Origin: Candidatus Eiseniibacteriota bacterium | GTDB lineage: Bacteria > Eisenbacteria > RBG-16-71-46 > CAZAMP01 | Assembly: GCA_965224245.1 (NCBI GenBank) | Contig: OZ245046.1 | Location: 2,400,001 to 2,464,000 of the forward strand | Direction: 5' to 3' | Length of the DNA: 64,000 nucleotides | Shown: positions 1-64,000 of the stretch, piece after piece | Position numbering within the stretch: the stretch's first letter is position 1 | Layout of the letters: each line of letters begins with the position of its first letter | Notes under the pieces: generated by a model | Databases searched by the model: none | Seen by the model: only the letters and a program-made list of their open reading frames with translations | Told to the model about the DNA's origin: nothing | Translations under genes and position numbers: made by a program

Positions 1-24
1 GCCCGGAGAGAGTTCCGTGAGTGC

Positions 25-804
25 GTGGCCCGCCGCTGGTTCGCGCTCCAGACGCTGGCGTTCGCGGTGCTCGCGGTCGCCGTATCGTTCGTGTCCCTCG
101 CGGGCGTCGGCTCGTACGGGTTCGCCGGCTTCGGCCGCACCACCGCCGGCGTCCTGAACCTCGTGATGCTGGTGGTCCCTCTGATGTCGCTCACCGCCGG
201 CGCGGGGACGATCGCCGGCGAGCGGGAGCGCGGAACGCTCCTCTACCTGCTCGCCCAGCCGGTGTCCCGATCCGAGATCCTGGTCGGGAAGATCGTCGGA
301 CTGGGAGCCGCGCTGTGCGCCTCGCTGTGCCTCGGCTTCGGCTTCAGCGCGGTGGTGCTGGTCTGGCGGACCGGGGGAACCGGGCTGGCCGCGTTTGCCC
401 TCCTCGTCGCGTTCTCGTGCATGCTCGCGATCGCCATGCTCTCGCTGGGGATCCTGGTCTCGGTGATCTCGAGAAGCAGCGGCATGGCGACCGGCCTCAG
501 CCTCTTCGCGTGGCTGGGTCTGGTGTTTCTGAGCGACCTCGGGCTCATGGCGGGGACGCTCCTGTTCCGCCTCCGCGTGCGCGAGGTGTTCCTGTGCGGG
601 CTGATGAATCCCCTCCAGGCGTTCAAGATGAGCGTGCTGACGGCCATGAACGCATCGCTCGACGTCCTGGGACCGGTCGGGGTCTACGCGTCCCAGACGG
701 TCGGCGATCACGGCCTGGCGGTGTTCGCGTCGGTGCTCGCGGTGTGGATCGTGGTGCCGCTCACTGTCTCGAGCGTGCTCTTCATCCGACGGGGGCAGGC
801 ATGA
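25..804 (+). CDS. ABC transporter permease, NosY-like; may be 5'-truncated by the window edge
   Basis: Six hydrophobic segments and the ABC-2 permease motif IAGERERGTLLYLLAQPVSRSEILVGK; stop overlaps the ATG of the nosL-like gene. Confidence 0.8.
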   Translation: MARRWFALQTLAFAVLAVAVSFVSLAGVGSYGFAGFGRTTAGVLNLVMLVVPLMSLTAGAGTIAGERERGTLLYLLAQPVSRSEILVGKIVGLGAALCASLCLGFGFSAVVLVWRTGGTGLAAFALLVAFSCMLAIAMLSLGILVSVISRSSGMATGLSLFAWLGLVFLSDLGLMAGTLLFRLRVREVFLCGLMNPLQAFKMSVLTAMNASLDVLGPVGVYASQTVGDHGLAVFASVLAVWIVVPLTVSSVLFIRRGQA

Positions 805-1256
805 CGCTTCCCGCGACCGGCAGAGGGTCCATGGTGATCCTCGTCCTCGCGATCGGGATGAGCTGCGCGGGGGAGCCGGCCGACGGTCCGCCCGACGTCC
901 GGTACGGCGAGAGCGTGTGCGCACACTGCAACATGATCGTCAGCGACGAGCGATTCGCCACCGCGTCGGTGGTCGACGGCCCGCGAGGACCCGAGCCCCG
1001 CGTCTTCGACGACTTCAACTGTCAGATCGACTTCGAGCGGGACCACCCCGACGTGTCCGTTTCGGGGCGGTGGGTGCACGACCACGGCACGCTCGCGTGG
1101 GTTCCGGCCGCCGCGGCGCTCTACGTGAGGGCCGCGACGCTCCACACGCCGATGGCCTCCGGCGTGGCCGCGTTCGCCGGACGTCCGGCCGCCGATGCGT
1201 TCGCCGGCGACGTCGGCGGGGACGTGCTGTCGTTCGACGAGCTGTGGGGACGGTGA
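801..1256 (+). CDS. nosL: NosL-family copper chaperone lipoprotein
   Basis: ATG at 801 (ATGA overlap); lipobox-like GMSC; CAHCNM, FDDFNC and TPMASG motifs typical of NosL. Confidence 0.8.
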   Translation: MTLPATGRGSMVILVLAIGMSCAGEPADGPPDVRYGESVCAHCNMIVSDERFATASVVDGPRGPEPRVFDDFNCQIDFERDHPDVSVSGRWVHDHGTLAWVPAAAALYVRAATLHTPMASGVAAFAGRPAADAFAGDVGGDVLSFDELWGR

Positions 1257-1338
1257 TCGCCGGACGTGGGTGACCCGGGACGATCGCGCGGCGGCGCCCG
1301 TGTCTCGCGCCGCCGGGACGAGCCCCCCGCGGCGCCGT

Positions 1339-2355
1339 TTACGGGATGTGGTACCCGACCGAGATCCGGTGGCTCTGACCGAGATCGTCCGAGTACGGTA
1401 CGAACGCGTAGCCGACCCGGAGCTGATCGCGATCCACGCGGAGCCCGAAGCTCAGGTCCTCGGTATCGAGCCCCGTGCGGTAGCCCATGCTGAGCGCCGC
1501 GAGATCCCGGTAGAGGTAACGCGCGCCCATCAGCACGCTGAAGTCCTCTCCGGAGACCTGGCGCCCCTCCAGAGAGACCTCCACCGCCCCGTTGGCGATC
1601 ATCGCCGCCGGGCGGTAGCTGACCCCTCCCTGGACCGTGGTGGGCAGCGAGAAGCTCTCGCCTCCGGCGATGGGACCGGCACCGGACTGGTTGACGATCT
1701 GGACCTGGTTGAACGCGATGTCGTTCGAGAGGTTCTGGACGGATGCACCGAACGAGAACCGCTCCCACCGATACTGCGCCCCGAGATCGGTCGCGATCGT
1801 CTGGGCCACGTGATCCTCGTCGGCGGCGGGGTCTCCGATGAACTCGCGCACGTACTTGAACCCCACGCCCACGCTCAGATCCTCGTTCACCGCATATGCG
1901 TAGCCGAGCGTCAGCGCGAGATCGTAGAAGCCCACGTCGCCGGTGATCTCACCGTTCTCGTCGCGTCCCTCGAGATCGCTCGTGAACAGACCGTTGAACG
2001 AGAGCCCGAGCCCGTGCCGCCCGAACGATCGCGCGACGCCCGCGTACTCCAGGCGCAGGTCGGCGATGTACTCGTTGTGCATCAGATACACGTCGGTGCC
2101 GCCCACGCGCGTCAGCCCCGCCGGATTCCAGTACAGCGCCGTGGCATCGCGGGCCTGGCTCGTGTACGCCTGGCCCATCCCCATCGCGTCGGTCCCGACA
2201 CCGATCTTCAGGAACGCCAGGCCGTTCTCGCCGGCACCGGCCAGCGCCGTCGACGCGCCCAGGGCGAGCGCCGGGAACAAACCGATCGCGACCCGCGCCG
2301 CGGACCGTGCAGTGGCCGTCTGTCGTGTTGCGTTCATCGCGCTACTCTTCCCCAT
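1339..2355 (-). CDS. PorV/PorQ-family outer-membrane beta-barrel
   Basis: Signal peptide, FLKIGVG..AMGMGQAY...DATALYWNPAGL motif, C-terminal LGQSHRISVGY; start may be 2337. Confidence 0.8.
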   Translation of the reverse strand: MGKSSAMNATRQTATARSAARVAIGLFPALALGASTALAGAGENGLAFLKIGVGTDAMGMGQAYTSQARDATALYWNPAGLTRVGGTDVYLMHNEYIADLRLEYAGVARSFGRHGLGLSFNGLFTSDLEGRDENGEITGDVGFYDLALTLGYAYAVNEDLSVGVGFKYVREFIGDPAADEDHVAQTIATDLGAQYRWERFSFGASVQNLSNDIAFNQVQIVNQSGAGPIAGGESFSLPTTVQGGVSYRPAAMIANGAVEVSLEGRQVSGEDFSVLMGARYLYRDLAALSMGYRTGLDTEDLSFGLRVDRDQLRVGYAFVPYSDDLGQSHRISVGYHIP

Positions 2356-2401
2356 CGGTTCGACCGCCGGACGAGGCCCGCCCCGTCGGGCGGAGCCCGC
2401 T

Positions 2402-5400
2402 CTAACGGATCAAGGCCAGCTTTCCGACCTCGGAGTCGGCTCTCCCCCCGGTCGACGCGACCCGGTAGACGTACAGGCCGGGCGCCACCGGCGTCCCGGA
2501 CTCGTTCAGGCCATCCCAGCGCACGAGGTTGTCGACGCCACCATAGACGGTGCCGTCCAGGCGGCGGACCTCGATCCCGGCGGCATCGTAGATCGTGATC
2601 GTCACGCGTGAGACGTCCATCGCCGGCCGGTAGTGGAACGACGTGCCGTCCGGACGCGCCGGATTCGGCTGGCAGTATACGTCGGCGAGCCCGCTGGCCG
2701 CATCGGGCACGTCGGACTCGCTGGCCGCCGTGACCGCGTTTCGCGTGGGTCCGCGACGGAACATGCCCCACTCGTCGCCGCGCGGGCGGTACGGCGCATC
2801 CAGGTTCCAGAGCACCGCGCGCGTCCACAGGACCTCGTCGCGCGATCCGCGTCCCACGTCGAGCGCGAAGACGTCGGTGCGAGCGTCCCCGTCGAAGTCG
2901 CCCACCACCGGGACGGTGCCCGAGCCGACCTGGAGCGGCCACCCGCGAAGCACGCGCGCGTGGGCGTCGTCCCCGCGCAACCCCACCACGAGCCCGTCGC
3001 CGAAGACCGGGATCACGTCGAGACGCCCGTCCCCGGTCACGTCGGCCGCGAGCGGCCCCCGATGCGGCGGCGACAGGTCGTAGTACGTGTCCTGCGGGAC
3101 GTCGAACGTCCGCGGCCAGCCGGCGTCGACCACGCCGTTCAGGTTGATCACGAAGGCCGCGCCGCTGGTGCCGATGGCCAGCACCTCGGCGAAGCCGTCC
3201 GAGTCGACGTCGGCGATCGACACCTCGCTCCCGATCGGACCGCCCACGAACACCGGCCACCCCGCGCGCGGCGAGAGGTGTGAGACGTCACCGTCGTGCC
3301 CGAGCTCCCACGCGAACACGGTGCCGTCCTCGGCCACGGCGACCACGTCGGGGGTGTCGTCGCCGTCCAGATCCCCCCACACCGGCGAGCCGAAGCGCCG
3401 ATCGGGCTCGGTGGGCGCGCGCTCGCGCTGGTCGGTGTCGAGGTCCAGATCCACGAGTAGCATGCCGCCCAGGAGTCCCGCCTGCACGACGACCGGGATG
3501 GTGGCTGCGCCGCCCTGCGTGACCGGCGCCCCGGCGATCCGCCCGACCACCGGGGCCCCGGCGACCGGCCCGGCGATGCGGTACTCGCGGCCGGCGGCCG
3601 CATCGAGATCCCAGCGCCACATCGCGCCCTCGGTCGAATCGGCGCCCGCATCGCGGGAGCCCACGATCAGCTCCAGCGCGGCGTCGTCGTCGACGTCGGC
3701 GAGCACACCCTCCACGCGTCCCAGCGAGTCGACGGCGCCGGCGGGTCGCCGGCGCAGCGCGGTGGCGGTCATCTCGAAGACCGAGATGCCGCCGCGCTCG
3801 CCGATCGTCACGATCGACTGGCCGCCGTCCCCCAGCACGTCACCGACGAGCGGGGATCCGGCCGGCGTGTCGCCGATGTCGCGGTCTCCCCCGATCGCGC
3901 GTCCGTCGGTGTCGAGGACGGTCAGGAGCCCGCTCTCGCCCAGCACCACGAACTCGCTCTCGCGGTCGCCGTCGAGATCGGCCGCCAGCGGATGCGCGCC
4001 GGAGATGGGCTGATCCAGCGTGACCGGAAAGCCGTCGGCGAGCGTGGCCGCGGCGCCGTCGGGCTCCACGAACTCGACCCGGAACGACTGCGTCTCCCCG
4101 GGAGGCCCGATGTCGCTGATGAGCACGCGCCCCGGCGCGCCGAACGAGCTCTCGGAGGAGGGGTTCGTCCAGGGTCCGAACTCGGTGGCGGTGCCTGGAC
4201 GGAACGCGTCGTCCGGGGACCCGAACGACAGGATCGTGTAGGCGTCGAACTCCAGATCCTGGACCCCGTCGGCCTCCTCGAGGTCGATGCCGAGGTGATG
4301 CGGGTCGGCGTTGACCAGGTTGTAGTCGAACGCGAACCGCACCACGGAGTCGTCGATGTGCCAGACGTACAGCCCCTCGGACTCGCGGTACGTGGCGGTG
4401 GGGCTCGTCGGCAAGAGGTTCGGGGTGAAGTAGTCGAACTCGGAGCCTGCGAACGTGTCGCCCCAGAAGTTGAACGAGACGTCGTCCTCGCTTCGACGCG
4501 CCCAGTCGAACGTCCGGTTGTCGTTGGGATCGGGTTGTCGGGCCTCGACCAGGAAGTACTCGTCGGCCGAGATCGGGATGCGGACCGCGAGCGTGTCGGT
4601 GGCCGCGGGGCGATCGGTCTCGATCGGGGTCAGCGTGACCGCGCGCCCGCCCGGCGGCGTGTCGGCGATCGTGACCGGATCGAGCCATCCCGCGTAGTAG
4701 CGCGACCACACGCATGGCTCGCCGGGGACGAAGCCGTTGCCGTTCCACGTGCCGGCGGCCATCAGGCAGAACGCCCCGACGCCCTGCGACGGATCCCCAG
4801 GCGTGGTGTCGTACAGATCGGGCCAGCCGATCATCACGTGACCGAGCTCGTGCGTGAACACGCCCATGAGCCCGAACCGCCACCCGTCCTGTACCTCGTT
4901 CTCGGGGAGGAGCGCGGCCCCGCGCACGTAGACGGTGTCGCCCTCGGCGGTCAGATCGTCGGTCGGGATCCCGGGCACTTCGTAGCCGAGCGAGTCGTTC
5001 AGCACGAACGAGAGCAGATCGCCCGGGAAGAACGCGGACCAGATCTGTGACTTGCTGTCCCGCGCCACGTCGGACTCCTGACCGGAGCCCGAGTGCACGA
5101 CCGCGAAGCCGTTGTAGTCACCGAAGTCCACGTCGGCGTCGGCGCCCGCGACGGCGTCCCAGATCAGCTTCGTGCCGCGTTCGGAGAAGAGATCGTCGTC
5201 TCCGTAGTACGCCATCGGGGCGGGAAGCTTGACCACCGCGTCGTGAACCGTGGCCTCCATCACGTGCTGGCCGAACGACACGTCCTCGTAGTACTGGCGC
5301 ACGTGCTCGAGGTGACGATCGAAGTAGGCCACCAGGAGCTCGTCCTCGGGGATCGGGCCCGCGCCCGTCGTGTCGATGGCCAGCGTGTCGAAGGGCACGT

Positions 5401-5713
5401 CGGCGAACTCGGCCAGCAGGAAGAGTACGCGCGAGGTGTCGGACGGCGCGCCGACCCGGTCGGTGTCGTGATCGAAGTAGCCGAGCGCCAGCTCGGGCGC
5501 CGGCTCGCGAAAGACGGGCCAGTCGGTCTTCTGGGGCACCGGCGGCGCCATGCAGAAGATCGGCCCGCCCACCGGCCCGGCGTGGACGGCCGGTCGAGGT
5601 TCGGGCGCGTCGCCGGCGCGCGGAAGAGGTGTGATCCGGTCCGTGGACGTCAACCAGCCCAGCGCCGAGAGCACGGCGAGCGCCGACGTCAGTAACGTGC
5701 GTCGAAGCATCAT
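2402..5713 (-). CDS. Secreted M6 (immune inhibitor A-like) metalloprotease with FG-GAP repeats and C-terminal FlgD-Ig domain
   Basis: HELGH..GWPDLYD, CLMAAGTWN and GIDLEEADG motifs; repeated D.DGDG; tail PNP..ITIYDAAG.EVRRL..WDGLNESG..VAPGLYVY. Confidence 0.85.
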   Translation of the reverse strand: MMLRRTLLTSALAVLSALGWLTSTDRITPLPRAGDAPEPRPAVHAGPVGGPIFCMAPPVPQKTDWPVFREPAPELALGYFDHDTDRVGAPSDTSRVLFLLAEFADVPFDTLAIDTTGAGPIPEDELLVAYFDRHLEHVRQYYEDVSFGQHVMEATVHDAVVKLPAPMAYYGDDDLFSERGTKLIWDAVAGADADVDFGDYNGFAVVHSGSGQESDVARDSKSQIWSAFFPGDLLSFVLNDSLGYEVPGIPTDDLTAEGDTVYVRGAALLPENEVQDGWRFGLMGVFTHELGHVMIGWPDLYDTTPGDPSQGVGAFCLMAAGTWNGNGFVPGEPCVWSRYYAGWLDPVTIADTPPGGRAVTLTPIETDRPAATDTLAVRIPISADEYFLVEARQPDPNDNRTFDWARRSEDDVSFNFWGDTFAGSEFDYFTPNLLPTSPTATYRESEGLYVWHIDDSVVRFAFDYNLVNADPHHLGIDLEEADGVQDLEFDAYTILSFGSPDDAFRPGTATEFGPWTNPSSESSFGAPGRVLISDIGPPGETQSFRVEFVEPDGAAATLADGFPVTLDQPISGAHPLAADLDGDRESEFVVLGESGLLTVLDTDGRAIGGDRDIGDTPAGSPLVGDVLGDGGQSIVTIGERGGISVFEMTATALRRRPAGAVDSLGRVEGVLADVDDDAALELIVGSRDAGADSTEGAMWRWDLDAAAGREYRIAGPVAGAPVVGRIAGAPVTQGGAATIPVVVQAGLLGGMLLVDLDLDTDQRERAPTEPDRRFGSPVWGDLDGDDTPDVVAVAEDGTVFAWELGHDGDVSHLSPRAGWPVFVGGPIGSEVSIADVDSDGFAEVLAIGTSGAAFVINLNGVVDAGWPRTFDVPQDTYYDLSPPHRGPLAADVTGDGRLDVIPVFGDGLVVGLRGDDAHARVLRGWPLQVGSGTVPVVGDFDGDARTDVFALDVGRGSRDEVLWTRAVLWNLDAPYRPRGDEWGMFRRGPTRNAVTAASESDVPDAASGLADVYCQPNPARPDGTSFHYRPAMDVSRVTITIYDAAGIEVRRLDGTVYGGVDNLVRWDGLNESGTPVAPGLYVYRVASTGGRADSEVGKLALIR

Positions 5714-5828
5714 GTTGAGTCCCGCTTCACGAGATGGGCATCGGGGAGCGCCCGGCCGCGGCGCCGGGACACCTTCCCGGTGTCCGGCGCAATCGCAACG
5801 TGAGCAAGCGCTTACCTAGGCCTGGGCG

Positions 5829-5857
5829 AGTCTAGAGAGGCATACACCGGGGGTCAA
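5829..5857 (-). promoter_or_regulatory. sigma70-type promoter for the M6 protease-porV unit
   Basis: TTGACC-N17-TAGACT on the minus strand. Confidence 0.55.
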
Positions 5858-5909
5858 CGTTTTGCTCCGGCGGGACGGGAGTAAATCGGGGGTGGAAGGG
5901 GCGGCCCCG

Positions 5910-7310
5910 TCAGCGACGGGACCGACCACCGGACGAGCGATCGCGCCCCGAGGACTTCGATCGCCCGCTGCGTCCGCGATCCCCGCTCTTGCGATCGTCC
6001 CGCCGCGGGGGCGTGGCCGACTTTCGCGGCTTGTCCCCCCGGGAGTTCCGGGGTCGATCGCCGACGTTTCGTGGACGATCGTCCCGCGACGGCTGCACGT
6101 CTCGACCGGAATCGTCGCGCTTGGGACGTGCTCCGCGATCCCGCTTGCCCCGCCCGGCATCCCGATCACGGTCGTCACGATCGCCGCGGTCCACGTCTCG
6201 TGCGCCGCGATCGCCGCGATCTCCCCGGTCGACGTTCCGGTCGCCCCGATCTCCCCGATCGGGCCGGGTTCCGCGGTCATCCCGGCCACGCGAGTCCAGA
6301 GCGCCGTCGCGATCGCGAACCGGCTTCGTGGTGCCCCGTACGTCGTGCGCGTCGGACACGTGGTCGCCGCGTGTCCACGAGGGATGGTCCTTGCGGTCCT
6401 TCAGATGATCGCGCTCCCTGGGCGACTTGCCTGCGAACGTCCGGATCAGACGATCCGGACGACCGTCCTCCCACCGATCCTTGGACGACCACTTGGTCTT
6501 GTAGGAGCGGTAGCGGTGCGGCGCGTTCGCGCGCTTCCAGTAGTAGAAGCGCGGCTGGCAGCGTGCCGGATAGAGCGCGTCGGTCCACCAGACGTCCACG
6601 CGCACGTCGAACACCCGGCACGCGTCCCGGTACGGGTCGTACCATCCGCCGTAATGACAGTCGTTGCACACGTAGCGCGGATAGTACCGGTGCGTGCGGA
6701 CGCCCCAGTACACGGTCCGGAAGCCCACCCGGTGCGGCGCGCACCCGCGGGGCAGAATCGAGGCCCGGAGCTCGGCGAACGCCAGGTACGGGTCGCCGGT
6801 GACGAACCCGAACTGCACGATGGGGCTGCGAGAGGCGCCGAGGTAGTACGGCCTGGTGCGGTGGCCGTGCGCGTAGAACCAGTCGGGAAAGTACGGGTCC
6901 AGCGGATAGGCGCACGCCAGCGCCTGCACGTACACCATGCCCTCCAGCGGTCCCACCTCGAGAAACGGCGCGTTGACCACGTACGACCGTCCGCCCCGGA
7001 GGTAGTGCGGGTCGTGCGGATGGTACGGGTAGATCAGATGCGCCATGCCGTCCACGTCGACGCCGTAGACGACGACGTACGAGTCGCGATGGGGACGGAC
7101 GGTCAGCTGGACCACGTCACCGGTGTCGTAGGTCGGATCCTCGCCGCCCGCGTCGACCCAGACGTCGACGCCGTACGCGTCGCCGTAGCCGCGGTCGTGA
7201 ACGGCATCCTGATAGCCGATGCCGGCCATCGCCGGCGCGGCGCCCGCCACGAGTGCGAGCGCGGCGGCCAGCGTGCCGGCCGCCCTCGAGAGCGTCGGAG
7301 TGCGCATCAT
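5910..7310 (-). CDS. Exported DUF4384-like protein with Tyr-rich middle and Arg/Asp low-complexity tail
   Basis: Signal peptide AMA; VDVWVD..TYDTGDVVQLTVR...SYVVVYGVDVDG..HLIYP; CNDCH; DRGDRGDR repeats. Confidence 0.7.
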   Translation of the reverse strand: MMRTPTLSRAAGTLAAALALVAGAAPAMAGIGYQDAVHDRGYGDAYGVDVWVDAGGEDPTYDTGDVVQLTVRPHRDSYVVVYGVDVDGMAHLIYPYHPHDPHYLRGGRSYVVNAPFLEVGPLEGMVYVQALACAYPLDPYFPDWFYAHGHRTRPYYLGASRSPIVQFGFVTGDPYLAFAELRASILPRGCAPHRVGFRTVYWGVRTHRYYPRYVCNDCHYGGWYDPYRDACRVFDVRVDVWWTDALYPARCQPRFYYWKRANAPHRYRSYKTKWSSKDRWEDGRPDRLIRTFAGKSPRERDHLKDRKDHPSWTRGDHVSDAHDVRGTTKPVRDRDGALDSRGRDDRGTRPDRGDRGDRNVDRGDRGDRGARDVDRGDRDDRDRDAGRGKRDRGARPKRDDSGRDVQPSRDDRPRNVGDRPRNSRGDKPRKSATPPRRDDRKSGDRGRSGRSKSSGRDRSSGGRSRR

Positions 7311-8128
7311 GATGCACCTCCTCCGAAGTCGCGCAGCGGCCGCTTGTGCGTGGCCCCGCTCTTGCGCAGCTCGGGATTGCCGCGATCGGTCTGGTAGCCC
7401 CAGTCCAGCTCGATGAAGTCCTCGTCCAGATCGACGACGCGGACCTTCGCGTAGTTGTTGTCGCGCGTCCAGACCACGTAGACGTGCCCCACGATCGCCT
7501 CCACGATCCCCGACGGGCTCCAGCCCTCGTCGGGCGCCCAGGTGATCGCGTCGAAGGACGCGTAGCCTGCATCCTGGATGTCGGTCGCGTAGTCGGGAAC
7601 GGCCAGGTAGCCGACACCGTCGATCCAGTCGAAGTAGACGTCGGCGCGCTCGTCGTCCCAGCCGACTCGCTGCTCGCGCGAGAAGTCGAACGCCGAGTCC
7701 TCGGGGTAGTCGCCGTCGGCCTCTTCCAGCTGAAGGCCGAACCCCTCGGGCCGCGGCGTGTCGTAGATGATGCGGTTGTTGAGGTCGCTCTCGTTGCCGG
7801 CGTAGTCGATGGCGGTGACTCCGTAGTAGTACGTGTCTCCGTTGTCGAGGTCGTCGTGCACGAAGTCGGCGTCCTCGGTGAACCCGAGCAGGTCGTACGG
7901 CCCGTGCGGCTCGCGACTCACGTAGACGCGATAGCCGTCCAGGTCGGGCTCCTGGTTCTCGATCCAGTCCAGATAGACGACCCGGTCACCGGTCGTCGAC
8001 GTCACACCGACCGGCGGCAGCGGCGCGCGGCGGTCGGACTCGTGATGGTGGTCGGTACCGGTGTGATTGATCTCGCAGCCGAGCGCGAGCACCGCACCCA
8101 CGAGTGTCAGATGGAGTCGCGTGTTCAT
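7307..8128 (-). CDS. Lipoprotein with fibronectin type III-like domain
   Basis: Lipobox ALGC; VYLDW..N.EPDLDGYRVY...YYYGVTAIDYAGNES; RBS AGGAGG. Confidence 0.75.
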   Translation of the reverse strand: MNTRLHLTLVGAVLALGCEINHTGTDHHHESDRRAPLPPVGVTSTTGDRVVYLDWIENQEPDLDGYRVYVSREPHGPYDLLGFTEDADFVHDDLDNGDTYYYGVTAIDYAGNESDLNNRIIYDTPRPEGFGLQLEEADGDYPEDSAFDFSREQRVGWDDERADVYFDWIDGVGYLAVPDYATDIQDAGYASFDAITWAPDEGWSPSGIVEAIVGHVYVVWTRDNNYAKVRVVDLDEDFIELDWGYQTDRGNPELRKSGATHKRPLRDFGGGAS

Positions 8129-8159
8129 CGGGGTGCCTCCTTTCGGGTTCGAAGAACGA

Positions 8160-8275
8160 AAGGATGCAGGGGCATCGTCGGCCTGCCTCCACCGTTGAAC
8201 GAAACCCTTACGCCATCACCGCCGAGGCGGCGATGGAGGGTGGGTAAGTGTTTCGCGAAATGCCCCTGCATCCTT
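8160..8275 (-). promoter_or_regulatory. Structured 5' leader closed by a perfect 16-bp inverted repeat
   Basis: AAGGATGCAGGGGCAT (8160-8175) / ATGCCCCTGCATCCTT (8260-8275) enclosing two nested stems. Confidence 0.6.
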
Positions 8276-8289
8276 GTGCCCGGGTGCAT

Positions 8290-8305
8290 TGCAGGGGGCA
8301 TGCCA
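8290..8305 (-). promoter_or_regulatory. sigma54 -24/-12 promoter P1
   Basis: TGGCATGCCCCCTGCA (GG-N10-GC), oriented toward the lipoprotein gene. Confidence 0.7.
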
Positions 8306-8564
8306 GTGGGGCGAGAGCGGACTTCTCAGGCTTGCAACTAACTATGTGCCAATCGATTGAACGAAACGGGACTGCTCCGGGGACCGCTCCGGGAGAGGTG
8401 GGTCGAGCCTGGATCCGTGACCGTCGCGCCTCGGTGTCGCACCGCCGCCACAGGCGTGCCTGCAACACACCCACCCGCCGATACGCGAGCCACTACCGTG
8501 GACGACGAGGACGCGGGGCGCGGGCCGCAGGGCGTTCGGGCGAAGGGCGAGGAGCACGGAGGGC

Positions 8565-8817
8565 AAAAAACAAGGGACCCGATCCGCGGCGGCCACAGCC
8601 TGGACATCCCCCATCTCGCTGGTCATAACCGCCTGGATCAGATCCCTCGCAAATCGTGCCGAGGTATGTCGTGTCTGCGCCGAAGAATTCGAACCGGCCG
8701 GCCGCAACGAACATCTGGACGCTCAATCCGTCGCTCGCCGCGTGTAATCGGGGCCTGATCAGCGTTGACCGGCCGGTCCGAAGTCCATCTTCGGAGGTTC
8801 CCAGCTCCACAGACGTT
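8565..8817 (-). ncRNA. Putative sigma54-dependent structured small RNA, ~250 nt
   Basis: Begins at the predicted +1 of promoter P2; two long stems whose mismatches are G-U pairs on the minus strand; ends in U6; no RBS-supported ORF. Confidence 0.55.
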
Positions 8818-8827
8818 CTCTGATCAT

Positions 8828-8843
8828 TGCATCCGGCATGCCA
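8828..8843 (-). promoter_or_regulatory. sigma54 -24/-12 promoter P2
   Basis: TGGCATGCCGGATGCA (GG-N10-GC); shares TGGCATGCC...TGCAATG with P1. Confidence 0.7.
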
Positions 8844-9076
8844 GGTGCGCCGATCGCGCCGAGACACATCGAACACAACGCTAACGCATTCGAAACGGGC
8901 ACGTTACACGTGGGTTTCATTCCGCTGCGAGGGGCTCGATCTCCGGCTCTTCCGGGCACGAATTCGCAAGGAAGTTTCCAGCCACATCTCGACGCCGGCA
9001 ACGTGCGCGTTTGCAGCGTCTTGGGTTGGAAAGATTCTTTAGAGGCGTATCAAGAGACTTGATAGCTCCAGGGGGG

Positions 9077-12000
9077 TCAGTCGATGGCGAACGTGCGGAC
9101 CTTGGCCAGCAGGGTGGGATACGAGATGGCCAGACGCCTCGCCGCGGCGCTCTTGTTCCCACGGCACTCGCGGAGCGCGTCCACGATCATCTGCCGCTCG
9201 AGACGCTGCACGGCCGATCGCATCGAGCCGTTCGTGGCGCCGTTCGCGACGCCGGCCGGCCCGACCAGCTCGGGCGGCAGGTGCGCGACACCGACCGGCT
9301 CTCCCTCGTCGGCCAGGACGAGCATCCGGCGGACAGCCTTCTCCAGCTCGCGTACGTTGCCCGGCCATGCGTAGTCGTGGAGCAGTCGCATCACGTCGGG
9401 CGACAGGCGCGGCACGTCTCGTGACATCTCGGCCGAGAACGTCGCCATGAAGTGGTCCACGAGAGCGTCGATGTCCTGGCGCCGCTCTCGAAGCGGCGGG
9501 ATCACGATGGAGATGTCGTTGAGCCGGTAGTAGAGATCCTCCAGGAACGCGTTCTCCGCGATCAGCGTCTTCAGGTTGGCGTTCGTGGCGGACACGATCC
9601 GCACGTCGACGCGCTTCCAGCGCGTGGCCCCGACCGGTCGGATCTCGTGGTGATCGAGCACGTGCAAGAGCTTGGCCTGCACCGCGCGCGTCGTCTTGTC
9701 CACCTCGTCTAGGAACACGGTCCCGCCTTCGGCCTCTTCGAAGAGCCCGCGCTTCTCGCGTATCGCACCGGTGAACGCGCCCGCCATGTGCCCGAACAGC
9801 TCGCTCTCCAGGAGATGCTCGGGTATCGCGGCGCAGCTGATCGGTACGAACGGGGCCTCTCTTCGCCTGCCCGTATCGTGCACCGCGCGCGCGATCAGGC
9901 CCTTGCCGGTGCCGGTCTCGCCGCGGACGAGCACGCTCGCCGGGCTGTCGGACACCTTGCGTACGGTCTGGAGCAGCGCCTCGAACGCCGGGCTGGCCGA
10001 CACGATCGGCCGCGTGAGGCGGCTCGCGTCGATGCCGCTCTCCAGCCGGGCGCGCTCGGAGAGCATCTGCGTGCGTTCGAGCGCCAGCGCCGAGATCGAC
10101 GCCAGCTCGGCCAGGAGCGCGATCAGCTTCAGATCGGCCTGTCGGTAGGCGCCCACCACGTGCTGCGCGCGGCGGTCCACGTAGAGGAGCCCCCAGATGT
10201 CCTGGGGCAGGCACAGCGGCGCGATCGCCAGGCCGGACACGTCCTCGACGTCCCCAACGTCGGCGTCGCCGGGAGCGCGGATCGCCGGGTACCCCGACGC
10301 CATCGACGCGGCGACCGCCGGCTGGATGCGCCCGAGCAGCTCGCTGGCCTGCGCGGCGGTCGTCCCGATCGCACCCACCACCGTCAGGTCCTCGGTGGTC
10401 GGCCCCTGAGCCAGAAACGCGCGATCGGAGCTGGTGCGGCGAAGCACCATTCGCAGGAGGGCATCGACGGCGCTCTCCGGGCTTTCGGACGTCTTCAGGA
10501 GCCGATGGAGCTCGCGCGTCGGGCTGAGGATGTCCGAGCCCTCGAGCGACGTCCGCGCGCGCTGGTCGAGCCGAGCCTTCAGACGCATCTGCTCCTCGAG
10601 CAGCGGGCTCTCCTCTGAGGCCTCGACGTATCGTGCGGCCGACCGGAGGAGGTTCTCGGCATCGTCGAGGGGACCGGTCCGGATGCGGTCCTCGACCGCC
10701 GCCAGCGCCACCTCGGCGAGGTGTCCGGGGACGTCGAGCGTCTCGAAGATCGCGCGCGCCTCCGTCAGGTGATGCTGGATCTCCGGATGAGCGTCGGTCG
10801 ACTCGCGGGCCACGTCGAGGCACACGCGCGCCATCGACAGGTGCGTGCGGCCGACCTCATACCGGGCGCCGAGCTTGCGGAACGTCTCGAGAACCGCGCC
10901 CAGCATCGCGTGGCCGTCCTCGCAACGTCCCGCGCGGGCCCGGCACAGACCCAGCACGCGCCGGGCGGCGGCCGCCTCGGTCAGGTCTCCGAGGCTCTCG
11001 GCGATCTCGATCGTGCGCTCGGCCGTCTCGGTGGCCGCGTCCAGATCCCCCAGTGCGAAGTGGGCTTCGGCCAGGCGCCGGCCGATCTCCGAGACAAGAT
11101 CGCCCGCCGGAGCCAGCTCTCGAGCGTCGGCGAGCGCTACGAGCAGCCGATCACGCCCGCGCTCGGGCTGGCCGGTGGCCACCTCGAGCTCGCCGCGGAA
11201 CTCTTCGACGAGGATGCGCTCGCGCGTGTAGCCGTTGGCCTCGGCGATCGCGTCCGCCTCCTCCAGGGTGGCGCGGGCGGCGCCGAACCGCCGCGACCGC
11301 ATGTCGAGGACGCCACGCGCGATCAGCGACTTGACCAGTCGACCGCGATGATCGATCTCGCGCGCGATCTGCGTGGCGCGCTCGAGCTGGCGCCGCGCCT
11401 CGGGCCAGTCTCCCAGACGCGAGTGAATGATGCCGAGATTGAGGCAGATCGAGGCCTTTCGCCCGTAGTCGCCCACGTCCTCGAGTATGTCGAGCGCACG
11501 GTGCAGGAACGATAGGGCATCGCGAAGGTGGTTCGACTGCTTCCGATTGAGTCCGAGGTTGTTGTACGCGTGCGCGATACCGCGGCGATCTCCGACCCGC
11601 TCGTACAGACCCAGCGCCAGATCGAACGACTGCTCGGCATCGCCGGTTCGCCCCTGTCGCTCGAGGGCGTGACCGATCGCCAGGTAGAGTCGCGCCTGGA
11701 ATCGCACGACCTCGGAGCTGGTCGTCTCCCGCAGGAGACTGAGCGCCTCGCGTGCCGCGTCGATGGCCGCCTGGTACTGGCCCGACATGGATCCCACGAT
11801 GGCATGGCGGCCGATGATGCGGGCACGGGTGACGTCGTCTGGATGAGGGCCGGCGAAGGCCTCGGCCTCCGCGATCGCGGCGCGCGCCATCCCGAGCTCG
11901 CCCCGGGAGGCGTGGCAATCGACGATGCGCAGCACGACGTCGACGCCGTCGGGGTTCGGGCCCTCGGGGGCGCCCAGCGGCTCGCGAGCGGCCAGGTAGT

Positions 12001-12145
12001 GGCCCAGCGCCTCGCCGTGATTGTCGGCGGACCGGTGGAGATCACCCAGACGCAGGAGGTGATCGAACGTGCTGGGGTCGACGGCACGCTCGCGCGTCGC
12101 TCCCTCGCCCGCCGCTTCGGTTGGGAAACCCCTCCCGACATCCAT
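9077..12145 (-). CDS. sigma54 enhancer-binding protein with long N-terminal TPR array, GAF-like domain, AAA+ and Fis-type HTH
   Basis: TPR repeats (AYNNLG, ICLNLG); GETGTGK, ESELFGH..GAFTGA, VFLDE, WPGNVRELE; GNKSAAARRLAIS; no receiver domain. Confidence 0.9.
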   Translation of the reverse strand: MDVGRGFPTEAAGEGATRERAVDPSTFDHLLRLGDLHRSADNHGEALGHYLAAREPLGAPEGPNPDGVDVVLRIVDCHASRGELGMARAAIAEAEAFAGPHPDDVTRARIIGRHAIVGSMSGQYQAAIDAAREALSLLRETTSSEVVRFQARLYLAIGHALERQGRTGDAEQSFDLALGLYERVGDRRGIAHAYNNLGLNRKQSNHLRDALSFLHRALDILEDVGDYGRKASICLNLGIIHSRLGDWPEARRQLERATQIAREIDHRGRLVKSLIARGVLDMRSRRFGAARATLEEADAIAEANGYTRERILVEEFRGELEVATGQPERGRDRLLVALADARELAPAGDLVSEIGRRLAEAHFALGDLDAATETAERTIEIAESLGDLTEAAAARRVLGLCRARAGRCEDGHAMLGAVLETFRKLGARYEVGRTHLSMARVCLDVARESTDAHPEIQHHLTEARAIFETLDVPGHLAEVALAAVEDRIRTGPLDDAENLLRSAARYVEASEESPLLEEQMRLKARLDQRARTSLEGSDILSPTRELHRLLKTSESPESAVDALLRMVLRRTSSDRAFLAQGPTTEDLTVVGAIGTTAAQASELLGRIQPAVAASMASGYPAIRAPGDADVGDVEDVSGLAIAPLCLPQDIWGLLYVDRRAQHVVGAYRQADLKLIALLAELASISALALERTQMLSERARLESGIDASRLTRPIVSASPAFEALLQTVRKVSDSPASVLVRGETGTGKGLIARAVHDTGRRREAPFVPISCAAIPEHLLESELFGHMAGAFTGAIREKRGLFEEAEGGTVFLDEVDKTTRAVQAKLLHVLDHHEIRPVGATRWKRVDVRIVSATNANLKTLIAENAFLEDLYYRLNDISIVIPPLRERRQDIDALVDHFMATFSAEMSRDVPRLSPDVMRLLHDYAWPGNVRELEKAVRRMLVLADEGEPVGVAHLPPELVGPAGVANGATNGSMRSAVQRLERQMIVDALRECRGNKSAAARRLAISYPTLLAKVRTFAID

Positions 12146-12299
12146 CGTTGCATGGCCCCTTGCTCGATGAGGTTCGCGGTGCCCCCGGCCGGGGCATCGA
12201 TCTCGGGCGGCTCCCCCGCGAACCTCGGGAGCCGCCCCGCACCGGGTCCGACGCTCACCCCGAGTTGAGCGAACGCGCGACCACCGGTGCGGACCTGCG

Positions 12300-12626
12300 T
12301 CAGAGCGTCAGCAAGCTCATCTCCGCCAGCGTGATCACGATCCCCACGATCTCCGGGCACGGATCATCGACCGCCTCGATCGTGTTGCCCTCCGGCATCA
12401 GATCGTAGTCGTCGGGATCCCCGCTGCCGCCGGTGGGCTGCTGGAGTACGCCCGCGCCTGGCGTGACGACCGTGCAGTTGACGTCGTCGCCAGAGTTCGT
12501 GGCAGGGTCGTCGCCGGCGCCGGCCGGGGTGATCCACAGGAACAGCGCGAGGAGTGCGAGGAACACACACGATCGGATCGACGACGGGGTGCGCAGGCAC
12601 GCAGGCAAGTTTCCACGAAGCTCCAC
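12300..12626 (-). CDS. Small exported acidic peptide/protein, 108 aa
   Basis: GGAGG RBS 5 nt before GTG at 12626; signal peptide ending PAGA; acidic core with GSGDPDDYD; hydrophobic C-terminus. Confidence 0.65.
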   Translation of the reverse strand: MELRGNLPACLRTPSSIRSCVFLALLALFLWITPAGAGDDPATNSGDDVNCTVVTPGAGVLQQPTGGSGDPDDYDLMPEGNTIEAVDDPCPEIVGIVITLAEMSLLTL

Positions 12627-12726
12627 TGAGTCCTCCCTGGCGGAATCCGACACGTATGTCGACTGGCTCCCGGATCGCCTTAACCCCGCTGAGGCGGCCG
12701 AGATCGTGGAGTTGGGAACACTGTCG

Positions 12727-12755
12727 ACTTTACCAGCAACGCCGAAATCCGTCAA
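12727..12755 (-). promoter_or_regulatory. sigma70 promoter for the peptide-activator unit
   Basis: TTGACG-N17-TAAAGT with extended TG. Confidence 0.65.
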
Positions 12756-12999
12756 TTCCCGGCGTTTGGGCCGCCCTGTATGATCGTCGGCAGACGGGCG
12801 GGACTTCCAGAGATCCCCGCCGAGTGGGGACCGTGCGCACGCGCGCACGGATGTGGTACACCTCCCGCCGCGAGGATCCGGGGACTCGGGCCGCGGGACA
12901 CCCGCCGGCGCGAGCGTCCAGGACGACCCCTGAACGCACACGGACGCCGAGAGGCGCCAGGACAGGAGCTTCGCCGGCCCGCGCCGGAGAGACCCCACG

Positions 13000-15246
13000 A
13001 TGAGTACGAACATCTACGACCGAGCCCAGGCCGTCGACCGCCGGTTCACGGACTTCGTCGAGCGCTGGAGCGGGTCCCCCCGCCCCCGGCCCGACCTGGA
13101 CGCTCCGGTCCGGTCTCCCTCGCCGCTGACCGGGCGAGAGCTTCTGGAGCTCTTCGAGTCGCAGATCATCTCGCGCCATCTGGACCTGATGTCCCGCATC
13201 CTGCGCGCGCGTGACGCCAGCTTCTACACGATCGGGAGCTCGGGACACGAGGGCAACGCCGCGCTCGGGCGCCTGACGCGTCCGACCGACCCCGCATTCC
13301 TGCACTACCGGAGCGGCGGGTTCATGGCGGAGCGGTCACGGCGCAACCAGCACGCCGACGCCGTGTACGACGTGCTGCTGGCACTCGTGGCGAGCTCGGA
13401 CGATCCGGTCGCCGGCGGGCGCCACAAGGTGTGGGGCAGCGTCGAGCTGTGGGCGATTCCGCAGACGAGCACGATCGCCAGCCATCTGCCAAAGGCGGTG
13501 GGCATGGCCATCGGCGTGCGCCGTGCGCTCAAGATGGGGATCACGCCGCCGGTGCCGCGCGACAGCATCGTCGTGTGCTCGTTCGGCGACGCGAGCGTGA
13601 ACCACTCCACCGCGCTCGGTGCGTTCAGCGCGGCGGCACGCGCGGTGTACCAGCAGATCGCGTGTCCGATCCTGTTCGTGTGCGAGGACAACGGGCTGGG
13701 CATCTCGGTGGCCACGCCGTCCCGGTGGGTCGAGGACGCCTTCGGACCCCGTCCCGGTCTGGAGTACTTCCAGGCCGACGGGCTGGACATCGTGGACATG
13801 CACCGGGTGACCGCCGAGGCCGTATCGGTATGCCGGTCACGGGCCACGCCCGTGTTCCTGCACGTGAGGTGCGTGCGGCTGATGGGCCACGCCGGGAGCG
13901 ACGTCGAGCTGGAGTACCGCTCCCTGGCCGACGTCGAGGCGACCGAGGCGCGCGATCCGATCCTCGCCACCGCACGCATCGTGCTCGAGGCGGGTCTCTG
14001 CCAGCCGTCCGAGGTGACCGCGATGTACGAGCGCATCCGCGCGCGTGTCGAGCTGGCGGCCGAGCGCGCGCTGGCGCGCCCCCGGCTCACCGACCGCCGG
14101 ACGATCATCGCGCCGCTCGCACCGTACACACCCGACGCGGTCGCGGCCGAGGCCACGCGCAAGGCCGCGCCGGAACGGCGCGAGGAGGCGTTCGGCGGCG
14201 AGGAGAAGCTGCCCGAGGCGGCCGGCCCCAGGACGATGGCCATGCAGATCAACAGCGCACTCACGGATCTTCTGGCCAAGCATCCCGAGGCGGTCCTGTT
14301 CGGTGAGGACGTGGCACGAAAGGGTGGGGTCTACCACGTGACCGCCCGGCTTCTCGCGCGCTTCGGGGCTTCGCGCGTGTTCGACACGATCCTCGACGAG
14401 CAGACCATCCTCGGGCTGGCCCAGGGGTTCGGCTACTCCGGGCTGTTGCCGTTTCCGGAGATCCAGTACCTCGCCTACTTTCACAATGCGTGCGATCAGA
14501 TCCGCGGAGAAGCCTGCTCGATGCAGTTCTTCTCGAACGGCCAGTTCCGAAACCCGATGGTGCTCCGGATCGCATCCCTGGGCTACCAGAAGGGGTTCGG
14601 CGGACACTTTCACAACGACAACAGCATCGCGGCGCTGCGCGACATCCCGGGGCTCGTGATCGCGTGTCCGTCCCGGGGCGACGACGCGGCCGCGATGCTG
14701 CGCACCTGTGCGGCCCTGGCCAAGGTCGACGGACGCGTGGTCGCCTTCCTGGAGCCGATCGCCCTCTACCACCGCAAGGATCTCCACGAGCCCCGGGACG
14801 GCGCGTGGCAGTTCCCGTATCCCGCACCCGGCACCGCCGTCCCCCTCGGGTCGAGCCGCGTGTACGACGAGGAGGCGACCGACCTCGTGTTCGTGACCTA
14901 CGGCAACGGGGTGCCGCTCTCGCTTCAGGCCGCACGCACGCTCGGCGAGCGTCACGGCGTGGCCGCCCGCGTCGTGGACCTGCGCTGGCTGAACCCGCTC
15001 GACGGCGGAGTGATCGCCGAGCATGCGCGCGCGTGCGGCAACGTCGTCGTCGTGGACGAGGGACGGCGCACCGGCGGCGTCAGCGAGGCCATCATCACCG
15101 CGATCGTGGAGGCGGGCGTCGAGGGCGTCCGGGTCCGTCGCGTCGTCGGCGAGGACACCTACATCCCGCTGGGACCGGCCGCGAGCCTGGTCCTGCCGTC
15201 GGTGGAGGAGATCGTGGCCGCGGCGCTGGCGCTCGGGGAACGCTGA
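13000..15246 (+). CDS. 2-oxoacid dehydrogenase E1 alpha/beta fusion (TPP-dependent)
   Basis: SGHEG; FGDAS..EDNG TPP motif; LFGEDV..KGGVY; PEIQYLAY; transketolase-like C-terminus. Confidence 0.9.
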   Translation: MSTNIYDRAQAVDRRFTDFVERWSGSPRPRPDLDAPVRSPSPLTGRELLELFESQIISRHLDLMSRILRARDASFYTIGSSGHEGNAALGRLTRPTDPAFLHYRSGGFMAERSRRNQHADAVYDVLLALVASSDDPVAGGRHKVWGSVELWAIPQTSTIASHLPKAVGMAIGVRRALKMGITPPVPRDSIVVCSFGDASVNHSTALGAFSAAARAVYQQIACPILFVCEDNGLGISVATPSRWVEDAFGPRPGLEYFQADGLDIVDMHRVTAEAVSVCRSRATPVFLHVRCVRLMGHAGSDVELEYRSLADVEATEARDPILATARIVLEAGLCQPSEVTAMYERIRARVELAAERALARPRLTDRRTIIAPLAPYTPDAVAAEATRKAAPERREEAFGGEEKLPEAAGPRTMAMQINSALTDLLAKHPEAVLFGEDVARKGGVYHVTARLLARFGASRVFDTILDEQTILGLAQGFGYSGLLPFPEIQYLAYFHNACDQIRGEACSMQFFSNGQFRNPMVLRIASLGYQKGFGGHFHNDNSIAALRDIPGLVIACPSRGDDAAAMLRTCAALAKVDGRVVAFLEPIALYHRKDLHEPRDGAWQFPYPAPGTAVPLGSSRVYDEEATDLVFVTYGNGVPLSLQAARTLGERHGVAARVVDLRWLNPLDGGVIAEHARACGNVVVVDEGRRTGGVSEAIITAIVEAGVEGVRVRRVVGEDTYIPLGPAASLVLPSVEEIVAAALALGER

Positions 15247-15297
15247 CCGGCGGCGATCACGGCACCGGGTCGGACGAGCCGGGTCGGAGTAGCCGGA

Positions 15298-15663
15298 TCA
15301 GAGAAGATAGTCCTCGAGTTCGTCACTGACGACCCGTGTCCGCGGGCGCGATGCCGGCGACCCGTCCGCCGCCGCGCGAGACGGTGGCGGAAGCGCCGCG
15401 AGCCGCCGACCGGACAGGATGGCCAGGATGCTCGCAACCTCGGGCGAGGCGTCCGGCGGCGGGCATCGCACGAGGGTCTTGCGCCCGTCGCGCACGGCGG
15501 ACACGAGGCCGGTCGCTTCGAGCTGCCGGATGTGGCGGGAGACGGCGGGCTGGGTGATTCCCAGCTCGTCGGCCAGGGCCTGTACGTGACGATCCCCGCC
15601 GAGCAGGAGCTTCACGATCGCGAAGCGGTGCGGATCGCCGAGCGCCTTGAAGAGACGATGCAT
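15298..15663 (-). CDS. ArsR/SmtB-family transcriptional regulator
   Basis: FKALGDPHRFAIV..HVQALADELGITQPAVSRH..L...GLV. Confidence 0.85.
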   Translation of the reverse strand: MHRLFKALGDPHRFAIVKLLLGGDRHVQALADELGITQPAVSRHIRQLEATGLVSAVRDGRKTLVRCPPPDASPEVASILAILSGRRLAALPPPSRAAADGSPASRPRTRVVSDELEDYLL

Positions 15664-15815
15664 GAGCGGAGTCTAGGGTGCCCGATCCCCCGCCCGCAAG
15701 CGCCGCCGGGGACGTCCAGCGGCCCCGGCGCCGGTTTGACCGCCAAAAAACGCGCGTGGTACCGTCCGGTTCGCGCGCCGGCCGCGCCGAGCACCACCCC
15801 CGCCACGGATCCGGA

Positions 15816-16874
15816 ATGACGTCACCCGCACCGACCGCCGACCTCCTCGGCCTGTATCCCGAGGAGCTGTCCGAGATGATGCCCGAGGACGTGCGTGAGC
15901 CCTATCGCGTCGCGCAGCTCCTCTCCTGGATGTACGACCACGGCGTCCGGCGCTTCGCGGACATGACGAACCTGCCCAGGTCGTTCCGGCGGCGGGCACA
16001 GGAAGCCTGGCGCGTGGGCTCGCTCGAACGCGAACGCGAGACCACCTCCGCCGACGGCGACGCCACCAAGTACCTGTGGCGCCTGGAGGACGGCCAGCGC
16101 ATCGAGTCGGTCTACCTCGTCTTGCCCACGCGCGAGACGTTCTGCATCTCCTCGCAGGTCGGCTGCGCGTACGGGTGCACGTTCTGTGCGACCGCGCGGA
16201 TGGGATTCCGGCGCAATCTGACCAGCCGGGAGATCCTCGAGCAGGTCTACTGGATGCGCGAGGAGCTCCGGCGTCGCCGCGGTGCCGACCGCCCTCCGTA
16301 CAACGTCGTCTTCATGGGCATGGGCGAGCCGCTGGCGAACTACGACGCCGTGGTCGACGGCGTCCGCCGTCTCACCCATCCGAAGCTCCTGGGCCTGAGC
16401 GAGCGGCGAATCACGATCTCGACCTGCGGGCTGGCCAACCAGATCCGGCGCCTGGCCGACGAGGGACTCCGCGTGGGCCTGGCCATCTCGCTGAACGCCA
16501 CGACCGACGAGACGCGGGTCCGCACGATGCCGGTCACCCGGAAGCACGGCATCGACGAGCTCTGCGACGCGGCGGCCACGTACGCCGGGAAGACCGGGCG
16601 GCGCGTGACGTTCGAGTACGTCCTCTTGCGTGGCACCAACGACGGCACCGACGACATCGCGCGCCTGAGCGCGATCGCCGCGCGTGTGCCGTGCAAGCTG
16701 AACGTGATTCCGTTCAATCCGTTCCCCGACGCCGGACACGAGCGCCCGGACGATCGGTGGGTGACCACGTTCCTGGAGCGACTGATGGGGAGCACCGATC
16801 GCGCGGTGACGATGCGCACGACGCGCGGGCTCGACATCGCGGCCGCGTGCGGACAGCTGGCGACCGGCACCTGA
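15816..16874 (+). CDS. rlmN: 23S rRNA m2A2503 methyltransferase RlmN (radical SAM)
   Basis: CISSQVGCAYGCTFCAT, VFMGMGEP, DIAAACGQL. Confidence 0.93.
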   Translation: MTSPAPTADLLGLYPEELSEMMPEDVREPYRVAQLLSWMYDHGVRRFADMTNLPRSFRRRAQEAWRVGSLERERETTSADGDATKYLWRLEDGQRIESVYLVLPTRETFCISSQVGCAYGCTFCATARMGFRRNLTSREILEQVYWMREELRRRRGADRPPYNVVFMGMGEPLANYDAVVDGVRRLTHPKLLGLSERRITISTCGLANQIRRLADEGLRVGLAISLNATTDETRVRTMPVTRKHGIDELCDAAATYAGKTGRRVTFEYVLLRGTNDGTDDIARLSAIAARVPCKLNVIPFNPFPDAGHERPDDRWVTTFLERLMGSTDRAVTMRTTRGLDIAAACGQLATGT

Positions 16875-16972
16875 TCGGTCGAGGAGCGCGCGAACGGGAC
16901 ATCGGTGGCATTCGACTCGTGCCCCTCACCTGATCGCTGGCGCCCGGGCGCCCGGTGACGCAAGATGTGGCC

Positions 16973-18604
16973 ATGAAGGACTCCCGTCGCCCCTGGCAGC
17001 GTTCGCTCAGGACGCGCCTCACCCTGCTGTTCGCCGCCCTCGGGCTGGCGCCGGCGATCATGGTCGGCTACTCGGTGCTGCGCAACCTCACCCGTTCGAT
17101 CGACGTGTGGGAGAACCCCGGCGTGACCGACACGATGGAGAGCGTGCGCATGGTCGCGCGCACGTCGGTGAACAAGCTCGTGAGCAACCTCGCGGTGCAT
17201 GCCCGCGATCTCGTCGACGTGGTCGCACGAACGTCCGACGAGGACGCGGAGGCCGAGCTGGCCGACTTCCAGCGCACGACCGAGGTCGACCTCGTGGGGC
17301 TGTACCGGGCGCTCGACGACGACTGGCTGCCGATCACGATCGTCTGCGACGACCCCGTCAGCTTCACCGCCGACGACATCGACCTGGCCCTGCAGCTGAC
17401 CAGCCTCCAGACCGACGAACACGGCTACCTCGTGTCGGCGTTTCCGTACCAGACCGACGACGCTCACTACGCGATCCTCCTCGGCTACCGGCTGGGACCG
17501 GAGTACCTGCCGTACCTGGAGTCCATCGCGGCCGGTCTCACGTACTACAGCCAGCTCCGCCTGGCCAAGCAGGCCACGCGCCAGTCGGCCATCCTGACCG
17601 CCGTCGTGGTCACGCTGGTGGCGCTCGGGCTCGCGCTGTTCCTGGGCCGGAAGGTGGCCCGGGGTGTGAGCCGGCCGGTGGAGGACCTCGTGGGGGGCAT
17701 GCAGCGCCTGGCCCGCGGCGAGGTCGTGCAGGTCACCCCCAAGGGCACCGACGAGCTGCGCTTCCTGTCCGACACGTTCAACCGCATGGCGCGCGAGCTC
17801 GAGGTGACCCGCCGCGAGCTGGCCAAGGCCGAGCGTCTGGCCGCCTGGCAGGAGATGGCCCGCCGGATCGCCCACGAGATCCGGAACCCGCTGACCCCGA
17901 TCCAGTTCGCGCTGCACCGCCTGTCTCGAAAGGCGGCGCGAGGAGAATCCCCCGAGCCCGTGGTCATCACCGAGTCGGTCAACGCCATCCTCGAGGAGCT
18001 GGACGGGCTGAAGACGCTGGCCGCCACGTTCAGCGAGTTCGCCAAGCTACCCGATCCCGAGCCCAGCCCCATCGCGCTCAACGACCTCGTGGAGAGCGTG
18101 GCCGGGCTCGTCGAGAGCCAGGGACGGCTCGTCCATCGCGAGCTGGACCCCGAGCTGCCCGAGATCGTCGGCGATCGGCGGGGTCTCCGCCGCGTCCTGA
18201 CGAACCTCCTGAAGAACGCGCTGGAGACCGGCGCCGAGACGCTCACGGTCCGGAGCCGGTGCGTCGGTCCCGAGGGCGTCAGGTACTCGTCCGAGGACGC
18301 GCGACTGGGCCCCGGCTCGACACGCTCGCTCCTGGCCGTCCCGCACGTCGTCATCACCGTCGAGGACGACGGCCCGGGCTTCGCGTCCGCCGACCTGGAC
18401 AGCATCTTCCTTCCCGACTACTCGACCAAGCCCACCGGCAGCGGACTGGGACTGGCCATCGTCTGTCGCATCATCGCGCAGCACGGCGGCGTACTCGTCG
18501 TGGAGCGCGCGGCCGATCACGGTGCGAAGCTGCACGTCCATCTACCGCTGGAGATCCCGGCGCTCGACGAGGCGGCCGGCGACCGCGACGCCGACACCCT
18601 CTGA
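16973..18604 (+). CDS. HAMP sensor histidine kinase, NtrY-like
   Basis: Two TM helices; HAMP; AWQEMARRIAHEIRNPLTPI; NLLKNA, DDGPG, GSGLGL. Confidence 0.88.
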   Translation: MKDSRRPWQRSLRTRLTLLFAALGLAPAIMVGYSVLRNLTRSIDVWENPGVTDTMESVRMVARTSVNKLVSNLAVHARDLVDVVARTSDEDAEAELADFQRTTEVDLVGLYRALDDDWLPITIVCDDPVSFTADDIDLALQLTSLQTDEHGYLVSAFPYQTDDAHYAILLGYRLGPEYLPYLESIAAGLTYYSQLRLAKQATRQSAILTAVVVTLVALGLALFLGRKVARGVSRPVEDLVGGMQRLARGEVVQVTPKGTDELRFLSDTFNRMARELEVTRRELAKAERLAAWQEMARRIAHEIRNPLTPIQFALHRLSRKAARGESPEPVVITESVNAILEELDGLKTLAATFSEFAKLPDPEPSPIALNDLVESVAGLVESQGRLVHRELDPELPEIVGDRRGLRRVLTNLLKNALETGAETLTVRSRCVGPEGVRYSSEDARLGPGSTRSLLAVPHVVITVEDDGPGFASADLDSIFLPDYSTKPTGSGLGLAIVCRIIAQHGGVLVVERAADHGAKLHVHLPLEIPALDEAAGDRDADTL

Positions 18605-18617
18605 AAGGAACCCCGGC

Positions 18618-20000
18618 ATGAACGACCGCGCGCCCCGACCGTACGTGATCCTCGTCGTGGACGACGAGGCGTCGGTGCGTCGATCGGTGATCGGTTTCCT
18701 CGAGGACGAGGGATACCGAACCCTCGACACCGAATCCGGACCCGAGGCCCTGGCCGCGCTCGAGAGCAACCAGGTCGACCTGGCGCTGCTCGACGTGTGG
18801 ATGGAGGGCATGGACGGTCTCACGCTTCTGGACGAGATCCAGCAGCGGCAGCCCGAGCTGCCGGTCATCATGATGAGCGGCCACGGCTCGATCGACCTCG
18901 CCGTTCGCGCGACGCGCCGGGGCGCCTACGACTTTCTCGAGAAGCCGCTCTCCCCCGAGAAGCTCGCGATCACCCTCAACCGCGCGCTCGACCACCAGAC
19001 GACGCGCCGCGCCCAGGCGATCCTCCGCGAGGAGCTCGGCGCCACGCGCGTGCTGATCGGCGAGAGCCCCGCGATGACGAAGCTGAAGGAGGACATCCAC
19101 CGCGTGGGCGGCACGGACGGGCGCGTCCTGATCAGCGGCGAGAACGGAACCGGCAAGGAGCTCGTGGCCCGCGCGATCCACGAGCTCAGCGTTCGCCGCT
19201 CCGGGCCGTTCGTGCGCATGAACTCCGCGGCCATCCCGCGCGATCTCGTCGAGAGCGAGATGTTCGGGCACGAGAAGGGCGCATTCACCGGCGCCACGGC
19301 GCGCAAGCTCGGGAAGTTCGAGATCGCCGATCGCGGCACGCTATTCCTGGACGAGATCGGCGACATGGAGGCGTCGGCCCAGGCGAAGCTCCTGCGCGCG
19401 CTGGAGACCGGCGAGGTCGAGCGCGTGGGCGGCACGCAGCCCGTTCGCTTCGACGTGCGCGTGCTCGCGGCCACGAACAAGGACCTCAAGCGCGAGATCG
19501 CCGAGGGTCGGTTCCGGGAGGACCTGTACTATCGCCTCGCGGTCGTCCCGCTGGTGGTGCCGCCGCTGCGTGAGCGCGGCGACGACGTCGTCGTGCTGGC
19601 GCGACACTTCCTGACGCACTACTGTCAGGAAGCCGGCGGCGTGGTGAAGCGCTTCTCGGAGTCCGCACTCGACTATCTGCGCCAGCACCGCTGGCCCGGC
19701 AACGTGCGCGAGCTCCGGAACCTCATCGAGCGGCTGTCGATCATGGTGGATCACGACGAGGTCGACACACGTGACCTCGAGCCCCTGCTGGACCCGATCG
19801 GGATCGATGCACCCGACGTCGCCCCGGTCACGAACGGAGACGGTACGCTGAAAGAGCGACTGGAAACCGAGGAGCGGCGCATCCTGCGCGACGAGCTCAT
19901 GCGGACGGGCTGGAACGTCTCACAGGCCGCGCGGCAGCTGGGCATCGATCGCGCGAGCCTGCACCGCAAGATCAAGCGGTTCGGACTCTCCAAGCCATGA
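18618..20000 (+). CDS. sigma54-dependent response regulator, NtrX/NtrC-like
   Basis: Receiver VVDDE..LLDVWM; GENGTGKE; GAFTGA; HTH. Confidence 0.92.
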   Translation: MNDRAPRPYVILVVDDEASVRRSVIGFLEDEGYRTLDTESGPEALAALESNQVDLALLDVWMEGMDGLTLLDEIQQRQPELPVIMMSGHGSIDLAVRATRRGAYDFLEKPLSPEKLAITLNRALDHQTTRRAQAILREELGATRVLIGESPAMTKLKEDIHRVGGTDGRVLISGENGTGKELVARAIHELSVRRSGPFVRMNSAAIPRDLVESEMFGHEKGAFTGATARKLGKFEIADRGTLFLDEIGDMEASAQAKLLRALETGEVERVGGTQPVRFDVRVLAATNKDLKREIAEGRFREDLYYRLAVVPLVVPPLRERGDDVVVLARHFLTHYCQEAGGVVKRFSESALDYLRQHRWPGNVRELRNLIERLSIMVDHDEVDTRDLEPLLDPIGIDAPDVAPVTNGDGTLKERLETEERRILRDELMRTGWNVSQAARQLGIDRASLHRKIKRFGLSKP

Positions 20001-21250
20001 CGGTCCCGTTCCCGGCCCGTGCCGTGATCACGCTGACGGCGCTCGGCGCCCTCGCGCCGCCCACCGGTGCGGCGCCCGCGCCGCCGGACTCGTTGCGGAC
20101 CGAGGCCCCGACCGTCATCGTGTACGAGAACCCCGACACCGACTCCGAGGCCGACCGTCGCGCGCTCGAGGACCGCCTGTGGGTGGACGAGTCGGAGCTG
20201 CAGTACCGGCTCGAGGATCGTCAGGGCAAGGCGATCCAGCTCGGCTTCCTCGCGGCCTACAACCGCGTGGACGAGCTCGCGCTGACCCTCACCGAGCGGT
20301 TCGAGAACCGGCGCCAGCTCACGCCGCGCGTGACGCTTCGCGAGACGTTCTCCACCGGCCTCGAGAAGTGGCGCTACCGATTCGAGTTCGAGCAGCCCCT
20401 CTCGCGCCGCCATCGCCTCACCATCGGCGCCGCCGCGTTCGACGAGACCACCGTCTTCGACGACCTGCGGGGACGGGTCGGCGAGGCCGAGAACACGCTC
20501 GCGAGCCTGTTTTTTCGCGAGGACTTCCGGCACTACTACGCTGCGGAGGGCTTCGAGGCGTTCGTGACCGCCGGGGTCAGCGGACGTCCCGAGCTGCGCG
20601 TGGCCTACGTCGACTCGCGGGACGAGCCCCTCGGCGCCACCACCAACGGCAGTCTGTTCCGGCCCCGGTCCTCGTTTCGCGACAACCCGCGCGCGGACGG
20701 CGGACGGCGACGCGCCTGGAACGCGGTTCTGACCTACGACTCCGAGCGAGATCGCCGCGGCGACGGCTTCGCTCACCGGCACGAGCTCGCGTTCGAGTCC
20801 GCTGGCGGGGCGCTCGGAGGAGCCTTCGACTACGACCGGTGGGTCTACCAGGCCGTCCTCGCCCAGTACCTCGGGCCCGAGCAGCGGCTACGGTTCCGCG
20901 TGCGGGCCGGGTCGGTCGCCGGGGGAACGCTCCCGGTCCAGAACCGCTTCTACCTCGGGGGGATCGGCACGCTCCGCGCCGAGGACTACGCCCGCATCGA
21001 GGGCGAACGCATGTACCTCGTGAACCTCGAGTACGTGTTCACGATCTTCTGGCAGCTTGAAGGCGTGATCTTCGAGGACCTGGGCGCTGCGTGGGACCGC
21101 CCGCTCGAGACGCGGAAGACGCAGCCGGCCTTCGACGCCGGCTTCGGGATCCAGAACCGAACCGGGACGTTTCGTGTGAATCTCGCGCGCGACCTCCGAG
21201 CCGAGAACGCGCCCCTGGTGGCGACGGTCAGACTCAACCAGCCGTTCTGA
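19997..21250 (+). CDS. Omp85/BamA-like surface-antigen beta-barrel without POTRA domains
   Basis: Signal peptide; YNRVD; FYLGGIGTLRA lid-loop-like motif; terminal F. Confidence 0.65.
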   Translation: MTVPFPARAVITLTALGALAPPTGAAPAPPDSLRTEAPTVIVYENPDTDSEADRRALEDRLWVDESELQYRLEDRQGKAIQLGFLAAYNRVDELALTLTERFENRRQLTPRVTLRETFSTGLEKWRYRFEFEQPLSRRHRLTIGAAAFDETTVFDDLRGRVGEAENTLASLFFREDFRHYYAAEGFEAFVTAGVSGRPELRVAYVDSRDEPLGATTNGSLFRPRSSFRDNPRADGGRRRAWNAVLTYDSERDRRGDGFAHRHELAFESAGGALGGAFDYDRWVYQAVLAQYLGPEQRLRFRVRAGSVAGGTLPVQNRFYLGGIGTLRAEDYARIEGERMYLVNLEYVFTIFWQLEGVIFEDLGAAWDRPLETRKTQPAFDAGFGIQNRTGTFRVNLARDLRAENAPLVATVRLNQPF

Positions 21251-21255
21251 GTGAC

Positions 21256-22128
21256 ATGCGCGTTTCGACCCGATCACAGCTCGTCGCTCGTCTGACCCGC
21301 GCGACCCTCGGCGCGCTGGTCTCACTCGCGGCGCTCTCGGCGTCGTCGGATCGCTCGGTGGCCGGCGACGCCTTCGAGGCCGCGATCGATCGCGTGTGGA
21401 TCCGGAGCGACAGCCTGCACGTCGACTTCCGGATTCAGGGCCTCCTGTCCGAACGCATCCGCGACGGACTGGGGCGGGGCCTGCCGATGACGATGAACTA
21501 CGACATCGCCCTCTGGCGCTCGAGGTCGGGCTGGTGGGATGCGCTCGAGTCACGGGTCGTCCGGCGATTCAAGATCCAGCGAAACGTGTGGGACGATCGC
21601 TACTTCGTGGACAACGAGGCCGGCGGCCGCCTCTGGCTGAGCGACGTCGACGAGCTCGAGTGGCACCTGTGCCGTCGCTCGGCCGAGTTCGTGACCTCCA
21701 TCGAGGACCTGAACCCGGACAAGTCGTACTACGTGGTCGTGAGTCCGTCGCTGCGGCCGCTCACGATCGAGGACGTACGCGAGGTCGAGGCGTGGCTGAC
21801 CGGCGAGATCGAGGAAGGGCGCGAGCGCGGCGGGGTCCTGTCGGTCATCGCGAGCATGCCGCGCGTGTTCTTCGGCGTGTTCGTGGACCTGGCCGGGCTC
21901 GGCGACAAGTCCACGCTCGCGCGCAGCGGGACGTTCCGGATCGACGGCATGGCCCCGACCGAGGCGTCGCGCCAGAACGCCGGCGACGACGCGGGCGCGC
22001 CCGCATCCGACGAGGAATCCCGGGGCGAGCCCGCCGCACCGGGGTCGGCGCCGGACGGCGCTCAGCGGATGCGAACGACGCGTTCCGCCGGGGGCGCTCC
22101 CGCCACGCCCGCGACGCGCGCGAAGTAG
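21256..22128 (+). CDS. DUF4390-family exported protein
   Basis: Signal peptide; I.DGL.RGLP.T..Y.I.LWR.R..WWD pattern; 3' end overlaps the convergent gene by 67 nt. Confidence 0.65.
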   Translation: MRVSTRSQLVARLTRATLGALVSLAALSASSDRSVAGDAFEAAIDRVWIRSDSLHVDFRIQGLLSERIRDGLGRGLPMTMNYDIALWRSRSGWWDALESRVVRRFKIQRNVWDDRYFVDNEAGGRLWLSDVDELEWHLCRRSAEFVTSIEDLNPDKSYYVVVSPSLRPLTIEDVREVEAWLTGEIEEGRERGGVLSVIASMPRVFFGVFVDLAGLGDKSTLARSGTFRIDGMAPTEASRQNAGDDAGAPASDEESRGEPAAPGSAPDGAQRMRTTRSAGGAPATPATRAK

Positions 22129-23048
22129 AGGCCGGTGCCGGCCTCCGCGCCCGCGTCGGTACGTCCGTCCCACTCGAAGCGCACCTCGGTGGCGGTCTCG
22201 GTGATCGGCTCCAGCGAGCGCACGTGCCTGCCCCGGGCGCCGTGGATCTCCAGCGCCCGGGGTCCGGGGACCTCGGGCGAGGCAAGCCGGACCGTGATGG
22301 ACGTCACCCCGCGCGAGGGTTGAGGACTCACCGTGACCACCAGAGGCGCGCTCGGCGTGCCGACGAGCGCCAGGAACAGCCGCTCCAGCCCGGGTACGTC
22401 ACCGGGCAGGGCGAGATCGGTGTTCTCGATGCTGCCGGAGTAGTTCGCGTCTGCGCCGCCGAAGAGGTACCGGAAGTCCTCGGCGAAGATCTCGCGGGGG
22501 CGGTTCGCGTGTTCGGCCCACGCGCCGAACGTGGTGGGGTCGTCCACGCCGCGCAGCGCGCAGTACGAGTCCCACGCCTCGCCCGTCACCAGGGCGCGCT
22601 GGACCACGTGTCCGAACTCGTGGGCGACCAGGAAGTGGACCTGCCGGCGGGTGTAGGCACGTCCGACGCCGGGGCTGAGGTAGACCAGCCCATCCTCGGC
22701 GGACGAGATCGGCAGCTCGACCCGCGGCGCCGGGAGCACGACGATCAACACCTCGACCGCCGACCGGAACGGCTCGGCGATCGCGGCCACCGCCTGCACG
22801 ACGACGGCCGGATCCACGGGCACCGACGCCGGATCCTCGTCGAGGCGCCAGCTCCGGCGCCCCGGGACCTCGAGCCACGCATCGCCCCGGTCGTCCCGGT
22901 AGACGTACCGTGCCTCGACGTCCTCGGGAGTGAGGATACGGATGCCCGGACGCGGGATGATCTCGGCCACGGCGGGCACGGCGGTGCCGATCAGGGTCGT
23001 GACCAGGATCCATCGGAGGAAGCCGGGGCCGAGGGCGTCACATCGCAT
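22062..23048 (-). CDS. Secreted zincin-like metallopeptidase with C-terminal FlgD-Ig domain
   Basis: Signal peptide; AHEFGH...EIFAEDFR; tail FEWDGRTDAG.EAGTGLYFAR. Confidence 0.7.
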   Translation of the reverse strand: MRCDALGPGFLRWILVTTLIGTAVPAVAEIIPRPGIRILTPEDVEARYVYRDDRGDAWLEVPGRRSWRLDEDPASVPVDPAVVVQAVAAIAEPFRSAVEVLIVVLPAPRVELPISSAEDGLVYLSPGVGRAYTRRQVHFLVAHEFGHVVQRALVTGEAWDSYCALRGVDDPTTFGAWAEHANRPREIFAEDFRYLFGGADANYSGSIENTDLALPGDVPGLERLFLALVGTPSAPLVVTVSPQPSRGVTSITVRLASPEVPGPRALEIHGARGRHVRSLEPITETATEVRFEWDGRTDAGAEAGTGLYFARVAGVAGAPPAERVVRIR

Positions 23049-23101
23049 CGTCGTCGTACCTCGTTGTCAGGCAAGGCGTTCTGGCTCGATAACTCCTTTC
23101 G

Positions 23102-23117
23102 CGCAAGGCACGTGCCG
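23102..23117 (-). promoter_or_regulatory. sigma54 promoter P3 with an upstream AT-rich IHF-like site
   Basis: CGGCACGTGCCTTGCG (GG-N10-GC); AATCGATTTATTA at 23169-23181. Confidence 0.65.
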
Positions 23118-23353
23118 TGGGTCCGCGGGTCCGTCACGAGTACCCGAGCCCGGCCCGGCTAATCCCGTAATCGATTTATTATGAATGTTTTACGTCTACG
23201 ACCGAACGCCCGGAGCACGGAGGGTCCGCCGCGAGCCGAAGAACGCACCGGACGCTCGGGGAGCACGGCTGGGGGATTTGGCCCGGAACGCGACCGCTCG
23301 GTGCGCGGTCCGCGGCGTCAAGACGTTGGCGAGAAGCCAGATGTGCGGGTGGG

Positions 23354-24622
23354 TCAGGTCGCGCGGCTCACGTCGGGTGCCGGGCCAACCAGCCCGCCGG
23401 CCTGGACGTCGTCGACCTCGTCGTCCGTGCGGGTTCCGAGGCGCGTCCGGGCGAGCGCACCGGCTCCCACGAGCCCGACGATGATCTCCGCCCCGCGGCC
23501 CAGCACGTGCAGCGCGATCCCGAGGAGCCGGAAGCCTGCGGGAACCGACTCGGACGCGGCCAGGAGGACTCCGCCGATGATGGCCGCGTACAGGATCAGG
23601 CCGCCCACGAGGGCGAACCGACCCGCGCCCGCATCACGGCCGGGCGAGAGCGCCCGGCCCATGCGGGCGGCGCCCACGATGACGGCCCACGCCCAGAAGA
23701 GGCCCGCCACGAGAATCGCGATCGGGATCCCGATCAGCGTGATCGACAGCACCGCGGACGCGAGCAGCATCCCGAGCCCGAGCAGGAGTCCGGCCCCGAA
23801 GGATCGGCCGGGATGCTCGACGGCCTCCTCCAGCGCGGCCTGGGTCTGGCGGCCCAGGATCGCGGTGACCAGGAGCGTCATCAGCAGGTAGAACACGAAC
23901 CCGAACACGACCACGCGCAGCGCGAAGCGCGTGATCGAGGACCAGCTCACGGTGTCGCCGAGAAAGCTCAGCGACACGGCGTCCCCATCCACCTGGGCGC
24001 CGAAGTCGTCGATGCGGCCCCCGATCGAGACGACGTCGGCACCGCATCGCGCGAGCGCATCCAGCTCGATGCCGCCGAGCACGGCCACCAGGTTGCCCTC
24101 GACCTCCCCGGTGACCTCGATGTTGCCGGCGATCGTGACGACGTTGCCCTCCACGGTCCCGTCGACGAAGACGTCGCCGTCCATCACGATCACCGAACCC
24201 AGCACGACGTCGCCCCGGCTCACCTCGACGTCGGTCCCGATCCGGACGATCTCGGCGGTGTCGGTCGTGCGGCGCGTCCATCGCTCGACGTCCCCGCGCC
24301 GCCGATCCGCTTCGCGAGCGGGACCCGGGCGACGGCCACCGGGCGTGGTCTCCTCGTCGAAGACGATGATCCCGCCCTCGTCGTCGAACGTGATCGTGAT
24401 CCCCTCGTCCGAGCCCCCCTGCACGGCGGTGGCCGGGGCCTCGGGTGTCTCGGGTGTCTCGGTCGCCGCGCCGGGATCCGGGTCGGGGTCGGCCGATCCG
24501 GCCGCCGTGGCATCGAGCAGGGAGAGGGGTCCGATCACGAGAGCCGCGAATCCGAGCGTCCGGAGTGCCCGGCGAGCCGTCTGGACGAGCCCGGCGGCGA
24601 TGTGGGGTCGGTGAGCTGTCAT
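23354..24622 (-). CDS. Membrane protein with bactofilin-like (polymer-forming) beta-helix repeats
   Basis: Repeated G.V.V.G.VEGNVV..GG.I units followed by five TM helices. Confidence 0.7.
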   Translation of the reverse strand: MTAHRPHIAAGLVQTARRALRTLGFAALVIGPLSLLDATAAGSADPDPDPGAATETPETPEAPATAVQGGSDEGITITFDDEGGIIVFDEETTPGGRRPGPAREADRRRGDVERWTRRTTDTAEIVRIGTDVEVSRGDVVLGSVIVMDGDVFVDGTVEGNVVTIAGNIEVTGEVEGNLVAVLGGIELDALARCGADVVSIGGRIDDFGAQVDGDAVSLSFLGDTVSWSSITRFALRVVVFGFVFYLLMTLLVTAILGRQTQAALEEAVEHPGRSFGAGLLLGLGMLLASAVLSITLIGIPIAILVAGLFWAWAVIVGAARMGRALSPGRDAGAGRFALVGGLILYAAIIGGVLLAASESVPAGFRLLGIALHVLGRGAEIIVGLVGAGALARTRLGTRTDDEVDDVQAGGLVGPAPDVSRAT

Positions 24623-24793
24623 GGTCGGTTCTCTCGGATCGTCTGGATGGGTCTCGGTGCGCGCGCACGCGGCCAGGCGCCCGTGCTCGGTGTCCCCGTT
24701 CGTGGCCCGGACCTCGTACACCGCACCCTCTCGTCGACTACGACCGGGCCGCGCCGCGTGTTGCCTCCACGCTCCGGGGTCCGGCTCGCTCGC

Positions 24794-25399
24794 TCAGTCG
24801 TCGCCGGCCTCGGCCGCATCGTCGAACACGTCCTCGCCCTCGTCGACCATCTTGGTGCGCAGAAGCCGATGCGCTCGGTGCAGCCGCGCCTTGACGGTGC
24901 CGATCGGGATCTCCAGCTGATCGGCGATCTCCTCGTAGGACAGGTCTTCCTTGTGCCGCAGGAGCACGACCACGCGGTAGCGCGGTGGCAGCGACAGGAG
25001 AAGCCGGTCCAGGCGGTCACGCTGACTGCCGGTCTGGAACGTCTCCTCGGGATCGGGCCCCGGGTCCACCAGCTCGATGCGCGGCCGCTCGTCCTCGCCA
25101 TCGTACGTCTCGTGGATCGAGACGGTCGACAGACGTTTCTTCCGATAGAAGTCGATGCAGAGGTTGGACGTGATCTTGAAGATCCAGCTGGAGAACGGTC
25201 GCGACGGATCGTAGCGGTGCAGCGAGCGGAACGCGCGGATGAAGACCTCCTGCGCCAGATCGCGCGCCTCTTCCCGGTGGCCGACCATCCGGTACGTGAT
25301 CGAGTACACCGAACGACGGTAGCGACGGAGGAGCTCCTGATAGGCACGCTGATCACCATCGAGACATCGCTTCACGATGGCCGCATCGTCAGCCGGCAA
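24794..25399 (-). CDS. ECF sigma factor (SigW/RpoE-like)
   Basis: DLAQEVFIRAF..F.SWIFKITSN; LSYEEIADQLEIPIGTVKARLHRA. Confidence 0.92.
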   Translation of the reverse strand: MPADDAAIVKRCLDGDQRAYQELLRRYRRSVYSITYRMVGHREEARDLAQEVFIRAFRSLHRYDPSRPFSSWIFKITSNLCIDFYRKKRLSTVSIHETYDGEDERPRIELVDPGPDPEETFQTGSQRDRLDRLLLSLPPRYRVVVLLRHKEDLSYEEIADQLEIPIGTVKARLHRAHRLLRTKMVDEGEDVFDDAAEAGDD

Positions 25400-25504
25400 C
25401 GCTCCCCCTCAAGCTGGGTTTCCAACGCCTCGGGCGCATCCGAGACAGAATCCAATCGAGGTTACGGCGCATCCCGACGGCACGTCAAGGCGACCCATTT
25501 CCGG

Positions 25505-26864
<1,360 letters not shown>

Positions 26865-26867
26865 GCC

Positions 26868-27308
26868 GTGGCGAGGCGCGCTCCCCTCCTGGCGCCGACC
26901 CCGATGGCGCGGCTGCGTCGGCGGCTCCGGACCTCGCCGGTGCTCACGCGCCTCGGAGGAGGCGGGTCGTCGGACGAGCCGGAGACGGACGGCGGTGACT
27001 TCCTCCGGGCACGGCTCCGCCGCCGCTCGATTCCGCTCCCGCTCGTCCTGGGCCTCGCCGGCGGATGCTGGATCCTCGTCACGCTGATCGCCGGCGATCA
27101 CGGCTGGCTCCGGATCCGCGCGCTTCGCCGCGAGCACGCGCGCGTCGAGCAGCAGATCGGCGAGGCGGAGACCCAGATCGCGTCCCTCCGTCGCCAGCTC
27201 GCGCGGACCGGCGATCCGGTGCACCTCGAGCGCGTCGCGCGCGAGGAGTTCGGCCTGGCTCGCCCGGGCGAGGTCGTCTACCGCCGCCCGGCCGCCCCCG
27301 AGCCGTAG
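26868..27308 (+). CDS. ftsB: Septum formation initiator FtsB/DivIC
   Basis: TM, GDHGW, leucine zipper, LERVAREEFGLARPGEVVY; directly follows eno. Confidence 0.8.
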   Translation: MARRAPLLAPTPMARLRRRLRTSPVLTRLGGGGSSDEPETDGGDFLRARLRRRSIPLPLVLGLAGGCWILVTLIAGDHGWLRIRALRREHARVEQQIGEAETQIASLRRQLARTGDPVHLERVAREEFGLARPGEVVYRRPAAPEP

Positions 27309-27378
27309 CGTTCGGCGCGCGCCGCGGCTGCCCGCCCCACGTTCGTCCGGGACCGCGCCGTCGTGCGCGGAGCGGTGC

Positions 27379-27407
27379 TTGACACGGGCTGCGGCCGGCG
27401 CTAACGT
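27379..27407 (+). promoter_or_regulatory. sigma70 promoter of the tRNA
   Basis: TTGACA-N17-TAACGT. Confidence 0.7.
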
Positions 27408-27420
27408 TCGGCCTCGCGAT

Positions 27421-27495
<75 letters not shown>

Positions 27496-27502
27496 GGTTT
27501 CG

Positions 27503-27531
27503 AGCGCGCCCGGAGCCCGGGCGCGCTTTTT
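27503..27531 (+). terminator. Intrinsic terminator after the tRNA
   Basis: AGCGCGCCCGG-agc-CCGGGCGCGCT followed by T-run. Confidence 0.8.
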
Positions 27532-27703
27532 CGTACCCCCGAGTTTTTCTGGGTCCGTGGCGCCGCTAGCCCTTCCCTCGTCTCGAGACACCCGGTACCA
27601 TCGTCCGTCGATCGAACGACGGCCGTGTCCCCACGAGGTGGCGGTGGTGCTTCCGGCGACCCGACCGAGGTCGCATCCGGGGCCGCCGAACGAGGAGAGC
27701 GCG

Positions 27704-29518
27704 ATGGAGGAAGTCGTCATCCGGTTCGCCGGAGATTCCGGCGATGGCATCCAGCTAACCGGAGACCAGTTCACGAGTTCGACGGCGCTCTTCGGGAATG
27801 ACCTGAGCACGCTGCCGGACTTCCCGGCCGAGATCCGGGCCCCGGCGGGCACGCTGCCGGGCGTCAGCGGCTTCCAGATCAAGCTGGCCAGTCACGACAT
27901 CCACACGCCCGGCGACGAATCGGACGTCCTGGTGGCCATGAACCCGGCCGCGCTGAAGGTGAGCCTGGAGGAGGTCGTGGACGGCGGGCTCATCATCGTG
28001 AACGCCGACGCCTTCACCGAGCGCGAGCTCCAGAAGGCCGGCTACGAGTCCGATCCGCTCAGCGACGACTCCCTCGCGGGATACCGCGTCATCCGGGTCG
28101 AGCTGACCCGGCTGACCCGCAAGGCCCTCGAGTCCACGGGACTCAACACGCGCACGGTCGACCGGTGCCGGAACTTCTTCGCGCTCGGGATGATGCTGCA
28201 CCTGTTCGAGCGCCCCGTCGAGCCCGTCATCTCGTTCATCGAGTCGAAGTTCAAGTCGAAGCCCGAGATCGTCGAGGCCAACAAACTGGCGCTCAAGGGC
28301 GGGCTGGCCTACTGCGACGCCACCGAGGCGTTCCAGGGCGACCACACACGCTTTCGCGTGTCGCCGGCCAGGCTGCCCGCCGGCACGTATCGCAACATCA
28401 ACGGCAACCGCGCGATCGCGATCGGTCTCCTGGCCGGCGCCCGGCAGGCCCAGCTTCCGCTCTACCTGGCCGGCTATCCGATCACGCCGGCCAGCGACGT
28501 GCTGCACGACGTCAGCGCGTACAAGAACTTCGGCGTCATCTCGTTCCAGGCCGAGGACGAGATCGCCGCGATCTGCGCCGCCATCGGCGCGTCGTACGCC
28601 GGCCATCTCGGCGCGACCGTCACCAGCGGCCCCGGGCTCGACCTGAAGGCCGAGGCGATCGGCCTGGCGGCCACCGCCGAGCTGCCGCTGATCATCCTCG
28701 ACATCCAGCGCGCGGGACCGTCGACCGGTCTGCCCACCAAGACCGAGCAATCCGACCTGATGCTCGCCCTGTACGGCCGGCACGGCGAGGGCCCGCTGCC
28801 GATCCTCGCGCCGTCGACGCCCGGGGATTGCTTCTGGACCGTCGTCGAGGCGGCCCGTATCGCAACGACGTACGTGACGCCGGTGATCGTCCTCTCCGAC
28901 TCGTTTCTCGCGAACGGCTCGGAGCCCTGGCGCATCCCGACGATCGAGGATCTGCCGAGCTTCCCGGTCACCCACGCCAGCGACCCCGCCTCGTTCGTCC
29001 CGTACGAGCGCGACGCGAGGACCCTGGCTCGTCCCTGGGCGCGCCCCGGCACCCCGGGGCTCGAGCACCGCATCGGCGGGCTCGAGAAGGCCGCCGTCAC
29101 CGGACACGTGTCGTACGATCCGACCAACCACGAGGCGATGACGCATCTGCGCTACGAGCGCATCCAGCGAATCGCGGCCGACATCCCGAAGACCCGGATC
29201 CACGGAGACGCCGACGGCGACATGCTCATCGTGGGCTGGGGCTCGACCGAGGGCGCCATCACCGACGCGGTCAACCGGCTCCGTCGCGACGGACATCGCG
29301 TGGGCTCGGTCCATCTCAGATACCTCAACCCGCTCCCCTCCGATCTCGGTGACATCCTGCGCGCGGCAAAGCGCGTCGTGGTGCCGGAGATCAACATGGG
29401 GCAGCTCGTGAAGGTGCTGCGCGACAAGTACCTGGTCGACGCCGAATCGCTCTCGCGCGTGCGCGGAAAGCCGCTGCGCGTGTCGTACCTGGTCGACGAA
29501 GTCAAGCGACGCATCTGA
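27704..29518 (+). CDS. korA: 2-oxoacid:ferredoxin oxidoreductase alpha subunit
   Basis: IRFAGDSGDGIQL, YPITPAS, QAEDEIAA, TSGPG, HRIGGLEK. Confidence 0.93.
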   Translation: MEEVVIRFAGDSGDGIQLTGDQFTSSTALFGNDLSTLPDFPAEIRAPAGTLPGVSGFQIKLASHDIHTPGDESDVLVAMNPAALKVSLEEVVDGGLIIVNADAFTERELQKAGYESDPLSDDSLAGYRVIRVELTRLTRKALESTGLNTRTVDRCRNFFALGMMLHLFERPVEPVISFIESKFKSKPEIVEANKLALKGGLAYCDATEAFQGDHTRFRVSPARLPAGTYRNINGNRAIAIGLLAGARQAQLPLYLAGYPITPASDVLHDVSAYKNFGVISFQAEDEIAAICAAIGASYAGHLGATVTSGPGLDLKAEAIGLAATAELPLIILDIQRAGPSTGLPTKTEQSDLMLALYGRHGEGPLPILAPSTPGDCFWTVVEAARIATTYVTPVIVLSDSFLANGSEPWRIPTIEDLPSFPVTHASDPASFVPYERDARTLARPWARPGTPGLEHRIGGLEKAAVTGHVSYDPTNHEAMTHLRYERIQRIAADIPKTRIHGDADGDMLIVGWGSTEGAITDAVNRLRRDGHRVGSVHLRYLNPLPSDLGDILRAAKRVVVPEINMGQLVKVLRDKYLVDAESLSRVRGKPLRVSYLVDEVKRRI

Positions 29519-29553
29519 GCGCCGACGAACCCCGCACGGAGGAGAACCCCGAC

Positions 29554-30573
29554 ATGTCCACGAACGGCGCCACGACCACGCTGACGAAGAAGGACTTCGA
29601 ATCCGACCAGGAAGTGCGCTGGTGTCCCGGCTGCGGTGACTACGCCATCCTGAAGGCCGTGCAGTCGGTGCTCCCCACGCTCGGCATTCCCAAGGAGAAG
29701 TTCGTCTTCGTGTCCGGGATCGGTTGCTCCAGCCGCTTCCCCTACTACATGGGCACCTACGGCTTCCACACGATCCACGGGCGCGCGATGCCGGTGGCCA
29801 CCGGCATCAAGACCGCCAATCCCGACCTGTCGGTGTGGGTGATCACCGGAGACGGCGACGCGCTCTCGATCGGCGGCAATCACTTCATCCATCTGATGCG
29901 GCGCAACCTGGACGTGAACGTCCTCCTGTTCAACAACCGCATCTACGGCCTCACGAAGGGGCAGGCCTCGCCTACCTCCGAGCTCGGCAAGCGGACGAAG
30001 TCCACGCCGTTCGGCAGCGTGGACGCGCCGTTCAATCCGCTGGCGGTCGCGCTCGGCTCGGGCGCGAGCTTCGTGGCGCGGTCGGTCGACATCTACGGCA
30101 AGCACCTGCAGGAGGTGCTGAGGCGCGCGGCCCTGCACAAGGGCACGTCGTTCGTCGAGATCTACCAGAACTGCAACATCTTCAACGACGGGGCCTTCGA
30201 GTACATGACGGCCAAGACCGTGCGCGGCGACGAGGAGATCGCGCTCGAGCACGGCAAGCCGATCGTGTTCGGCAAGGACCTCGACCGCGGCCTGCGGCTG
30301 TGCGACGCGCTGGGGCTCGAGGTCGTGAACCTCGCCGACGTCGACGAGAGCGAGCTCCTGGTGCACGACGAGCGGGAGCCCTCGTCGACGCTGCCGTATC
30401 TCCTGGCGCAGATGCAGCCGCCGCTCCCGACCCCGATCGGCGTGTACCGGGCGGTCGAGCGAGACACCATCGAGGCCCGCATCCACGCTCAGCTGAGCGA
30501 GATCACGACCACCAAGGGCGCGGGAGACTTCTCGAAGGTGCTTCGGGGGACCGACGTGTGGACGGTGTCCTAG
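29554..30573 (+). CDS. korB: 2-oxoacid:ferredoxin oxidoreductase beta subunit
   Basis: WCPGCGD, SGIGCSSR, GDGD..SIGGNH, YGLTKGQ. Confidence 0.93.
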   Translation: MSTNGATTTLTKKDFESDQEVRWCPGCGDYAILKAVQSVLPTLGIPKEKFVFVSGIGCSSRFPYYMGTYGFHTIHGRAMPVATGIKTANPDLSVWVITGDGDALSIGGNHFIHLMRRNLDVNVLLFNNRIYGLTKGQASPTSELGKRTKSTPFGSVDAPFNPLAVALGSGASFVARSVDIYGKHLQEVLRRAALHKGTSFVEIYQNCNIFNDGAFEYMTAKTVRGDEEIALEHGKPIVFGKDLDRGLRLCDALGLEVVNLADVDESELLVHDEREPSSTLPYLLAQMQPPLPTPIGVYRAVERDTIEARIHAQLSEITTTKGAGDFSKVLRGTDVWTVS

Positions 30574-30592
30574 GTCACCGAGACACATCGCC

Positions 30593-31795
30593 GTGACGAT
30601 CGCCGTCAGCCGGATCACGGCGCTGACCTGGGCGATCGCCGGACTGGGCGCCGGTGCGTTCGTGTCGACGGCGGACGCGAGCACGCCGCTCCCCCCCTCC
30701 GAGGTGGACATCGCGCAGCTCGTGCGCGAGCTCCAGTGGACCTCGCCCGACCCCCGGAACCTGTCGATGGTGTGGGTCTTCCCGCGCGAGCTGATGCATG
30801 CCCTGGTCGCCCAGGGCGGCATCGCGGAGCTCGACGAGGAGATGGCCGCGATCGCGGTCTTCGATCCGTATCTCCCCATCGGAATCGTGCGCGGCGGCTT
30901 CGACGCGTCCGGCGCCCCGTTCTTCGAGAACGCGAACGTGATCCGGAGCTCGGTGCGCCTGGAGACCGACCGTGGCCATCGCCTGGGAGCCGTGAGCCGA
31001 CCGGACTCCCTGGCCCAGCTCGCGCTGGCGCAGATGCAGGAGACGCTCTCGGCCGCCCTCGGTGACCTGGGGGCGCACACGACGTTTCTGCTGTTCGACG
31101 CACTGGATCCCGATGGCGACCCGATCTTCCCCCTGAACCGGCGCGCCACGCTGACGGTGGACCTCGCGGCGGTCGGCCCGCTTCCGTCCGAGCGCGTCAC
31201 GTATCACCTGCCGGCGAGCTCGCTCCTTCGCGGACGCCGCTGCCCGGCCTGCGGCTCCACGTTCAACGGCGCGTGGGTGTTCTGCCCGTGGGATGGCCGT
31301 CACCTCGTCGACGAGGACGGGGACCTCGCCGGCACCGACGAGGGAGCCACCGACGAGGGAGCCACCGACGCGGGAGCCGCCGATGCCGGAGCCGCCGATG
31401 CCGGAGCCGCCGATGCCGGAGCCGCCGATGCCGGAGCCGCCGACGTCGCGGCGACCGCGACGCCGGGTACGCCGACACCGGACGTGGCCGCGATCGAGAC
31501 ACCCGCGCCTCCGGCGGCCGCGGCCGACACGACCGGGGTCGCCGAGCGCCGTCCCCGGGATGGCGCCGGCGACCGCGCCACGAGCCCGGACAGCGGATCG
31601 ACGCCGGGAGTGCGACCCGCCGACGCCGCCGTCTCGGACGCGGGGGCCGACTCCACGGCCGGTGCACGCGAGGTTCCCGCCGACCGCGACCGGGCGGAGA
31701 CCGGGGCTCCTCCGGAGTCCGTGCGTCCCGAGCGAACGCCGCCCGAGCGGCACTACCCGCGTCGCCCACCCACCTGGAAGGGACCGCGCCCCTGA
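30593..31795 (+). CDS. Exported hypothetical protein with zinc ribbon and Ala/Asp-rich disordered tail
   Basis: Signal peptide; CPACG...FCPWDG; DAGAA repeats. Confidence 0.6.
   Translation: MTIAVSRITALTWAIAGLGAGAFVSTADASTPLPPSEVDIAQLVRELQWTSPDPRNLSMVWVFPRELMHALVAQGGIAELDEEMAAIAVFDPYLPIGIVRGGFDASGAPFFENANVIRSSVRLETDRGHRLGAVSRPDSLAQLALAQMQETLSAALGDLGAHTTFLLFDALDPDGDPIFPLNRRATLTVDLAAVGPLPSERVTYHLPASSLLRGRRCPACGSTFNGAWVFCPWDGRHLVDEDGDLAGTDEGATDEGATDAGAADAGAADAGAADAGAADAGAADVAATATPGTPTPDVAAIETPAPPAAAADTTGVAERRPRDGAGDRATSPDSGSTPGVRPADAAVSDAGADSTAGAREVPADRDRAETGAPPESVRPERTPPERHYPRRPPTWKGPRP
31334..31444 (+). repeat. 15-bp in-frame tandem repeat, ~7 copies
   Basis: ACCGACGAGGGAGCC x2, ACCGACGCGGGAGCC x1, GCCGATGCCGGAGCC x4. 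Confidence 0.9.
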
Positions 31796-31802
31796 CCGCC
31801 GG

Positions 31803-33506
31803 TCAGGTCGTAGCGGCGGCGTCCCGCGCCACGAGCGTGACCGCCCGGCGGAGACGTCCCGCGCGGCTCGACGTCACCATCAGCTCGACCGAGGCGCCCT
31901 CCGGAGCGCGGACGATCCACTCCGCCGACCCCCGGTTGTCGGTGACCGATCGCCCCGAGGAACGATCGGTCTTGTTCGATCGGCCCTCGAGATGTCCCAG
32001 CGTCTGCCGCGGCCGACCACGCTCGAACTCGGCGGCATCCGAGACGAGCTCGACCCGCACCGGCTCGGCGCGGCTGGTCTTGCGAGCTCTCTGAGACCCT
32101 GACGTCGGCAGGTACCCGACGTTCTCGACCACGGCCAGCACGTGCCAGCGATCGGTGCCGACCGGCGTGACCCGCACGTCCACCCAGCGGAGCCGGGGCG
32201 CCATCGACGCCATGCCCACCACGAACGGCGCCTGCCGCGCGATCTCGCTCTCCAGGAGCGCCGGCGGCGGATTCCGCCACGAGAAGAGGAAGTCCCAGCC
32301 GCCGATCTCGACCGGCCCCAGCTCGGGATGCTCGAAGGGACGCCACTCGACGAGCGCGTCCGGCGCGTGCTCGGTCACGAACGACAGGATGCGATGGTCG
32401 TCCTCGACGGGGTGGGTCCGCGACCACTCGATGAACTTCAGGTCCTTTCGCTTGGTCTCGATGCCCGATGCCGTCGGCAGGTCCCACAGCTCGACGGTGA
32501 GCGCGAACGCCCCGAGATGGTCGTAGAGCCAGTCGTCGAACGCCCCGCCCATCGTCTCCTTCGGGTGATAGCGGAAGTGATGGAACACCGACACGCACGG
32601 GTACTCGGTCAGCTCGGTGCCCAGCTCTCCAATCGCGTCGAAGACCCAGAGGTCGTGCGTGTCCATCTGCTCGTCCGACCGGTCGCTGAACGGACGCAGC
32701 AGCACGCGGCCGTAGGTGTGGAACGTGATCGCCCCGAACACGTTCGGATGCGTGGTCATGAAGTCGATCACGGCGCGGATCTCCGGCTCGGAGCCCGGGA
32801 AGTCGCCGGCGCCCAGCTGCTCGCCCTCGGGGCGCCAGCCCGCCGGGAAGTTGCGATTGAAGTCGAGCCCCCGATGCGCACGCGCCATCTCGATGGTGTA
32901 GCCGTCGTAGCTCTCGACCCGGCCCTCGGGCAGCACGCGGTAGTACGTACCGCCATTCTCGTGCGGTGCTCGCTTGACCAGGAGCCGGGGGTCTCGATCG
33001 GACACCTTCCAGTCGCCCGCGGCATCCCGGATGCGCATCTGGAGGACGCGACCGTCACCGTCGACGTCCTCGACGTGCAGACCATCGGCCCGTCGATCCT
33101 CCGGATACGGGCGGGTGCCCGATCGCAGGATCTCGGGCGGCCGGGCCAGGGCGCGGGCCGCCCCGTCGGGATTCAGGCGGGGCACGACGTAGAACACCTG
33201 CTCGTCGACCACCCGCGTGATCTCCGGATCCGAGCCGTGGCCGCGGAGGAGGTGGTCGATCAGATACAGCGCCGCCATCGACGCCGTCACCTCGGTGGCG
33301 TGGATGTTTCCGTCCACCCAGAAGGCGGGCTTGTCGGTGTCGGGGCCCGTATCGCGATTGGTGACGACGCAGAGCGGGATCTCGGCGCCCTCGAACGACC
33401 GCCCGAGCACGCGTCGCTCGACCAGCGACGGATGCGCCTCGATCCAGTGATCCAGCATCGCGCCGAGCGCGGCGTTGTCGCAGTAGGTGTCGAAGCGAAT
33501 CTCCAC
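31803..33506 (-). CDS. M14 zinc carboxypeptidase
   Basis: GNIHATE, LNPDG, DFNRNFP, FHTYG; GTG start with GGAAGGAG RBS. Confidence 0.9.
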   Translation of the reverse strand: MEIRFDTYCDNAALGAMLDHWIEAHPSLVERRVLGRSFEGAEIPLCVVTNRDTGPDTDKPAFWVDGNIHATEVTASMAALYLIDHLLRGHGSDPEITRVVDEQVFYVVPRLNPDGAARALARPPEILRSGTRPYPEDRRADGLHVEDVDGDGRVLQMRIRDAAGDWKVSDRDPRLLVKRAPHENGGTYYRVLPEGRVESYDGYTIEMARAHRGLDFNRNFPAGWRPEGEQLGAGDFPGSEPEIRAVIDFMTTHPNVFGAITFHTYGRVLLRPFSDRSDEQMDTHDLWVFDAIGELGTELTEYPCVSVFHHFRYHPKETMGGAFDDWLYDHLGAFALTVELWDLPTASGIETKRKDLKFIEWSRTHPVEDDHRILSFVTEHAPDALVEWRPFEHPELGPVEIGGWDFLFSWRNPPPALLESEIARQAPFVVGMASMAPRLRWVDVRVTPVGTDRWHVLAVVENVGYLPTSGSQRARKTSRAEPVRVELVSDAAEFERGRPRQTLGHLEGRSNKTDRSSGRSVTDNRGSAEWIVRAPEGASVELMVTSSRAGRLRRAVTLVARDAAATT

Positions 33507-33576
33507 CGATCGGCTCCTTCCCGTGTGGCGCGGCACCGCCGAGAGACGCAACCGAGGCGGCGTCCGCGCGAGGTGA

Positions 33577-34110
33577 TCAGCGATCGCCCTGGAATCGCGA
33601 CCGCATCGCTCGTGTGAACGTCTCCGACTCGCCCCTCGGAATGCTCAACGACTCCCACTGATCGTCCACGAGGTGCCGGGCGATCACGATGATCTGGCCG
33701 ACGTGATACGCGGTGTGTGCCAGGCTCCGGTGCATCGCCGCGATCACCGTGTGAGGCTCGCCCCGGATCGAGACGGTCCGATCCAGGTCCGTGGGGGTGA
33801 GCCGCGACAGCTCGTCGAACACGACGTCCCACGCGGCCTGCCATCGCGCGCGAAGCACGGCCGGCGTGTCGTCGTCGCCGACGACGAACTCCGAGTCACG
33901 ATCGCGATCGGGCTTCTCGCCGTCGGTCGTCAGGAAGTCGGACCAGCGCGAGCGGAGGTTGCCGCTCACGTGCTTGAGGAGCGTCGCGATCGCGTTGGAC
34001 TCCACCCCCAGCGCCAGCCGGTAGTCGTCGTCTGACACCTGTGCGAGCGCACGATCACCCAGCGTCTTGTAGCGGCGAAACTCGAACTCGATCGATTCGA
34101 GCGCGTCCAT
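33577..34110 (-). CDS. DinB-superfamily (DUF1572-like) protein
   Basis: NAIATLLKHVSGNLRSRWSDFLTTDGEKPDRDRDSEF...HTAYHVGQI. Confidence 0.88.
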   Translation of the reverse strand: MDALESIEFEFRRYKTLGDRALAQVSDDDYRLALGVESNAIATLLKHVSGNLRSRWSDFLTTDGEKPDRDRDSEFVVGDDDTPAVLRARWQAAWDVVFDELSRLTPTDLDRTVSIRGEPHTVIAAMHRSLAHTAYHVGQIIVIARHLVDDQWESLSIPRGESETFTRAMRSRFQGDR

Positions 34111-34154
34111 GGCCTGAGTCCTCCGATCTCCGCACGCTCGGTAGGGACGCCCGG

Positions 34155-35597
34155 TCAGTCGAACAGACGATAGGATACCCAGCGCGTTCGACCGCGATCC
34201 ACCTCGACCCCCGTGAGCGTCACACGCTCGACGACTCCGCCGCCACCGCTCCGGCTCGTCAACGTCAAATCGTGTATGCCCGCGGGGACGGTCATCCGGG
34301 CCAGGAAGACGTCGCGGGGCAGGTTTCGCCAGCTCCGCACGTCCGCGCGCTCGGTGACCGAGCCCAGGATGTCGACCACCAGCCCGAGTCCCTTGCCGCC
34401 GGCATCCTCGGCCTTTCTCCTGGCGATGTACTTGAGGAGAGCGCGCGCGATCGTACGGATCAGGATCGACGACTCGCGGTCGCGGAAGCTGCGCTCCGCG
34501 TTCGCCGCGAGATCCGAGACCCGCACGGCGCGCACCGGGGCCAGCGCGGGCGAGCCCGCGGAGACCCCGTCCGGGTCCGATGCCGAGGGCGCGACCGCGA
34601 CGTCCACCTCGCGCACCCGGGCCGGCACGTCCGTGAACACCGGATAGGCGATCGAGAGCAGGTACGCCAGCTCGGCCCTGGGCGGCCGCCGCCGGTGGTG
34701 GACGCGCCGGTAGGCGGAGCCGGCCACGAGCCAGACGTCGTGCTCCTCCCTGCTGTCGGTCTTCAGGATCGGAACGTCGATCCGAGCCTCTGACAGCGCG
34801 GGCACGAATCCGCTCTCGACGAGGACCAGCACCGTACCGTGGGACGGGTCGTGCTCGGGAAGCACGACGTCCGGGTATCGCTCGCGCCAGCGAACCACGT
34901 CGTCGGATCGCCCGAGCCGTGCGGCCGTGGTCAGAAGATCCTCGACGAGGACCTCGGGTACCCTCGGACCGCCGTCCTCGCGCTGGGCCGCGTAGATCGC
35001 TTCCGCCTTCTGGAACGACACGTAGGCGTCGTTCCACTCGCCGGCGTCCGCGTACAGGAGACCGGTGACGTACTGCACGAATGCGTCGTCGCGGTAGAGG
35101 GGGTCGGCCAGGTCGTCGGTGTAGAGCTCGAGGTTGGCGTTGGCCTTTCGTGCCTCGACGAGCGCGCTCTGTGGCGCGTCCAGCGCGATGTAGTTGAGCG
35201 CACGGTAGACGTGCACCATCACGCGTTCGAACGTGGCGCCGTCGTAGGGCCGGAGCGCATCGGACGTGACGAGCGACGCGATCTCGACCGAGAGGCTCTT
35301 CGTGTAGAGCTCGTCGATCAGACGCTCGGCCGTCTCGAAGGCCTCGTTTGACGCGACGTAATCCGCGGCGTAGTGAAGAACCAGCCCGCGCTCCAGGGCG
35401 ACGAGGAGCGCGTCGCCACCCTTCTCGACCTCGTCCAGCGCAGTCAGCGCATCGTCGTAGCGGCGCGCCACGAGGTCGCCGCGCGTCCGATCCGACACGC
35501 TGGTGTAGGAGGTCGCGCATCCGACGAGCAGAACCAGGCCCACGACCCACCCCGAGCGCGGACGCGCGCGCAGTGCGCGCGGACGCGCCCGGGTCAC
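34155..35597 (-). CDS. COG3014-like TPR lipoprotein
   Basis: Lipobox LVGC; PYDGATFERVM..YRALNY; TERADVRSWRNLP; GTGA overlap with lpoB. Confidence 0.75.
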   Translation of the reverse strand: MTRARPRALRARPRSGWVVGLVLLVGCATSYTSVSDRTRGDLVARRYDDALTALDEVEKGGDALLVALERGLVLHYAADYVASNEAFETAERLIDELYTKSLSVEIASLVTSDALRPYDGATFERVMVHVYRALNYIALDAPQSALVEARKANANLELYTDDLADPLYRDDAFVQYVTGLLYADAGEWNDAYVSFQKAEAIYAAQREDGGPRVPEVLVEDLLTTAARLGRSDDVVRWRERYPDVVLPEHDPSHGTVLVLVESGFVPALSEARIDVPILKTDSREEHDVWLVAGSAYRRVHHRRRPPRAELAYLLSIAYPVFTDVPARVREVDVAVAPSASDPDGVSAGSPALAPVRAVRVSDLAANAERSFRDRESSILIRTIARALLKYIARRKAEDAGGKGLGLVVDILGSVTERADVRSWRNLPRDVFLARMTVPAGIHDLTLTSRSGGGGVVERVTLTGVEVDRGRTRWVSYRLFD

Positions 35598-36199
35598 GGC
35601 TTGAACCGTCCCCGCGTGATCCCCTTCTTGATCTTCTCGACGTCGGTCCACGTGAGCAGGTTGGTCTCGATGTCGAAGAGCTTCAGATCGATCTGGTAGA
35701 ACGCGACGCGGGCGCCCTCCTCCTGGTCGAGGATGCTGTTGATCTCGCCCACGAGCATGTAGTCGGCACCGAGCTCGCGACCGAGTCGTTTCACGGTCTC
35801 GGGGTCGGCGTTCTCCAGCTGGTCGAGACGCTCGTCACGCACCTGGTCTCGCTCCCCCGCGTCGGCCACGACCTGGACCTGACCGCTGTTCACGAACGCG
35901 CGCTGGAGATCGTTCAGAAACGTCCGGACGTTGATGTGCTCGGTCGTGTTGTTGCGGATGCTGCCGGCGATGACGACCGGGTTGCGCCCGCTCCTGCGAT
36001 GAAAGTCCGCGAGCCAGCGTCCCTCCAGCGAGGACCCGATCATCTGCTCGGCCACCAGGCGGCTGTCGGTGTCGTTCCAGCGACCCGAGAGGTCGGTGAC
36101 GGTACCGGGATCCAGTCGCGTGACCTCTCGCTTGGCGCAGCCGACGGTTCCGCCGGCGATCCACACCGCGCAGATCGCGCACAGTATCCAACGAGCCAC
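35594..36199 (-). CDS. lpoB: Penicillin-binding protein activator LpoB-like lipoprotein
   Basis: Lipobox VGC; TDLSGRWNDTDS; RNNTTEHIN; GADYML.G. Confidence 0.8.
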   Translation of the reverse strand: MARWILCAICAVWIAGGTVGCAKREVTRLDPGTVTDLSGRWNDTDSRLVAEQMIGSSLEGRWLADFHRRSGRNPVVIAGSIRNNTTEHINVRTFLNDLQRAFVNSGQVQVVADAGERDQVRDERLDQLENADPETVKRLGRELGADYMLVGEINSILDQEEGARVAFYQIDLKLFDIETNLLTWTDVEKIKKGITRGRFKP

Positions 36200-36376
36200 G
36201 GGGTCCTCCTTGCGGTCGAGTCGCGACCGGGTTGGGGCGTCGCACGAGGCAGGCAGGGCCGATCGCCACCGCGATCGAACGAACGAGTCTCCGAGAGACC
36301 GGCTGCGATGTCAACCGATCCCTGGCGCTACTCAACCCGTGCCGCGCGGGGAGGTTCCGCCGGCGGCCTCGGGACG

Positions 36377-37729
36377 TCATGTCCGGAGCTCGTGCCCCTG
36401 GTGGACGTGCTTCTGGACCTGAGGATCGAGCCGGTCCAGATACGCGGGGTTCTCGGTGGCGATCCGGATGTACGCGCGCAGGCAGGCTCCGTAGAAGTGG
36501 CGGAGGTTGTCACACACGTGCTCGAGCTTCGAGAAGTCGTGGCTGCCCGAGACCATCGCCTCGTGGTAGCACCCGCCACCGCATAGATGGCGAAGCCAGC
36601 ACGGGGCACAGTACTCCTTCATCCGGACGTTGTTGCCGCGGATGAAGCGGTTGCGGAAGTCGTGGTCGATGCCCTCTTCGATCGTGCCCACACTGTAGCG
36701 ATCGTCACCCACGAAGCGATGGCACGCGTAGAGCTTCCCGTCGGCATCGCTTCCCACGAGTCCGAGCGTGGCCCCGCACGGGTAGTCGCGCACCGATCCC
36801 TCGTGGAACCGCTTGACGAGGCTTGCCACGTTGGAGAATCCGAAGTGGCGGCCGGCGATCGCCTCGTCGGCGAACGTGTCGGCCAGACGGGCCAGTCCCT
36901 CGTTCAGGGCCGCGTAGTCGTCGTCGGTGAACCTCATGCCGGGCTTCTCGACCGAGGCCACGCTCGCGGCCACCTCGTAGAAGCCCATGCCGATCAGGTG
37001 CCGGACGATGTGCTCGACGTCGGCGTTGGCGTGGGTCATCGTGGCCCGTGCCCCCACCTTGAACGGACGGTGCTTGAAGCCGTCGAGAAGGGCGGCGATC
37101 TTCGGAATGATGGAGTCGTAGCTGCCCTTGGACCGATCGCCGACCCAGGGACGTCGGAGGTCGTTCCCCTCCCGGTCGCCGTCGATGCTGACGGTGGTCT
37201 GGACGTCGTACTCGACGAGGAAGTCGATGGCCTCCCGATCGAGCAGGGTGGCGTTGGTGGTCACGGTGAAGGTGACCTCCTTGCCCAGCTCGGCCCCCCG
37301 CTCACGGGCGTGGGCGGCCGCCGCCTTCATGACCGGGAAGTTCATGAAGGGCTCGCCCCCGAAGAACGTGATGGTCACCCGCCTGGCGTCGTCCCCGGCC
37401 TGCCCCAGGAGGAAGTCCACCTGGCGGAGCGCCTCCGAGCGCGTCATCCGGGCCGCGATGGGGGTGGGCGTGTGGTCCTCGAACACGTAGCAGTACGTGC
37501 AGCCGAGATTGCACTCTCCGAGGAGGCTCATCGACAGCGTCTTGACGCTGACCCTCTCGCTCTCGAAACGCCCCGGCGGCGGCGCCGCCGACGCGGCCCG
37601 CTTGCGAAGATCGGACTCGGTGGGAAGCCCATGACCGTTCTCCGACTCGGCCTCGCCGAAGATCTCTCCGGTCTCGACCAGGTACACGTACTCCTTGCCA
37701 CCGACCTCGACGATCTTCGTATCCGCCAA
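36377..37729 (-). CDS. Radical SAM/SPASM peptide or protein maturase
   Basis: TTG start after GGAGGAGG; CNLGCTYC; FFGGEP; SIDG; SPASM C..YACH..C..C...CGGGC..C. Confidence 0.88.
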   Translation of the reverse strand: MADTKIVEVGGKEYVYLVETGEIFGEAESENGHGLPTESDLRKRAASAAPPPGRFESERVSVKTLSMSLLGECNLGCTYCYVFEDHTPTPIAARMTRSEALRQVDFLLGQAGDDARRVTITFFGGEPFMNFPVMKAAAAHARERGAELGKEVTFTVTTNATLLDREAIDFLVEYDVQTTVSIDGDREGNDLRRPWVGDRSKGSYDSIIPKIAALLDGFKHRPFKVGARATMTHANADVEHIVRHLIGMGFYEVAASVASVEKPGMRFTDDDYAALNEGLARLADTFADEAIAGRHFGFSNVASLVKRFHEGSVRDYPCGATLGLVGSDADGKLYACHRFVGDDRYSVGTIEEGIDHDFRNRFIRGNNVRMKEYCAPCWLRHLCGGGCYHEAMVSGSHDFSKLEHVCDNLRHFYGACLRAYIRIATENPAYLDRLDPQVQKHVHQGHELRT

Positions 37730-37867
37730 GTCTGCCTCCTCCGGGGGGTTGGGCGATCCGCTGGGGTGTTCGCGAGTTGGCGGAGTATAGCAGATGCCCG
37801 ACGTCCGGTCGCCGCGCCCGCCCGGGCGGGGCGGCGCACCGGCGCCCAACCGGCACCGACGCGGCCG

Positions 37868-37896
37868 TTGACCCCCCGGATTCGCTTCCCTAGAAT
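37868..37896 (+). promoter_or_regulatory. sigma70 promoter of the M29-like gene; a divergent extended -10 TGCTATACT at 37784-37792 serves the rSAM gene
   Basis: TTGACC-N17-TAGAAT. Confidence 0.65.
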
Positions 37897-37993
37897 GCGC
37901 CGTTCGGCGGTTGCCCTCGGAAAAGGCGCCGCCGTTTCTTTGGACCATTCCCGTACCAGCGGTTCTCCGTGTCCCCCGTGAAAGGAGCCATCC

Positions 37994-38947
37994 ATGAGCG
38001 CTGTCGCCGAGGCGGCGCGGGCGGCGATGACCAAGTGCCTGGCCGTGCAAGCTGAGGACTACGTGCTCGTCGTCACCGACGAGACGTGTCAGGAGATCGG
38101 CCTGACGTTTCGGGACGTTGCGCAGTCACTGGAAGCCGAGACGCTCTTTCTCCAGTATCGCTCGCGCGAGCATCACGGGGACGAGCCGCCGATCGGGGTG
38201 GCCGAGATCATGCGCGAGATGGACGTCGTCCTGGCCCCGACGAAGATGTCGATCAGCCACACCGACGCGCGCCGTCGTGCGTGCAAGGCGGGGGCCCGCA
38301 TCGCGACCCTGCCCGGCGTCACGCCCGAGATGCTCGAACGCTGCTTCGGCGGGGACATCGACGCGGTCGCGGCGCGGGTCCGCGAGATCGCGCGGGCCAT
38401 GCAGGGGCGCGCCGAGGTCCACGTCACCGACGAGGACGGGAGCGACCTCCGGTTCTCGATGGACGGCGCGCGCGTGTTCCAGGACACCGGCATGATCCGG
38501 CAGCCGGGCGACTTCGGCACGCTTCCCCCCGGCAAGGCCGCGGTGGCGCCGGTCGAGGGCAGTGCCCGGGGCGACATCGTCATTCGCGGGACCATGTTCG
38601 GCCGCAAGCTCGAGGACGAGCCGCTCCGGCTCCGCATCGAGGGCGGCCGCGTCGTGGGCGTGGAGGGCGGCGAGGCCGCCGCACGTCTGAACTCGGTCTT
38701 CGAGGCGTTCGGCGACGATGCACGCACGCTGTCGGAGTTCGGGCTCGGCGCGCACGACCACGCGATCCTGACCGGCAATCCTCTCGAGGACGAGAAGGTC
38801 CAGGGCACCATGTACCTGGCGTTCGGCAACAATCGCTCGCTCGGCGGATCCATCGAGGTCGCCGTACACGAGGTGGCCGTCCTGACCGACAACAAGGTCA
38901 CGCTGGACGGTCGAACGCTCCTGGAGAACGGCGTCCTGTCCCTGTAG
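37994..38947 (+). CDS. Aminopeptidase T/M29-like fold protein with apparently degenerate metal ligands
   Basis: SISHTDARRRAC..GARIATLPG; EFGLG; LEDEKV.GT; GNNRSLGG. Confidence 0.75.
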   Translation: MSAVAEAARAAMTKCLAVQAEDYVLVVTDETCQEIGLTFRDVAQSLEAETLFLQYRSREHHGDEPPIGVAEIMREMDVVLAPTKMSISHTDARRRACKAGARIATLPGVTPEMLERCFGGDIDAVAARVREIARAMQGRAEVHVTDEDGSDLRFSMDGARVFQDTGMIRQPGDFGTLPPGKAAVAPVEGSARGDIVIRGTMFGRKLEDEPLRLRIEGGRVVGVEGGEAAARLNSVFEAFGDDARTLSEFGLGAHDHAILTGNPLEDEKVQGTMYLAFGNNRSLGGSIEVAVHEVAVLTDNKVTLDGRTLLENGVLSL

Positions 38948-38979
38948 CTCGCGAGTCGGCGGCTCGTCCGGCCACGCGA

Positions 38980-39759
38980 TCAGTCGGAGCCGGCCCCCGT
39001 GGGGTCGGCCTCCGGCGCCCCCCCTGACCGATCCAGAAGCGACAGGCGATCGCGGGCCAGGACGGCCTCCTCGGAGTCGGGGTACGTCGAGATCACCGAC
39101 TCGAGATAGCGCCTCGCCGCGTCGAGGTCGTCCAGCTCGATGAACGAGAACCCCAGCTTCAGACGCGCGGCCGGAACCTTGTCCGCGGAGGGGTATGTGT
39201 CCATCAGACGTACGAAGGCCTCGACGGCCCGGTTGAAGTCGCCCTCGGCGTAGTAGCACTCTCCGATCCAGTAGATCGCGTTGTCCGCGAGCTCGTGGGC
39301 GGGATGCCGGCGGAGGAACGTCTCGAACCGCTGGATGGCCTCGGACAGGTTGCCGATGGTGACCTCGTGGTACGCGGCCTCGTACTGCGCCCGCGCGTTC
39401 TCGAGGGTCGGATCGGGCGCCGTCGGCCGGCGCCCAGCGCGAATGGACGAGTCACCCAGGCGACCCAGCACGTCGAAGATCTGGTTCTCGATCTGGGTGA
39501 GGCGGGTCTCGAGGTCTTCGAGGCGCAGGAGGGTCTCGGCGTTCGCGTCGGCCATCCGCTCCGTCAACGCGTCCTGTGACGCCGACACGGCATCGAGCTT
39601 CCTGGACGCTCGCGCCTGCCCGGCGAGCACGTCGTCGAGGCGCGTGTCCACCGGTGGAGGGCTGCCGCACCCGCCGAGCCCGGCGAGTCCGGCGAGCCCC
39701 ACGGCGAGGGTCGCGCCGACCCGGAGCGATCGGCGCGACGACCACGAGCCTCGACGCAT
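38980..39759 (-). CDS. cpoB: Tol-Pal system protein CpoB/YbgF
   Basis: Lipobox, coiled coil, TPRs LADNAIYWIGECYY and KVPAARLKLG; follows pal. Confidence 0.85.
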   Translation of the reverse strand: MRRGSWSSRRSLRVGATLAVGLAGLAGLGGCGSPPPVDTRLDDVLAGQARASRKLDAVSASQDALTERMADANAETLLRLEDLETRLTQIENQIFDVLGRLGDSSIRAGRRPTAPDPTLENARAQYEAAYHEVTIGNLSEAIQRFETFLRRHPAHELADNAIYWIGECYYAEGDFNRAVEAFVRLMDTYPSADKVPAARLKLGFSFIELDDLDAARRYLESVISTYPDSEEAVLARDRLSLLDRSGGAPEADPTGAGSD

Positions 39760-39769
39760 CGGAGGGCGC

Positions 39770-40282
39770 TCAGCCCTGAACGCGGAAGTGCGAGCGGCGA
39801 TTCTTCGACCAGGCATCCTCGGTGTGCCGCGGGTCGACCGGGCGCTCCTCACCGTAGCTGACCGTGCTGAGGCGTGCCGCATCGATGCCCTTGCCGATCA
39901 GGTACTGCATGGTGGCCTGGGCCCGGCGCTGGCCGAGCGCCAGGTTGTAGTCCGGTGTCCCGCGCTCGTCACAGTGTCCCTCGATGACGATCCGCTCGTC
40001 GTCGTGGACCATCAGCTGCGAGGCGTTCGCGTCCAGCGTCCGGCGCGCGTCGCCGCGAATCTCGGCCTTGTCGAAGTCGAAGTAGATGTCCTCCAACAGG
40101 AGCGGCGGCGGAGGCGTCTCGGCCGGCTGCTCCATGGGCGGCGTCTCGATCGGCGTGTCCTGGACCACGTCGGCGGGCGGCGTGTCGACGTCCATGTCGG
40201 GAGGGGTCTTCTGGCCGCCGCAGCCCGATCCGACCGCCACCGTCATCACCGCGATCACCAACACGTTCACGAAGCGACTCAT
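39770..40282 (-). CDS. pal: Peptidoglycan-associated lipoprotein Pal
   Basis: IYFDFDK; IEGHCDERGT.DYNLALGQRRA; SYGEERP; NRR. Confidence 0.93.
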   Translation of the reverse strand: MSRFVNVLVIAVMTVAVGSGCGGQKTPPDMDVDTPPADVVQDTPIETPPMEQPAETPPPPLLLEDIYFDFDKAEIRGDARRTLDANASQLMVHDDERIVIEGHCDERGTPDYNLALGQRRAQATMQYLIGKGIDAARLSTVSYGEERPVDPRHTEDAWSKNRRSHFRVQG

Positions 40283-40341
40283 GTCAAGAACCTCCAGCGG
40301 TGGTCTCACCGCAAGTCGTGCAAACCGCCGCACCTGGCTAT

Positions 40342-41634
40342 TCATCGTTCTGGCGCACTGATCCAAGCCGGTCCATAACAATCACCTGGACCGGTTGTCA
40401 AGATCCGATCCCTGAAAGTGTCGACATCCACGACGTACAGGCGACGCTCGTCCCCTCGGAGCGCGCTGTAGACGATGTGGCGACTGTCCGGCGCCCAGCT
40501 CGGGCTCTCACAGTCACCGTTTGCGAAGACGATCGGCTCGAGCCTCGAGCCGTCGGCCGGCATGATGTACAGGTTGTGAATGTTCCCGTCCCTCGACACG
40601 AACGCGATCCGGTCTCCATCCGGCGACCAGGCCGGGGCCGCATTGTATCGACCCGTCAGCGTCAGCCGGGTCACGTCACGGCCGTCGGCGGTCATCCGGT
40701 ACACCTGCGGCGTGCCGGTCCGGTCCGAGACGAACGCGATGTGCCGGCCGTCGGGCGACCATGTCGGGGACGTGTCGATTCCGACCCCCCTCGTGAGCTG
40801 CCGGACGGTCGAGCCGTCGGCGTTGGCCAGGAAGATGTCGGCCTCGCCGGCCACCGACCCCGAGAACGCGAGTCGCGTCCCGTCGGGCGAGAACGCCGGC
40901 GAGCTGTAGCTCGACGTGCCCAGCGTGAGGATCCGCTCTCCGCCCCCGGCGAGGTCGATGAGCCCGATCTCCGGCCGGCCGCGCCGGTAGGTCGTGTACG
41001 CCACCCGCCGCCCGCGCCGGTCGACGTCGGCCATGATCGCCAGATCCCCATCGTACGTGAGCTGGCGGAGGTTCTCACCGTCGATGTCGACGATCCACAG
41101 CTCCTTCACCGGGCCGGACGCCTTCGCGAACACGAGCTTCGTGCGACTGATGCCCACCTGCCCGGTCAGGTTGGCCACGATGTCGTCGGCGAAGCGGTGT
41201 ACGGCGTCGCGCGCGGTGAGCTGGGAGAACGGGTACTCGGACTGGAAGACCAGGGGCTGGCCCGGGAAGCTCTCGACGCGGCCCCGGAGCAGCCAGGCTC
41301 CGCCCTGCTTCTCGACCACTCCCCTCACCAGCGCTTTCGCCTTGGGCGACGCGGGCTGGCCGGAGAAGCGGAAGCAGCGATTCACGTTGAAGAGATCCGA
41401 GAAGTCGAGATCGTCGTAGAGGATGTCGTCCAGGCGGCGCTGCCACGCGGGGGCGTCCCCGACCAGCCCGGGCAGGACGAAGTTCTCCATCTCGATGTCC
41501 ATCTTCTCGACGTCGCGGGCGACGGTGCCGGTGTCGATCAGCGGCGACTCGGACTGCGCCATGGACGCGACCGGAGCCAGCGCCAGGCAGATCGACAGCG
41601 CTCGCGCGAGCGCGCACGGGCCTCGGTGGGTCAT
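40342..41634 (-). CDS. tolB: TolB beta-propeller protein
   Basis: Signal peptide; VHRFADDIV..LTG; repeated P.WSPDG. Confidence 0.9.
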   Translation of the reverse strand: MTHRGPCALARALSICLALAPVASMAQSESPLIDTGTVARDVEKMDIEMENFVLPGLVGDAPAWQRRLDDILYDDLDFSDLFNVNRCFRFSGQPASPKAKALVRGVVEKQGGAWLLRGRVESFPGQPLVFQSEYPFSQLTARDAVHRFADDIVANLTGQVGISRTKLVFAKASGPVKELWIVDIDGENLRQLTYDGDLAIMADVDRRGRRVAYTTYRRGRPEIGLIDLAGGGERILTLGTSSYSSPAFSPDGTRLAFSGSVAGEADIFLANADGSTVRQLTRGVGIDTSPTWSPDGRHIAFVSDRTGTPQVYRMTADGRDVTRLTLTGRYNAAPAWSPDGDRIAFVSRDGNIHNLYIMPADGSRLEPIVFANGDCESPSWAPDSRHIVYSALRGDERRLYVVDVDTFRDRILTTGPGDCYGPAWISAPER

Positions 41635-42338
41635 CAGTATCCTCGTCGGTATTCGAAGAAGAAGCGAATGCGGAGGTCGTCCCACTCGAAGCCCGCCGGG
41701 AGCGGCGGGAACTTGGGGACCAGCCTGACGGCCTGGAGCGCGACGGCGTCGAAGTCGGAGATGCCCGACGACTCGTCGATCGCGACGTTCGACGCGGTGC
41801 CGTCCCGGGCGATCCGGAAGGTCACGACCGCCTTCGCGCCGTCCGGCGTCCCCACCAGCGGCGTCCATCGTTCGGTGATGAGCCGGGTGACCGCCTCGGT
41901 GTAGTACGCGTACGGAAACGCGACCTCGGTCTCGAGGCGTCCGCCCGCGCCCTTCTCGGGCTCCGGCGGCGGCGGAACCGGTGAGACGGGGGCGTCCGGC
42001 GGCGCTTCGAGCGTGCGCGGCTCCCTCGGCGTGCGGCGCGGCCTGCGCGTCTCGGGCTTCACCTCGGGGATGCGGCGTTCGCGGGGAACGGGGACCTCGC
42101 CGCGAGGACTCTCGACGCCGGTGACGGGCTGCTCGACGACCTCGGGCATGGGCTCGGGCTCCGGCTCGGGGAGCTGCACGAGCTCGACGACGTGCCCCCT
42201 CGGCACCTGGATGGCATCGTCGGCGTGGGCCACGATCAGGCCGATCACGATCATGCCGAACACGTGCACGCCCATCGACCCCACGAGCGCGGTCGTGAGG
42301 CGGCGGCGCTCCGCGGCGTGAGACTCCAACACCGGCAT
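41634..42338 (-). CDS. TolA/TonB-family protein
   Basis: TM with S.G.H, Pro-rich linker, F.IARDG..SSG..DFD..AL.AV...FPPLP. Confidence 0.8.
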   Translation of the reverse strand: MPVLESHAAERRRLTTALVGSMGVHVFGMIVIGLIVAHADDAIQVPRGHVVELVQLPEPEPEPMPEVVEQPVTGVESPRGEVPVPRERRIPEVKPETRRPRRTPREPRTLEAPPDAPVSPVPPPPEPEKGAGGRLETEVAFPYAYYTEAVTRLITERWTPLVGTPDGAKAVVTFRIARDGTASNVAIDESSGISDFDAVALQAVRLVPKFPPLPAGFEWDDLRIRFFFEYRRGY

Positions 42339-42481
42339 CTCCAGCGCGACTCTCCTAGACGTGGCGGCGTGGCAGGCCCCGAGCCGCGCGCACTATACGC
42401 GCTCAAACGAGAAACGCACACCCGAACGTGAAGTTCCGGGTGTGCGTCGATCGAGACCGGTGGTGCCGGCGCGGCGTCGCG

Positions 42482-43420
42482 CTAGCGCCGTCCGAACCCG
42501 ACGCCGACGAGGAAGCTCAGCGACTCGTGGCTGTACTTCGTGCCCATCAGAAGGAACGCGCGCTCGCGATAGTACGGCGCGTACCGGAGGATGAGGCTCG
42601 CGTACGGATCGCTGGAGTCGTCGTCGGTGCCCACGCGAACGTTCGAGAAGCCGGCGCCGAGATCCAGCGACGCCTTGCGGAACCAGAGCTCGTAGTTCGC
42701 GTAGACGCCGGCCTCCTTGATCGTGGTGCCCTGCTCGTTGCCGAAGCCGAGGGCACCGGTCACGCCGAAGTCGAGCTTGCCGCGCCGGTAGAAGTCCTTC
42801 GCCAGGGAGAACGTCAGGAAGTTCGCGTCCTCGGTGAACTCGACGTACGCGGCCAGGCTCGCGGAGATCGGGAAGACGCTCCAGGGATCCCGGTTCCGGT
42901 ACGCGACCATGTCCTCGACCTCTCGCGCGAGCGCGAGCCGGCGCTGATCGTTGGCGAAGAGCGTATCCTCGAGCGTCGCCTGCTGGCTGGCGAGCGCGTC
43001 GCGCCGCGCGTTCAGGGCGTCGACCTGCGCGCGCAGGTCGCGGAGCCGGTCGCGCTGCGTGCCGAGACGCCCGCGGAGCTGAAGGTTCTCGGCGGTCAGA
43101 TCCTGGGCCTTCTGGCGGGACTCCTGGATGCGCTCGACCTCGCGGGGGATCTCGGCGCGCAGGTCCCGGGCGAGGTGGTCGATCGAGTCGCGACGCGCCT
43201 CGGCGCCCCGGATCTCGGCCTCCTTGTCCGCGATGCGCTCACGCTCGGTCGCGATCGAGGCCTCGGCGGCCTGCTCGGTCGCCACGACCTCCTGCCGGGC
43301 CTGCTCGATCGCGGTGACACCCTCGGTGCGGTAGCAGTGCACGCCGAACCCGAGGACCAGCACGACCATCAGGATCGTGTCGATGATGGCCCCGAGGATG
43401 GGGATGTTGAACAGCTTCAT
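42482..43420 (-). CDS. Hypothetical: N-terminal TM, long coiled coil, C-terminal beta-barrel-like domain
   Basis: ATG at 43420 after GGAGGGG; heptad-rich middle; about 8 amphipathic strands ending FLVGVGFGRR. Confidence 0.7.
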   Translation of the reverse strand: MKLFNIPILGAIIDTILMVVLVLGFGVHCYRTEGVTAIEQARQEVVATEQAAEASIATERERIADKEAEIRGAEARRDSIDHLARDLRAEIPREVERIQESRQKAQDLTAENLQLRGRLGTQRDRLRDLRAQVDALNARRDALASQQATLEDTLFANDQRRLALAREVEDMVAYRNRDPWSVFPISASLAAYVEFTEDANFLTFSLAKDFYRRGKLDFGVTGALGFGNEQGTTIKEAGVYANYELWFRKASLDLGAGFSNVRVGTDDDSSDPYASLILRYAPYYRERAFLLMGTKYSHESLSFLVGVGFGRR

Positions 43421-43431
43421 GACGTCCCCTC

Positions 43432-44040
43432 CTACTTGTACGGGCGCCCGGGATCGATGAGACCCCGCGTCCGGTCGAATTCCTCGGGATGCTCGAGACG
43501 ATACAGGCGGTCCCGGAGCGTCTGCTGCTCCTGGCCGAGCGTCGTGATCGAGTCCTGGAGCGCGGCGATGTTCGAGGTGTGCTCGTCGATCGCGCGCTCC
43601 GCCTCCGCTTTGTTCAATGTCGCCTGTTCCAGCGGCTCCTTGAGTTCTTCGAGCTGCTCGGTGAGGCGGGCGATGCCGGCCTCGAGGGTGGGGAACGTCT
43701 GTTCGATGCCCCGCCGCACCGCCACGAGGCTGTCGTGGGTGCTCTTGGCCCACTCGTACTCGGGCACGGTGAGCGTGTCGATGGACATCTCGACCGCGAA
43801 GAGCTCGTTCTCGCGCGTCAGGAACTCGGCGTCGAGCTCCTCCAGGCGGTCGGCCTCGGCCTTCTTGATCTTGTTGACGGCGCTCTCGGCGTCGGCGACG
43901 TACGGTGAGACGTAGGCGTCCGCGAAGATGCTTCCCAAGAACGGCATCAGAAGCAGCCACCAGCGGCGCATGATCGTCGCGAGCAACGGCGCCTTGGGAG
44001 TCCGCCAGTAGGTGGTGGACTTCCTCTTTACGGGAACCAT
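43432..44040 (-). CDS. Hypothetical: N-terminal TM and long coiled coil
   Basis: WWLLLMPFLGSIF anchor followed by E/L/A/Q-rich heptads. Confidence 0.7.
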   Translation of the reverse strand: MVPVKRKSTTYWRTPKAPLLATIMRRWWLLLMPFLGSIFADAYVSPYVADAESAVNKIKKAEADRLEELDAEFLTRENELFAVEMSIDTLTVPEYEWAKSTHDSLVAVRRGIEQTFPTLEAGIARLTEQLEELKEPLEQATLNKAEAERAIDEHTSNIAALQDSITTLGQEQQTLRDRLYRLEHPEEFDRTRGLIDPGRPYK

Positions 44041-44232
44041 GCCCTTCCCCTCATTCTTCGTCACGCGCCTCGGCGCGCCTCCGCCCCGGGATCGCCCATC
44101 GGCCGACCCCGCACACGGACCCCTCTACGACGGCCGCACGGCTCGCGCGTTGCCATCGCGTTACGGTTCCACGGGTTTCGAGACAGTGGCCGCCCAGCGG
44201 CGCGCCCGCTGGCAGGGAATTCGCTGCAGCCG

Positions 44233-44261
44233 ATGTTACCGGGCACCCCCGGGTTTGACAA
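44233..44261 (-). promoter_or_regulatory. sigma70 promoter for the coiled-coil gene pair
   Basis: TTGTCA-N17-TAACAT. Confidence 0.5.
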
Positions 44262-44320
44262 GCCCCCCGCGCGACCGCGCCCCCCCATGGAGGGCGCGGC
44301 GCGGACGGCCCCCGGTCGGG

Positions 44321-45277
44321 CTAGAGGCCGACGGCGTCGACCTCGACCTTGACCGACTGGACCGCCTTGGCCGACTTGTCCAGGAGGGCCCGCTCGTCGG
44401 CCGTGAGCTCCATCTCGATGACCCGCTCGACGCCGTTCCGGCCGAGAACGACCGGTACGCCGATGAACAGGCCGTCGTAGCCGTACTCGCCTTCGAGCCG
44501 GACGCAGCAGGGGAGGATCTTCTTCTGGTCGTAGGCGATGGCCTCGGCCATGGCGAGCGCCGCCCAGGCCGGCGACACGAACGCGGAGCCGACTCCGAGA
44601 AGCTTGACGACCTCGCCCCCCGCCTTTCGCGTCCGATCCTCGATGGCGGCCAGGGTGGCCTCGTCGACGAACGACTCGACCGGCATGCCGGCGATGCGGC
44701 ATGCGCTCCGGATGGGCACCATCGTGTCGCCGTGTCCGCCCAGCACCATCGCCTCGACGTTGGAGACCGAGACGCCGGCCGCATCGGCCACGAACCGGCG
44801 GTAGCGCGCGCTGTCCAGCACGCCGGCCATGCCCAGGAGCCGGTTCTTGGGCGGATCCAGACGCTGATGGAGTCGGTACACGATCGCATCCAGCGGGTTC
44901 GCGATCGAGATCACGAGCGCGCCCGGGCAGTGCTCGCGAATGCCCGCCGCGACCATGTCGGTGATCTTCAGGTTGGTGGCGAGAAGCTCCTCGCGGCTGG
45001 GGAGCGAGCCGTCCGGCTTCGGCTTGCGCGGCACGCCCGCGGTGTTGATGACCACGTCCGACCCGGCAAGCACGTCGTACGTCTTGCTGCCCACGCAGGT
45101 GACGTCGCTGCCGAGGATCGGCGCGCCCTCGGCGACGTCGAGTGCCTTGCCGGCGGCGAAGTCCGGCGTGGCCACATCCATGAGACCGACCTCGCGCGCC
45201 AGCCCTCGGCGTGCGATCTCCTGAAGCAGTACGCCGCCGATGTTCCCACCGCCGACGATCCCGATCTTGCCCAGCAT
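44321..45277 (-). CDS. mdh: Malate dehydrogenase (LDH-like)
   Basis: GGGNIG; TAGVPRK; NPLD; GMAGVLDSAR; LGGHGDTMVP. Confidence 0.92.
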   Translation of the reverse strand: MLGKIGIVGGGNIGGVLLQEIARRGLAREVGLMDVATPDFAAGKALDVAEGAPILGSDVTCVGSKTYDVLAGSDVVINTAGVPRKPKPDGSLPSREELLATNLKITDMVAAGIREHCPGALVISIANPLDAIVYRLHQRLDPPKNRLLGMAGVLDSARYRRFVADAAGVSVSNVEAMVLGGHGDTMVPIRSACRIAGMPVESFVDEATLAAIEDRTRKAGGEVVKLLGVGSAFVSPAWAALAMAEAIAYDQKKILPCCVRLEGEYGYDGLFIGVPVVLGRNGVERVIEMELTADERALLDKSAKAVQSVKVEVDAVGL

Positions 45278-45398
45278 CGTCCTCGTCCTTTCACCGGCAA
45301 AACCCGCGCACACGCCCGTGCACGGGCTTTTCGCGGCCGATGAGTGTGATCTCGACGTGACGCTCCCGCAAGCGGAATCTGGGGGGCGAGCCGTCCGT

Positions 45399-45689
45399 TC
45401 AGGCGACGATCTCGAGCTGGGCGCGCCAGCCGTACTTGGCACAGATGGCGGTCGCGAGGGTGCGGAGGGCGTGGATGGTCCGACCTTGCTTTCCTATGAG
45501 CTGGCCCGCGGCGCGCGGGCTGCCCGGAACGACCTCGATGAGGACGAGGTTCCCGGCGTGGGTGAAGTTCGTCGCGCACGTTTCACGATCGTCGATGAGC
45601 TCGGCGACGAGCGTCTCGATCACGTTCGCGATCTCTTTCGTCGTCTGTTCGGTTCGTCGCCGCTGTCTGAGCGTTACCGTCGACTCCAC
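45399..45689 (-). CDS. Single KH-domain RNA-binding protein, KhpA-like
   Basis: GQLIGKQGRTIHALRTL; GTG start after GAGGGG; promoter-like TTGCCC-N18-TATCGT at 45794-45823. Confidence 0.8.
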   Translation of the reverse strand: MESTVTLRQRRRTEQTTKEIANVIETLVAELIDDRETCATNFTHAGNLVLIEVVPGSPRAAGQLIGKQGRTIHALRTLATAICAKYGWRAQLEIVA

Positions 45690-46591
45690 GAGCTGTCCCC
45701 TCGGTGTCGTGCATCTTTGCAACCGACGCTTGTCGTCACCGGATCACGCGCGAACCGATGGATCCGGCTCGCAATCCCTCCAAACTGCTGTGTACGATAC
45801 ACACCAGAACCGCGTATGGGCAAATGGAAAACGCGATCGGCGTTCCGTTCTCGCTGGCGCCCCCGGGCGCCTGCCGCCTTTCCGGTGGGTGGCGGTGTGG
45901 CCTTCCGGGGATCCGTCGTGCCGTCGATCGCCCTCGGGTGGGCACGGGTCGGGCGAGACGCTGGCAGAGCATCCGGCGGGGGTGGCCGGCCAAAGGCAAG
46001 GGCCACCCCCGCCAAGGGTTATCACGTGTTCCTCGGAGGGAGCTAGTCGGTCAACTCCCCATTCGGATGTCGACTGCTACTTTCCAACAGCATCTCCTCC
46101 CCCGGCAGTGCCGGCGCCCGGTGGTGTCTCGGCCGTCATCGACCATCGGTTCGACGGCGGTCGCTCGCCTCGCCGGGCGTTCGTCGGGGCTCCTGAAGCG
46201 CGGCGCCCTCTCCGCGGCCGCGAGACGGTGGACCGGACGGCCCACTCCCCTCGCATCATCGAGCCACGGGCACTCGAGCAAGGGGCATGCGTCGACGTCT
46301 CCGGCTACTGGGTCCAAGGTAGCAGGTTTGTGCCGTGAGCGACCAGCCTCCGAATCACGCGGGACGTGGCGGTTGCCCGAGTCGCGCGGCTCGTGATAAC
46401 GTGTTCCTCGTTGGTGTTCGGACTGTCTCGATCTCGCAGCCTCTTCCGTCTGCTCCCTCGGAGAGCCGTGGAGCGCGCGACATCGTCTGGTCTGCAACTC
46501 TTGGTGTTTTTGCTCCGGCACGGGTGTCTTCCGAGTCCGACATGTGGCGGTCGTCCGTGCCTTTCGGTCTCTTCAACTCAAGGAGTCCAGG

Positions 46592-47266
46592 ATGAACTGG
46601 AAGGGTATCTGTGGTCTCGCTCTCGGTATGGTCGTCGCGGTTGGCACCGCCTCGGCGGAGAAGGTCCCGTACCACGGTGACACCTACGGGCCGGACGGCG
46701 GCTGTGACACCACCGACTACAAGCTGTACACGGGCACGGGCGGCTCCATCCCGGATTGCGATCCGGCCGGCGTATCGTTCCAGGTGGCCACGGATGCCGA
46801 CGGCGACACGATCGACGACGTCATCCTCAGCGCCGAGCTGAGCCACACCTGGTCCGGCGACCTTCGCCTGTGGCTCTCGTACGACGTCGAGTGCGACGGC
46901 ACCGACGATGCCGGTCCCGTCGCCGCGCTCTGTCGCCCGGGACTCGGCACCTGCGATCCCGACGGCTGCTGCGGCTGCTCGGCCGGAGTCCTTGGTCTGT
47001 ACATGTTCAGCGACGACGGTGGTATCCCGCTCGCCGAGGACTGCATCGCGGTGGATCCGGGCTGCTACTCGCCGGCGATCGACTCGCCGAACCCGTTCGC
47101 GGTCTTCGACGGACTCGCCAAGGGTGGCTGCTTCAACCTGTTCGCGGCCGACGGCGCCTGCGCCGACACCGGCACGGTCAACACGTGGATCGTCGCCGTG
47201 AAGAACGGAACCGGCGGCGTCCCGACCGAGAGCGTCAGCTGGGGCGAGCTCAAGTCCACGTACTAG
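46592..47266 (+). CDS. Exported Cys-rich proprotein-convertase P-domain protein, copy 1
   Basis: RBS AAGGAG; signal ASA; IDDV...HTWSGDLRLWL...FDG...GCFNL..AD...DTG...W; C-terminal SWGELKSTY. Confidence 0.75.
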   Translation: MNWKGICGLALGMVVAVGTASAEKVPYHGDTYGPDGGCDTTDYKLYTGTGGSIPDCDPAGVSFQVATDADGDTIDDVILSAELSHTWSGDLRLWLSYDVECDGTDDAGPVAALCRPGLGTCDPDGCCGCSAGVLGLYMFSDDGGIPLAEDCIAVDPGCYSPAIDSPNPFAVFDGLAKGGCFNLFAADGACADTGTVNTWIVAVKNGTGGVPTESVSWGELKSTY

Positions 47267-47294
47267 GGGCCTGAGCACAGACTGAGAGATCCCC

Positions 47295-47331
47295 GGGGCG
47301 TCCGCGGCACCGTTCGCGGACGCCCTTTTTT
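47295..47331 (+). terminator. Intrinsic terminator after copy 1
   Basis: GGGCGTCCGCG...CGCGGACGCCC followed by T6. Confidence 0.85.
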
Positions 47332-47616
47332 CAATCCCCTTTGCCGCACCCGTTTGCGCTCACGCCACCCGCTGGGCCCCGACCGACCCCTCCCCGCCCG
47401 CCCGCTGGGCTCCGGCCCACTAGTCGCCGGAAGCGCCCACGTGGTATTGTATTCTGGATGGGAAGCTCAGACTCGAGCATTCACTTCAGGGAACCATGGA
47501 ACGCACGACACGTGGGCAAAGGCGCGGGTGTGCGGTACGTGGCATCGAGAAACGTCAACTCGGAAGGTTCAGCGTCTCTGGCAGCCCAACAGGGGTATCG
47601 GCGAAGGAGTCTCAGC

Positions 47617-48300
47617 ATGAACGCCAAGGGTATCTGTAGCGTCGCTCTCGGAATGGTCATCGTGGCCGGATCGGCGGTCGCGGAAAAGGTCCCGTACGAC
47701 ACCGGCGACTACACGCCGGACGGCGACTGCCCCGTGGACGGATACAAGCTCTTCGAGAGCACCGCCTTCCTGAGCATCCCGGACTGCGATCCGACGGGCG
47801 TCAGCAACGTCATCGCCACCGACGACGACGGTGCCACGATCGACGACGTCATTCTCGCCGTCGAGGGTTTCCACACCTGGATCGGCGACCTCCGCATCTG
47901 GCTGTCGTACGACGTGGGTTGCGACGGTGCGGCCGACGCCGGCCCGGTCGCCGCGCTGTGTCGCCCGGCACTGGGCACCTGCGATCCCGACGGCTGCTGC
48001 GGCTGCTCCGGAGATCTCGAAGGTGTGTACCTGTTCAGCGACGCTGGCGGCGACCCGATGGGCGAGTTCGACTGCCCGAGCTTCATTCCGGGCGGCTGCT
48101 ATGGTGTCGCGGTCGACTCGCCGAACCCGTTCGCGGTGTTCGACGGCCTGCCGAAGGGCGGCTGCTTCGAGCTGTTCGTGGCCGACGGCGCGTGCGCGGA
48201 CACGGGATTCATTGCGAGCTGGGGCGTGGCCGTCCTGAACGGACCCGGCGGCACCCCGACGCAGGACGTGAGCTGGGGCGCGCTCAAGTCGGCTTACTAG
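47617..48300 (+). CDS. Exported Cys-rich P-domain protein, copy 2
   Basis: Paralog of copy 1; HTWIGDLRIWL; C-terminal SWGALKSAY. Confidence 0.75.
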   Translation: MNAKGICSVALGMVIVAGSAVAEKVPYDTGDYTPDGDCPVDGYKLFESTAFLSIPDCDPTGVSNVIATDDDGATIDDVILAVEGFHTWIGDLRIWLSYDVGCDGAADAGPVAALCRPALGTCDPDGCCGCSGDLEGVYLFSDAGGDPMGEFDCPSFIPGGCYGVAVDSPNPFAVFDGLPKGGCFELFVADGACADTGFIASWGVAVLNGPGGTPTQDVSWGALKSAY

Positions 48301-48331
48301 AGCCTGCTCACACCGAGACCGACGTCTGAAC

Positions 48332-48363
48332 CGGCGTCCGCGGCTCGTCCGCGGACGCCTTTT
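48332..48363 (+). terminator. Intrinsic terminator after copy 2
   Basis: GGCGTCCGCGG...CCGCGGACGCC followed by T4; similar to the copy-1 terminator. Confidence 0.8.
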
Positions 48364-48658
48364 AGTGCTCTCGGCCCCACACCCTGGTCAGGCTCCACAC
48401 CCCCCCCGGCTCCGCGGCTCTTGCCGCCCGCGCCCCACGCTCACATGCCTCGTGACCCCACTTATGGGCTGGCGGGGCCAAATCCCTGCGTGATATCATG
48501 CATCAGGTGGAAGCTCAGACCCGAGCATCTGGCACGCACGTGGCACCTTCTCGTGGGCGGAGAAGACACGTGCGTCTGGCACCCGGCAACGAGAAACGTC
48601 AACTCGGAACACACTTGTGTCTGGCGGCCTATCTGGGTAACGACGAAGGAGTCTCAGC

Positions 48659-49336
48659 ATGAACTTCAGGGGTATCTGTAGCCTCGCTCTCGGGATGGTG
48701 ATCGTGGCCGGCGCCGCGTCCGCCGAGAAGGTCCCGTACCACGGCGACACCTACGGTCCGGACGGTGGATGCGTGACCGACGGTTACAAGTCCTTCTCCG
48801 GGCCCGGCGGCATGTTCATTCCGGACTGCGACCCGGCTGGCGTGTCACAGGGCGTCGCCACCGAGGATGACGGCGCGACCATCGACGACGTCATTCTCGC
48901 CGTCGAGATGGACCACACCTGGGTCGGCGATCTGCGCATCTGGCTCTCATACGACATGAACTGCGACGGCACGGCCGAGGCCGGTCCCGTGGCCGCGCTC
49001 TGCCGCCCGGGGCTCGGCACCTGCGATCCCGACGGCTGCTGCGGCTGCTCTGCCGGCGTCTTTGGCGTGTATCTCTTCAGCGACGACGGTGGCGTTCCGC
49101 TGGCCGAGGACTGCGTCGCGGTGGACCCGGGCTGCTACTCGGCCGCGATCGACTCGCCGAATCCGTTCGCGGTCTTCGACGGCATGCCGAAGGGCGGCTG
49201 CTTCGAGCTGTTCGCGGCGGACGGCGCCTGCGCCGACACGGGGTCGGTCCGCAGCTGGACCGTCTACGTGGCCAACGGTGGCGGTGGCACGCCGACCGAG
49301 ACCGTGAGCTGGGGCCACCTGAAGTCCAGCTACTAG
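48659..49336 (+). CDS. Exported Cys-rich P-domain protein, copy 3
   Basis: Paralog; HTWVGDLRIWL; C-terminal SWGHLKSSY. Confidence 0.75.
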   Translation: MNFRGICSLALGMVIVAGAASAEKVPYHGDTYGPDGGCVTDGYKSFSGPGGMFIPDCDPAGVSQGVATEDDGATIDDVILAVEMDHTWVGDLRIWLSYDMNCDGTAEAGPVAALCRPGLGTCDPDGCCGCSAGVFGVYLFSDDGGVPLAEDCVAVDPGCYSAAIDSPNPFAVFDGMPKGGCFELFAADGACADTGSVRSWTVYVANGGGGTPTETVSWGHLKSSY

Positions 49337-49421
49337 ACCTGGCGGATACGAGGCGCACCTGATCCCGGGTGCGGCCAGCGCCCATCGCGACCGCCGGGAG
49401 ACTGATCGGGTCTGATCGATG

Positions 49422-49454
49422 CGAGCCGTTCCTCACGGGACGGCTCGATTTTTT
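49422..49454 (+). terminator. Intrinsic terminator after copy 3
   Basis: CGAGCCGTTCC-tcac-GGGACGGCTCG followed by A and T6. Confidence 0.75.
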
Positions 49455-49494
49455 GATATCCCCTGCGTCCGCATCCGGTCGGGTACCGGGCCGC

Positions 49495-51348
<1,854 letters not shown>

Positions 51349-51476
51349 GCCGGAGTCCGGTCTTCGACCCCGATGACCCTCTCGTCGCGCCTGCGAGGCG
51401 GCGGTGATCGGGGTGAGCGCGGGTCACGCGGGGCTCGGGGATCTCGTCGTCATGATCGTCCGGCGGACCCGGTTCC

Positions 51477-51824
51477 TTAGCGGGATCTGCCCTCGCCCGG
51501 ATCGGGCCGCACGACCGCCACCCGGCCTCGCCGGAGGGCGAGCAGCATGATGCCGGTCTCCAGGAGCTCCTCGGCCAGGAAGACCGCCGCGAACGCGATC
51601 GGCCAGGTCGTGGAAGTCGCGACGCCGCCGATCAGGAACCCCAGCCCGGCGGCCACGATGAGTGCCCGGAAGCCGCGAATCACGTGGGCGGTCCCGTCCG
51701 GGTCGGCCGCGGCCCCCAGGCCCCGCCGGAACGCCCGGATCCCCCGCCAGCCGGACGCCACGAGCCCGGCGGCGGCCGCCGAGAGCGTCACCTGGCGGAT
51801 CGGCGTGTCGAAGAGCCAGTCCAT
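51477..51824 (-). CDS. Small membrane protein
   Basis: RBS GAGGAGG; three hydrophobic segments; EELLETG. Confidence 0.6.
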   Translation of the reverse strand: MDWLFDTPIRQVTLSAAAAGLVASGWRGIRAFRRGLGAAADPDGTAHVIRGFRALIVAAGLGFLIGGVATSTTWPIAFAAVFLAEELLETGIMLLALRRGRVAVVRPDPGEGRSR

Positions 51825-51924
51825 CCCATCCTCCTCGCGCGAGGGAGGGCCCGGAAGATACGGCCGGGCGCGGCACGGGTTGCCCCGAGAAGGTGCTCGG
51901 GCGGGGACCGGGGCCACGTGCCGG

Positions 51925-52218
51925 TCAGAGCGGTGCGACGGCGTCGCCGTCGCCCGCCGCGTCGCGCGCGCCCCAGGCGCGGCGGGCCTCCTCCCACGAG
52001 AAGAACCGCCGGACCGAGACCTCTCCGTCTCGAGCGTCGAAGATCGCGGCCACCGGGTCGTTCACGCCGTACCACCAGCGCGTGCGCAGCGGGAAGAAGA
52101 TCGCGAAGTCGCGTCCGGATGGATCGCCCCGGAGCTCGGCGTCCCGCCATCCCATGCGAGCGACCATCAGCCAGAGCTCGTGATCTTCCGGATGTCGAAA
52201 CGAGAGCTGAGAGCCCAT
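51925..52218 (-). CDS. Small hypothetical protein
   Basis: Aromatic-rich 97-aa ORF (MGSQLSF...) with coding-like third-position GC. Confidence 0.45.
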   Translation of the reverse strand: MGSQLSFRHPEDHELWLMVARMGWRDAELRGDPSGRDFAIFFPLRTRWWYGVNDPVAAIFDARDGEVSVRRFFSWEEARRAWGARDAAGDGDAVAPL

Positions 52219-52393
52219 GTCGGTGAGCCTCCGGCTTCGTGTTCGGGGTCGCGTCTGGTGTGGAGTCGGCGTGGGCGATCGCGCGCGCGCGGCCCAATGC
52301 GTGTATTCTAGCGCACGTCGACCGACCGGCGCGCGGCGCCGGTCGGAGGGTCGGGTCGCTCGACGGCGTCGAGCGCATCGTGAGGGAGGATCC

Positions 52394-53032
52394 GTGACCT
52401 CGACGGAACCGTCGTCATCGGGCGGCAGCAACTGGATGAAGCCGGTCGGCTTCGGATGCCTCGCGCTCCTCGTCCTCGCCGTGATCGGAATCGTGGTCAT
52501 CAAGCAGAACATCACCGCGATCACGGCCAAGATCGGAGAGCGGGCGCTCGTGTCGGCGGTCGAGGACCTCGGTCTGCCCGAGGCCGACGAGGCTGCATTC
52601 GTCGCCGAGATTCGCGAGCTCTCGCGGGCCTACCGGGAAGGCGAGATCAGCGAGGAGGAGATCGCGGAGATCGTCGAGCGCGTGTCCGAGGACGACGCGC
52701 TCACCGCCGGGGCCGCGATCACCGCGTTTCGCTCGCGCGCGCTGGCCGCGTCGGGACTGCCCGACGACGAGAAGGCCGAGGCCGATCGGATCTGCCAGCG
52801 ATTCACGCGCGCCGTCGTGGAGGAACGCGTTGACGGGCGCGCGCTCGAGCGGCTCCGTGAACGCGCGCACGACATGCGCGGGCGCGACATGCGCGACGAC
52901 GAGATCCGCGACCTGATCGAGTCGCTGGCCGCCGAGGCCGAATCGGCCGGCGTCCCCGACGAGCCCTATCAGATCGACCTGGCCGGGCGTTTCCGTGAGG
53001 TCGTCGCCGAGGCGCAGGCAGCTGCGCCGTGA
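52394..53032 (+). CDS. Membrane-anchored helical hypothetical protein
   Basis: GGAGG RBS before GTG; GFGCLALLVLAVIGIVV anchor. Confidence 0.65.
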   Translation: MTSTEPSSSGGSNWMKPVGFGCLALLVLAVIGIVVIKQNITAITAKIGERALVSAVEDLGLPEADEAAFVAEIRELSRAYREGEISEEEIAEIVERVSEDDALTAGAAITAFRSRALAASGLPDDEKAEADRICQRFTRAVVEERVDGRALERLRERAHDMRGRDMRDDEIRDLIESLAAEAESAGVPDEPYQIDLAGRFREVVAEAQAAAP

Positions 53033-53088
53033 CGGGCCCGTCTCGGGAGGTCGTGGGTGCTTCGTGAGGCCCGAGCTGGGCTGCGCCA

Positions 53089-54123
53089 TCAGCTCGGGCT
53101 CGAGGCCGCCCGCCCCTCGCGGGTGATGCGCTCGGGAACCCCGCGGAGCCCCCACACGAGCCCGACCTTCGACATCAGCCACAGCCCGTAGAACGTGATG
53201 TCGTACTCCCACCAGTAGAACCCCTGGCGCGTGGAGCCGGGGTAGCGATGGTGGTTGTTGTGCCAACCCTCGCCCAGCGTGATGATCGCGAGCAGCGGGT
53301 TGTTGCGGCTGTCGTCGCGCGTCGCGAACCGGCGCGTCCCGTACCTGTGGGAGAACGAGTTGATCGTGTACGTGCCGTGGTACGTGGCCACGGTCGAGAT
53401 GCAGAACCCCCACACGAGCATCTGCAACGCTCCGGTGCCCGCCGACGGCACCCAGGCCCCGAGCGCCGCCCCGAACGCCGCGACCATGACGGCGAGGCTC
53501 GCCGGCGCCCACACGTGGTGGCGCTCCAGCCAGCGGAGCTCCGGGTAGGTGACGAGGTCCTTCACGAGCCGCTCGTCCACCGGACCGGCTTCCTCGGTCC
53601 AGAACCAGATCATGTGGGCCCAGAGAAGACCCCACAGCCGGGGCGAGTGGCGATCGGGCGGCTGATCGGAGTGGCGATGGTGGTGGCGATGGTGGGCCGC
53701 CCACCACAGCGGCCCCCGCTGTCCCGCCGAGCAGCCGATCCACGCGAACACGAACTGGACGGCGCGCGAGGTGCGGAACGTGCGGTGCGAGAAGTAGCGG
53801 TGATACCAGCCGGTGATCGCGAACATCCGCACGAGATAGAGCGCGACCGCGGTGCCGACGGCGACGGGACTCCAGCCGACCCAGATGATCGCCAGGCACG
53901 CGACGTGGAGCCCCATGTACGGCAGGAACGCCGTCCTCGTCAGCAGGTGCCGGCGCGTCAGGGGGCTTCGCCGCGGTGACGCGTCCCCGACCGGAGGGGA
54001 CGGGTCGCCGGCGGATCTCACCGTTCGCTCGGGAATGGACGTGCTCTCGCAGGCGCGCACGTACGGGTCCTCCCATGCGTCGCGTCGACTCCCGCGATCG
54101 GGATCGACGATCGTCCGGGTCAC
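53089..54123 (-). CDS. Acyl-CoA (delta-9-type) desaturase
   Basis: His boxes HRYFSH, HRHHH, EGWHNNHH. Confidence 0.92.
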   Translation of the reverse strand: MTRTIVDPDRGSRRDAWEDPYVRACESTSIPERTVRSAGDPSPPVGDASPRRSPLTRRHLLTRTAFLPYMGLHVACLAIIWVGWSPVAVGTAVALYLVRMFAITGWYHRYFSHRTFRTSRAVQFVFAWIGCSAGQRGPLWWAAHHRHHHRHSDQPPDRHSPRLWGLLWAHMIWFWTEEAGPVDERLVKDLVTYPELRWLERHHVWAPASLAVMVAAFGAALGAWVPSAGTGALQMLVWGFCISTVATYHGTYTINSFSHRYGTRRFATRDDSRNNPLLAIITLGEGWHNNHHRYPGSTRQGFYWWEYDITFYGLWLMSKVGLVWGLRGVPERITREGRAASSPS

Positions 54124-54255
54124 GGTGATCCCGTACCGGGATCGGGTTCGAGGCCGATGAGCCTACGGAAGTCCGCTCCCCCGTTCCAGGCGATTCTGAT
54201 ACCGTGGCACGGAGAGCGATGCGTCGTGATCGGTGACCGAACCGACGAGCACACC

Positions 54256-55143
54256 GTGGCCACTCCGGCACTGCACATTCTCGGGACCGCACAGGACGGG
54301 GGCGTCCCCCAGCTCGGATGCGCGTGTCCGACCTGCGCGCGCGCCGCCGCGGACCCGCGGGCGCGGCGGCGGGTCGCGTCGGTCGGCCTCACGCTGCCCG
54401 ACCCCGACGGCACCGAGCGGCGGCTCGTGATCGACGTCACGCCCGACGCGCGGAGCCAGCTCCCCGCGCTCGCCGTCGCTGGATCCGGAGACGACCTGCG
54501 CCCCGCGCGGTCTCTCGTCGACGGCGTCTACCTGACGCACGCGCACGTCGGACACTACCTGGGCCTCGCGTTTCTCGGGTTCGAGGTGCTGAACGTCTCC
54601 GAGCTGCCCGTGCACGGGACGGCGCGCATGTGTGCGTTCCTCGAGCGCCACGCCCCCTGGAGCGAGCTCGTGCGGCGCCGCCACATCGTGCCGACGACGC
54701 AGGCCACCGACGAGCCGACGCTCCTGAACCCGGACGTGCGGCTCACGTCGTTCCTCGTGCCCCATCGAGCCGAGCTCACCGACACCGTCGGGTATCTCGT
54801 GCAGGGGCCCCGTCGTAGCGTCGCGTACGTTCCCGACACCGACCCCTGGAACCGGTGGACCGACGCAGCGCGGCGGCGCCTGTCGGGCGCGGACGTCGTA
54901 ATCGTCGACGCGACGTTCCACTCCGCCGCCGAGCTGCCCGACCGGGATCTCTCCACGATCGGGCATCCCCTGGTGACCGACACGCTCGACGCGCTCGGGC
55001 CGCTGGTGGACGCCGGACGTCGGGTCGTTCTGACGCACCTGAACCACTCCAACCCACTGCTGGACCCCGAGAGCGCCGCGCACCGGCTCGTGCGCGAGCG
55101 GGGCTTCGAGATCGCCCGCGAGGGCGACCGGATCGAGCTCTGA
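54256..55143 (+). CDS. PqqB-like metallo-beta-lactamase-fold protein
   Basis: LGTAQDGGVPQLGC.C..C; LTHAHVGHYLG; VPHR; THLNHSN; start uncertain (ORF opens at 54157). Confidence 0.8.
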   Translation: MATPALHILGTAQDGGVPQLGCACPTCARAAADPRARRRVASVGLTLPDPDGTERRLVIDVTPDARSQLPALAVAGSGDDLRPARSLVDGVYLTHAHVGHYLGLAFLGFEVLNVSELPVHGTARMCAFLERHAPWSELVRRRHIVPTTQATDEPTLLNPDVRLTSFLVPHRAELTDTVGYLVQGPRRSVAYVPDTDPWNRWTDAARRRLSGADVVIVDATFHSAAELPDRDLSTIGHPLVTDTLDALGPLVDAGRRVVLTHLNHSNPLLDPESAAHRLVRERGFEIAREGDRIEL

Positions 55144-55167
55144 TCGCGGGTTCTCGCACGGGGAGCG

Positions 55168-55950
55168 ATGCCGCATACTGCGGTCATGAACACACCCGGC
55201 TTCCGGCTCGACGAGATCGAGCCCGGCATCCTGATCGGAACACTGAGCCGCCCCGCACGCAGCAATGCACTCGACGCCGCCACCATCGACGAGCTCGAGG
55301 CGGCGGTCTCGCAGATCGAGTCGGATTCCTCGGTGCGCGTGCTGATCCTCACCGGCGCCGGGGATCGTGTGTTCTCCGCCGGCGGCGACTTCGCGTACTT
55401 CGCGACGCTGTCCAGCGCCGAGTCCGTGCGCGCGATGTCCGAGCGGATGCAGCGACTCTTGCACCGCCTCTGGATCGGCCGCGTCGTCGTGATCGCGGCC
55501 GTCAACGGCGCGGCCATGGGAGGCGGCTCGGAGATCCTGACCGCGTGTCATCTGAGGCTGGCCGCCGACACCGCACGGTTCCGGTTCGTCCAGGCGGTGC
55601 GCGGGGTGACTCCGGGCTGGGGCGGCTCGGCACGGCTCGTGAGCCTGATCGGACGCGCCCGCGCGCTCGACCTGCTGCTCACCGCTCGCACGCTCGACGC
55701 CGCGGAGGCGTCGAACGTGGGGCTCGTGACCGAGGTCGTGCCGGCCGACCGCCTCATCGCGCGCGCGACCGCTCTGGCGCGAACGGTCGCGTCTCATCCG
55801 CCGTACGCGGTGGATGGGCTTCTGGGGATCGTGGGCGCGATGGACGGCGCACACGTCGCGGCCGCCTACCGCACCGAGACCGAGCACTTCGTCGCGTGCT
55901 GGATGCGCGCGCGATTCTGGGAGACGTGCCGGGCGTCCGGTGATCGGTGA
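55168..55950 (+). CDS. Enoyl-CoA hydratase/isomerase family
   Basis: FSAGGDF; IAAVNGAAMGGG.E; PGWGG. Confidence 0.9.
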   Translation: MPHTAVMNTPGFRLDEIEPGILIGTLSRPARSNALDAATIDELEAAVSQIESDSSVRVLILTGAGDRVFSAGGDFAYFATLSSAESVRAMSERMQRLLHRLWIGRVVVIAAVNGAAMGGGSEILTACHLRLAADTARFRFVQAVRGVTPGWGGSARLVSLIGRARALDLLLTARTLDAAEASNVGLVTEVVPADRLIARATALARTVASHPPYAVDGLLGIVGAMDGAHVAAAYRTETEHFVACWMRARFWETCRASGDR

Positions 55951-55975
55951 TCGGTGATCGGTGATCGGTGATCGG
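55941..55975. repeat. Heptamer tandem repeat (TGATCGG)x5
   Basis: Directly visible; spans the stop codon and the convergent intergenic gap. Confidence 0.95.
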
Positions 55976-55987
55976 ACGGACGCGAGA

Positions 55988-56470
55988 TCACGCACCGCCT
56001 CGCGCCGCGAGCTCACGCAGGTGATCGACGAACGCGTCGCGATCGGTGTCGAGCGCCGCGAAGACCTGATCGTCGGCCGCCGCCACGAGCGGTATGGCCC
56101 GGTCCATCACCGCGAGCCCGTCGGGGGTGATGCTGACGGTGACCGTGCGCGTGTCGGACACCGACCTCGCGCGGGCCACCAGCCCACGGCGCTCGAGCGA
56201 GCGAAGGACCGTGGACGTCGTCATCGGGTCGACCCCGCTTCGCGTGGCGATGTCTCGCTGCGCGGGACGTGCGTCGGGCTCCGGCGGCGCGCCGGTGTCG
56301 AGTCGCGCCGTCACGGCCAGGAGCACGAACTGCACGTGGGTCAGGTCGACCGGCGCCAGAGCGCGCCGGACCGTGCGCTGCCAGGCGTTGGAGACCCGCC
56401 ACAGCCAGAAGCCGGCACCATCCCCCGGTTCGGGCGACGTGTCGCCGGCGCCGTCTCGGCTAGGCGGCAT
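55988..56470 (-). CDS. MarR-family regulator
   Basis: GFWLWRVSNAWQR..LTHVQF..DPMTTSTVLRSLE.RGLV.R...DTR. Confidence 0.88.
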   Translation of the reverse strand: MPPSRDGAGDTSPEPGDGAGFWLWRVSNAWQRTVRRALAPVDLTHVQFVLLAVTARLDTGAPPEPDARPAQRDIATRSGVDPMTTSTVLRSLERRGLVARARSVSDTRTVTVSITPDGLAVMDRAIPLVAAADDQVFAALDTDRDAFVDHLRELAARGGA

Positions 56471-56891
56471 GCCGGGAGTCTCCCGAGGCACGCGCGCACA
56501 GTCGCGCCATTGCGCTCGGCAGCCTCCGGGCGTACGGACGACCGATCAGGGCCGCGGCGACCCTCGACATCGGCCCCGAGAGCTCGATCCGATGCGTCAC
56601 CTGCGTGCCGGGCCCCACGGGTCGCAGCGCGTGCCGGACCCGGACCTCGCAGCCCGGAAGCTGCGCCCGGGTGCTGAAGCCCACGTTGGACAGCACCGTC
56701 TCCAGCGTCCAGCGTCGAGCCGGGCCGATGCGGTCCTTCGTTACGGCCGTGGAGCCGGGCCGAAACGGACCGTCGAGCCGCGACCAGGCCAGCCCGGCGT
56801 CCCACTCGGACCAGCTCCCCACCCGCTGATACTCGCGCCAGATCGCCTGCGCGGGCGCCTCGGTGACGACGACGTGCTCGTGTGTCCACAT
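56460..56891 (-). CDS. SRPBCC/polyketide cyclase-like protein
   Basis: MWTHEH..A..IW..Y..V..W.EWD...LDGPF..G; RBS AAGGAGG. Confidence 0.8.
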   Translation of the reverse strand: MWTHEHVVVTEAPAQAIWREYQRVGSWSEWDAGLAWSRLDGPFRPGSTAVTKDRIGPARRWTLETVLSNVGFSTRAQLPGCEVRVRHALRPVGPGTQVTHRIELSGPMSRVAAALIGRPYARRLPSAMARLCARASGDSRHAA

Positions 56892-56908
56892 GGGATCGAC
56901 CTCCTTTT

Positions 56909-56937
56909 ATAAGCTAACTTATTTTAAGCTTACTTAT
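56909..56937. promoter_or_regulatory. Tandem palindromic operators, likely MarR sites
   Basis: ATAAG-CTAA-CTTAT and TAAG-CTTA-CTTA in an AT-rich patch upstream of the SRPBCC-marR unit. Confidence 0.7.
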
Positions 56938-57027
56938 CATCGATCGCAAGCACAAAAAACGCCGGCCGAACGGCCGGCACATCGTCCTGTGGCGGGGGGA
57001 CGTTCGCCGCGATCGCGGGAGGTGGGA

Positions 57028-57984
57028 TCAGTCTCGCTGGACCTCGATCTCACCCATCGACGCGGTCGTGTGGATCCGCAGTGCGAATCGCTCGATCTCC
57101 TCGTCGCCTTCCCGGATGCGCGGCGGGCGGACCGAGACGCCCTCGACGTCCATGTCGCGCGGCACGGTCACCTCGATCCCTCCCATGCGGGCGTGGAGGT
57201 CGACGGTCGCGGAGTTCAGCCACTCACCGGTGAGATCGATCTCTCCGCCCCCCATCCGGCAGCTCACGTCCAGCTCGGACGGGCTCGCGTTGCCGAGCCT
57301 GACCCCCTGGACGCCGCCCATCTCGCCCGAGATGACCAGTGCCGTCATCGGCTGCCGGAGGGGCTCGTCGATGCTGAGGATCAGACCGCCCTTCTCGAAC
57401 CGGACGTCGGCCGACGTGATCCAGAGCCCGCCGATCTCGGCCTCGAGCCCGCCCTCCTCGACGCTCAGGACGAGCTCGATCGGGACGTCCGGCGACAGGT
57501 AGATGTCCATCTCCGGGTCGGAGGCACCCATGAGCTCGGCGAAGAGCGCGGTGAGACCGGAGCGGGAACCCTTGCGGTGAAAACGGACCTCGTACGTCCA
57601 CGTCGAGTCGGAGTCCTCGGTGAAGCGCTCCTCGAGGGTGTAGGCGTTCCTGTCGAACGTCGCCTCGACGAACGTCCCCTCGCCGGGGTCCGACGGCCGG
57701 AGGCGGAACTCGCCCTGGCCGACGTCGAGAACGACCCGCCCCACCGGCCGACCGGTCCGGGTTGCAACGTCCGGGTCTGCCGCCGCGGCGACCGCGGCAC
57801 CCGCGGCAGCCTCGCGGGCCGGCCCGGGCAGATCCGGCGACAGCGTCTGCTCCTCGACGACCTCCCGATTGACGCCGCGCCACGCGATCAGCGCACTGAT
57901 CCCGCCCATCAACGCGCCGAGCACGATGATCCCACCGCAGCCGATCAGTCCGAACTTCAGGCAACCCTTGCCACCACCAGCCAT
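57028..57984 (-). CDS. Membrane-anchored protein with LiaF/adhesin-like beta-solenoid repeats
   Basis: GCLKFGLIGCG TM; repeated MGG.E...; C-terminal ASMGEIEV. Confidence 0.65.
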   Translation of the reverse strand: MAGGGKGCLKFGLIGCGGIIVLGALMGGISALIAWRGVNREVVEEQTLSPDLPGPAREAAAGAAVAAAADPDVATRTGRPVGRVVLDVGQGEFRLRPSDPGEGTFVEATFDRNAYTLEERFTEDSDSTWTYEVRFHRKGSRSGLTALFAELMGASDPEMDIYLSPDVPIELVLSVEEGGLEAEIGGLWITSADVRFEKGGLILSIDEPLRQPMTALVISGEMGGVQGVRLGNASPSELDVSCRMGGGEIDLTGEWLNSATVDLHARMGGIEVTVPRDMDVEGVSVRPPRIREGDEEIERFALRIHTTASMGEIEVQRD

Positions 57985-58164
57985 GTCGCCTCCGCGGTTG
58001 CACACGCCTCGGCCGAGCCTACACGCCCTCGGGGCACGGATGGGAGCGCGATGCGTCCCTTTTTTCGACGCCTCCCCGATCTGCTACGGTAGCCGTCGAG
58101 TCGAGTTACAGAACCGCGCCCCCGCGCGCCGGTCCGAGCGCTCCCACCGTGTCGAGGACACCCG

Positions 58165-58971
58165 ATGAACGACTGCCTCTCGACCATCGTTCGCCACCGC
58201 TCGATCCGTCGCTTCCGGTCGACACCGATCGCGGACAGCGATCTGGACGCGATCCTCCACGCCGCCGAGCGTGCGTCCTCGAGCGGCAACATGCAGACGT
58301 ACAGCATCATCGTCACCACGGACGCGGCCAGGCGCGCCGCGCTCTGGGAGCTCCATGGGCGCCAGGACATGATCAAGCAGGCACCGGTGCTGCTGACGTT
58401 CTGTGTGGACTGGCACCGCATGAACAGATGGTGCCGGCTGTCGGAGACCGAGCCCGGCTACGGAAACGTCCTGTCGTTCCTGGTCGGGTTCGCCGATGCG
58501 CTGATCGCCGCGCAGAACGCGGCGCTGGCGGCCGAGTCCCTCGGGCTCGGCATCTGCTACATGGGGACGACGCTGTGTGCCATCGAGCGCCTGACCCCGT
58601 TCTTCGCGCTACCCCCGGACGTGGTCCCGGCCACCACGCTGGTGATCGGCCATCCCGACGAGGATCCGGCGCTCCGCGCGCGCCTGCCCCAGAGTGGTAT
58701 CGTGCACCGGGAGACGTACGAGGCTCCCGACGACGCGCGCATTCGCGAGATCTACGCCTCTCGCGAGACCGAGGGATGGGATCGCTACATGTCGATCCCG
58801 GCGCTCGCGCAGGCGATCGAGACGTCCGGCGTCCGGAACCTGGCGCAGGTCTACACGCAGCTCAAGTACACCCGCGAGAACAACGAGGCGTTCTCGGACC
58901 AGATCCTCCGGACGCTCCACAGGCAGGGCTTCCTCGCGGGATCCTCCGACGATCAGCCGACTGGAGGGTGA
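58165..58971 (+). CDS. Nitroreductase, NfsA/Frp-like
   Basis: HRSIRRF; SSGNMQTYS; DALIAAQN..LAAESLGLGICYMG; RLP. Confidence 0.9.
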   Translation: MNDCLSTIVRHRSIRRFRSTPIADSDLDAILHAAERASSSGNMQTYSIIVTTDAARRAALWELHGRQDMIKQAPVLLTFCVDWHRMNRWCRLSETEPGYGNVLSFLVGFADALIAAQNAALAAESLGLGICYMGTTLCAIERLTPFFALPPDVVPATTLVIGHPDEDPALRARLPQSGIVHRETYEAPDDARIREIYASRETEGWDRYMSIPALAQAIETSGVRNLAQVYTQLKYTRENNEAFSDQILRTLHRQGFLAGSSDDQPTGG

Positions 58972-58972
58972 C

Positions 58973-59674
58973 ATGAAGATCGACGACGTGATCGCGCTCG
59001 TGACCGGAGGCGGCACGGGCATCGGGTTCGAGACCGCCAGGCTCCTCACCGAGCGGGGGGCGCGCGTGGCCGTCATGGGCCGACGGGCGGATCGCATCGA
59101 GCGCGCGGCCGAGACGCTGGGGGCGCTCCCCATCGTCGGTGACGTGGGCGTCGAGGCCGACGCGGCGAGGGCGGTCACGACCGTCGTCTCCGAGTTCGGG
59201 GACTACAACACGCTGGTGAACAACGCGGGCTGGGGGCGTTTCGGCCCGCTCCTGGAGCTCAGCCTCGCCGACCTTCAATCCGTGATGGCGACCAACGTGT
59301 TCGGCGCGATGCTGATGGCACGCGAGTCGGCCCGGCACTTCGTCGCGCGGAGCTCCGGCAACATCGTGAACGTCTCGTCCACCGCGGGATCGCGCGGATT
59401 CGCCGGCGGCACGTCCTACGTGGCCAGCAAGTTCGCGCTGGGCGGCATGACCGAGTGCTGGCGCGCGGAGCTCCGAAAGCACGACGTCCGCGTCATGCAG
59501 GTGAACCCGAGCGAGGTGATCACCGACTTCGCCCCGAGCGCCGGGTACGAGCAGCGCGCGAGCGACCGGAAGCTCCGCGGAGAGGACATCGCGCACGCGA
59601 TCCTGTCGATGCTCGCCATGCACGACCGCGGATTCACCACCGAGCTCACCGTGTTCGCGACCAACCCCGACTGA
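58973..59674 (+). CDS. SDR oxidoreductase
   Basis: TGGGTGIG; NNAG; YVASK. Confidence 0.92.
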   Translation: MKIDDVIALVTGGGTGIGFETARLLTERGARVAVMGRRADRIERAAETLGALPIVGDVGVEADAARAVTTVVSEFGDYNTLVNNAGWGRFGPLLELSLADLQSVMATNVFGAMLMARESARHFVARSSGNIVNVSSTAGSRGFAGGTSYVASKFALGGMTECWRAELRKHDVRVMQVNPSEVITDFAPSAGYEQRASDRKLRGEDIAHAILSMLAMHDRGFTTELTVFATNPD

Positions 59675-59716
59675 CCGTGCGTCGTCGGGACGACGCCGGC
59701 GTATCCGACGCCGGGC

Positions 59717-60667
59717 TCAGGATCCGTGCGGACTCCCGACGCCGGCCGGAGCCCGGACCGGACAGATCTCCAGGATGGCTCCGATTCCGTCGCACGTGGC
59801 CTTGCCTCCCGGCACGCACGGCGAATCGGGCAGCAGCATGAACGTCTCGTCGTCGCAGAAGAGCGGATCCTCGTGGAGGTCGGTGTCTCCCGGCACGCAC
59901 GACTCGGAATAGTCCGCCGTCGCGCTCTCGAACAGCAGATTGCATCCGAGTGTCGGCACCGGCGTTTCGAAGCACGCGATGCCGAAGTTCGCCGACTGCA
60001 CGATCGCGTTCTGCGACACGATGGGCGCCGACCCGCTCGTGAAGATCCCGCAGTCACCGGATCGCGCGATCGTGTTGCGCTCCACGATCGGCGCGGCGCC
60101 CATCGTGCAGTGCACGCCGAAGATGCCCGGGGCGACGAGGACGTTGCGCTGGATCACCGCGTCGCTCTCGGGGGTGGGGCACGAGATCGCGTACCGGGCC
60201 GCACCGTTCACGCGGCAGTCGAGCACGCTGACCCCCGAGGCCCGGATCACGACCCCGCTCCGGTAGGTCCCCTCGATCACGACGTCCTGGATCGTCACGT
60301 CGCGGGCGTTCACGAGGATCGCGTCGGTCGTCGACCCGAGATCGAACGAGAGGGTGGCGCGGGTCGTCCCGCCGCGCGCCGCGTCTCGCGTCGACGGCTC
60401 GCGGCCCATGATCGTGACGCCGCGCTGTTCGGCCTCGATGACGACCGGCGCGTCGACGACGTGCAGGCCCACCGCCGCGCTCACCACACCGTTCGCGCCG
60501 GCTTGCGCAACGGCCATCCCGAGGTCGGCCACCTGCTCGGGGAACCTCACCGCCGTCGGGGTCGGGTCGTCGGGGGACGTCGTCTCGTCGTCGCCGCAGC
60601 CGAAGACCGTCAGGGCCGCCGCCGCGACGGCGATCGCCCTCGCGCGGGCACTGTCTGCGTGTCTCAC
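59717..60667 (-). CDS. Lipoprotein with right-handed parallel beta-helix repeats
   Basis: Lipobox FGC; GI.C...P.I..N.I repeats; DPLFCD..F.L.PDSPC. Confidence 0.75.
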   Translation of the reverse strand: MRHADSARARAIAVAAAALTVFGCGDDETTSPDDPTPTAVRFPEQVADLGMAVAQAGANGVVSAAVGLHVVDAPVVIEAEQRGVTIMGREPSTRDAARGGTTRATLSFDLGSTTDAILVNARDVTIQDVVIEGTYRSGVVIRASGVSVLDCRVNGAARYAISCPTPESDAVIQRNVLVAPGIFGVHCTMGAAPIVERNTIARSGDCGIFTSGSAPIVSQNAIVQSANFGIACFETPVPTLGCNLLFESATADYSESCVPGDTDLHEDPLFCDDETFMLLPDSPCVPGGKATCDGIGAILEICPVRAPAGVGSPHGS

Positions 60668-60861
60668 GGGACCTCCTCGTGGCCTGAGCGTCACGACCGG
60701 CCGTCGCACGAGGATCATCCTAGCGCGGGGCCTGCCGGCGTGCGAGCCCACGACGGTCGGGGCCGCCCCGGCGAGCTCTCCGGACGCCACGGCCACCGTT
60801 GGCGAGGTCCGGGCGGTGCGCTACGTTTCTGCGATCCACCCGGGTCCGGCGAGGGCAAGCC

Positions 60862-62127
60862 ATGACACGAACGGACAGGTCTCGACGATCGGTGGCTTCG
60901 GGCCTCGTCGCCGCATCGGTGGCCGGGGCCGCCGGCATCTCGGCAGAGGCGGCCGAGATCACGTTCCGGGTCGAGGTGCCCGACGACACCCCGACCGCCG
61001 ATTCGATCCATGTGGCCGGCGACTTCCAGGGCTGGGACCCCGGGAGCGCCGGGCACCGGCTGGCCCTGGCCTCCGACGGACGCTACGTGATCACGCTGAC
61101 GCTCCCACCGGGACCGATCGCGTTCAAGTTCACGCGCGGCGACTGGGCCCGCGTCGAGAAGGGCGCGTCGGGCGAGGAGATCGCGAACCGCGTCGTCCGG
61201 GTCGACGGCGACGAGATCGTCGACGCCGTGGTACGGAGCTGGGCGGACCGGCGCCCCGCCGGGAGCCCCTCACCGCCGCCGCGCCGGTCCACGATCACGG
61301 GCGAGGTACGTACGCTCGAGATCCCCGGCTTTCTCGGCGGCCGCCGTGTCTGGGTGTACGTACCACCGGACTACCACGCCGAGCCCGAGCGCCGCTATCC
61401 GGTCCTGTACATGCTCGACGGGCAGAACGCGTTCGACGCCGCCACGAGCTTCGCCGGAGAGTGGCGCGCGGACGAGACCTCGGAGGCACTCGTGCCGCGG
61501 GGCGAGATCGCGCCGGCGATCGTGGTCGCCATCGCCAACGGAGGCGAGCGGCGTCTGGACGAGTACACGCCGTTCGTCGACGCACACCGTGGCGGGGGCG
61601 GTGGACGGGCACACCTCGAGTCGATCATCCGCATGGTGATGCCGGTCGTCGACGAGCGGTTCCGCACGCTCACCGGCCCCGAACACACCGCGCTGGTCGG
61701 GTCGTCGCTGGGCGGGCTGATGGCGCTCTACGCCGTGCATGCGTTTCCCGACGTCTTCGGGATGGTGGGCGCGGTATCGCCGTCGCTGGCCTGGGCCGAT
61801 CACGCGATCTTCGACTGGATCGCGTCCGAGTCACCGGCGCCGGACGATCCGAGCGCGCGGGCACGGATCTACGTCGACATGGGGACGCGTGAGTCCGGCG
61901 TGCTCCGTGACGCGGACGGGAACGGCATCGACGACGCGGTCGACGACGTACGGGAGCTCGGCGCCCGGCTCATCGCGAGCGGACGATCGCCCGGCGTGGG
62001 CCTGAAGATCGTCGAGGATGAGGGCGGGCGGCACGACGAGCGAACGTGGGCCGAGCGCTTCCCCGACGTTCTCAGATTTCTCTTTCCTCCCGAGGCCCGA
62101 GGCGGTCAGGATGCCGGCCGTCGCTGA
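60862..62127 (+). CDS. Exported CBM20/48-like domain plus esterase (alpha/beta hydrolase)
   Basis: HVAGDFQGWDP..FKFTRGDW..VEKG; YPVLYMLDGQN; GSSLGG; HDE..W. Confidence 0.85.
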   Translation: MTRTDRSRRSVASGLVAASVAGAAGISAEAAEITFRVEVPDDTPTADSIHVAGDFQGWDPGSAGHRLALASDGRYVITLTLPPGPIAFKFTRGDWARVEKGASGEEIANRVVRVDGDEIVDAVVRSWADRRPAGSPSPPPRRSTITGEVRTLEIPGFLGGRRVWVYVPPDYHAEPERRYPVLYMLDGQNAFDAATSFAGEWRADETSEALVPRGEIAPAIVVAIANGGERRLDEYTPFVDAHRGGGGGRAHLESIIRMVMPVVDERFRTLTGPEHTALVGSSLGGLMALYAVHAFPDVFGMVGAVSPSLAWADHAIFDWIASESPAPDDPSARARIYVDMGTRESGVLRDADGNGIDDAVDDVRELGARLIASGRSPGVGLKIVEDEGGRHDERTWAERFPDVLRFLFPPEARGGQDAGRR

Positions 62128-62151
62128 GACCCCGACATCTGGAGGCGCGAC

Positions 62152-62982
62152 GTGTTCATCCGTGTCGTTCCCATCGTGCTCGCGCTGTGGGCACTCGTCG
62201 CGACCTCGCCCGCGGTGGCCGAGCCGGTCCGCATCACCCTGGACGATGGCTCGACGGTGGTGGGAGAGGTCGTCTCGGAGACCGAGACGTCACTCGTGCT
62301 CGACACGGAGAGCCTCGGGCAGGTCACGATCGCTCGCGTGCGCATTCGCGAGATGGAGGCGGGCACGGGAGCGAGGTCCGAGGCGCGCGGTGATCCCGAC
62401 TACAACTCCCTTCTCCTGGTCCCCACGTCCGAGACACTGCGCAAGGGCGACTCGTACTACCGCAACTTCGAGGTGTTCTTCAACAACCTCGGGCTGGCCA
62501 TCACCGACGACCTGAGCCTCAGCGTGATGGCGGCCTTCCCGGTCGACGCGAGCTTCCGGATCGGCAGTGTCGGCGCCAAGCTCCGACTCGCCTCGCTGGA
62601 TCGCTCACCGCTGGGCGCCGCGCTGGCGGGCAACGTGCTCGTGGTCGGGGACCAGACGATCTACACCGGAACGGGCATCGTCTCGCTCGGATCTCGCCTC
62701 AGCAACCTGAGCCTGGCCATGAACGTCGTGGGAACGGACTCGGACACCGCGACGTTCGTTCTGGTCGGCGCCGGCGTTCTGATCGGAAATCACTGGAAGG
62801 CGATCGTGGAGTACGGGAACAGCTCGGACGCCATCCTCGACGACGACGATTACAACGGTCTCGTCAACATCGGGCTCCGGTACTTCAATCGCGAGTACAG
62901 CCTGACGCTCACGGGTCTCCGCCCGCTGGAGGTGAGCGGCGGATTCGCGTTTCCGCTCGTCAGCGTCTCGTTCCACTTCTGA
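62152..62982 (+). CDS. Exported, probable outer-membrane protein
   Basis: Signal AVA; ITLDDGS.V.G; PT..TL.KG; beta-rich, terminal F. Confidence 0.6.
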   Translation: MFIRVVPIVLALWALVATSPAVAEPVRITLDDGSTVVGEVVSETETSLVLDTESLGQVTIARVRIREMEAGTGARSEARGDPDYNSLLLVPTSETLRKGDSYYRNFEVFFNNLGLAITDDLSLSVMAAFPVDASFRIGSVGAKLRLASLDRSPLGAALAGNVLVVGDQTIYTGTGIVSLGSRLSNLSLAMNVVGTDSDTATFVLVGAGVLIGNHWKAIVEYGNSSDAILDDDDYNGLVNIGLRYFNREYSLTLTGLRPLEVSGGFAFPLVSVSFHF

Positions 62983-63124
62983 TGGACGCCACGGCTGTCG
63001 CCGACGACGAGGCCGAGCTCCGGACGGCGACGGCGACGACGCCCCTCGGGGGCACATGCCGGCCCATCGCACAGGCCGGCTGCGGCTCGAGCCGCGCGCG
63101 ACGCCGCCGGGTCCGCCTCTGGCG

Positions 63125-63970
63125 CTAACGAACGTCGATCGTGGCGATCCGGACGCCGTTGGTGACCTCGTTCCCCGGAGGTGCGGGCGTGACGGCGCGG
63201 GAGTCGGCATCCCCGTCGTCGGCGTCGCTCAGGTCGTCGATCAGCGACGTTGCGTGCTCACCGGAGAGTCGCCCCTCGATCTCGGTCCACAGGAGCTCGA
63301 ACGCGCGTGCCGGTGCGCTGCCCCGGGCGAACTCGGAGATCGGTCCCCGCTGAACCCCCATGCGCTCGACCGGGCTGGCGTACGGAACCCAGGCGGCGAG
63401 GAACGCGTCGTCGCGGGCGGCATCTCGAGCCAGCTCGCGATGGAGCTTCCGCCGGCGGTCCACCATCGACAGGAACGGCATCACGAGCGGCCGATAGCCC
63501 GACGATCGATCCAGATGCGCGCGGAGCTGCTCCAGCGTCCGCATCGAGAGCGGAGTGGGAATGGTCGGCACCACGAGTGCGTCAGCCGCCGCGAAGATAC
63601 GCTCCGACGCCGGCGTGAGCCCCGGGGGACAGTCCAGCACGATCAGCGTGTAGTGGGGCGACAGCGCGTCGAGAACGGTGTCGACGTCGCCGGATCCGGC
63701 CGCCCCCTCCCCGGGCGATCGCGCTGGAATGAGGTCCAGCCCGTCGAACGCCGTGGACCGCGCCCCGTGCCGGCGCAAGACCTCGCTCTCCCCGCTCGTG
63801 TCGGACTCGGTCGCCTCCTTCAGGCCGAGGTAGAACGTGGAGGCACCCTGAGGATCCAGATCCCAGAGAAGCGTCCTGGATCCCTCCCGGGCCGCGACGT
63901 GAGCGATGTTGACCGCGGCCGTCGTCTTGCCGACGCCGCCCTTGATGTTGACCATGGCAATGGTAGTCAT
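63125..63970 (-). CDS. ParA/Soj-family ATPase
   Basis: NIKGGVGKTT; DLDPQG; LDCPP. Confidence 0.9.
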   Translation of the reverse strand: MTTIAMVNIKGGVGKTTAAVNIAHVAAREGSRTLLWDLDPQGASTFYLGLKEATESDTSGESEVLRRHGARSTAFDGLDLIPARSPGEGAAGSGDVDTVLDALSPHYTLIVLDCPPGLTPASERIFAAADALVVPTIPTPLSMRTLEQLRAHLDRSSGYRPLVMPFLSMVDRRRKLHRELARDAARDDAFLAAWVPYASPVERMGVQRGPISEFARGSAPARAFELLWTEIEGRLSGEHATSLIDDLSDADDGDADSRAVTPAPPGNEVTNGVRIATIDVR

Positions 63971-64000
63971 GCTGAGCCTGTACTCCAGGTCGATGGTCTC

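Follow-up and report, generated by a model that had tools for sequence, protein, structure and literature searches.

The locus analysed here raises the question of whether a small exported protein, a sigma54 activator with a long TPR region and a sigma54-driven structured RNA, encoded side by side in Candidatus Eiseniibacteriota, make up a signalling circuit, and of which kind. The preliminary description of the window (the whole 64,000-nt stretch analysed, positions 2,400,001 to 2,464,000 of contig OZ245046.1) had proposed a peptide/TPR/sigma54/sRNA circuit, joining the logic of RRNPP peptide receptors to that of sigma54 activators with their own sRNA. On re-reading the window DNA, we found every listed part again, in the claimed order, on the minus strand and with positions agreeing exactly or to within a few bases (Table 1). 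Across this phylum of uncultured bacteria the arrangement of small exported-protein gene, sigma54 activator and structured RNA is found again, suggesting a signalling module that has not been described, and the order of activator, lipoprotein, DUF4384 and M6 genes was kept in most of the 20 loci of a synteny comparison. Of the proposed circuit, the conserved pairing holds up and the wiring of activator to RNA is supported by the sequence, whereas membership of RRNPP is not supported.

Table 1. Features of the locus, numbered from the first letter of the window
Feature	Position	Strand	Description or basis
Sigma70-like promoter TTGACG-17-TAAAGT	12755-12727	-	extended TG; 9/12 matches; precedes small ORF
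Small exported-protein gene, 108 aa	12300-12626	-	signal-peptide-like N-terminus, acidic GDPD motif, apolar C-terminal helix
Structured spacer, small ORF to activator gene, 154 nt	12146-12299	-	fold -90.4 kcal/mol, z = -2.95
Sigma54 activator, 1022 aa	9077-12145	-	TPR-GAF-AAA+-HTH_8, without receiver
TPR solenoid, residues 24-536	10538-12076	-	activator N-terminus
GAF-like domain, residues 556-690	10076-10480	-	alpha/beta domain in AlphaFold model
AAA+ with GAFTGA, residues 714-880	9506-10006	-	activator
HTH_8, residues 981-1016	9098-9205	-	activator C-terminal part
Palindrome TATCAAGAGACTTGATA (TATCAA-N5-TTGATA)	9048-9064	.	likely activator enhancer (UAS); about 205 nt upstream of P2 motif
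Sigma54 promoter P2 TGGCATGCCGGATGCA	8827-8842	-	sequence pattern, conserved
Predicted P2 transcript, about 253 nt, SL1-SL2-SL3-U6	8565-8817	-	fold and conservation
SL1 GGAGCUGGGAACCUCC	8808-8793	-	5' hairpin of P2 RNA
SL3 tip UGGGGGAUGUCCAGGCUG	8613-8596	-	long hairpin of P2 RNA
U6 end of P2 RNA	8570-8565	-	T6 in DNA
Sigma54 promoter P1 TGGCATGCCCCCTGCA	8289-8304	-	sequence pattern, conserved
Structured 5' leader of lipoprotein operon	8129-8279	-	z = -5.23
Lipoprotein, 273 aa	7307-8128	-	lipobox LALGC, FN3 domain, second beta-sandwich (model)
DUF4384 protein, 466 aa	5910-7310	-	signal peptide, long Arg/Asp/Gly-rich tail
M6-type metalloprotease, 1103 aa	2402-5713	-	HELGH intact, FG-GAP repeats, FlgD_ig/T9SS-type C-terminal domain

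Most of the domains claimed for the activator were borne out directly: the Pfam search returned TPR_12, Sigma54_activat (1e-62), AAA_lid_14 and HTH_8 and no receiver domain, and the GAFTGA motif was read intact straight from the translation. The GAF domain, by contrast, scores below threshold in the window's own protein, with 18.8 bits for PF01590 where 22.4 are required, and is recognised through the orthologues, 6 of 15 of which matched GAF or GAF_2 (best 1e-9), and through the AlphaFold model (pLDDT 88). In NorR-, NifA- and FhlA-type activators GAF is the sensing module, and here likewise it stands directly before the AAA+ domain, with HTH_8 following. What sets the present activator apart from these is a TPR solenoid of some 530 residues ahead of GAF, together with the constant pairing of its gene with that of a small exported protein. 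In the predicted structure this solenoid is a superhelix of 13 repeats of the peptide-binding LGN/APC5 type, and TPR_MalT, the model of MalT-type sensor regions, matched 13 of 15 orthologues. The best fold matches were APC5 and peptide-bound structures of the LGN/Pins TPRs, several LGN hits being peptide complexes by title; LGN/Pins and APC5 are eukaryotic scaffold proteins and the MalT type are STAND regulators, and the likeness (9-26% identity among the matches listed) is one of fold that implies no ligand. The first 700 residues were matched in 59 of 61 relatives, and a profile of the N-terminus had a match in 205 of the phylum's 206 genomes, and in each of the 121 of high quality.

The preliminary description had staked its circuit on a linkage between small gene and activator, and that linkage is plainly kept. 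A small signal-peptide ORF lies 5' of the activator in the loci of 38 of 40 relatives (one of these looked spurious by eye), and the same holds for 19 of 20 loci with a paralogous TPR activator, such counterparts being identified by position and features and their signal peptides called by eye and with a hydrophobicity filter. The 108-aa protein of the window, which matched no family in Pfam or NCBIfam, begins with a basic and then hydrophobic stretch, carries GSGDPDDY and ends hydrophobic. Among the small ORFs, 31 of the 39 orthologous and 18 of the 19 paralogous ones contain the motif [AGSN][DE]P[DN], compared with 38 of 1710 control frames; an apolar C-terminus, whose helix is usually basic-ended, is present in 35 and 18 of them, respectively, and in 354 of the 1710 controls. 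The one invariant element, [AG]DP[DN], is common to three paralogue groups and to the whole phylum. Substitutions in the small ORF fall mostly at third codon positions (e.g., 14 of them, compared with 5 at first and 6 at second positions). Within this genome, three of the five TPR-type sigma54 activators passed the small-ORF filter against one of the 32 others, and a fourth TPR-type activator has a small ORF by eye; counted over the four paralogues of the activator, two, arguably three, are so accompanied. Since the small ORF accompanies TPR-type activators in three or more paralogue groups, whose downstream genes differ, a functional tie to the TPR protein is hard to avoid. The gap between the two genes ranges from 12 to 133 nt in relatives, so the length of the spacer is not conserved. 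Both genes probably share one transcript that starts at the sigma70-like promoter; sites of this kind numbered 2 in 11.7 kb against 0.6 expected from shuffles.

On the output side, the palindrome lies between the activator gene and P2, just downstream of the former, and is the sole match to T[AG]T[CA]AA-N5-TT[GT]A[TC]A in the 6.9-Mb genome. In 33 of 41 loci the activator-P2 zone contains a site agreeing with the palindrome at 9 or more of 12 positions, and such sites reach 4.5 per kb there against 0.054 per kb elsewhere. The promoter pattern TGGCAY-N5-NTGCW has just 39 matches on both strands of the genome, in which rpoN and roughly 35 sigma54 activators were found, and P1 and P2, 538 bp apart, are among them. 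P2 was found by pattern in 30 of 40 relatives and SL1 lies downstream of the activator in 35 of 40, P2 or SL1 not being found in 5 of 40 loci. With a genome-unique palindrome upstream of P2, and with both P2 and its RNA conserved, the sequence supports the suggested wiring of the activator to a sigma54 RNA.

In LuxO-Qrr, CbrB-CrcZ and GlrR-GlmY, sigma54 activator genes lie beside their sigma54-dependent sRNA genes. The present locus resembles these systems in that the activator gene adjoins a sigma54 promoter that would drive a structured, terminator-ended non-coding RNA, in having the enhancer 100-200 bp upstream, and in that this enhancer is apparently the activator's only strong genomic site. 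LuxO, CbrB and GlrR, however, are response regulators switched by phosphorylation, whereas the activator here is a TPR-GAF protein without a receiver; the RNA here matched no Rfam family, and in some lineages its ends flank a protein-coding gene. We assign the locus to the activator/sigma54-sRNA type of module, with an input that is probably new.

As to this input, we lean modestly towards a sensor made of two conserved genes with a sigma54 output of its own, in which the small protein, whole or in part, acts as ligand or partner of the TPR region and the P2 RNA is the result. The small product would enter the Sec pathway through its signal peptide; the protein, or a fragment, would be held as cognate ligand or partner in the TPR channel of the cytoplasmic activator, and its binding would either lift or enforce the N-terminal control that usually governs AAA+ ring assembly, the GAF-like domain standing where other sigma54 activators have their receiver. 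The active ring on the palindrome, just downstream of the activator's own gene, would then open P2 and give rise to a structured RNA of about 250 nt. P1 and the envelope operon (FN3 lipoprotein, DUF4384 protein and secreted M6 protease) belong to the same conserved cassette and are probably co-regulated, directly or via the RNA. Two considerations stand as counterpoints to the ligand model: the small protein is exported and the TPR receptor cytoplasmic, which places them in different compartments, and the GAF domain could be the true sensor, for a small molecule.

The compartment problem of a diderm is avoided by an alternative that we consider possible, if tentative, namely an envelope or secretion monitor without re-import, in which the small protein is a sentinel reaching the TPR region from inside and the regulon under its control consists of envelope and protease genes. 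Either the unexported precursor would build up upon failure of export or envelope integrity, or a periplasmic cut close to the acidic motif would be followed by intramembrane proteolysis that frees the membrane-embedded C-terminal helix. The prevalent apolar, basic-ended C-terminal helix fits a membrane anchor with its tail inside, a motif identical in all paralogues is expected of a processing or recognition site and not of a private signal, and the target operon, with its lipoprotein, DUF4384 protein and T9SS-type M6 protease, is wholly envelope or secreted. Yet a CPBP protease is present at the locus in one family only, and the cytoplasmic tail before cleavage would have just 1-5 residues.

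How closely this operon is tied to the activator is a separate matter. P1 was found in 25 of 35 loci with a lipoprotein homologue downstream (window included), and its leader is common to the window and its closest relative only, leaders elsewhere measuring 30-180 nt. Direct control of P1 by the activator, as first suggested, is not supported: the TATCAA palindrome was not found near P1, and a different conserved element, CACAC-rich, lies upstream of it, so P1 may answer to another of the sigma54 activators of the genome. Among the operon's products, the DUF4384 match reached 30.4 bits against a cut-off of 27. The reading of the first gene as an FN3 lipoprotein is upheld by the lipobox, present in the 35 orthologues listed, and by the FN3 fold in the structure model, but not by Pfam, which gave no fn3 match.

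The P2 transcript is predicted to fold at -121 kcal/mol (z = -3.56), with SL2 as a long stem. Its stems differ in sequence between genomes while the fold is retained; the SL3 motif could be located in no more than about 25 of 41 loci, and the conserved SL3 tip falls in different frames at different loci. The transcript has no conserved reading frame. RNAalifold on a MAFFT alignment gave 7 pairs with no compensatory change, and no formal covariation test was passed. One sediment metatranscriptome study contains two matching contigs, one of 196 nt on 8608-8802 with 6 differences and 1 gap, the other of 165 nt on 8046-8210 with 3 differences, a weak hint of expression, as an RNA library can contain DNA. 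The description of a sigma54-driven, ORF-poor structured RNA with a U6 end agrees with the predictions, but the role of trans-acting sRNA is set back by the gene that the RNA ends flank: eight loci among the first 20, drawn from two families, have a 482-540-aa ORF with PF22977 and PF00004 (winged-helix/AAA ATPase) downstream of the SL1-SL2 leader, and SL3 with a terminator lies 3' of this ORF in all seven of them with a contig long enough. The P2 RNA may thus be UTRs left after gene loss. That it is such a cis-acting element or remnant, with SL1-SL2 as leader and SL3 as 3' UTR or terminator of a lost ATPase gene, or that it acts on the adjacent P1 transcript alone, seems to us conceivable rather than probable: the SL1, SL2 and SL3 motifs and folds are kept in many lineages without the ATPase ORF, one family retains an RNA of reduced length, about 125 nt, that ends in a terminator of its own, and the P1 leaders compared across loci have no complementary motif in common.

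We think it unlikely that the small protein is not a regulator at all but an envelope protein encoded on the same transcript, or one of the system's outputs, while the activator senses a small molecule or another protein via GAF or TPR. Such a view agrees with the sensing role of GAF in related activators and with the NCBIfam alignments to NorR and FhlA, which begin inside this region, but not with a small ORF that tracks TPR-type activators over the paralogue groups and is nearly absent at non-TPR ones.

Quorum sensing after the RRNPP manner, in which proteases outside the cell or in the membrane (perhaps M6 or CPBP) would cut the exported small protein, and an oligopeptide permease would re-import a short peptide to be bound by the TPR region at high cell density, appears more doubtful still. 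As with Rap, NprR, PlcR, PrgX, Rgg and AimR of Bacillota, a cytoplasmic TPR protein is encoded beside a small Sec-signal gene, with short gaps (12-155 nt here) and with pairs multiplied as paralogues; the genome encodes four Opp-type binding proteins (SBP_bac_5), and the cassette includes the secreted M6 protease and, in one family, a CPBP protease gene weakly like MroQ/Mrt-type processing proteases. However, validated systems have precursors of 21-50 aa and receptors of 250-500 aa (PMC10075063), as against pro-proteins of 90-130 aa and a receptor of 1022 aa here, with its TPR region N-terminal and a sigma54 AAA+ output. No RRNPP receptor was among the fold matches listed, a diderm host needs outer-membrane passage as well, and the invariant [AG]DP[DN], being the same in all paralogue groups and across the phylum, cannot by itself give private signals. 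The locus is outside RRNPP.

Very improbable, finally, is a CsrA/RsmA sponge: CsrA sites have the consensus GGA in a hairpin loop, CsrB and RsmZ carry such loops, both conserved loops here resemble them (GGGGGA, GGGGGAUGU) and CsrA is present in this genome, but the RNA has two sites and no more, and CsrA (PF02599), found in just 43 of 61 relatives, was not found in two families (0 of 8 and 0 of 5 genomes, among them genomes of 1-4 contigs and 90-98% completeness) that both keep P2 and SL1, which already weakens this reading. Returning to the two-gene sensor, in one family a paralogous pair of small ORF and TPR activator likewise has a sigma54 promoter downstream of it, together with a non-coding RNA that is conserved.

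Every part of the locus that a preliminary description had read from the DNA was found on the minus strand, and that observation is confirmed; the interpretation attached to it, namely RRNPP-like peptide sensing fused to the logic of sigma54 activators and their sRNAs in a diderm, is partly supported. The 949 nt between the activator stop codon and the next gene hold both candidate sigma54 promoters, P2 in front of a predicted structured RNA and P1 in front of a lipoprotein operon, each of the GG-N10-GC type.

Features of the locus and the metatranscriptome contigs matching it, with positions in the window
Feature	Position	Strand	Remarks
Sigma70-like promoter, TTGACG-17-TAAAGT with extended TG	12755-12727	-	upstream of the small ORF
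Small ORF, 108 aa	12300-12626	-	basic then hydrophobic N-terminus, GSGDPDDY, apolar end
Spacer between small ORF and activator gene, about 154-155 nt		-	folds well, z = -2.95
Activator gene, 1022 aa	9077-12145	-	Pfam TPR_12 and other TPR models, Sigma54_activat (1.1e-62), AAA_lid_14, HTH_8
Palindrome TATCAA-N5-TTGATA	9048-9064		about 205 nt upstream of P2
P2, candidate sigma54 promoter, TGGCATGCCGGATGCA	8842-8827	-	sequence pattern
P2 RNA, about 253 nt	T6 end at 8570-8565	-	no conserved frame; -121 kcal/mol, z = -3.56
P1, candidate sigma54 promoter, TGGCATGCCCCCTGCA	8304-8289	-	sequence pattern
P1 leader, 150 nt		-	z = -5.23
Lipoprotein gene	7307-8128	-	downstream of the P1 leader
DUF4384 protein gene	5910-7310	-	after the lipoprotein gene
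M6-type metalloprotease gene	2402-5713	-	HELGH intact, FG-GAP repeats, T9SS-type C-terminal domain
Metatranscriptome contig, 196 nt	8608-8802		inside the predicted RNA; 6 differences, 1 gap
Metatranscriptome contig, 165 nt	8046-8210		P1 leader and start of the lipoprotein gene; 3 differences
Metatranscriptome contig, 177 nt	7408-7584		17 differences

Judged by its sequence, the locus encodes a bona fide sigma54 activator: the PF00158 match (1.1e-62) covers positions 1-167 of the 168-position profile, the translation shows both the intact GAFTGA noted beforehand and a Walker A motif, GETGTGK, HTH_8 lies at the C-terminus (1.2e-9), the genome encodes sigma54 itself (Sigma54_DBD, 220 bits, in a 502-aa frame), and promoters of the fitting pattern lie downstream. 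Altogether the genome holds about 35 full sigma54 activators. As had been stated, the protein carries no receiver, neither Pfam nor NCBIfam giving a receiver match in residues 1-700. In the AlphaFold model of residues 1-690 (mean pLDDT 88), a continuous solenoid of helix pairs (residues 24-536) is followed by an alpha/beta domain (556-690). The latter is a GAF domain, as proposed, on the strength of the orthologues, 6 of 15 of which match (best 1e-9), while the protein of the window stays below the threshold (18.8 against 22.4 bits). TPR_MalT matches 13 of the same 15 orthologues, and the automatic JGI names of two relatives' activators list GAF, ATPase, Fis domain and TPR. The best PDB fold matches of the TPR part are the TPR domains of LGN/Pins, among them several structures that contain a peptide ligand; the matches also include APC5, TSK and the TPRs of SPY/OGT. 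A further sigma54 activator lies elsewhere in the window (19053-19553, plus strand), and two more lie 13-21 kb before the window (C1:2379017-2387869), where C1:2387869 strictly matches a sigma54 promoter.

The activator recurs throughout the phylum. For the first 700 residues, which hold the distinctive part outside the AAA+ domain, 59 of 61 related genomes contain a counterpart of full length, and a profile built from 15 orthologues matched 205 of 206 genomes of the phylum (121 of 121 high-quality ones), all of one class; the unpublished genome G053 contributes one count to each of these two tallies and to the CsrA tally given below, and nothing else depends on it. A homology search with the TPR part returned six close activators (two of them known by automatic JGI names only) and otherwise generic TPR proteins, and a search for related loci with a single protein gave three unrelated TPR proteins. 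When 1.84 billion representatives were searched by profile, 73 of the best 150 hits were single continuous matches, 59 of these being 944-1059 aa long.

Central to our reading is the companionship of the activator and the 108-aa signal-peptide-like ORF directly upstream. A small ORF with an N-terminal hydrophobic stretch, on the same strand and ending 12-133 nt before the activator gene, occurs in 38 of 40 relatives' loci, by which the linkage proposed earlier is kept in relatives; these counterparts, recognised by position and features rather than by similarity search, include one that looks spurious by eye (L082), and in one locus none was found. Among the 37 ORFs with a sigma54 AAA+ domain in the window's genome, five have a TPR-like N-terminus, and the small-ORF filter was passed by 3 of these 5 against 1 of the 32 others. 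The small ORF of that single non-TPR case lacks an acidic motif, and its tail is polar. At a fourth TPR-type activator, a signal-peptide ORF with SDGEPWDDPEE overlaps the activator start. The relatives were sampled for paralogues as well (20 loci in two further groups, the activators measuring about 1010-1034 aa in one and about 803-865 aa in the other), and in 19 of the 20 an ORF of 100-117 aa precedes the activator and shows the same build: a signal peptide, a middle rich in Gly, Ser, Asp and Pro, the motif (A/G)DP(D/N), and an apolar helix whose end is basic. Together with the genome-wide filter counts, this indicates that the small ORF follows the TPR-bearing activator through gene duplication, whereas the genes downstream differ among the paralogues; such tracking is the strongest argument for two products that work together. 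The paralogous TPR activators of the window's genome have no sigma54 promoter within 700-900 nt downstream.

The small protein itself is variable. By tblastn the 108-aa product had no match, either in the genome or among the loci of relatives, and no Pfam or NCBIfam family was hit. Weak look-alikes of it in the Atlas (score 0.87) are a lead, no more, to Candidatus Eiseniibacteriota. The counterparts run to roughly 90-130 aa, their signal sequences (a basic and hydrophobic N-terminus) being judged by eye and by a hydrophobicity filter. Between close relatives the differences fall mostly on third codon positions (e.g., 5, 6, 14 or 32, 26, 58 at positions 1, 2, 3), a bias from which it follows that the ORF is translated and evolves fast. 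In an alignment of 12 small proteins only five columns are invariant, the start Met and G-D-P-D. Compared with control frames (stop-to-stop, 90-130 aa), the pattern [AGSN][DE]P[DN] beyond residue 25 is found in 31 of 39 orthologous and 18 of 19 paralogous small ORFs against 38 of 1710 controls, and a last stretch of 22 residues at least 55% apolar in 35 of 39 and 18 of 19 against 354 of 1710. Since [AG]DP[DN] does not vary among the paralogues, it argues against a private signal and would better fit a common processing or docking site; the specificity of a signal, if any, would reside in the variable parts.

We lean, by a modest degree, towards a reading in which the small protein, whole or as a fragment, sits in the TPR channel as cognate partner and gates the activator, the activator on the TATCAA palindrome would fire P2, and the envelope operon behind P1 would belong to the same response. 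How an exported product would reach a cytoplasmic TPR domain admits of a route from inside, by accumulation of the precursor or intramembrane release of the C-terminal helix, a tentative proposal which we place well below the general reading. Less probable still is a small protein with no regulatory tie to the activator, as the persistence of the pair through duplication speaks for joint work. A complex predicted from TPR residues 1-560 and small-protein residues 38-108 reached scores of 0.10 and 0.22, the mark being 0.32, which speaks neither for binding nor against it. Export, processing and re-import of a peptide in the RRNPP manner is the least probable of these routes, as the motif is identical in all paralogues, unlike a private signal; Opp-type binding proteins are encoded in the genome. 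The criteria for RRNPP systems in PMC10075063 comprise a Sec-signal propeptide of 10-100 aa (21-50 aa where systems are validated), a receptor of 250-500 aa with a C-terminal TPR region, and adjacent genes, from -50 to 191 bp apart. Set against these, the present genes are adjacent and lie within the range (a gap of about 155 nt here, 12-133 nt in relatives), whereas the receptor, with 1022 aa and its TPR region N-terminal at residues 24-536, departs in both size and architecture. Among the Foldseek PDB matches listed, to rank 50, there were no RRNPP receptors, a weak sign given that a long TPR matches many TPRs. The resemblance of the locus to RRNPP is one of gene logic only.

As for the output, activators of the LuxO-Qrr type carry an N-terminal receiver domain that is phosphorylated by a kinase. 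The present locus resembles the activator/sRNA pairs LuxO-Qrr, CbrB-CrcZ and GlrR-GlmY in its output and differs in having no such receiver input. A sigma54 promoter downstream of the activator, as had been predicted, recurs by pattern 170-361 nt past the stop codon in 30 of 40 relatives, and TGGCAY-N5-NTGCW has only 39 matches on both strands of the 6.9-Mb genome. Upstream of P2 lies a candidate enhancer: TATCAA-N5-TTGATA, with at least 9 of 12 matches, is present within 265 nt past the stop codon in 33 of 41 loci, often in two copies about 65 bp apart. Its density of 4.5 per kb in this zone is 84-fold the 0.054 per kb seen elsewhere in the loci, and the relaxed pattern has exactly one match in the window's genome, the site in the table. 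With a spacer of 6 nt the scan found next to nothing, the actual spacer being 5 nt.

The P2 RNA comprises three predicted stem-loops, SL1 to SL3 from 5' to 3'. SL1, about 13 nt past the -12 element, is an almost invariant hairpin, GGAGG-GGGG(G)A-CCUCC; 35 of 40 relatives have it, the -12 element being degenerate in six of these. SL2 forms a long stem; its pairing is kept in single folds, with a wholly different sequence from family to family. SL3 is a long hairpin with variable stems and a conserved tip, CAGACC-N5-UGGGGGAUGUCCAGGCUG, followed by a U-run; the tip lies in the interval from activator to lipoprotein in about 25 of 41 loci, and its exact 16-mer occurs once in the window's genome. 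Chance ORFs of different loci read this tip in different frames, so it is not coding. Rfam 15 gave no match at E <= 1 in window 5500-13500, and in seven relatives' loci matched only tRNAs and, by chance, one miRNA. RNAalifold on a MAFFT alignment of SL3 with misaligned 3' arms returned 7 pairs and no compensatory change; with no formal covariation test passed, the term structured RNA draws on single-sequence folds and the pattern of conservation. One family has a shorter RNA of about 125 nt, with SL1 and an SL2 that doubles as terminator. In two others (eight loci, L033-L036, L039 and L041-L043), an ORF of 482-540 aa with winged-helix PF22977 and AAA PF00004 follows SL1-SL2, SL3 and the terminator lying downstream of it in the seven loci whose contig is long enough; one of these families adds, before P1, a gene for a CPBP/Rce1-like membrane protease with a weak NCBIfam likeness to the MroQ and Mrt-type processing proteases. 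Such variants indicate that the RNA ends either predate the sequence they enclose or do not depend on it.

The RNA may act in cis. A role as CsrA sponge, prompted by its GGA-bearing loops, is weakened: there are only two such loops, and CsrA was found in 43 of 61 relatives, not in the other 18, and in 0 of 13 genomes of two whole families that keep the RNA. Pairing of an RNA loop with the P1 leader was discarded, an 8-bp match in the window having no counterpart as a motif common to P1 leaders across loci. In four relatives' genomes (G005, G012, G016 and G032) csrA is single-copy and shares a contig with the activator gene, 15-25 kb away; the csrA of the window's genome (C1:1318139) has two strict matches to a sigma54 promoter nearby, at C1:1316921 and C1:1323111.

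Among the first 20 relatives' loci, some of which stop at a contig end, homologues of the lipoprotein follow in 15, of the DUF4384 protein in 12 and of the M6 protease in 12. Of the 35 loci with a downstream lipoprotein homologue, the window included, 25 have a sigma54 promoter 46-208 nt ahead of that gene, and all 35 homologues listed have a lipobox. The FN3 domain named in the preliminary description is borne out by the lipoprotein model (pLDDT 85.5), which has a second beta-sandwich besides. The P1 leaders have no motif in common, and their length varies between about 30 and 180 nt. There is no TATCAA palindrome near P1, and about 150 nt upstream of it a different element recurs by eye, CACAC-rich and partly palindromic (GTGTGGCG...CGCACACC type, or repeated GTCACAC; about 8400-8470 in the window), which may be the site of another regulator. 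Therefore, that the activator drives P1 is inferred from the conserved neighbourhood and is not a finding. Between SL3 and P1, TTGGCACATAGTTAGTTGCA (8331-8352, minus strand) looks sigma54-like with GG-N13-GC in place of GG-N10-GC. A second sigma70-like match, TTGACC-17-TAGACT (5829-5857, minus strand), lies just upstream of the M6 protease gene, which may thus also be transcribed alone. The tail of the DUF4384 protein (about 170 aa; 5910-6500, minus strand) is rich in Arg, Asp and Gly, with RDRG-like repeats.

A weak hint of expression comes from a sediment metatranscriptome study (run X1), whose three relevant contigs, listed in the table, apparently derive from a near relative of the window's organism; these contigs give neither ends nor strand, RNA libraries can contain DNA, and uncovered stretches do not mean silence.

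On a broader scale, we tentatively suggest, as something less likely than not but with a fair chance, that this uncultured diderm phylum uses an unrecognised class of signalling pairs, in which a cytoplasmic TPR-GAF sigma54 activator reads a small exported protein or its fragment, with at least three paralogous channels per genome, at least two of them feeding sigma54-dependent structured RNAs of new families. Sigma54 activators are usually switched by phosphorylation, small ligands or partner proteins such as PspA; a TPR-type input coupled to a small exported protein of its own would be a new mode of control. Searches of titles, abstracts and full texts, largely of journals open without subscription, on TPR-bearing sigma54 activators, on sigma54 in this phylum and on RRNPP-like systems in Gram-negative bacteria brought up no description of such a system. 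Should the suggestion be true and the ligand travel between cells, it would amount to peptide quorum sensing of RRNPP-like logic, of independent origin in Gram-negative-type bacteria and wired to sigma54, and peptide- or protein-based signalling would become testable in a phylum known from metagenomes alone. For tests in heterologous hosts the cassette offers at least one new family of structured RNA, whose promoter, enhancer and terminator are clear, together with a simple candidate site for activator binding and a short candidate recognition motif, [AG]DP[DN].

A parallel case in the largest family (L098, L099, L100 and L102; about 3860-5320 in L100) indicates that small protein, TPR activator and sigma54 RNA form such a chain more than once. 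There, a small signal-peptide ORF again precedes a paralogous TPR activator, of about 805 aa, and the activator gene is followed by inverted repeats of the GTAACA/GTGACA type and then, 311-415 nt past the stop codon, by a sigma54 promoter. Past this promoter comes more than 300 nt of conserved non-coding sequence, which has no Rfam match, shares blocks such as CGGAUACGGGG and GGGCUCGUACCC, and is followed by a cluster of 4-5 tRNA genes.

Follow-up and report, generated by a model that had tools for sequence, protein, structure and literature searches.

Organization of the locus

The window, by which we mean the whole 64,000-nt stretch of DNA that was analysed, carries on its minus strand the gene of a sigma-54 activator, a first sigma-54 promoter (P1), what is very probably a genuine gene for a conserved and highly structured RNA expressed from that promoter, a second sigma-54 promoter (P2) and a lipoprotein operon. 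There is no prior description of an RNA lying between this sigma-54 activator gene and this lipoprotein operon. The features are the following.

9077..12145, minus strand: gene of a sigma-54 enhancer-binding protein of 1022 aa, the presumed P1 activator (Pfam)
9048..9064, no strand: AT-rich perfect palindrome TATCAAG-N3-CTTGATA, a candidate UAS just past the activator stop codon, ~220 nt upstream of P1
8843-8828, minus strand: sigma-54 promoter P1, TGGCAT-N6-TGCA (TGGCATGCCGGATGCA), from the sequence and an equivalent promoter before the RNA in homologues
8562..8817, minus strand: non-coding RNA, short form of ~255 nt, from folds and homology; 5' end predicted from the promoter, 3' end from the hairpin and U6
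8793..8808, minus strand: 5' hairpin H1 (GGAG, 8-nt G-rich loop, CUCC), from the alignment; a local variant of GGAGG-GGGGA-CCUCC
8688..8782, minus strand: domain 1, a rod with a 15-bp outer helix and inner hairpins, from the minimum free energy (MFE) fold; counterpart of the P3 domain in long forms
8573..8647, minus strand: domain 2, with outer helix Pa, inner helix Pb, a 3-bp helix and the 7-nt loop GGGAUGU, from covariance model R1
8596..8613, minus strand: 18-nt core TGGGGGATGTCCAGGCTG, identical among the homologues found first
8565..8570, minus strand: U6 tract of the intrinsic terminator, directly 3' of the domain 2 stem; the two closest homologues have U-runs at this position too
8290..8305, minus strand: sigma-54 promoter P2, TGGCAT-N6-TGCA, for the downstream operon, from a pattern scan of the window
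8167..8273, minus strand: conserved 5' leader of the lipoprotein mRNA, 79% identical to that of a sister genus
7307..8128, minus strand: lipoprotein gene, 273 aa, with a lipobox, an Fn3-like N-terminal part and a conserved C-terminal domain matching no known family
5910..7310, minus strand: DUF4384 protein gene, second in the P2 operon (Pfam)

Between the end of the activator gene and P1 there are 234 nt. According to Pfam its product carries TPR repeats (TPR_12), a Sigma54_activat domain (1.1e-62), AAA_lid_14 and a Fis-type HTH (HTH_8), with no receiver domain found in the window protein; the orthologue of another family has a GAF domain in addition. An activator domain is encoded directly upstream of the RNA in 18 of the 22 loci scanned, as it is in the window, and in family f7 the activator lies upstream of H1. 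The palindrome at 9048-9064 is the sole match to TCAAGNNNCTTGA in the window (at most one mismatch allowed) and is followed by a weaker repeat, AAAG-N3-CTTT, at about 9043-9027. Similar palindromes, counted as strict ones, were found in 27 of 50 homologous loci, where their distances from P1 are fixed. These AT-rich palindromes may be binding sites of the activator, and its position together with the palindromes suggests that the neighbouring activator drives P1.

The P1 site has the canonical −24 GG and −12 GC elements of a sigma-54 unit, 12 nt apart from GG to GC, which by rule predicts a start near 8817, as had been proposed in the preliminary description of this DNA. Only two sites in the window match TGGCAYN6TGCW (8843-8828 and 8305-8290, that is P1 and P2), against 0.25 expected, and two were reached in 3 of 100 shuffles. 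The genome encodes rpoN (Sigma54_DBD, 220 bits), and a simple promoter scan found no sigma-70 site. Of 27 loci, 19 have a canonical P2 after the RNA and one more has a CGGCAC variant; in family f7, P2 lies farther downstream. The lipoprotein family is present in 200 of 206 genomes, and the lipoprotein-DUF4384 order is also found in family f9. Across families the locus reads: TPR/GAF sigma-54 activator gene, AT-rich palindromes, P1, RNA, terminator, P2, Fn3-like lipoprotein, DUF4384 gene. The RNA is linked to an almost universal operon whose cell-surface proteins have no assigned function, and its on-switch, sigma-54 with the TPR/GAF activator, would be a clear one.

Fold, conservation and family forms of the RNA

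When folded as the minus strand, region 8820-8560 reached an MFE of -123 kcal/mol (z -3.77), a value that 0 of 200 shuffles equalled; for the plus strand of the same region it was -97.7 kcal/mol (z -1.39), and 17 of 200 shuffles were as good. This asymmetry agrees with the earlier remark that the stem mismatches are mostly G-U on the minus strand.

At the sequence level, everything predicted beforehand of a sigma-54-transcribed structured RNA is borne out, and the comparative data strengthen it. The MFE structure contains the 15-bp helix of domain 1 (8782 pairs with 8688, 8781 with 8689), which shows three double, compensatory changes relative to the sister genus (read by eye) and encloses a loop, GGCCCCGAU (8755-8747), that is common to homologues. 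The outer 7-bp helix that had been placed around it (8794-8788 with 8686-8680) is also in the MFE structure, but its conservation is not evident and it competes with the conserved 5' hairpin at 8808-8793; that hairpin, as a local variant, does not match the exact canonical H1 pattern. Domain 2 was borne out entirely, with outer stem, inner stem and U6 all present: covariance model R1 aligned to 8647-8573 with 40.4 bits (E 1.3e-8). Its outer helix Pa doubles as the terminator stem in the window, so that a G+C-rich stem is followed at once by the U run, as in an intrinsic terminator; a simple terminator scanner missed it because the enclosed loop exceeds the scanner limit. An additional hairpin pointed out previously, UCCGAAG-AUGGA-CUUCGGA, does exist here, but in this genome only, since the two closest homologues lack it. 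Between U6 and P2, the spacer of ~255 nt (8570-8300) has no fold signal (z +0.38). A short block within it, 8467-8454, may be what is left of an element, P6, known from the long forms.

We then looked at the distribution of the RNA. The domain 2 model found one match each in 70 of 151 genomes of the phylum, and the canonical H1 pattern was present in 174 of 206 genomes, mostly as a single copy, with 11 control matches. The RNA, or at least H1, is thus single-copy and nearly universal in the phylum; because the locus recurs in nearly every genome of this uncultured group, it is probably a new regulatory RNA. The suggestion that a sigma-54-transcribed structured RNA sits just downstream of the activator therefore holds well beyond the window: the unit of promoter, RNA and terminator recurs phylum-wide 3' of the orthologous activator. 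Its proposed length of ~250 nt fits the window, but this is only the short form of a family whose members range from ~150 to ~650 nt, the long forms of families f9 and f17 reaching ~450-650 nt. Between ends that are kept, the middle part is of very variable length.

Covariation was measured on two alignments. Among 48 homologues of domain 2, 90.0% of cells were paired, compared with at most 46.6% when the sequences were slid, and double changes affected 15 of 27 pairs (106 cells, against 37.3 in shuffles, none of 500 shuffles reaching 106). For 39 long forms, 96.8% of cells were paired against at most 46.9% when slid, with double changes in 17 of 57 pairs and again 0 of 500 shuffles as high; P3 and its inner helices covary in this set. 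The stems thus carry compensatory changes, and the RNA, with its strong covariation, is a new family of Rfam grade. The domain 2 alignment was model-based (E ≤1e-6), with 24 opposite-strand matches and six weak sense rows (L013, L014, L016, L020, L021 and L083) removed; it was used in place of RNAalifold on a mixed-family MAFFT alignment, which gave a poor consensus through misalignment. Of the 46 places found with the core pattern, nine were judged false (L015, L017, L030, L070, L074, L079, L080 and L081 after inspection, G006:C88 uninspected).

The core sequence is also kept at positions that pair with a variable strand, which speaks for protein binding and not for seed pairing. Families f8, f11, f12, f13 and f15 keep P1 and H1 and lack the domain 2 core, which means that domain 2 is not essential to the role of the locus. 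In family f7 the gene of an AAA+ protein (roughly 490 codons) lies between H1 and domain 2 within the P1 unit, an unusual natural experiment on RNA modularity. Outside the phylum, 11 pattern matches were examined and P1 and H1 were absent from all of them; such matches (Myxococcales, Chloroflexota, Anaerolineae, Rhodococcus and others), having no P1, H1 or P2, are chance or coding matches. A BLAST match in genome G021 (L005) was likewise set aside as a chance likeness, its coding region being read by eye as release factor 2.

Known RNA families did not account for the locus. Rfam 15 reported only a tRNA in the whole window at gathering thresholds and nothing in 8200-9200 at E ≤10, 6S, tmRNA, RNase P and SRP included, in keeping with the earlier failure to recognise motifs of the last three; over 20 homologous loci at E ≤1 it gave only ncS01 and Leu_leader, both below threshold. 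As for expression, there is only a hint: in a sediment metatranscriptome (library X1) a single 196-nt contig of depth 2.9 lies wholly on 8608-8802, for which DNA carry-over is possible, and the three differences that it has within stems all preserve the pairing. The same library gave no contig on 8229-8604 or 8840-9300, and RNA run X2 none on the region, although the absence of a contig proves nothing.

Possible modes of action

Sequence comparison supports the following picture. Sigma-54 RNA polymerase is predicted to start at about 8817 from P1; the transcript folds into the G-rich hairpin H1, the long rod of domain 1 and the three-helix domain 2 at its 3' end, and in this genome the outer stem of the latter together with U6 is predicted to end transcription, leaving an RNA of ~255 nt. 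The RNA gene is always found between the TPR/GAF activator gene and a P2 predicted to drive the Fn3-like lipoprotein and DUF4384 genes. Beyond this, we propose that the neighbouring activator would bind the AT-rich palindromes upstream of P1 and switch the RNA on, the operon probably being switched on with it, and the RNA would act in trans. A trans-acting regulator switched on by the adjoining activator, in the manner of Pxr or CrcZ, is most likely. We favour a mechanism in which a protein would be bound or sequestered through the two invariant G-rich loops (that of H1 and GGGAUGU of domain 2) and not one based on a short antisense seed. As a whole, and with this protein-binding mechanism included, a single-copy structured non-coding RNA gene of Candidatus Eisenbacteria is the best explanation of the locus, which we put forward tentatively.

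A base-pairing small RNA, in which an antisense seed (the invariant 18-nt core, or else a different stretch that is conserved and single-stranded) would control the translation or stability of mRNAs, as is thought for Qrr or Pxr-type RNAs, seems unlikely to us. The long invariant core does resemble seed-region conservation, and sigma-54-dependent small RNAs adjoining their regulators are described in the part of PMC5568312 used here. The core is however mostly within covarying helices, the five families mentioned above do without it, and a length of 250-650 nt with many conserved helices is unusually large for the seed type. Hfq was not found in the window genome, which is 97% complete. The complement of the core has 9 sites in the genome (≤3 mismatches) compared with 6 for the reversed control, hence no enrichment, and the RNA formed duplexes with its cognate P2 leader that were not stronger than those with shuffled leaders (z averaged +0.14 across the scored loci). 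This lack of antisense targets weighs little, since short seeds escape such searches.

A role in cis is less probable still. H1 and domain 2 would then be end modules that stabilise or translationally control whatever lies between them, or the RNA would be a leader, attenuator or insulator setting P1 read-through into the operon. The f7 arrangement suits this reading: the conserved modules are there parts of an mRNA, so that control of stability or translation in cis fits as well as an action in trans. The reading also draws on the variable middle between constant ends and, in the window, on a terminator stem that belongs to domain 2. Against it, the operon has its own conserved sigma-54 promoter past the terminator in most families, and a leader is thus not needed for its expression; the spacer between U6 and P2 has no fold signal, as noted above, and no alternative antiterminator pairing was seen. 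The middle domains of the long forms are moreover conserved and covarying, which makes them more than passive spacer.

We regard as improbable that the RNA represents a new class of large, ornate RNA, with H1 and the 3' domain forming a functional ribonucleoprotein or catalytic core or exerting feedback on the sigma-54 machinery itself (the TPR/GAF activator or the sigma-54 holoenzyme might be bound, for instance), and with a body modular enough to accept a whole protein gene, as in f7. If this were so, the RNA would be more than an ordinary small-RNA regulator. In its long forms the RNA is in any case a candidate to join the few large structured bacterial RNAs without known biochemistry.

Returning to the protein-binding mechanism that we prefer, its partner is probably not CsrA. 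An RNA titrating CsrA/RsmA through GGA in its hairpin loops had been hinted at by the AUGGA loop, called weak evidence at the time, and both conserved loops do contain GGA; the window genome encodes CsrA, as do 179 of the phylum's 206 genomes. We rejected this possibility as very unlikely for the following reasons. In family f7, CsrA is present in none of the 8 genomes, of which one is 100% complete, and yet H1 is kept in 8 of 8; the domain 2 core is recovered there from 4 of 8 with the pattern and from 3 of 7 with the model. Nor do GGA motifs exceed what composition predicts: the window RNA has 8, where 5.3 ± 2.0 are expected, and across 40 RNAs z averaged 0.70, with 0 of 40 above z 2. The AUGGA hairpin itself is not conserved.

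That there is no RNA gene at all, and that what is conserved are regulatory sites in the DNA or a gene for a small protein (the 8493-8876 frame, for example), is hardly credible: long ORFs overlap the region on either strand, as G+C-rich DNA would lead one to expect, and activator sites and promoters are nearby, but the compensatory changes and the strand-asymmetric folding speak for an RNA, indels ignore the frame (1819 of 10312 pairwise indels, or 17.6%, are multiples of 3, with no 3-periodicity), the start codon, an ATG inside the core, is not conserved, and the overlapping ORFs, that frame included, have no Pfam match.

Related systems

To our knowledge, Candidatus Eisenbacteria are known only from metagenome-assembled genomes. 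A literature search on sigma54 or RNA motifs in Eisenbacteria found nothing relevant, and no regulatory RNA is known to have been described for the phylum, so that the locus offers an entry into its signal transduction and envelope biology. The window locus has a sigma-54 promoter of its own, a terminator and an adjoining activator gene, and with these the makings of an activator-adjacent sigma-54 small RNA. The RNA is a new family, but its kind is already known from Pxr and CrcZ, a functional kind and not one homologous family.

The Pxr gene lies directly 3' of nla19, which encodes a sigma-54-dependent regulator, and has its own sigma-54 promoter and a multi-stem-loop product, according to the part of the source used here (PMC5568312). 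On that description, the Eisenbacteria RNA is like the Pxr sRNA of Myxococcus xanthus and other myxobacteria in adjoining a sigma-54 regulator, in its own sigma-54 promoter and in its several stem-loops. Pxr is however ~108 nt long with three stem-loops, whereas the present RNA, from a different phylum, has 150-650 nt and many conserved helices. Unlike Pxr, it matches no Rfam family, has a further sigma-54 promoter and the conserved lipoprotein operon after it, and adjoins an activator carrying TPR/GAF domains, in which no receiver domain was found.

CrcZ is a sigma-54-dependent RNA of a few hundred nt that sequesters Hfq/Crc. In every Pseudomonas genome that was analysed, its gene lies 3' of cbrB, which encodes a sigma-54 activator, as stated in the part of PMC5113210 used here. 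In contrast to CrcZ and CrcY of Pseudomonas, no repeated A-rich motif was seen in the Eisenbacteria RNA and Hfq was not detected in the window genome; the conserved elements are instead the two G-rich hairpin loops, and Rfam has no match for the RNA.

RF02865 (ncS01, Burkholderia sRNA 1), a hairpin followed by a terminator hairpin, was the top-scoring Rfam family on two of the homologues; with 37.6 and 32.3 bits, well under the gathering score of 58, and with no match in the window, the alignment reflects generic hairpin and terminator features. In Desulfovibrio vulgaris, the part of PMC4641369 used here reports, for a reconstructed sigma-54 regulome, four non-coding RNAs controlled by enhancer-binding proteins; they have sigma-54 control in common with the Eisenbacteria RNA but come from different organisms, with no evident homology.

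The RNA gene and its neighbours

The data support a conserved, single-copy gene for a structured RNA (~8817-8562, minus strand) with a predicted sigma-54 promoter and a terminator, set in a conserved module of activator, RNA and operon. The elements found in the window are listed below.

Elements of the locus (window positions)
3' end at 9077, minus strand: gene for a sigma-54 enhancer-binding protein of 1022 aa (TPR repeats, sigma-54 AAA+, AAA lid, Fis-type HTH)
9048-9064: palindrome, with no second site of its kind in the 64-kb window
8843-8828, minus strand: P1, predicted sigma-54 promoter of the RNA, TGGCATGCCGGATGCA, GG-to-GC spacing 12 nt
8570-8565, minus strand: U6 tract after a long hairpin, predicted 3' end of the RNA
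8305-8290, minus strand: P2, second predicted sigma-54 promoter
7307-8128, minus strand: lipoprotein gene after P2 (Fn3-like N-terminal part, conserved C-terminal domain)
2402-5713, minus strand: gene for a large secreted-type protein (M6, immune inhibitor A-like, peptidase; FG-GAP repeats; C-terminal FlgD-Ig-like domain), after a DUF4384 gene

P1 and P2 are the two matches to TGGCAYN6TGCW in the 64-kb window, where 0.25 would be expected by chance, and sigma-54 is encoded in the genome. Folded from ~8817, the RNA strand reached -123 kcal/mol (z -3.77), a value equalled by none of 200 dinucleotide shuffles; the opposite strand of the same region gave -97.7 kcal/mol (z -1.39). The helices named in the preliminary description, which had proposed a structured RNA of ~250 nt transcribed by sigma-54, are present in this minimum free energy fold, and the comparison with shuffled sequence comes out in favour of the fold. 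The preliminary description had also recognised no tmRNA, RNase P or SRP motif; Rfam 15 gave no match to the RNA, either at curated thresholds or at E up to 10. The sole Rfam match within the window is a tRNA gene (27421-27492, plus strand).

In 18 of the 22 loci scanned, the gene immediately 5' of the RNA, in the same orientation, encodes a sigma-54 activator (AAA+, lid, HTH_8); a Pfam search shows it directly upstream in the window, and three loci of family f7 have an altered arrangement. The orthologue in family f9 is built of TPR, GAF, AAA+ and HTH domains. Between the activator stop codon and P1 lie AT-rich palindromes, TCAAG-N3-CTTGA or GAAAG-N3-CTTTC, at fixed positions (~-215, -189 and -128 from the P1 start; 27/50 loci under strict criteria), which are candidate activator binding sites. 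In f9 loci such as L027, a G+C-rich hairpin is found after the activator gene, ~150-190 nt 5' of P1 and between two palindrome positions. It has a covarying stem (GCCCCGGAC...GUCCGGGGC or similar) and a conserved loop (ACTTAGCC or GAGTTCGCC), and could be the terminator of the activator gene or another RNA or DNA element.

Downstream, a canonical P2 follows the terminator in 19 of 27 loci, and a CGGCAC variant was seen once. The lipoprotein family, frequently multicopy, is present in 200/206 genomes of the phylum with 39-59% identity across families, and its C-terminal domain (TDIQDAGY ... GWSP ... DWAYQ; alignment A8) matches no Pfam family. The DUF4384 gene comes next; the M6 peptidase gene may belong to this sigma-54 operon in the genome of the window, and is not the next gene in the f9 genome examined. 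The leader of the lipoprotein mRNA, ~160 nt (8167-8273, minus strand), shares 79% identity with its counterpart in the sister genus and contains long-range self-complementary segments (GGAUGCAGGGGCAU ... AUGCCCCUGCAUCC); f9 leaders are far shorter (~50-60 nt). Possibly this leader is another structured element with a regulatory role.

Conservation across the phylum and covariation

Searched at the DNA level, 41 related genomes yielded matches in the sister genus (G001) and in one genome from another family (G004). In these two, the element order is that of the window, namely sigma-54 promoter, G-rich 5' hairpin (H1), long rod (domain 1), 3' domain (domain 2) and U-run; the rod has diverged in sequence and kept its pairing, and 24 identical bases inside domain 2 are common to the three. 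The core, an 18-nt sequence of domain 2, was found with up to three mismatches in 43/206 genomes of the phylum, compared with 2 matches for the reversed control, and 9 of 46 places were deemed chance on inspection. A further likeness, 28/30 bases of the core region in the same sense at L005 (G021:C14, ~1480-1530; E 7e-4), lies in a coding region identified by eye as release factor 2 and was taken as chance.

A covariance model of domain 2, trained on 22 sequences, gave exactly one match per genome in 70/151 genomes: 56/60 in f9, 6/6 in f17, 2/2 in f14, 3/7 in f7, 1/1 in f3 and, in f1, the family of the window, the sister genus (1/1) as well as the window's own genome. With strict filters it had no match in f8, f11, f13, f15, f16 and f18; the core pattern, unlike the filtered model, recovers three f16 genomes. 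Outside the phylum, 11 of 11 pattern matches examined were without promoter and 5' hairpin. H1 is the most widespread element of the locus: its exact pattern, with 11 matches in the control, occurs in 174/206 genomes, nearly always singly, and the locus is therefore near-universal in the phylum. All genomes are metagenome bins, so that absence from an incomplete one says little. Counts for the core pattern, domain 2 model, H1, lipoprotein family and CsrA include one unpublished genome (G083), which also contributes one row each to alignments A2 and A5; statements on f17 rest partly on it (L026), and L025 (G082) has the same features.

Covariation in homologous loci, a check named in the preliminary description, spoke for the structure. 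In 48 model-aligned rows of domain 2 (5 families), an alignment whose fitting to the model favours structure, 90.0% of cells were paired (46.6% for the best slid position) and 15/27 pairs had double changes. In 39 full-length f9 RNAs aligned with MAFFT, and thus free of that bias, and folded with RNAalifold, the values were 96.8%, 46.9% and 17/57. Double-change cells numbered 106 against 37.3 shuffled and 110 against 29.9, respectively, and in neither case did any of 500 shuffles reach the observed number, a significance that these controls exaggerate because related genomes are not independent. The double changes are carried by H2, the inner P3 helices and the domain 2 helices Pa and Pb; H1 and the outer P3 helix hardly vary and are hence uninformative. 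Comparison by eye of the window with the sister genus shows three double changes and one G-U to A-U change in the 14-bp core of the domain 1 rod.

A protein gene is very unlikely as an explanation. Of the 10312 pairwise internal indels in the 39 long forms, only 1819 (17.6%) have a length divisible by three, and no three-base period shows in the variability of their columns; the ATG within the core becomes TTG or CTG in other genomes, with a stop codon after it in some, and ORFs overlapping the RNA have no Pfam match.

Forms of the RNA

The f9 long forms (~430-480 nt) consist, from 5' to 3', of H1 (GGAGG / GGGGA / CCUCC), a variable hairpin H2, the P3 domain, the P4 domain, domain 2, a P6 element and a strong terminator. 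Their P3 domain has a nearly invariant 14-bp helix around covarying helices and a GGGUACGAGCCCC hairpin. The f17 forms are longer: P1 lies 476-553 nt 5' of the core (two loci, one from the unpublished G083). In the short forms of ~210-260 nt (f1, f4 and f16), H1 is followed by a P3-like rod, with the GCCCCG loop retained, and by domain 2, whose outer stem also acts as predicted terminator.

Inspection of loci from families without a domain 2 model match (L117 and L121 of f8, L118 of f15, L119 of f11, L120 of f13, L122 of f12) revealed, 5' of the lipoprotein gene in all six, a promoter-like site followed by H1 or a hairpin resembling it. Strict P1 scored in four; in f15 and f12 a TGGCA promoter-like site was read by eye just 5' of H1. 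The f11 hairpin loop is without GGA, and in the two f8 loci H1 is followed by a body of ~150 nt, shorter than and unlike that of the other forms, and then a terminator.

When 20 homologous loci were scanned, no Rfam model reached threshold, and the best score (ncS01, 37.6 bits for a cut-off of 58) was put down to generic hairpin/terminator likeness. The RNA belongs to no described family, and its size range and modular build are unusual. A search of the non-subscription literature on RNAs of Eisenbacteria found nothing.

Between U6 and P2, a 14-nt block, TGTTGCAGGCACGC (8454-8467, minus strand), is identical in the sister genus and bears a loose likeness to the P6 loop of the long forms. Possible readings are a P6 remnant, a segment of a read-through isoform and a DNA site that serves P2; the spacer gave no signal in the fold test (z +0.38).

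Expression and possible mode of action

Two sediment metatranscriptome runs contain small shares of the window. In run X1, a 196-nt contig falls entirely within 8608-8802, with 6 differences and 1 insertion, and one of 165 nt covers 8046-8210, the P2 leader and lipoprotein gene start; with a depth of ~3, strand and ends not given and DNA carry-over possible, they are no more than a hint of RNA expression. Three differences of the 196-nt contig fall in predicted stems, and pairing is preserved in each case (U-A to U-G twice, G-U to A-U once); the remaining ones are in loops. No contig of run X2 was placed on the window. Run X3, whose type is not recorded, contains the entire window without a difference and may be where the assembly came from.

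Position and palindromes suggest that the adjacent activator would drive P1, as do the precedents of activator-adjacent RNAs, Pxr/nla19 (PMC5568312) and crcZ/cbrB (PMC5113210). The RNA described here would be of the same kind as Pxr and CrcZ, namely an activator-adjacent, sigma-54-dependent regulatory RNA; four non-coding RNAs are also part of a Desulfovibrio sigma-54 regulome (PMC4641369).

The RNA would presumably act in trans. We tentatively favour protein binding, to which we give nearly an even chance, because the RNA is large and ornate and because its most conserved letters cluster at two G-rich hairpin loops and their surroundings, constant even where the pairing partner varies. Negative results, weak in themselves, point the same way: Hfq was not detectable in the genome of the window, and there was no antisense signal either with the complement of the core as target probe (9 sites, 6 in the control) or in predicted duplexes of the RNA with its cognate P2 leader (mean z +0.14). 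A base-pairing role seems rather unlikely. A role in cis, as end modules or leader, we rank slightly lower; it is supported by f7, in which conserved modules surround a protein gene. There (L123 of G070, 3634-5700; L124 of G021, 3660-5700) the order is activator, P1, H1, ~170 nt, an AAA+ (PF00004) ORF (~490 codons from stop to stop), the core of domain 2, another ORF, P2 and the lipoprotein gene. H1 and the core thus flank the AAA+ gene inside the P1 transcription unit, apparently as the 5' and 3' untranslated regions of an mRNA.

The link to CsrA tentatively drawn in the preliminary description is not supported: CsrA, present in 179/206 genomes of the phylum, is found in 0/8 f7 genomes (one 100% complete), yet these keep H1 (8/8) and the domain 2 core (4/8); GGA is not enriched (8 in the window RNA for 5.3 +/- 2.0 expected; 0/40 RNAs above z 2), and the AUGGA hairpin is peculiar to the genome of the window.
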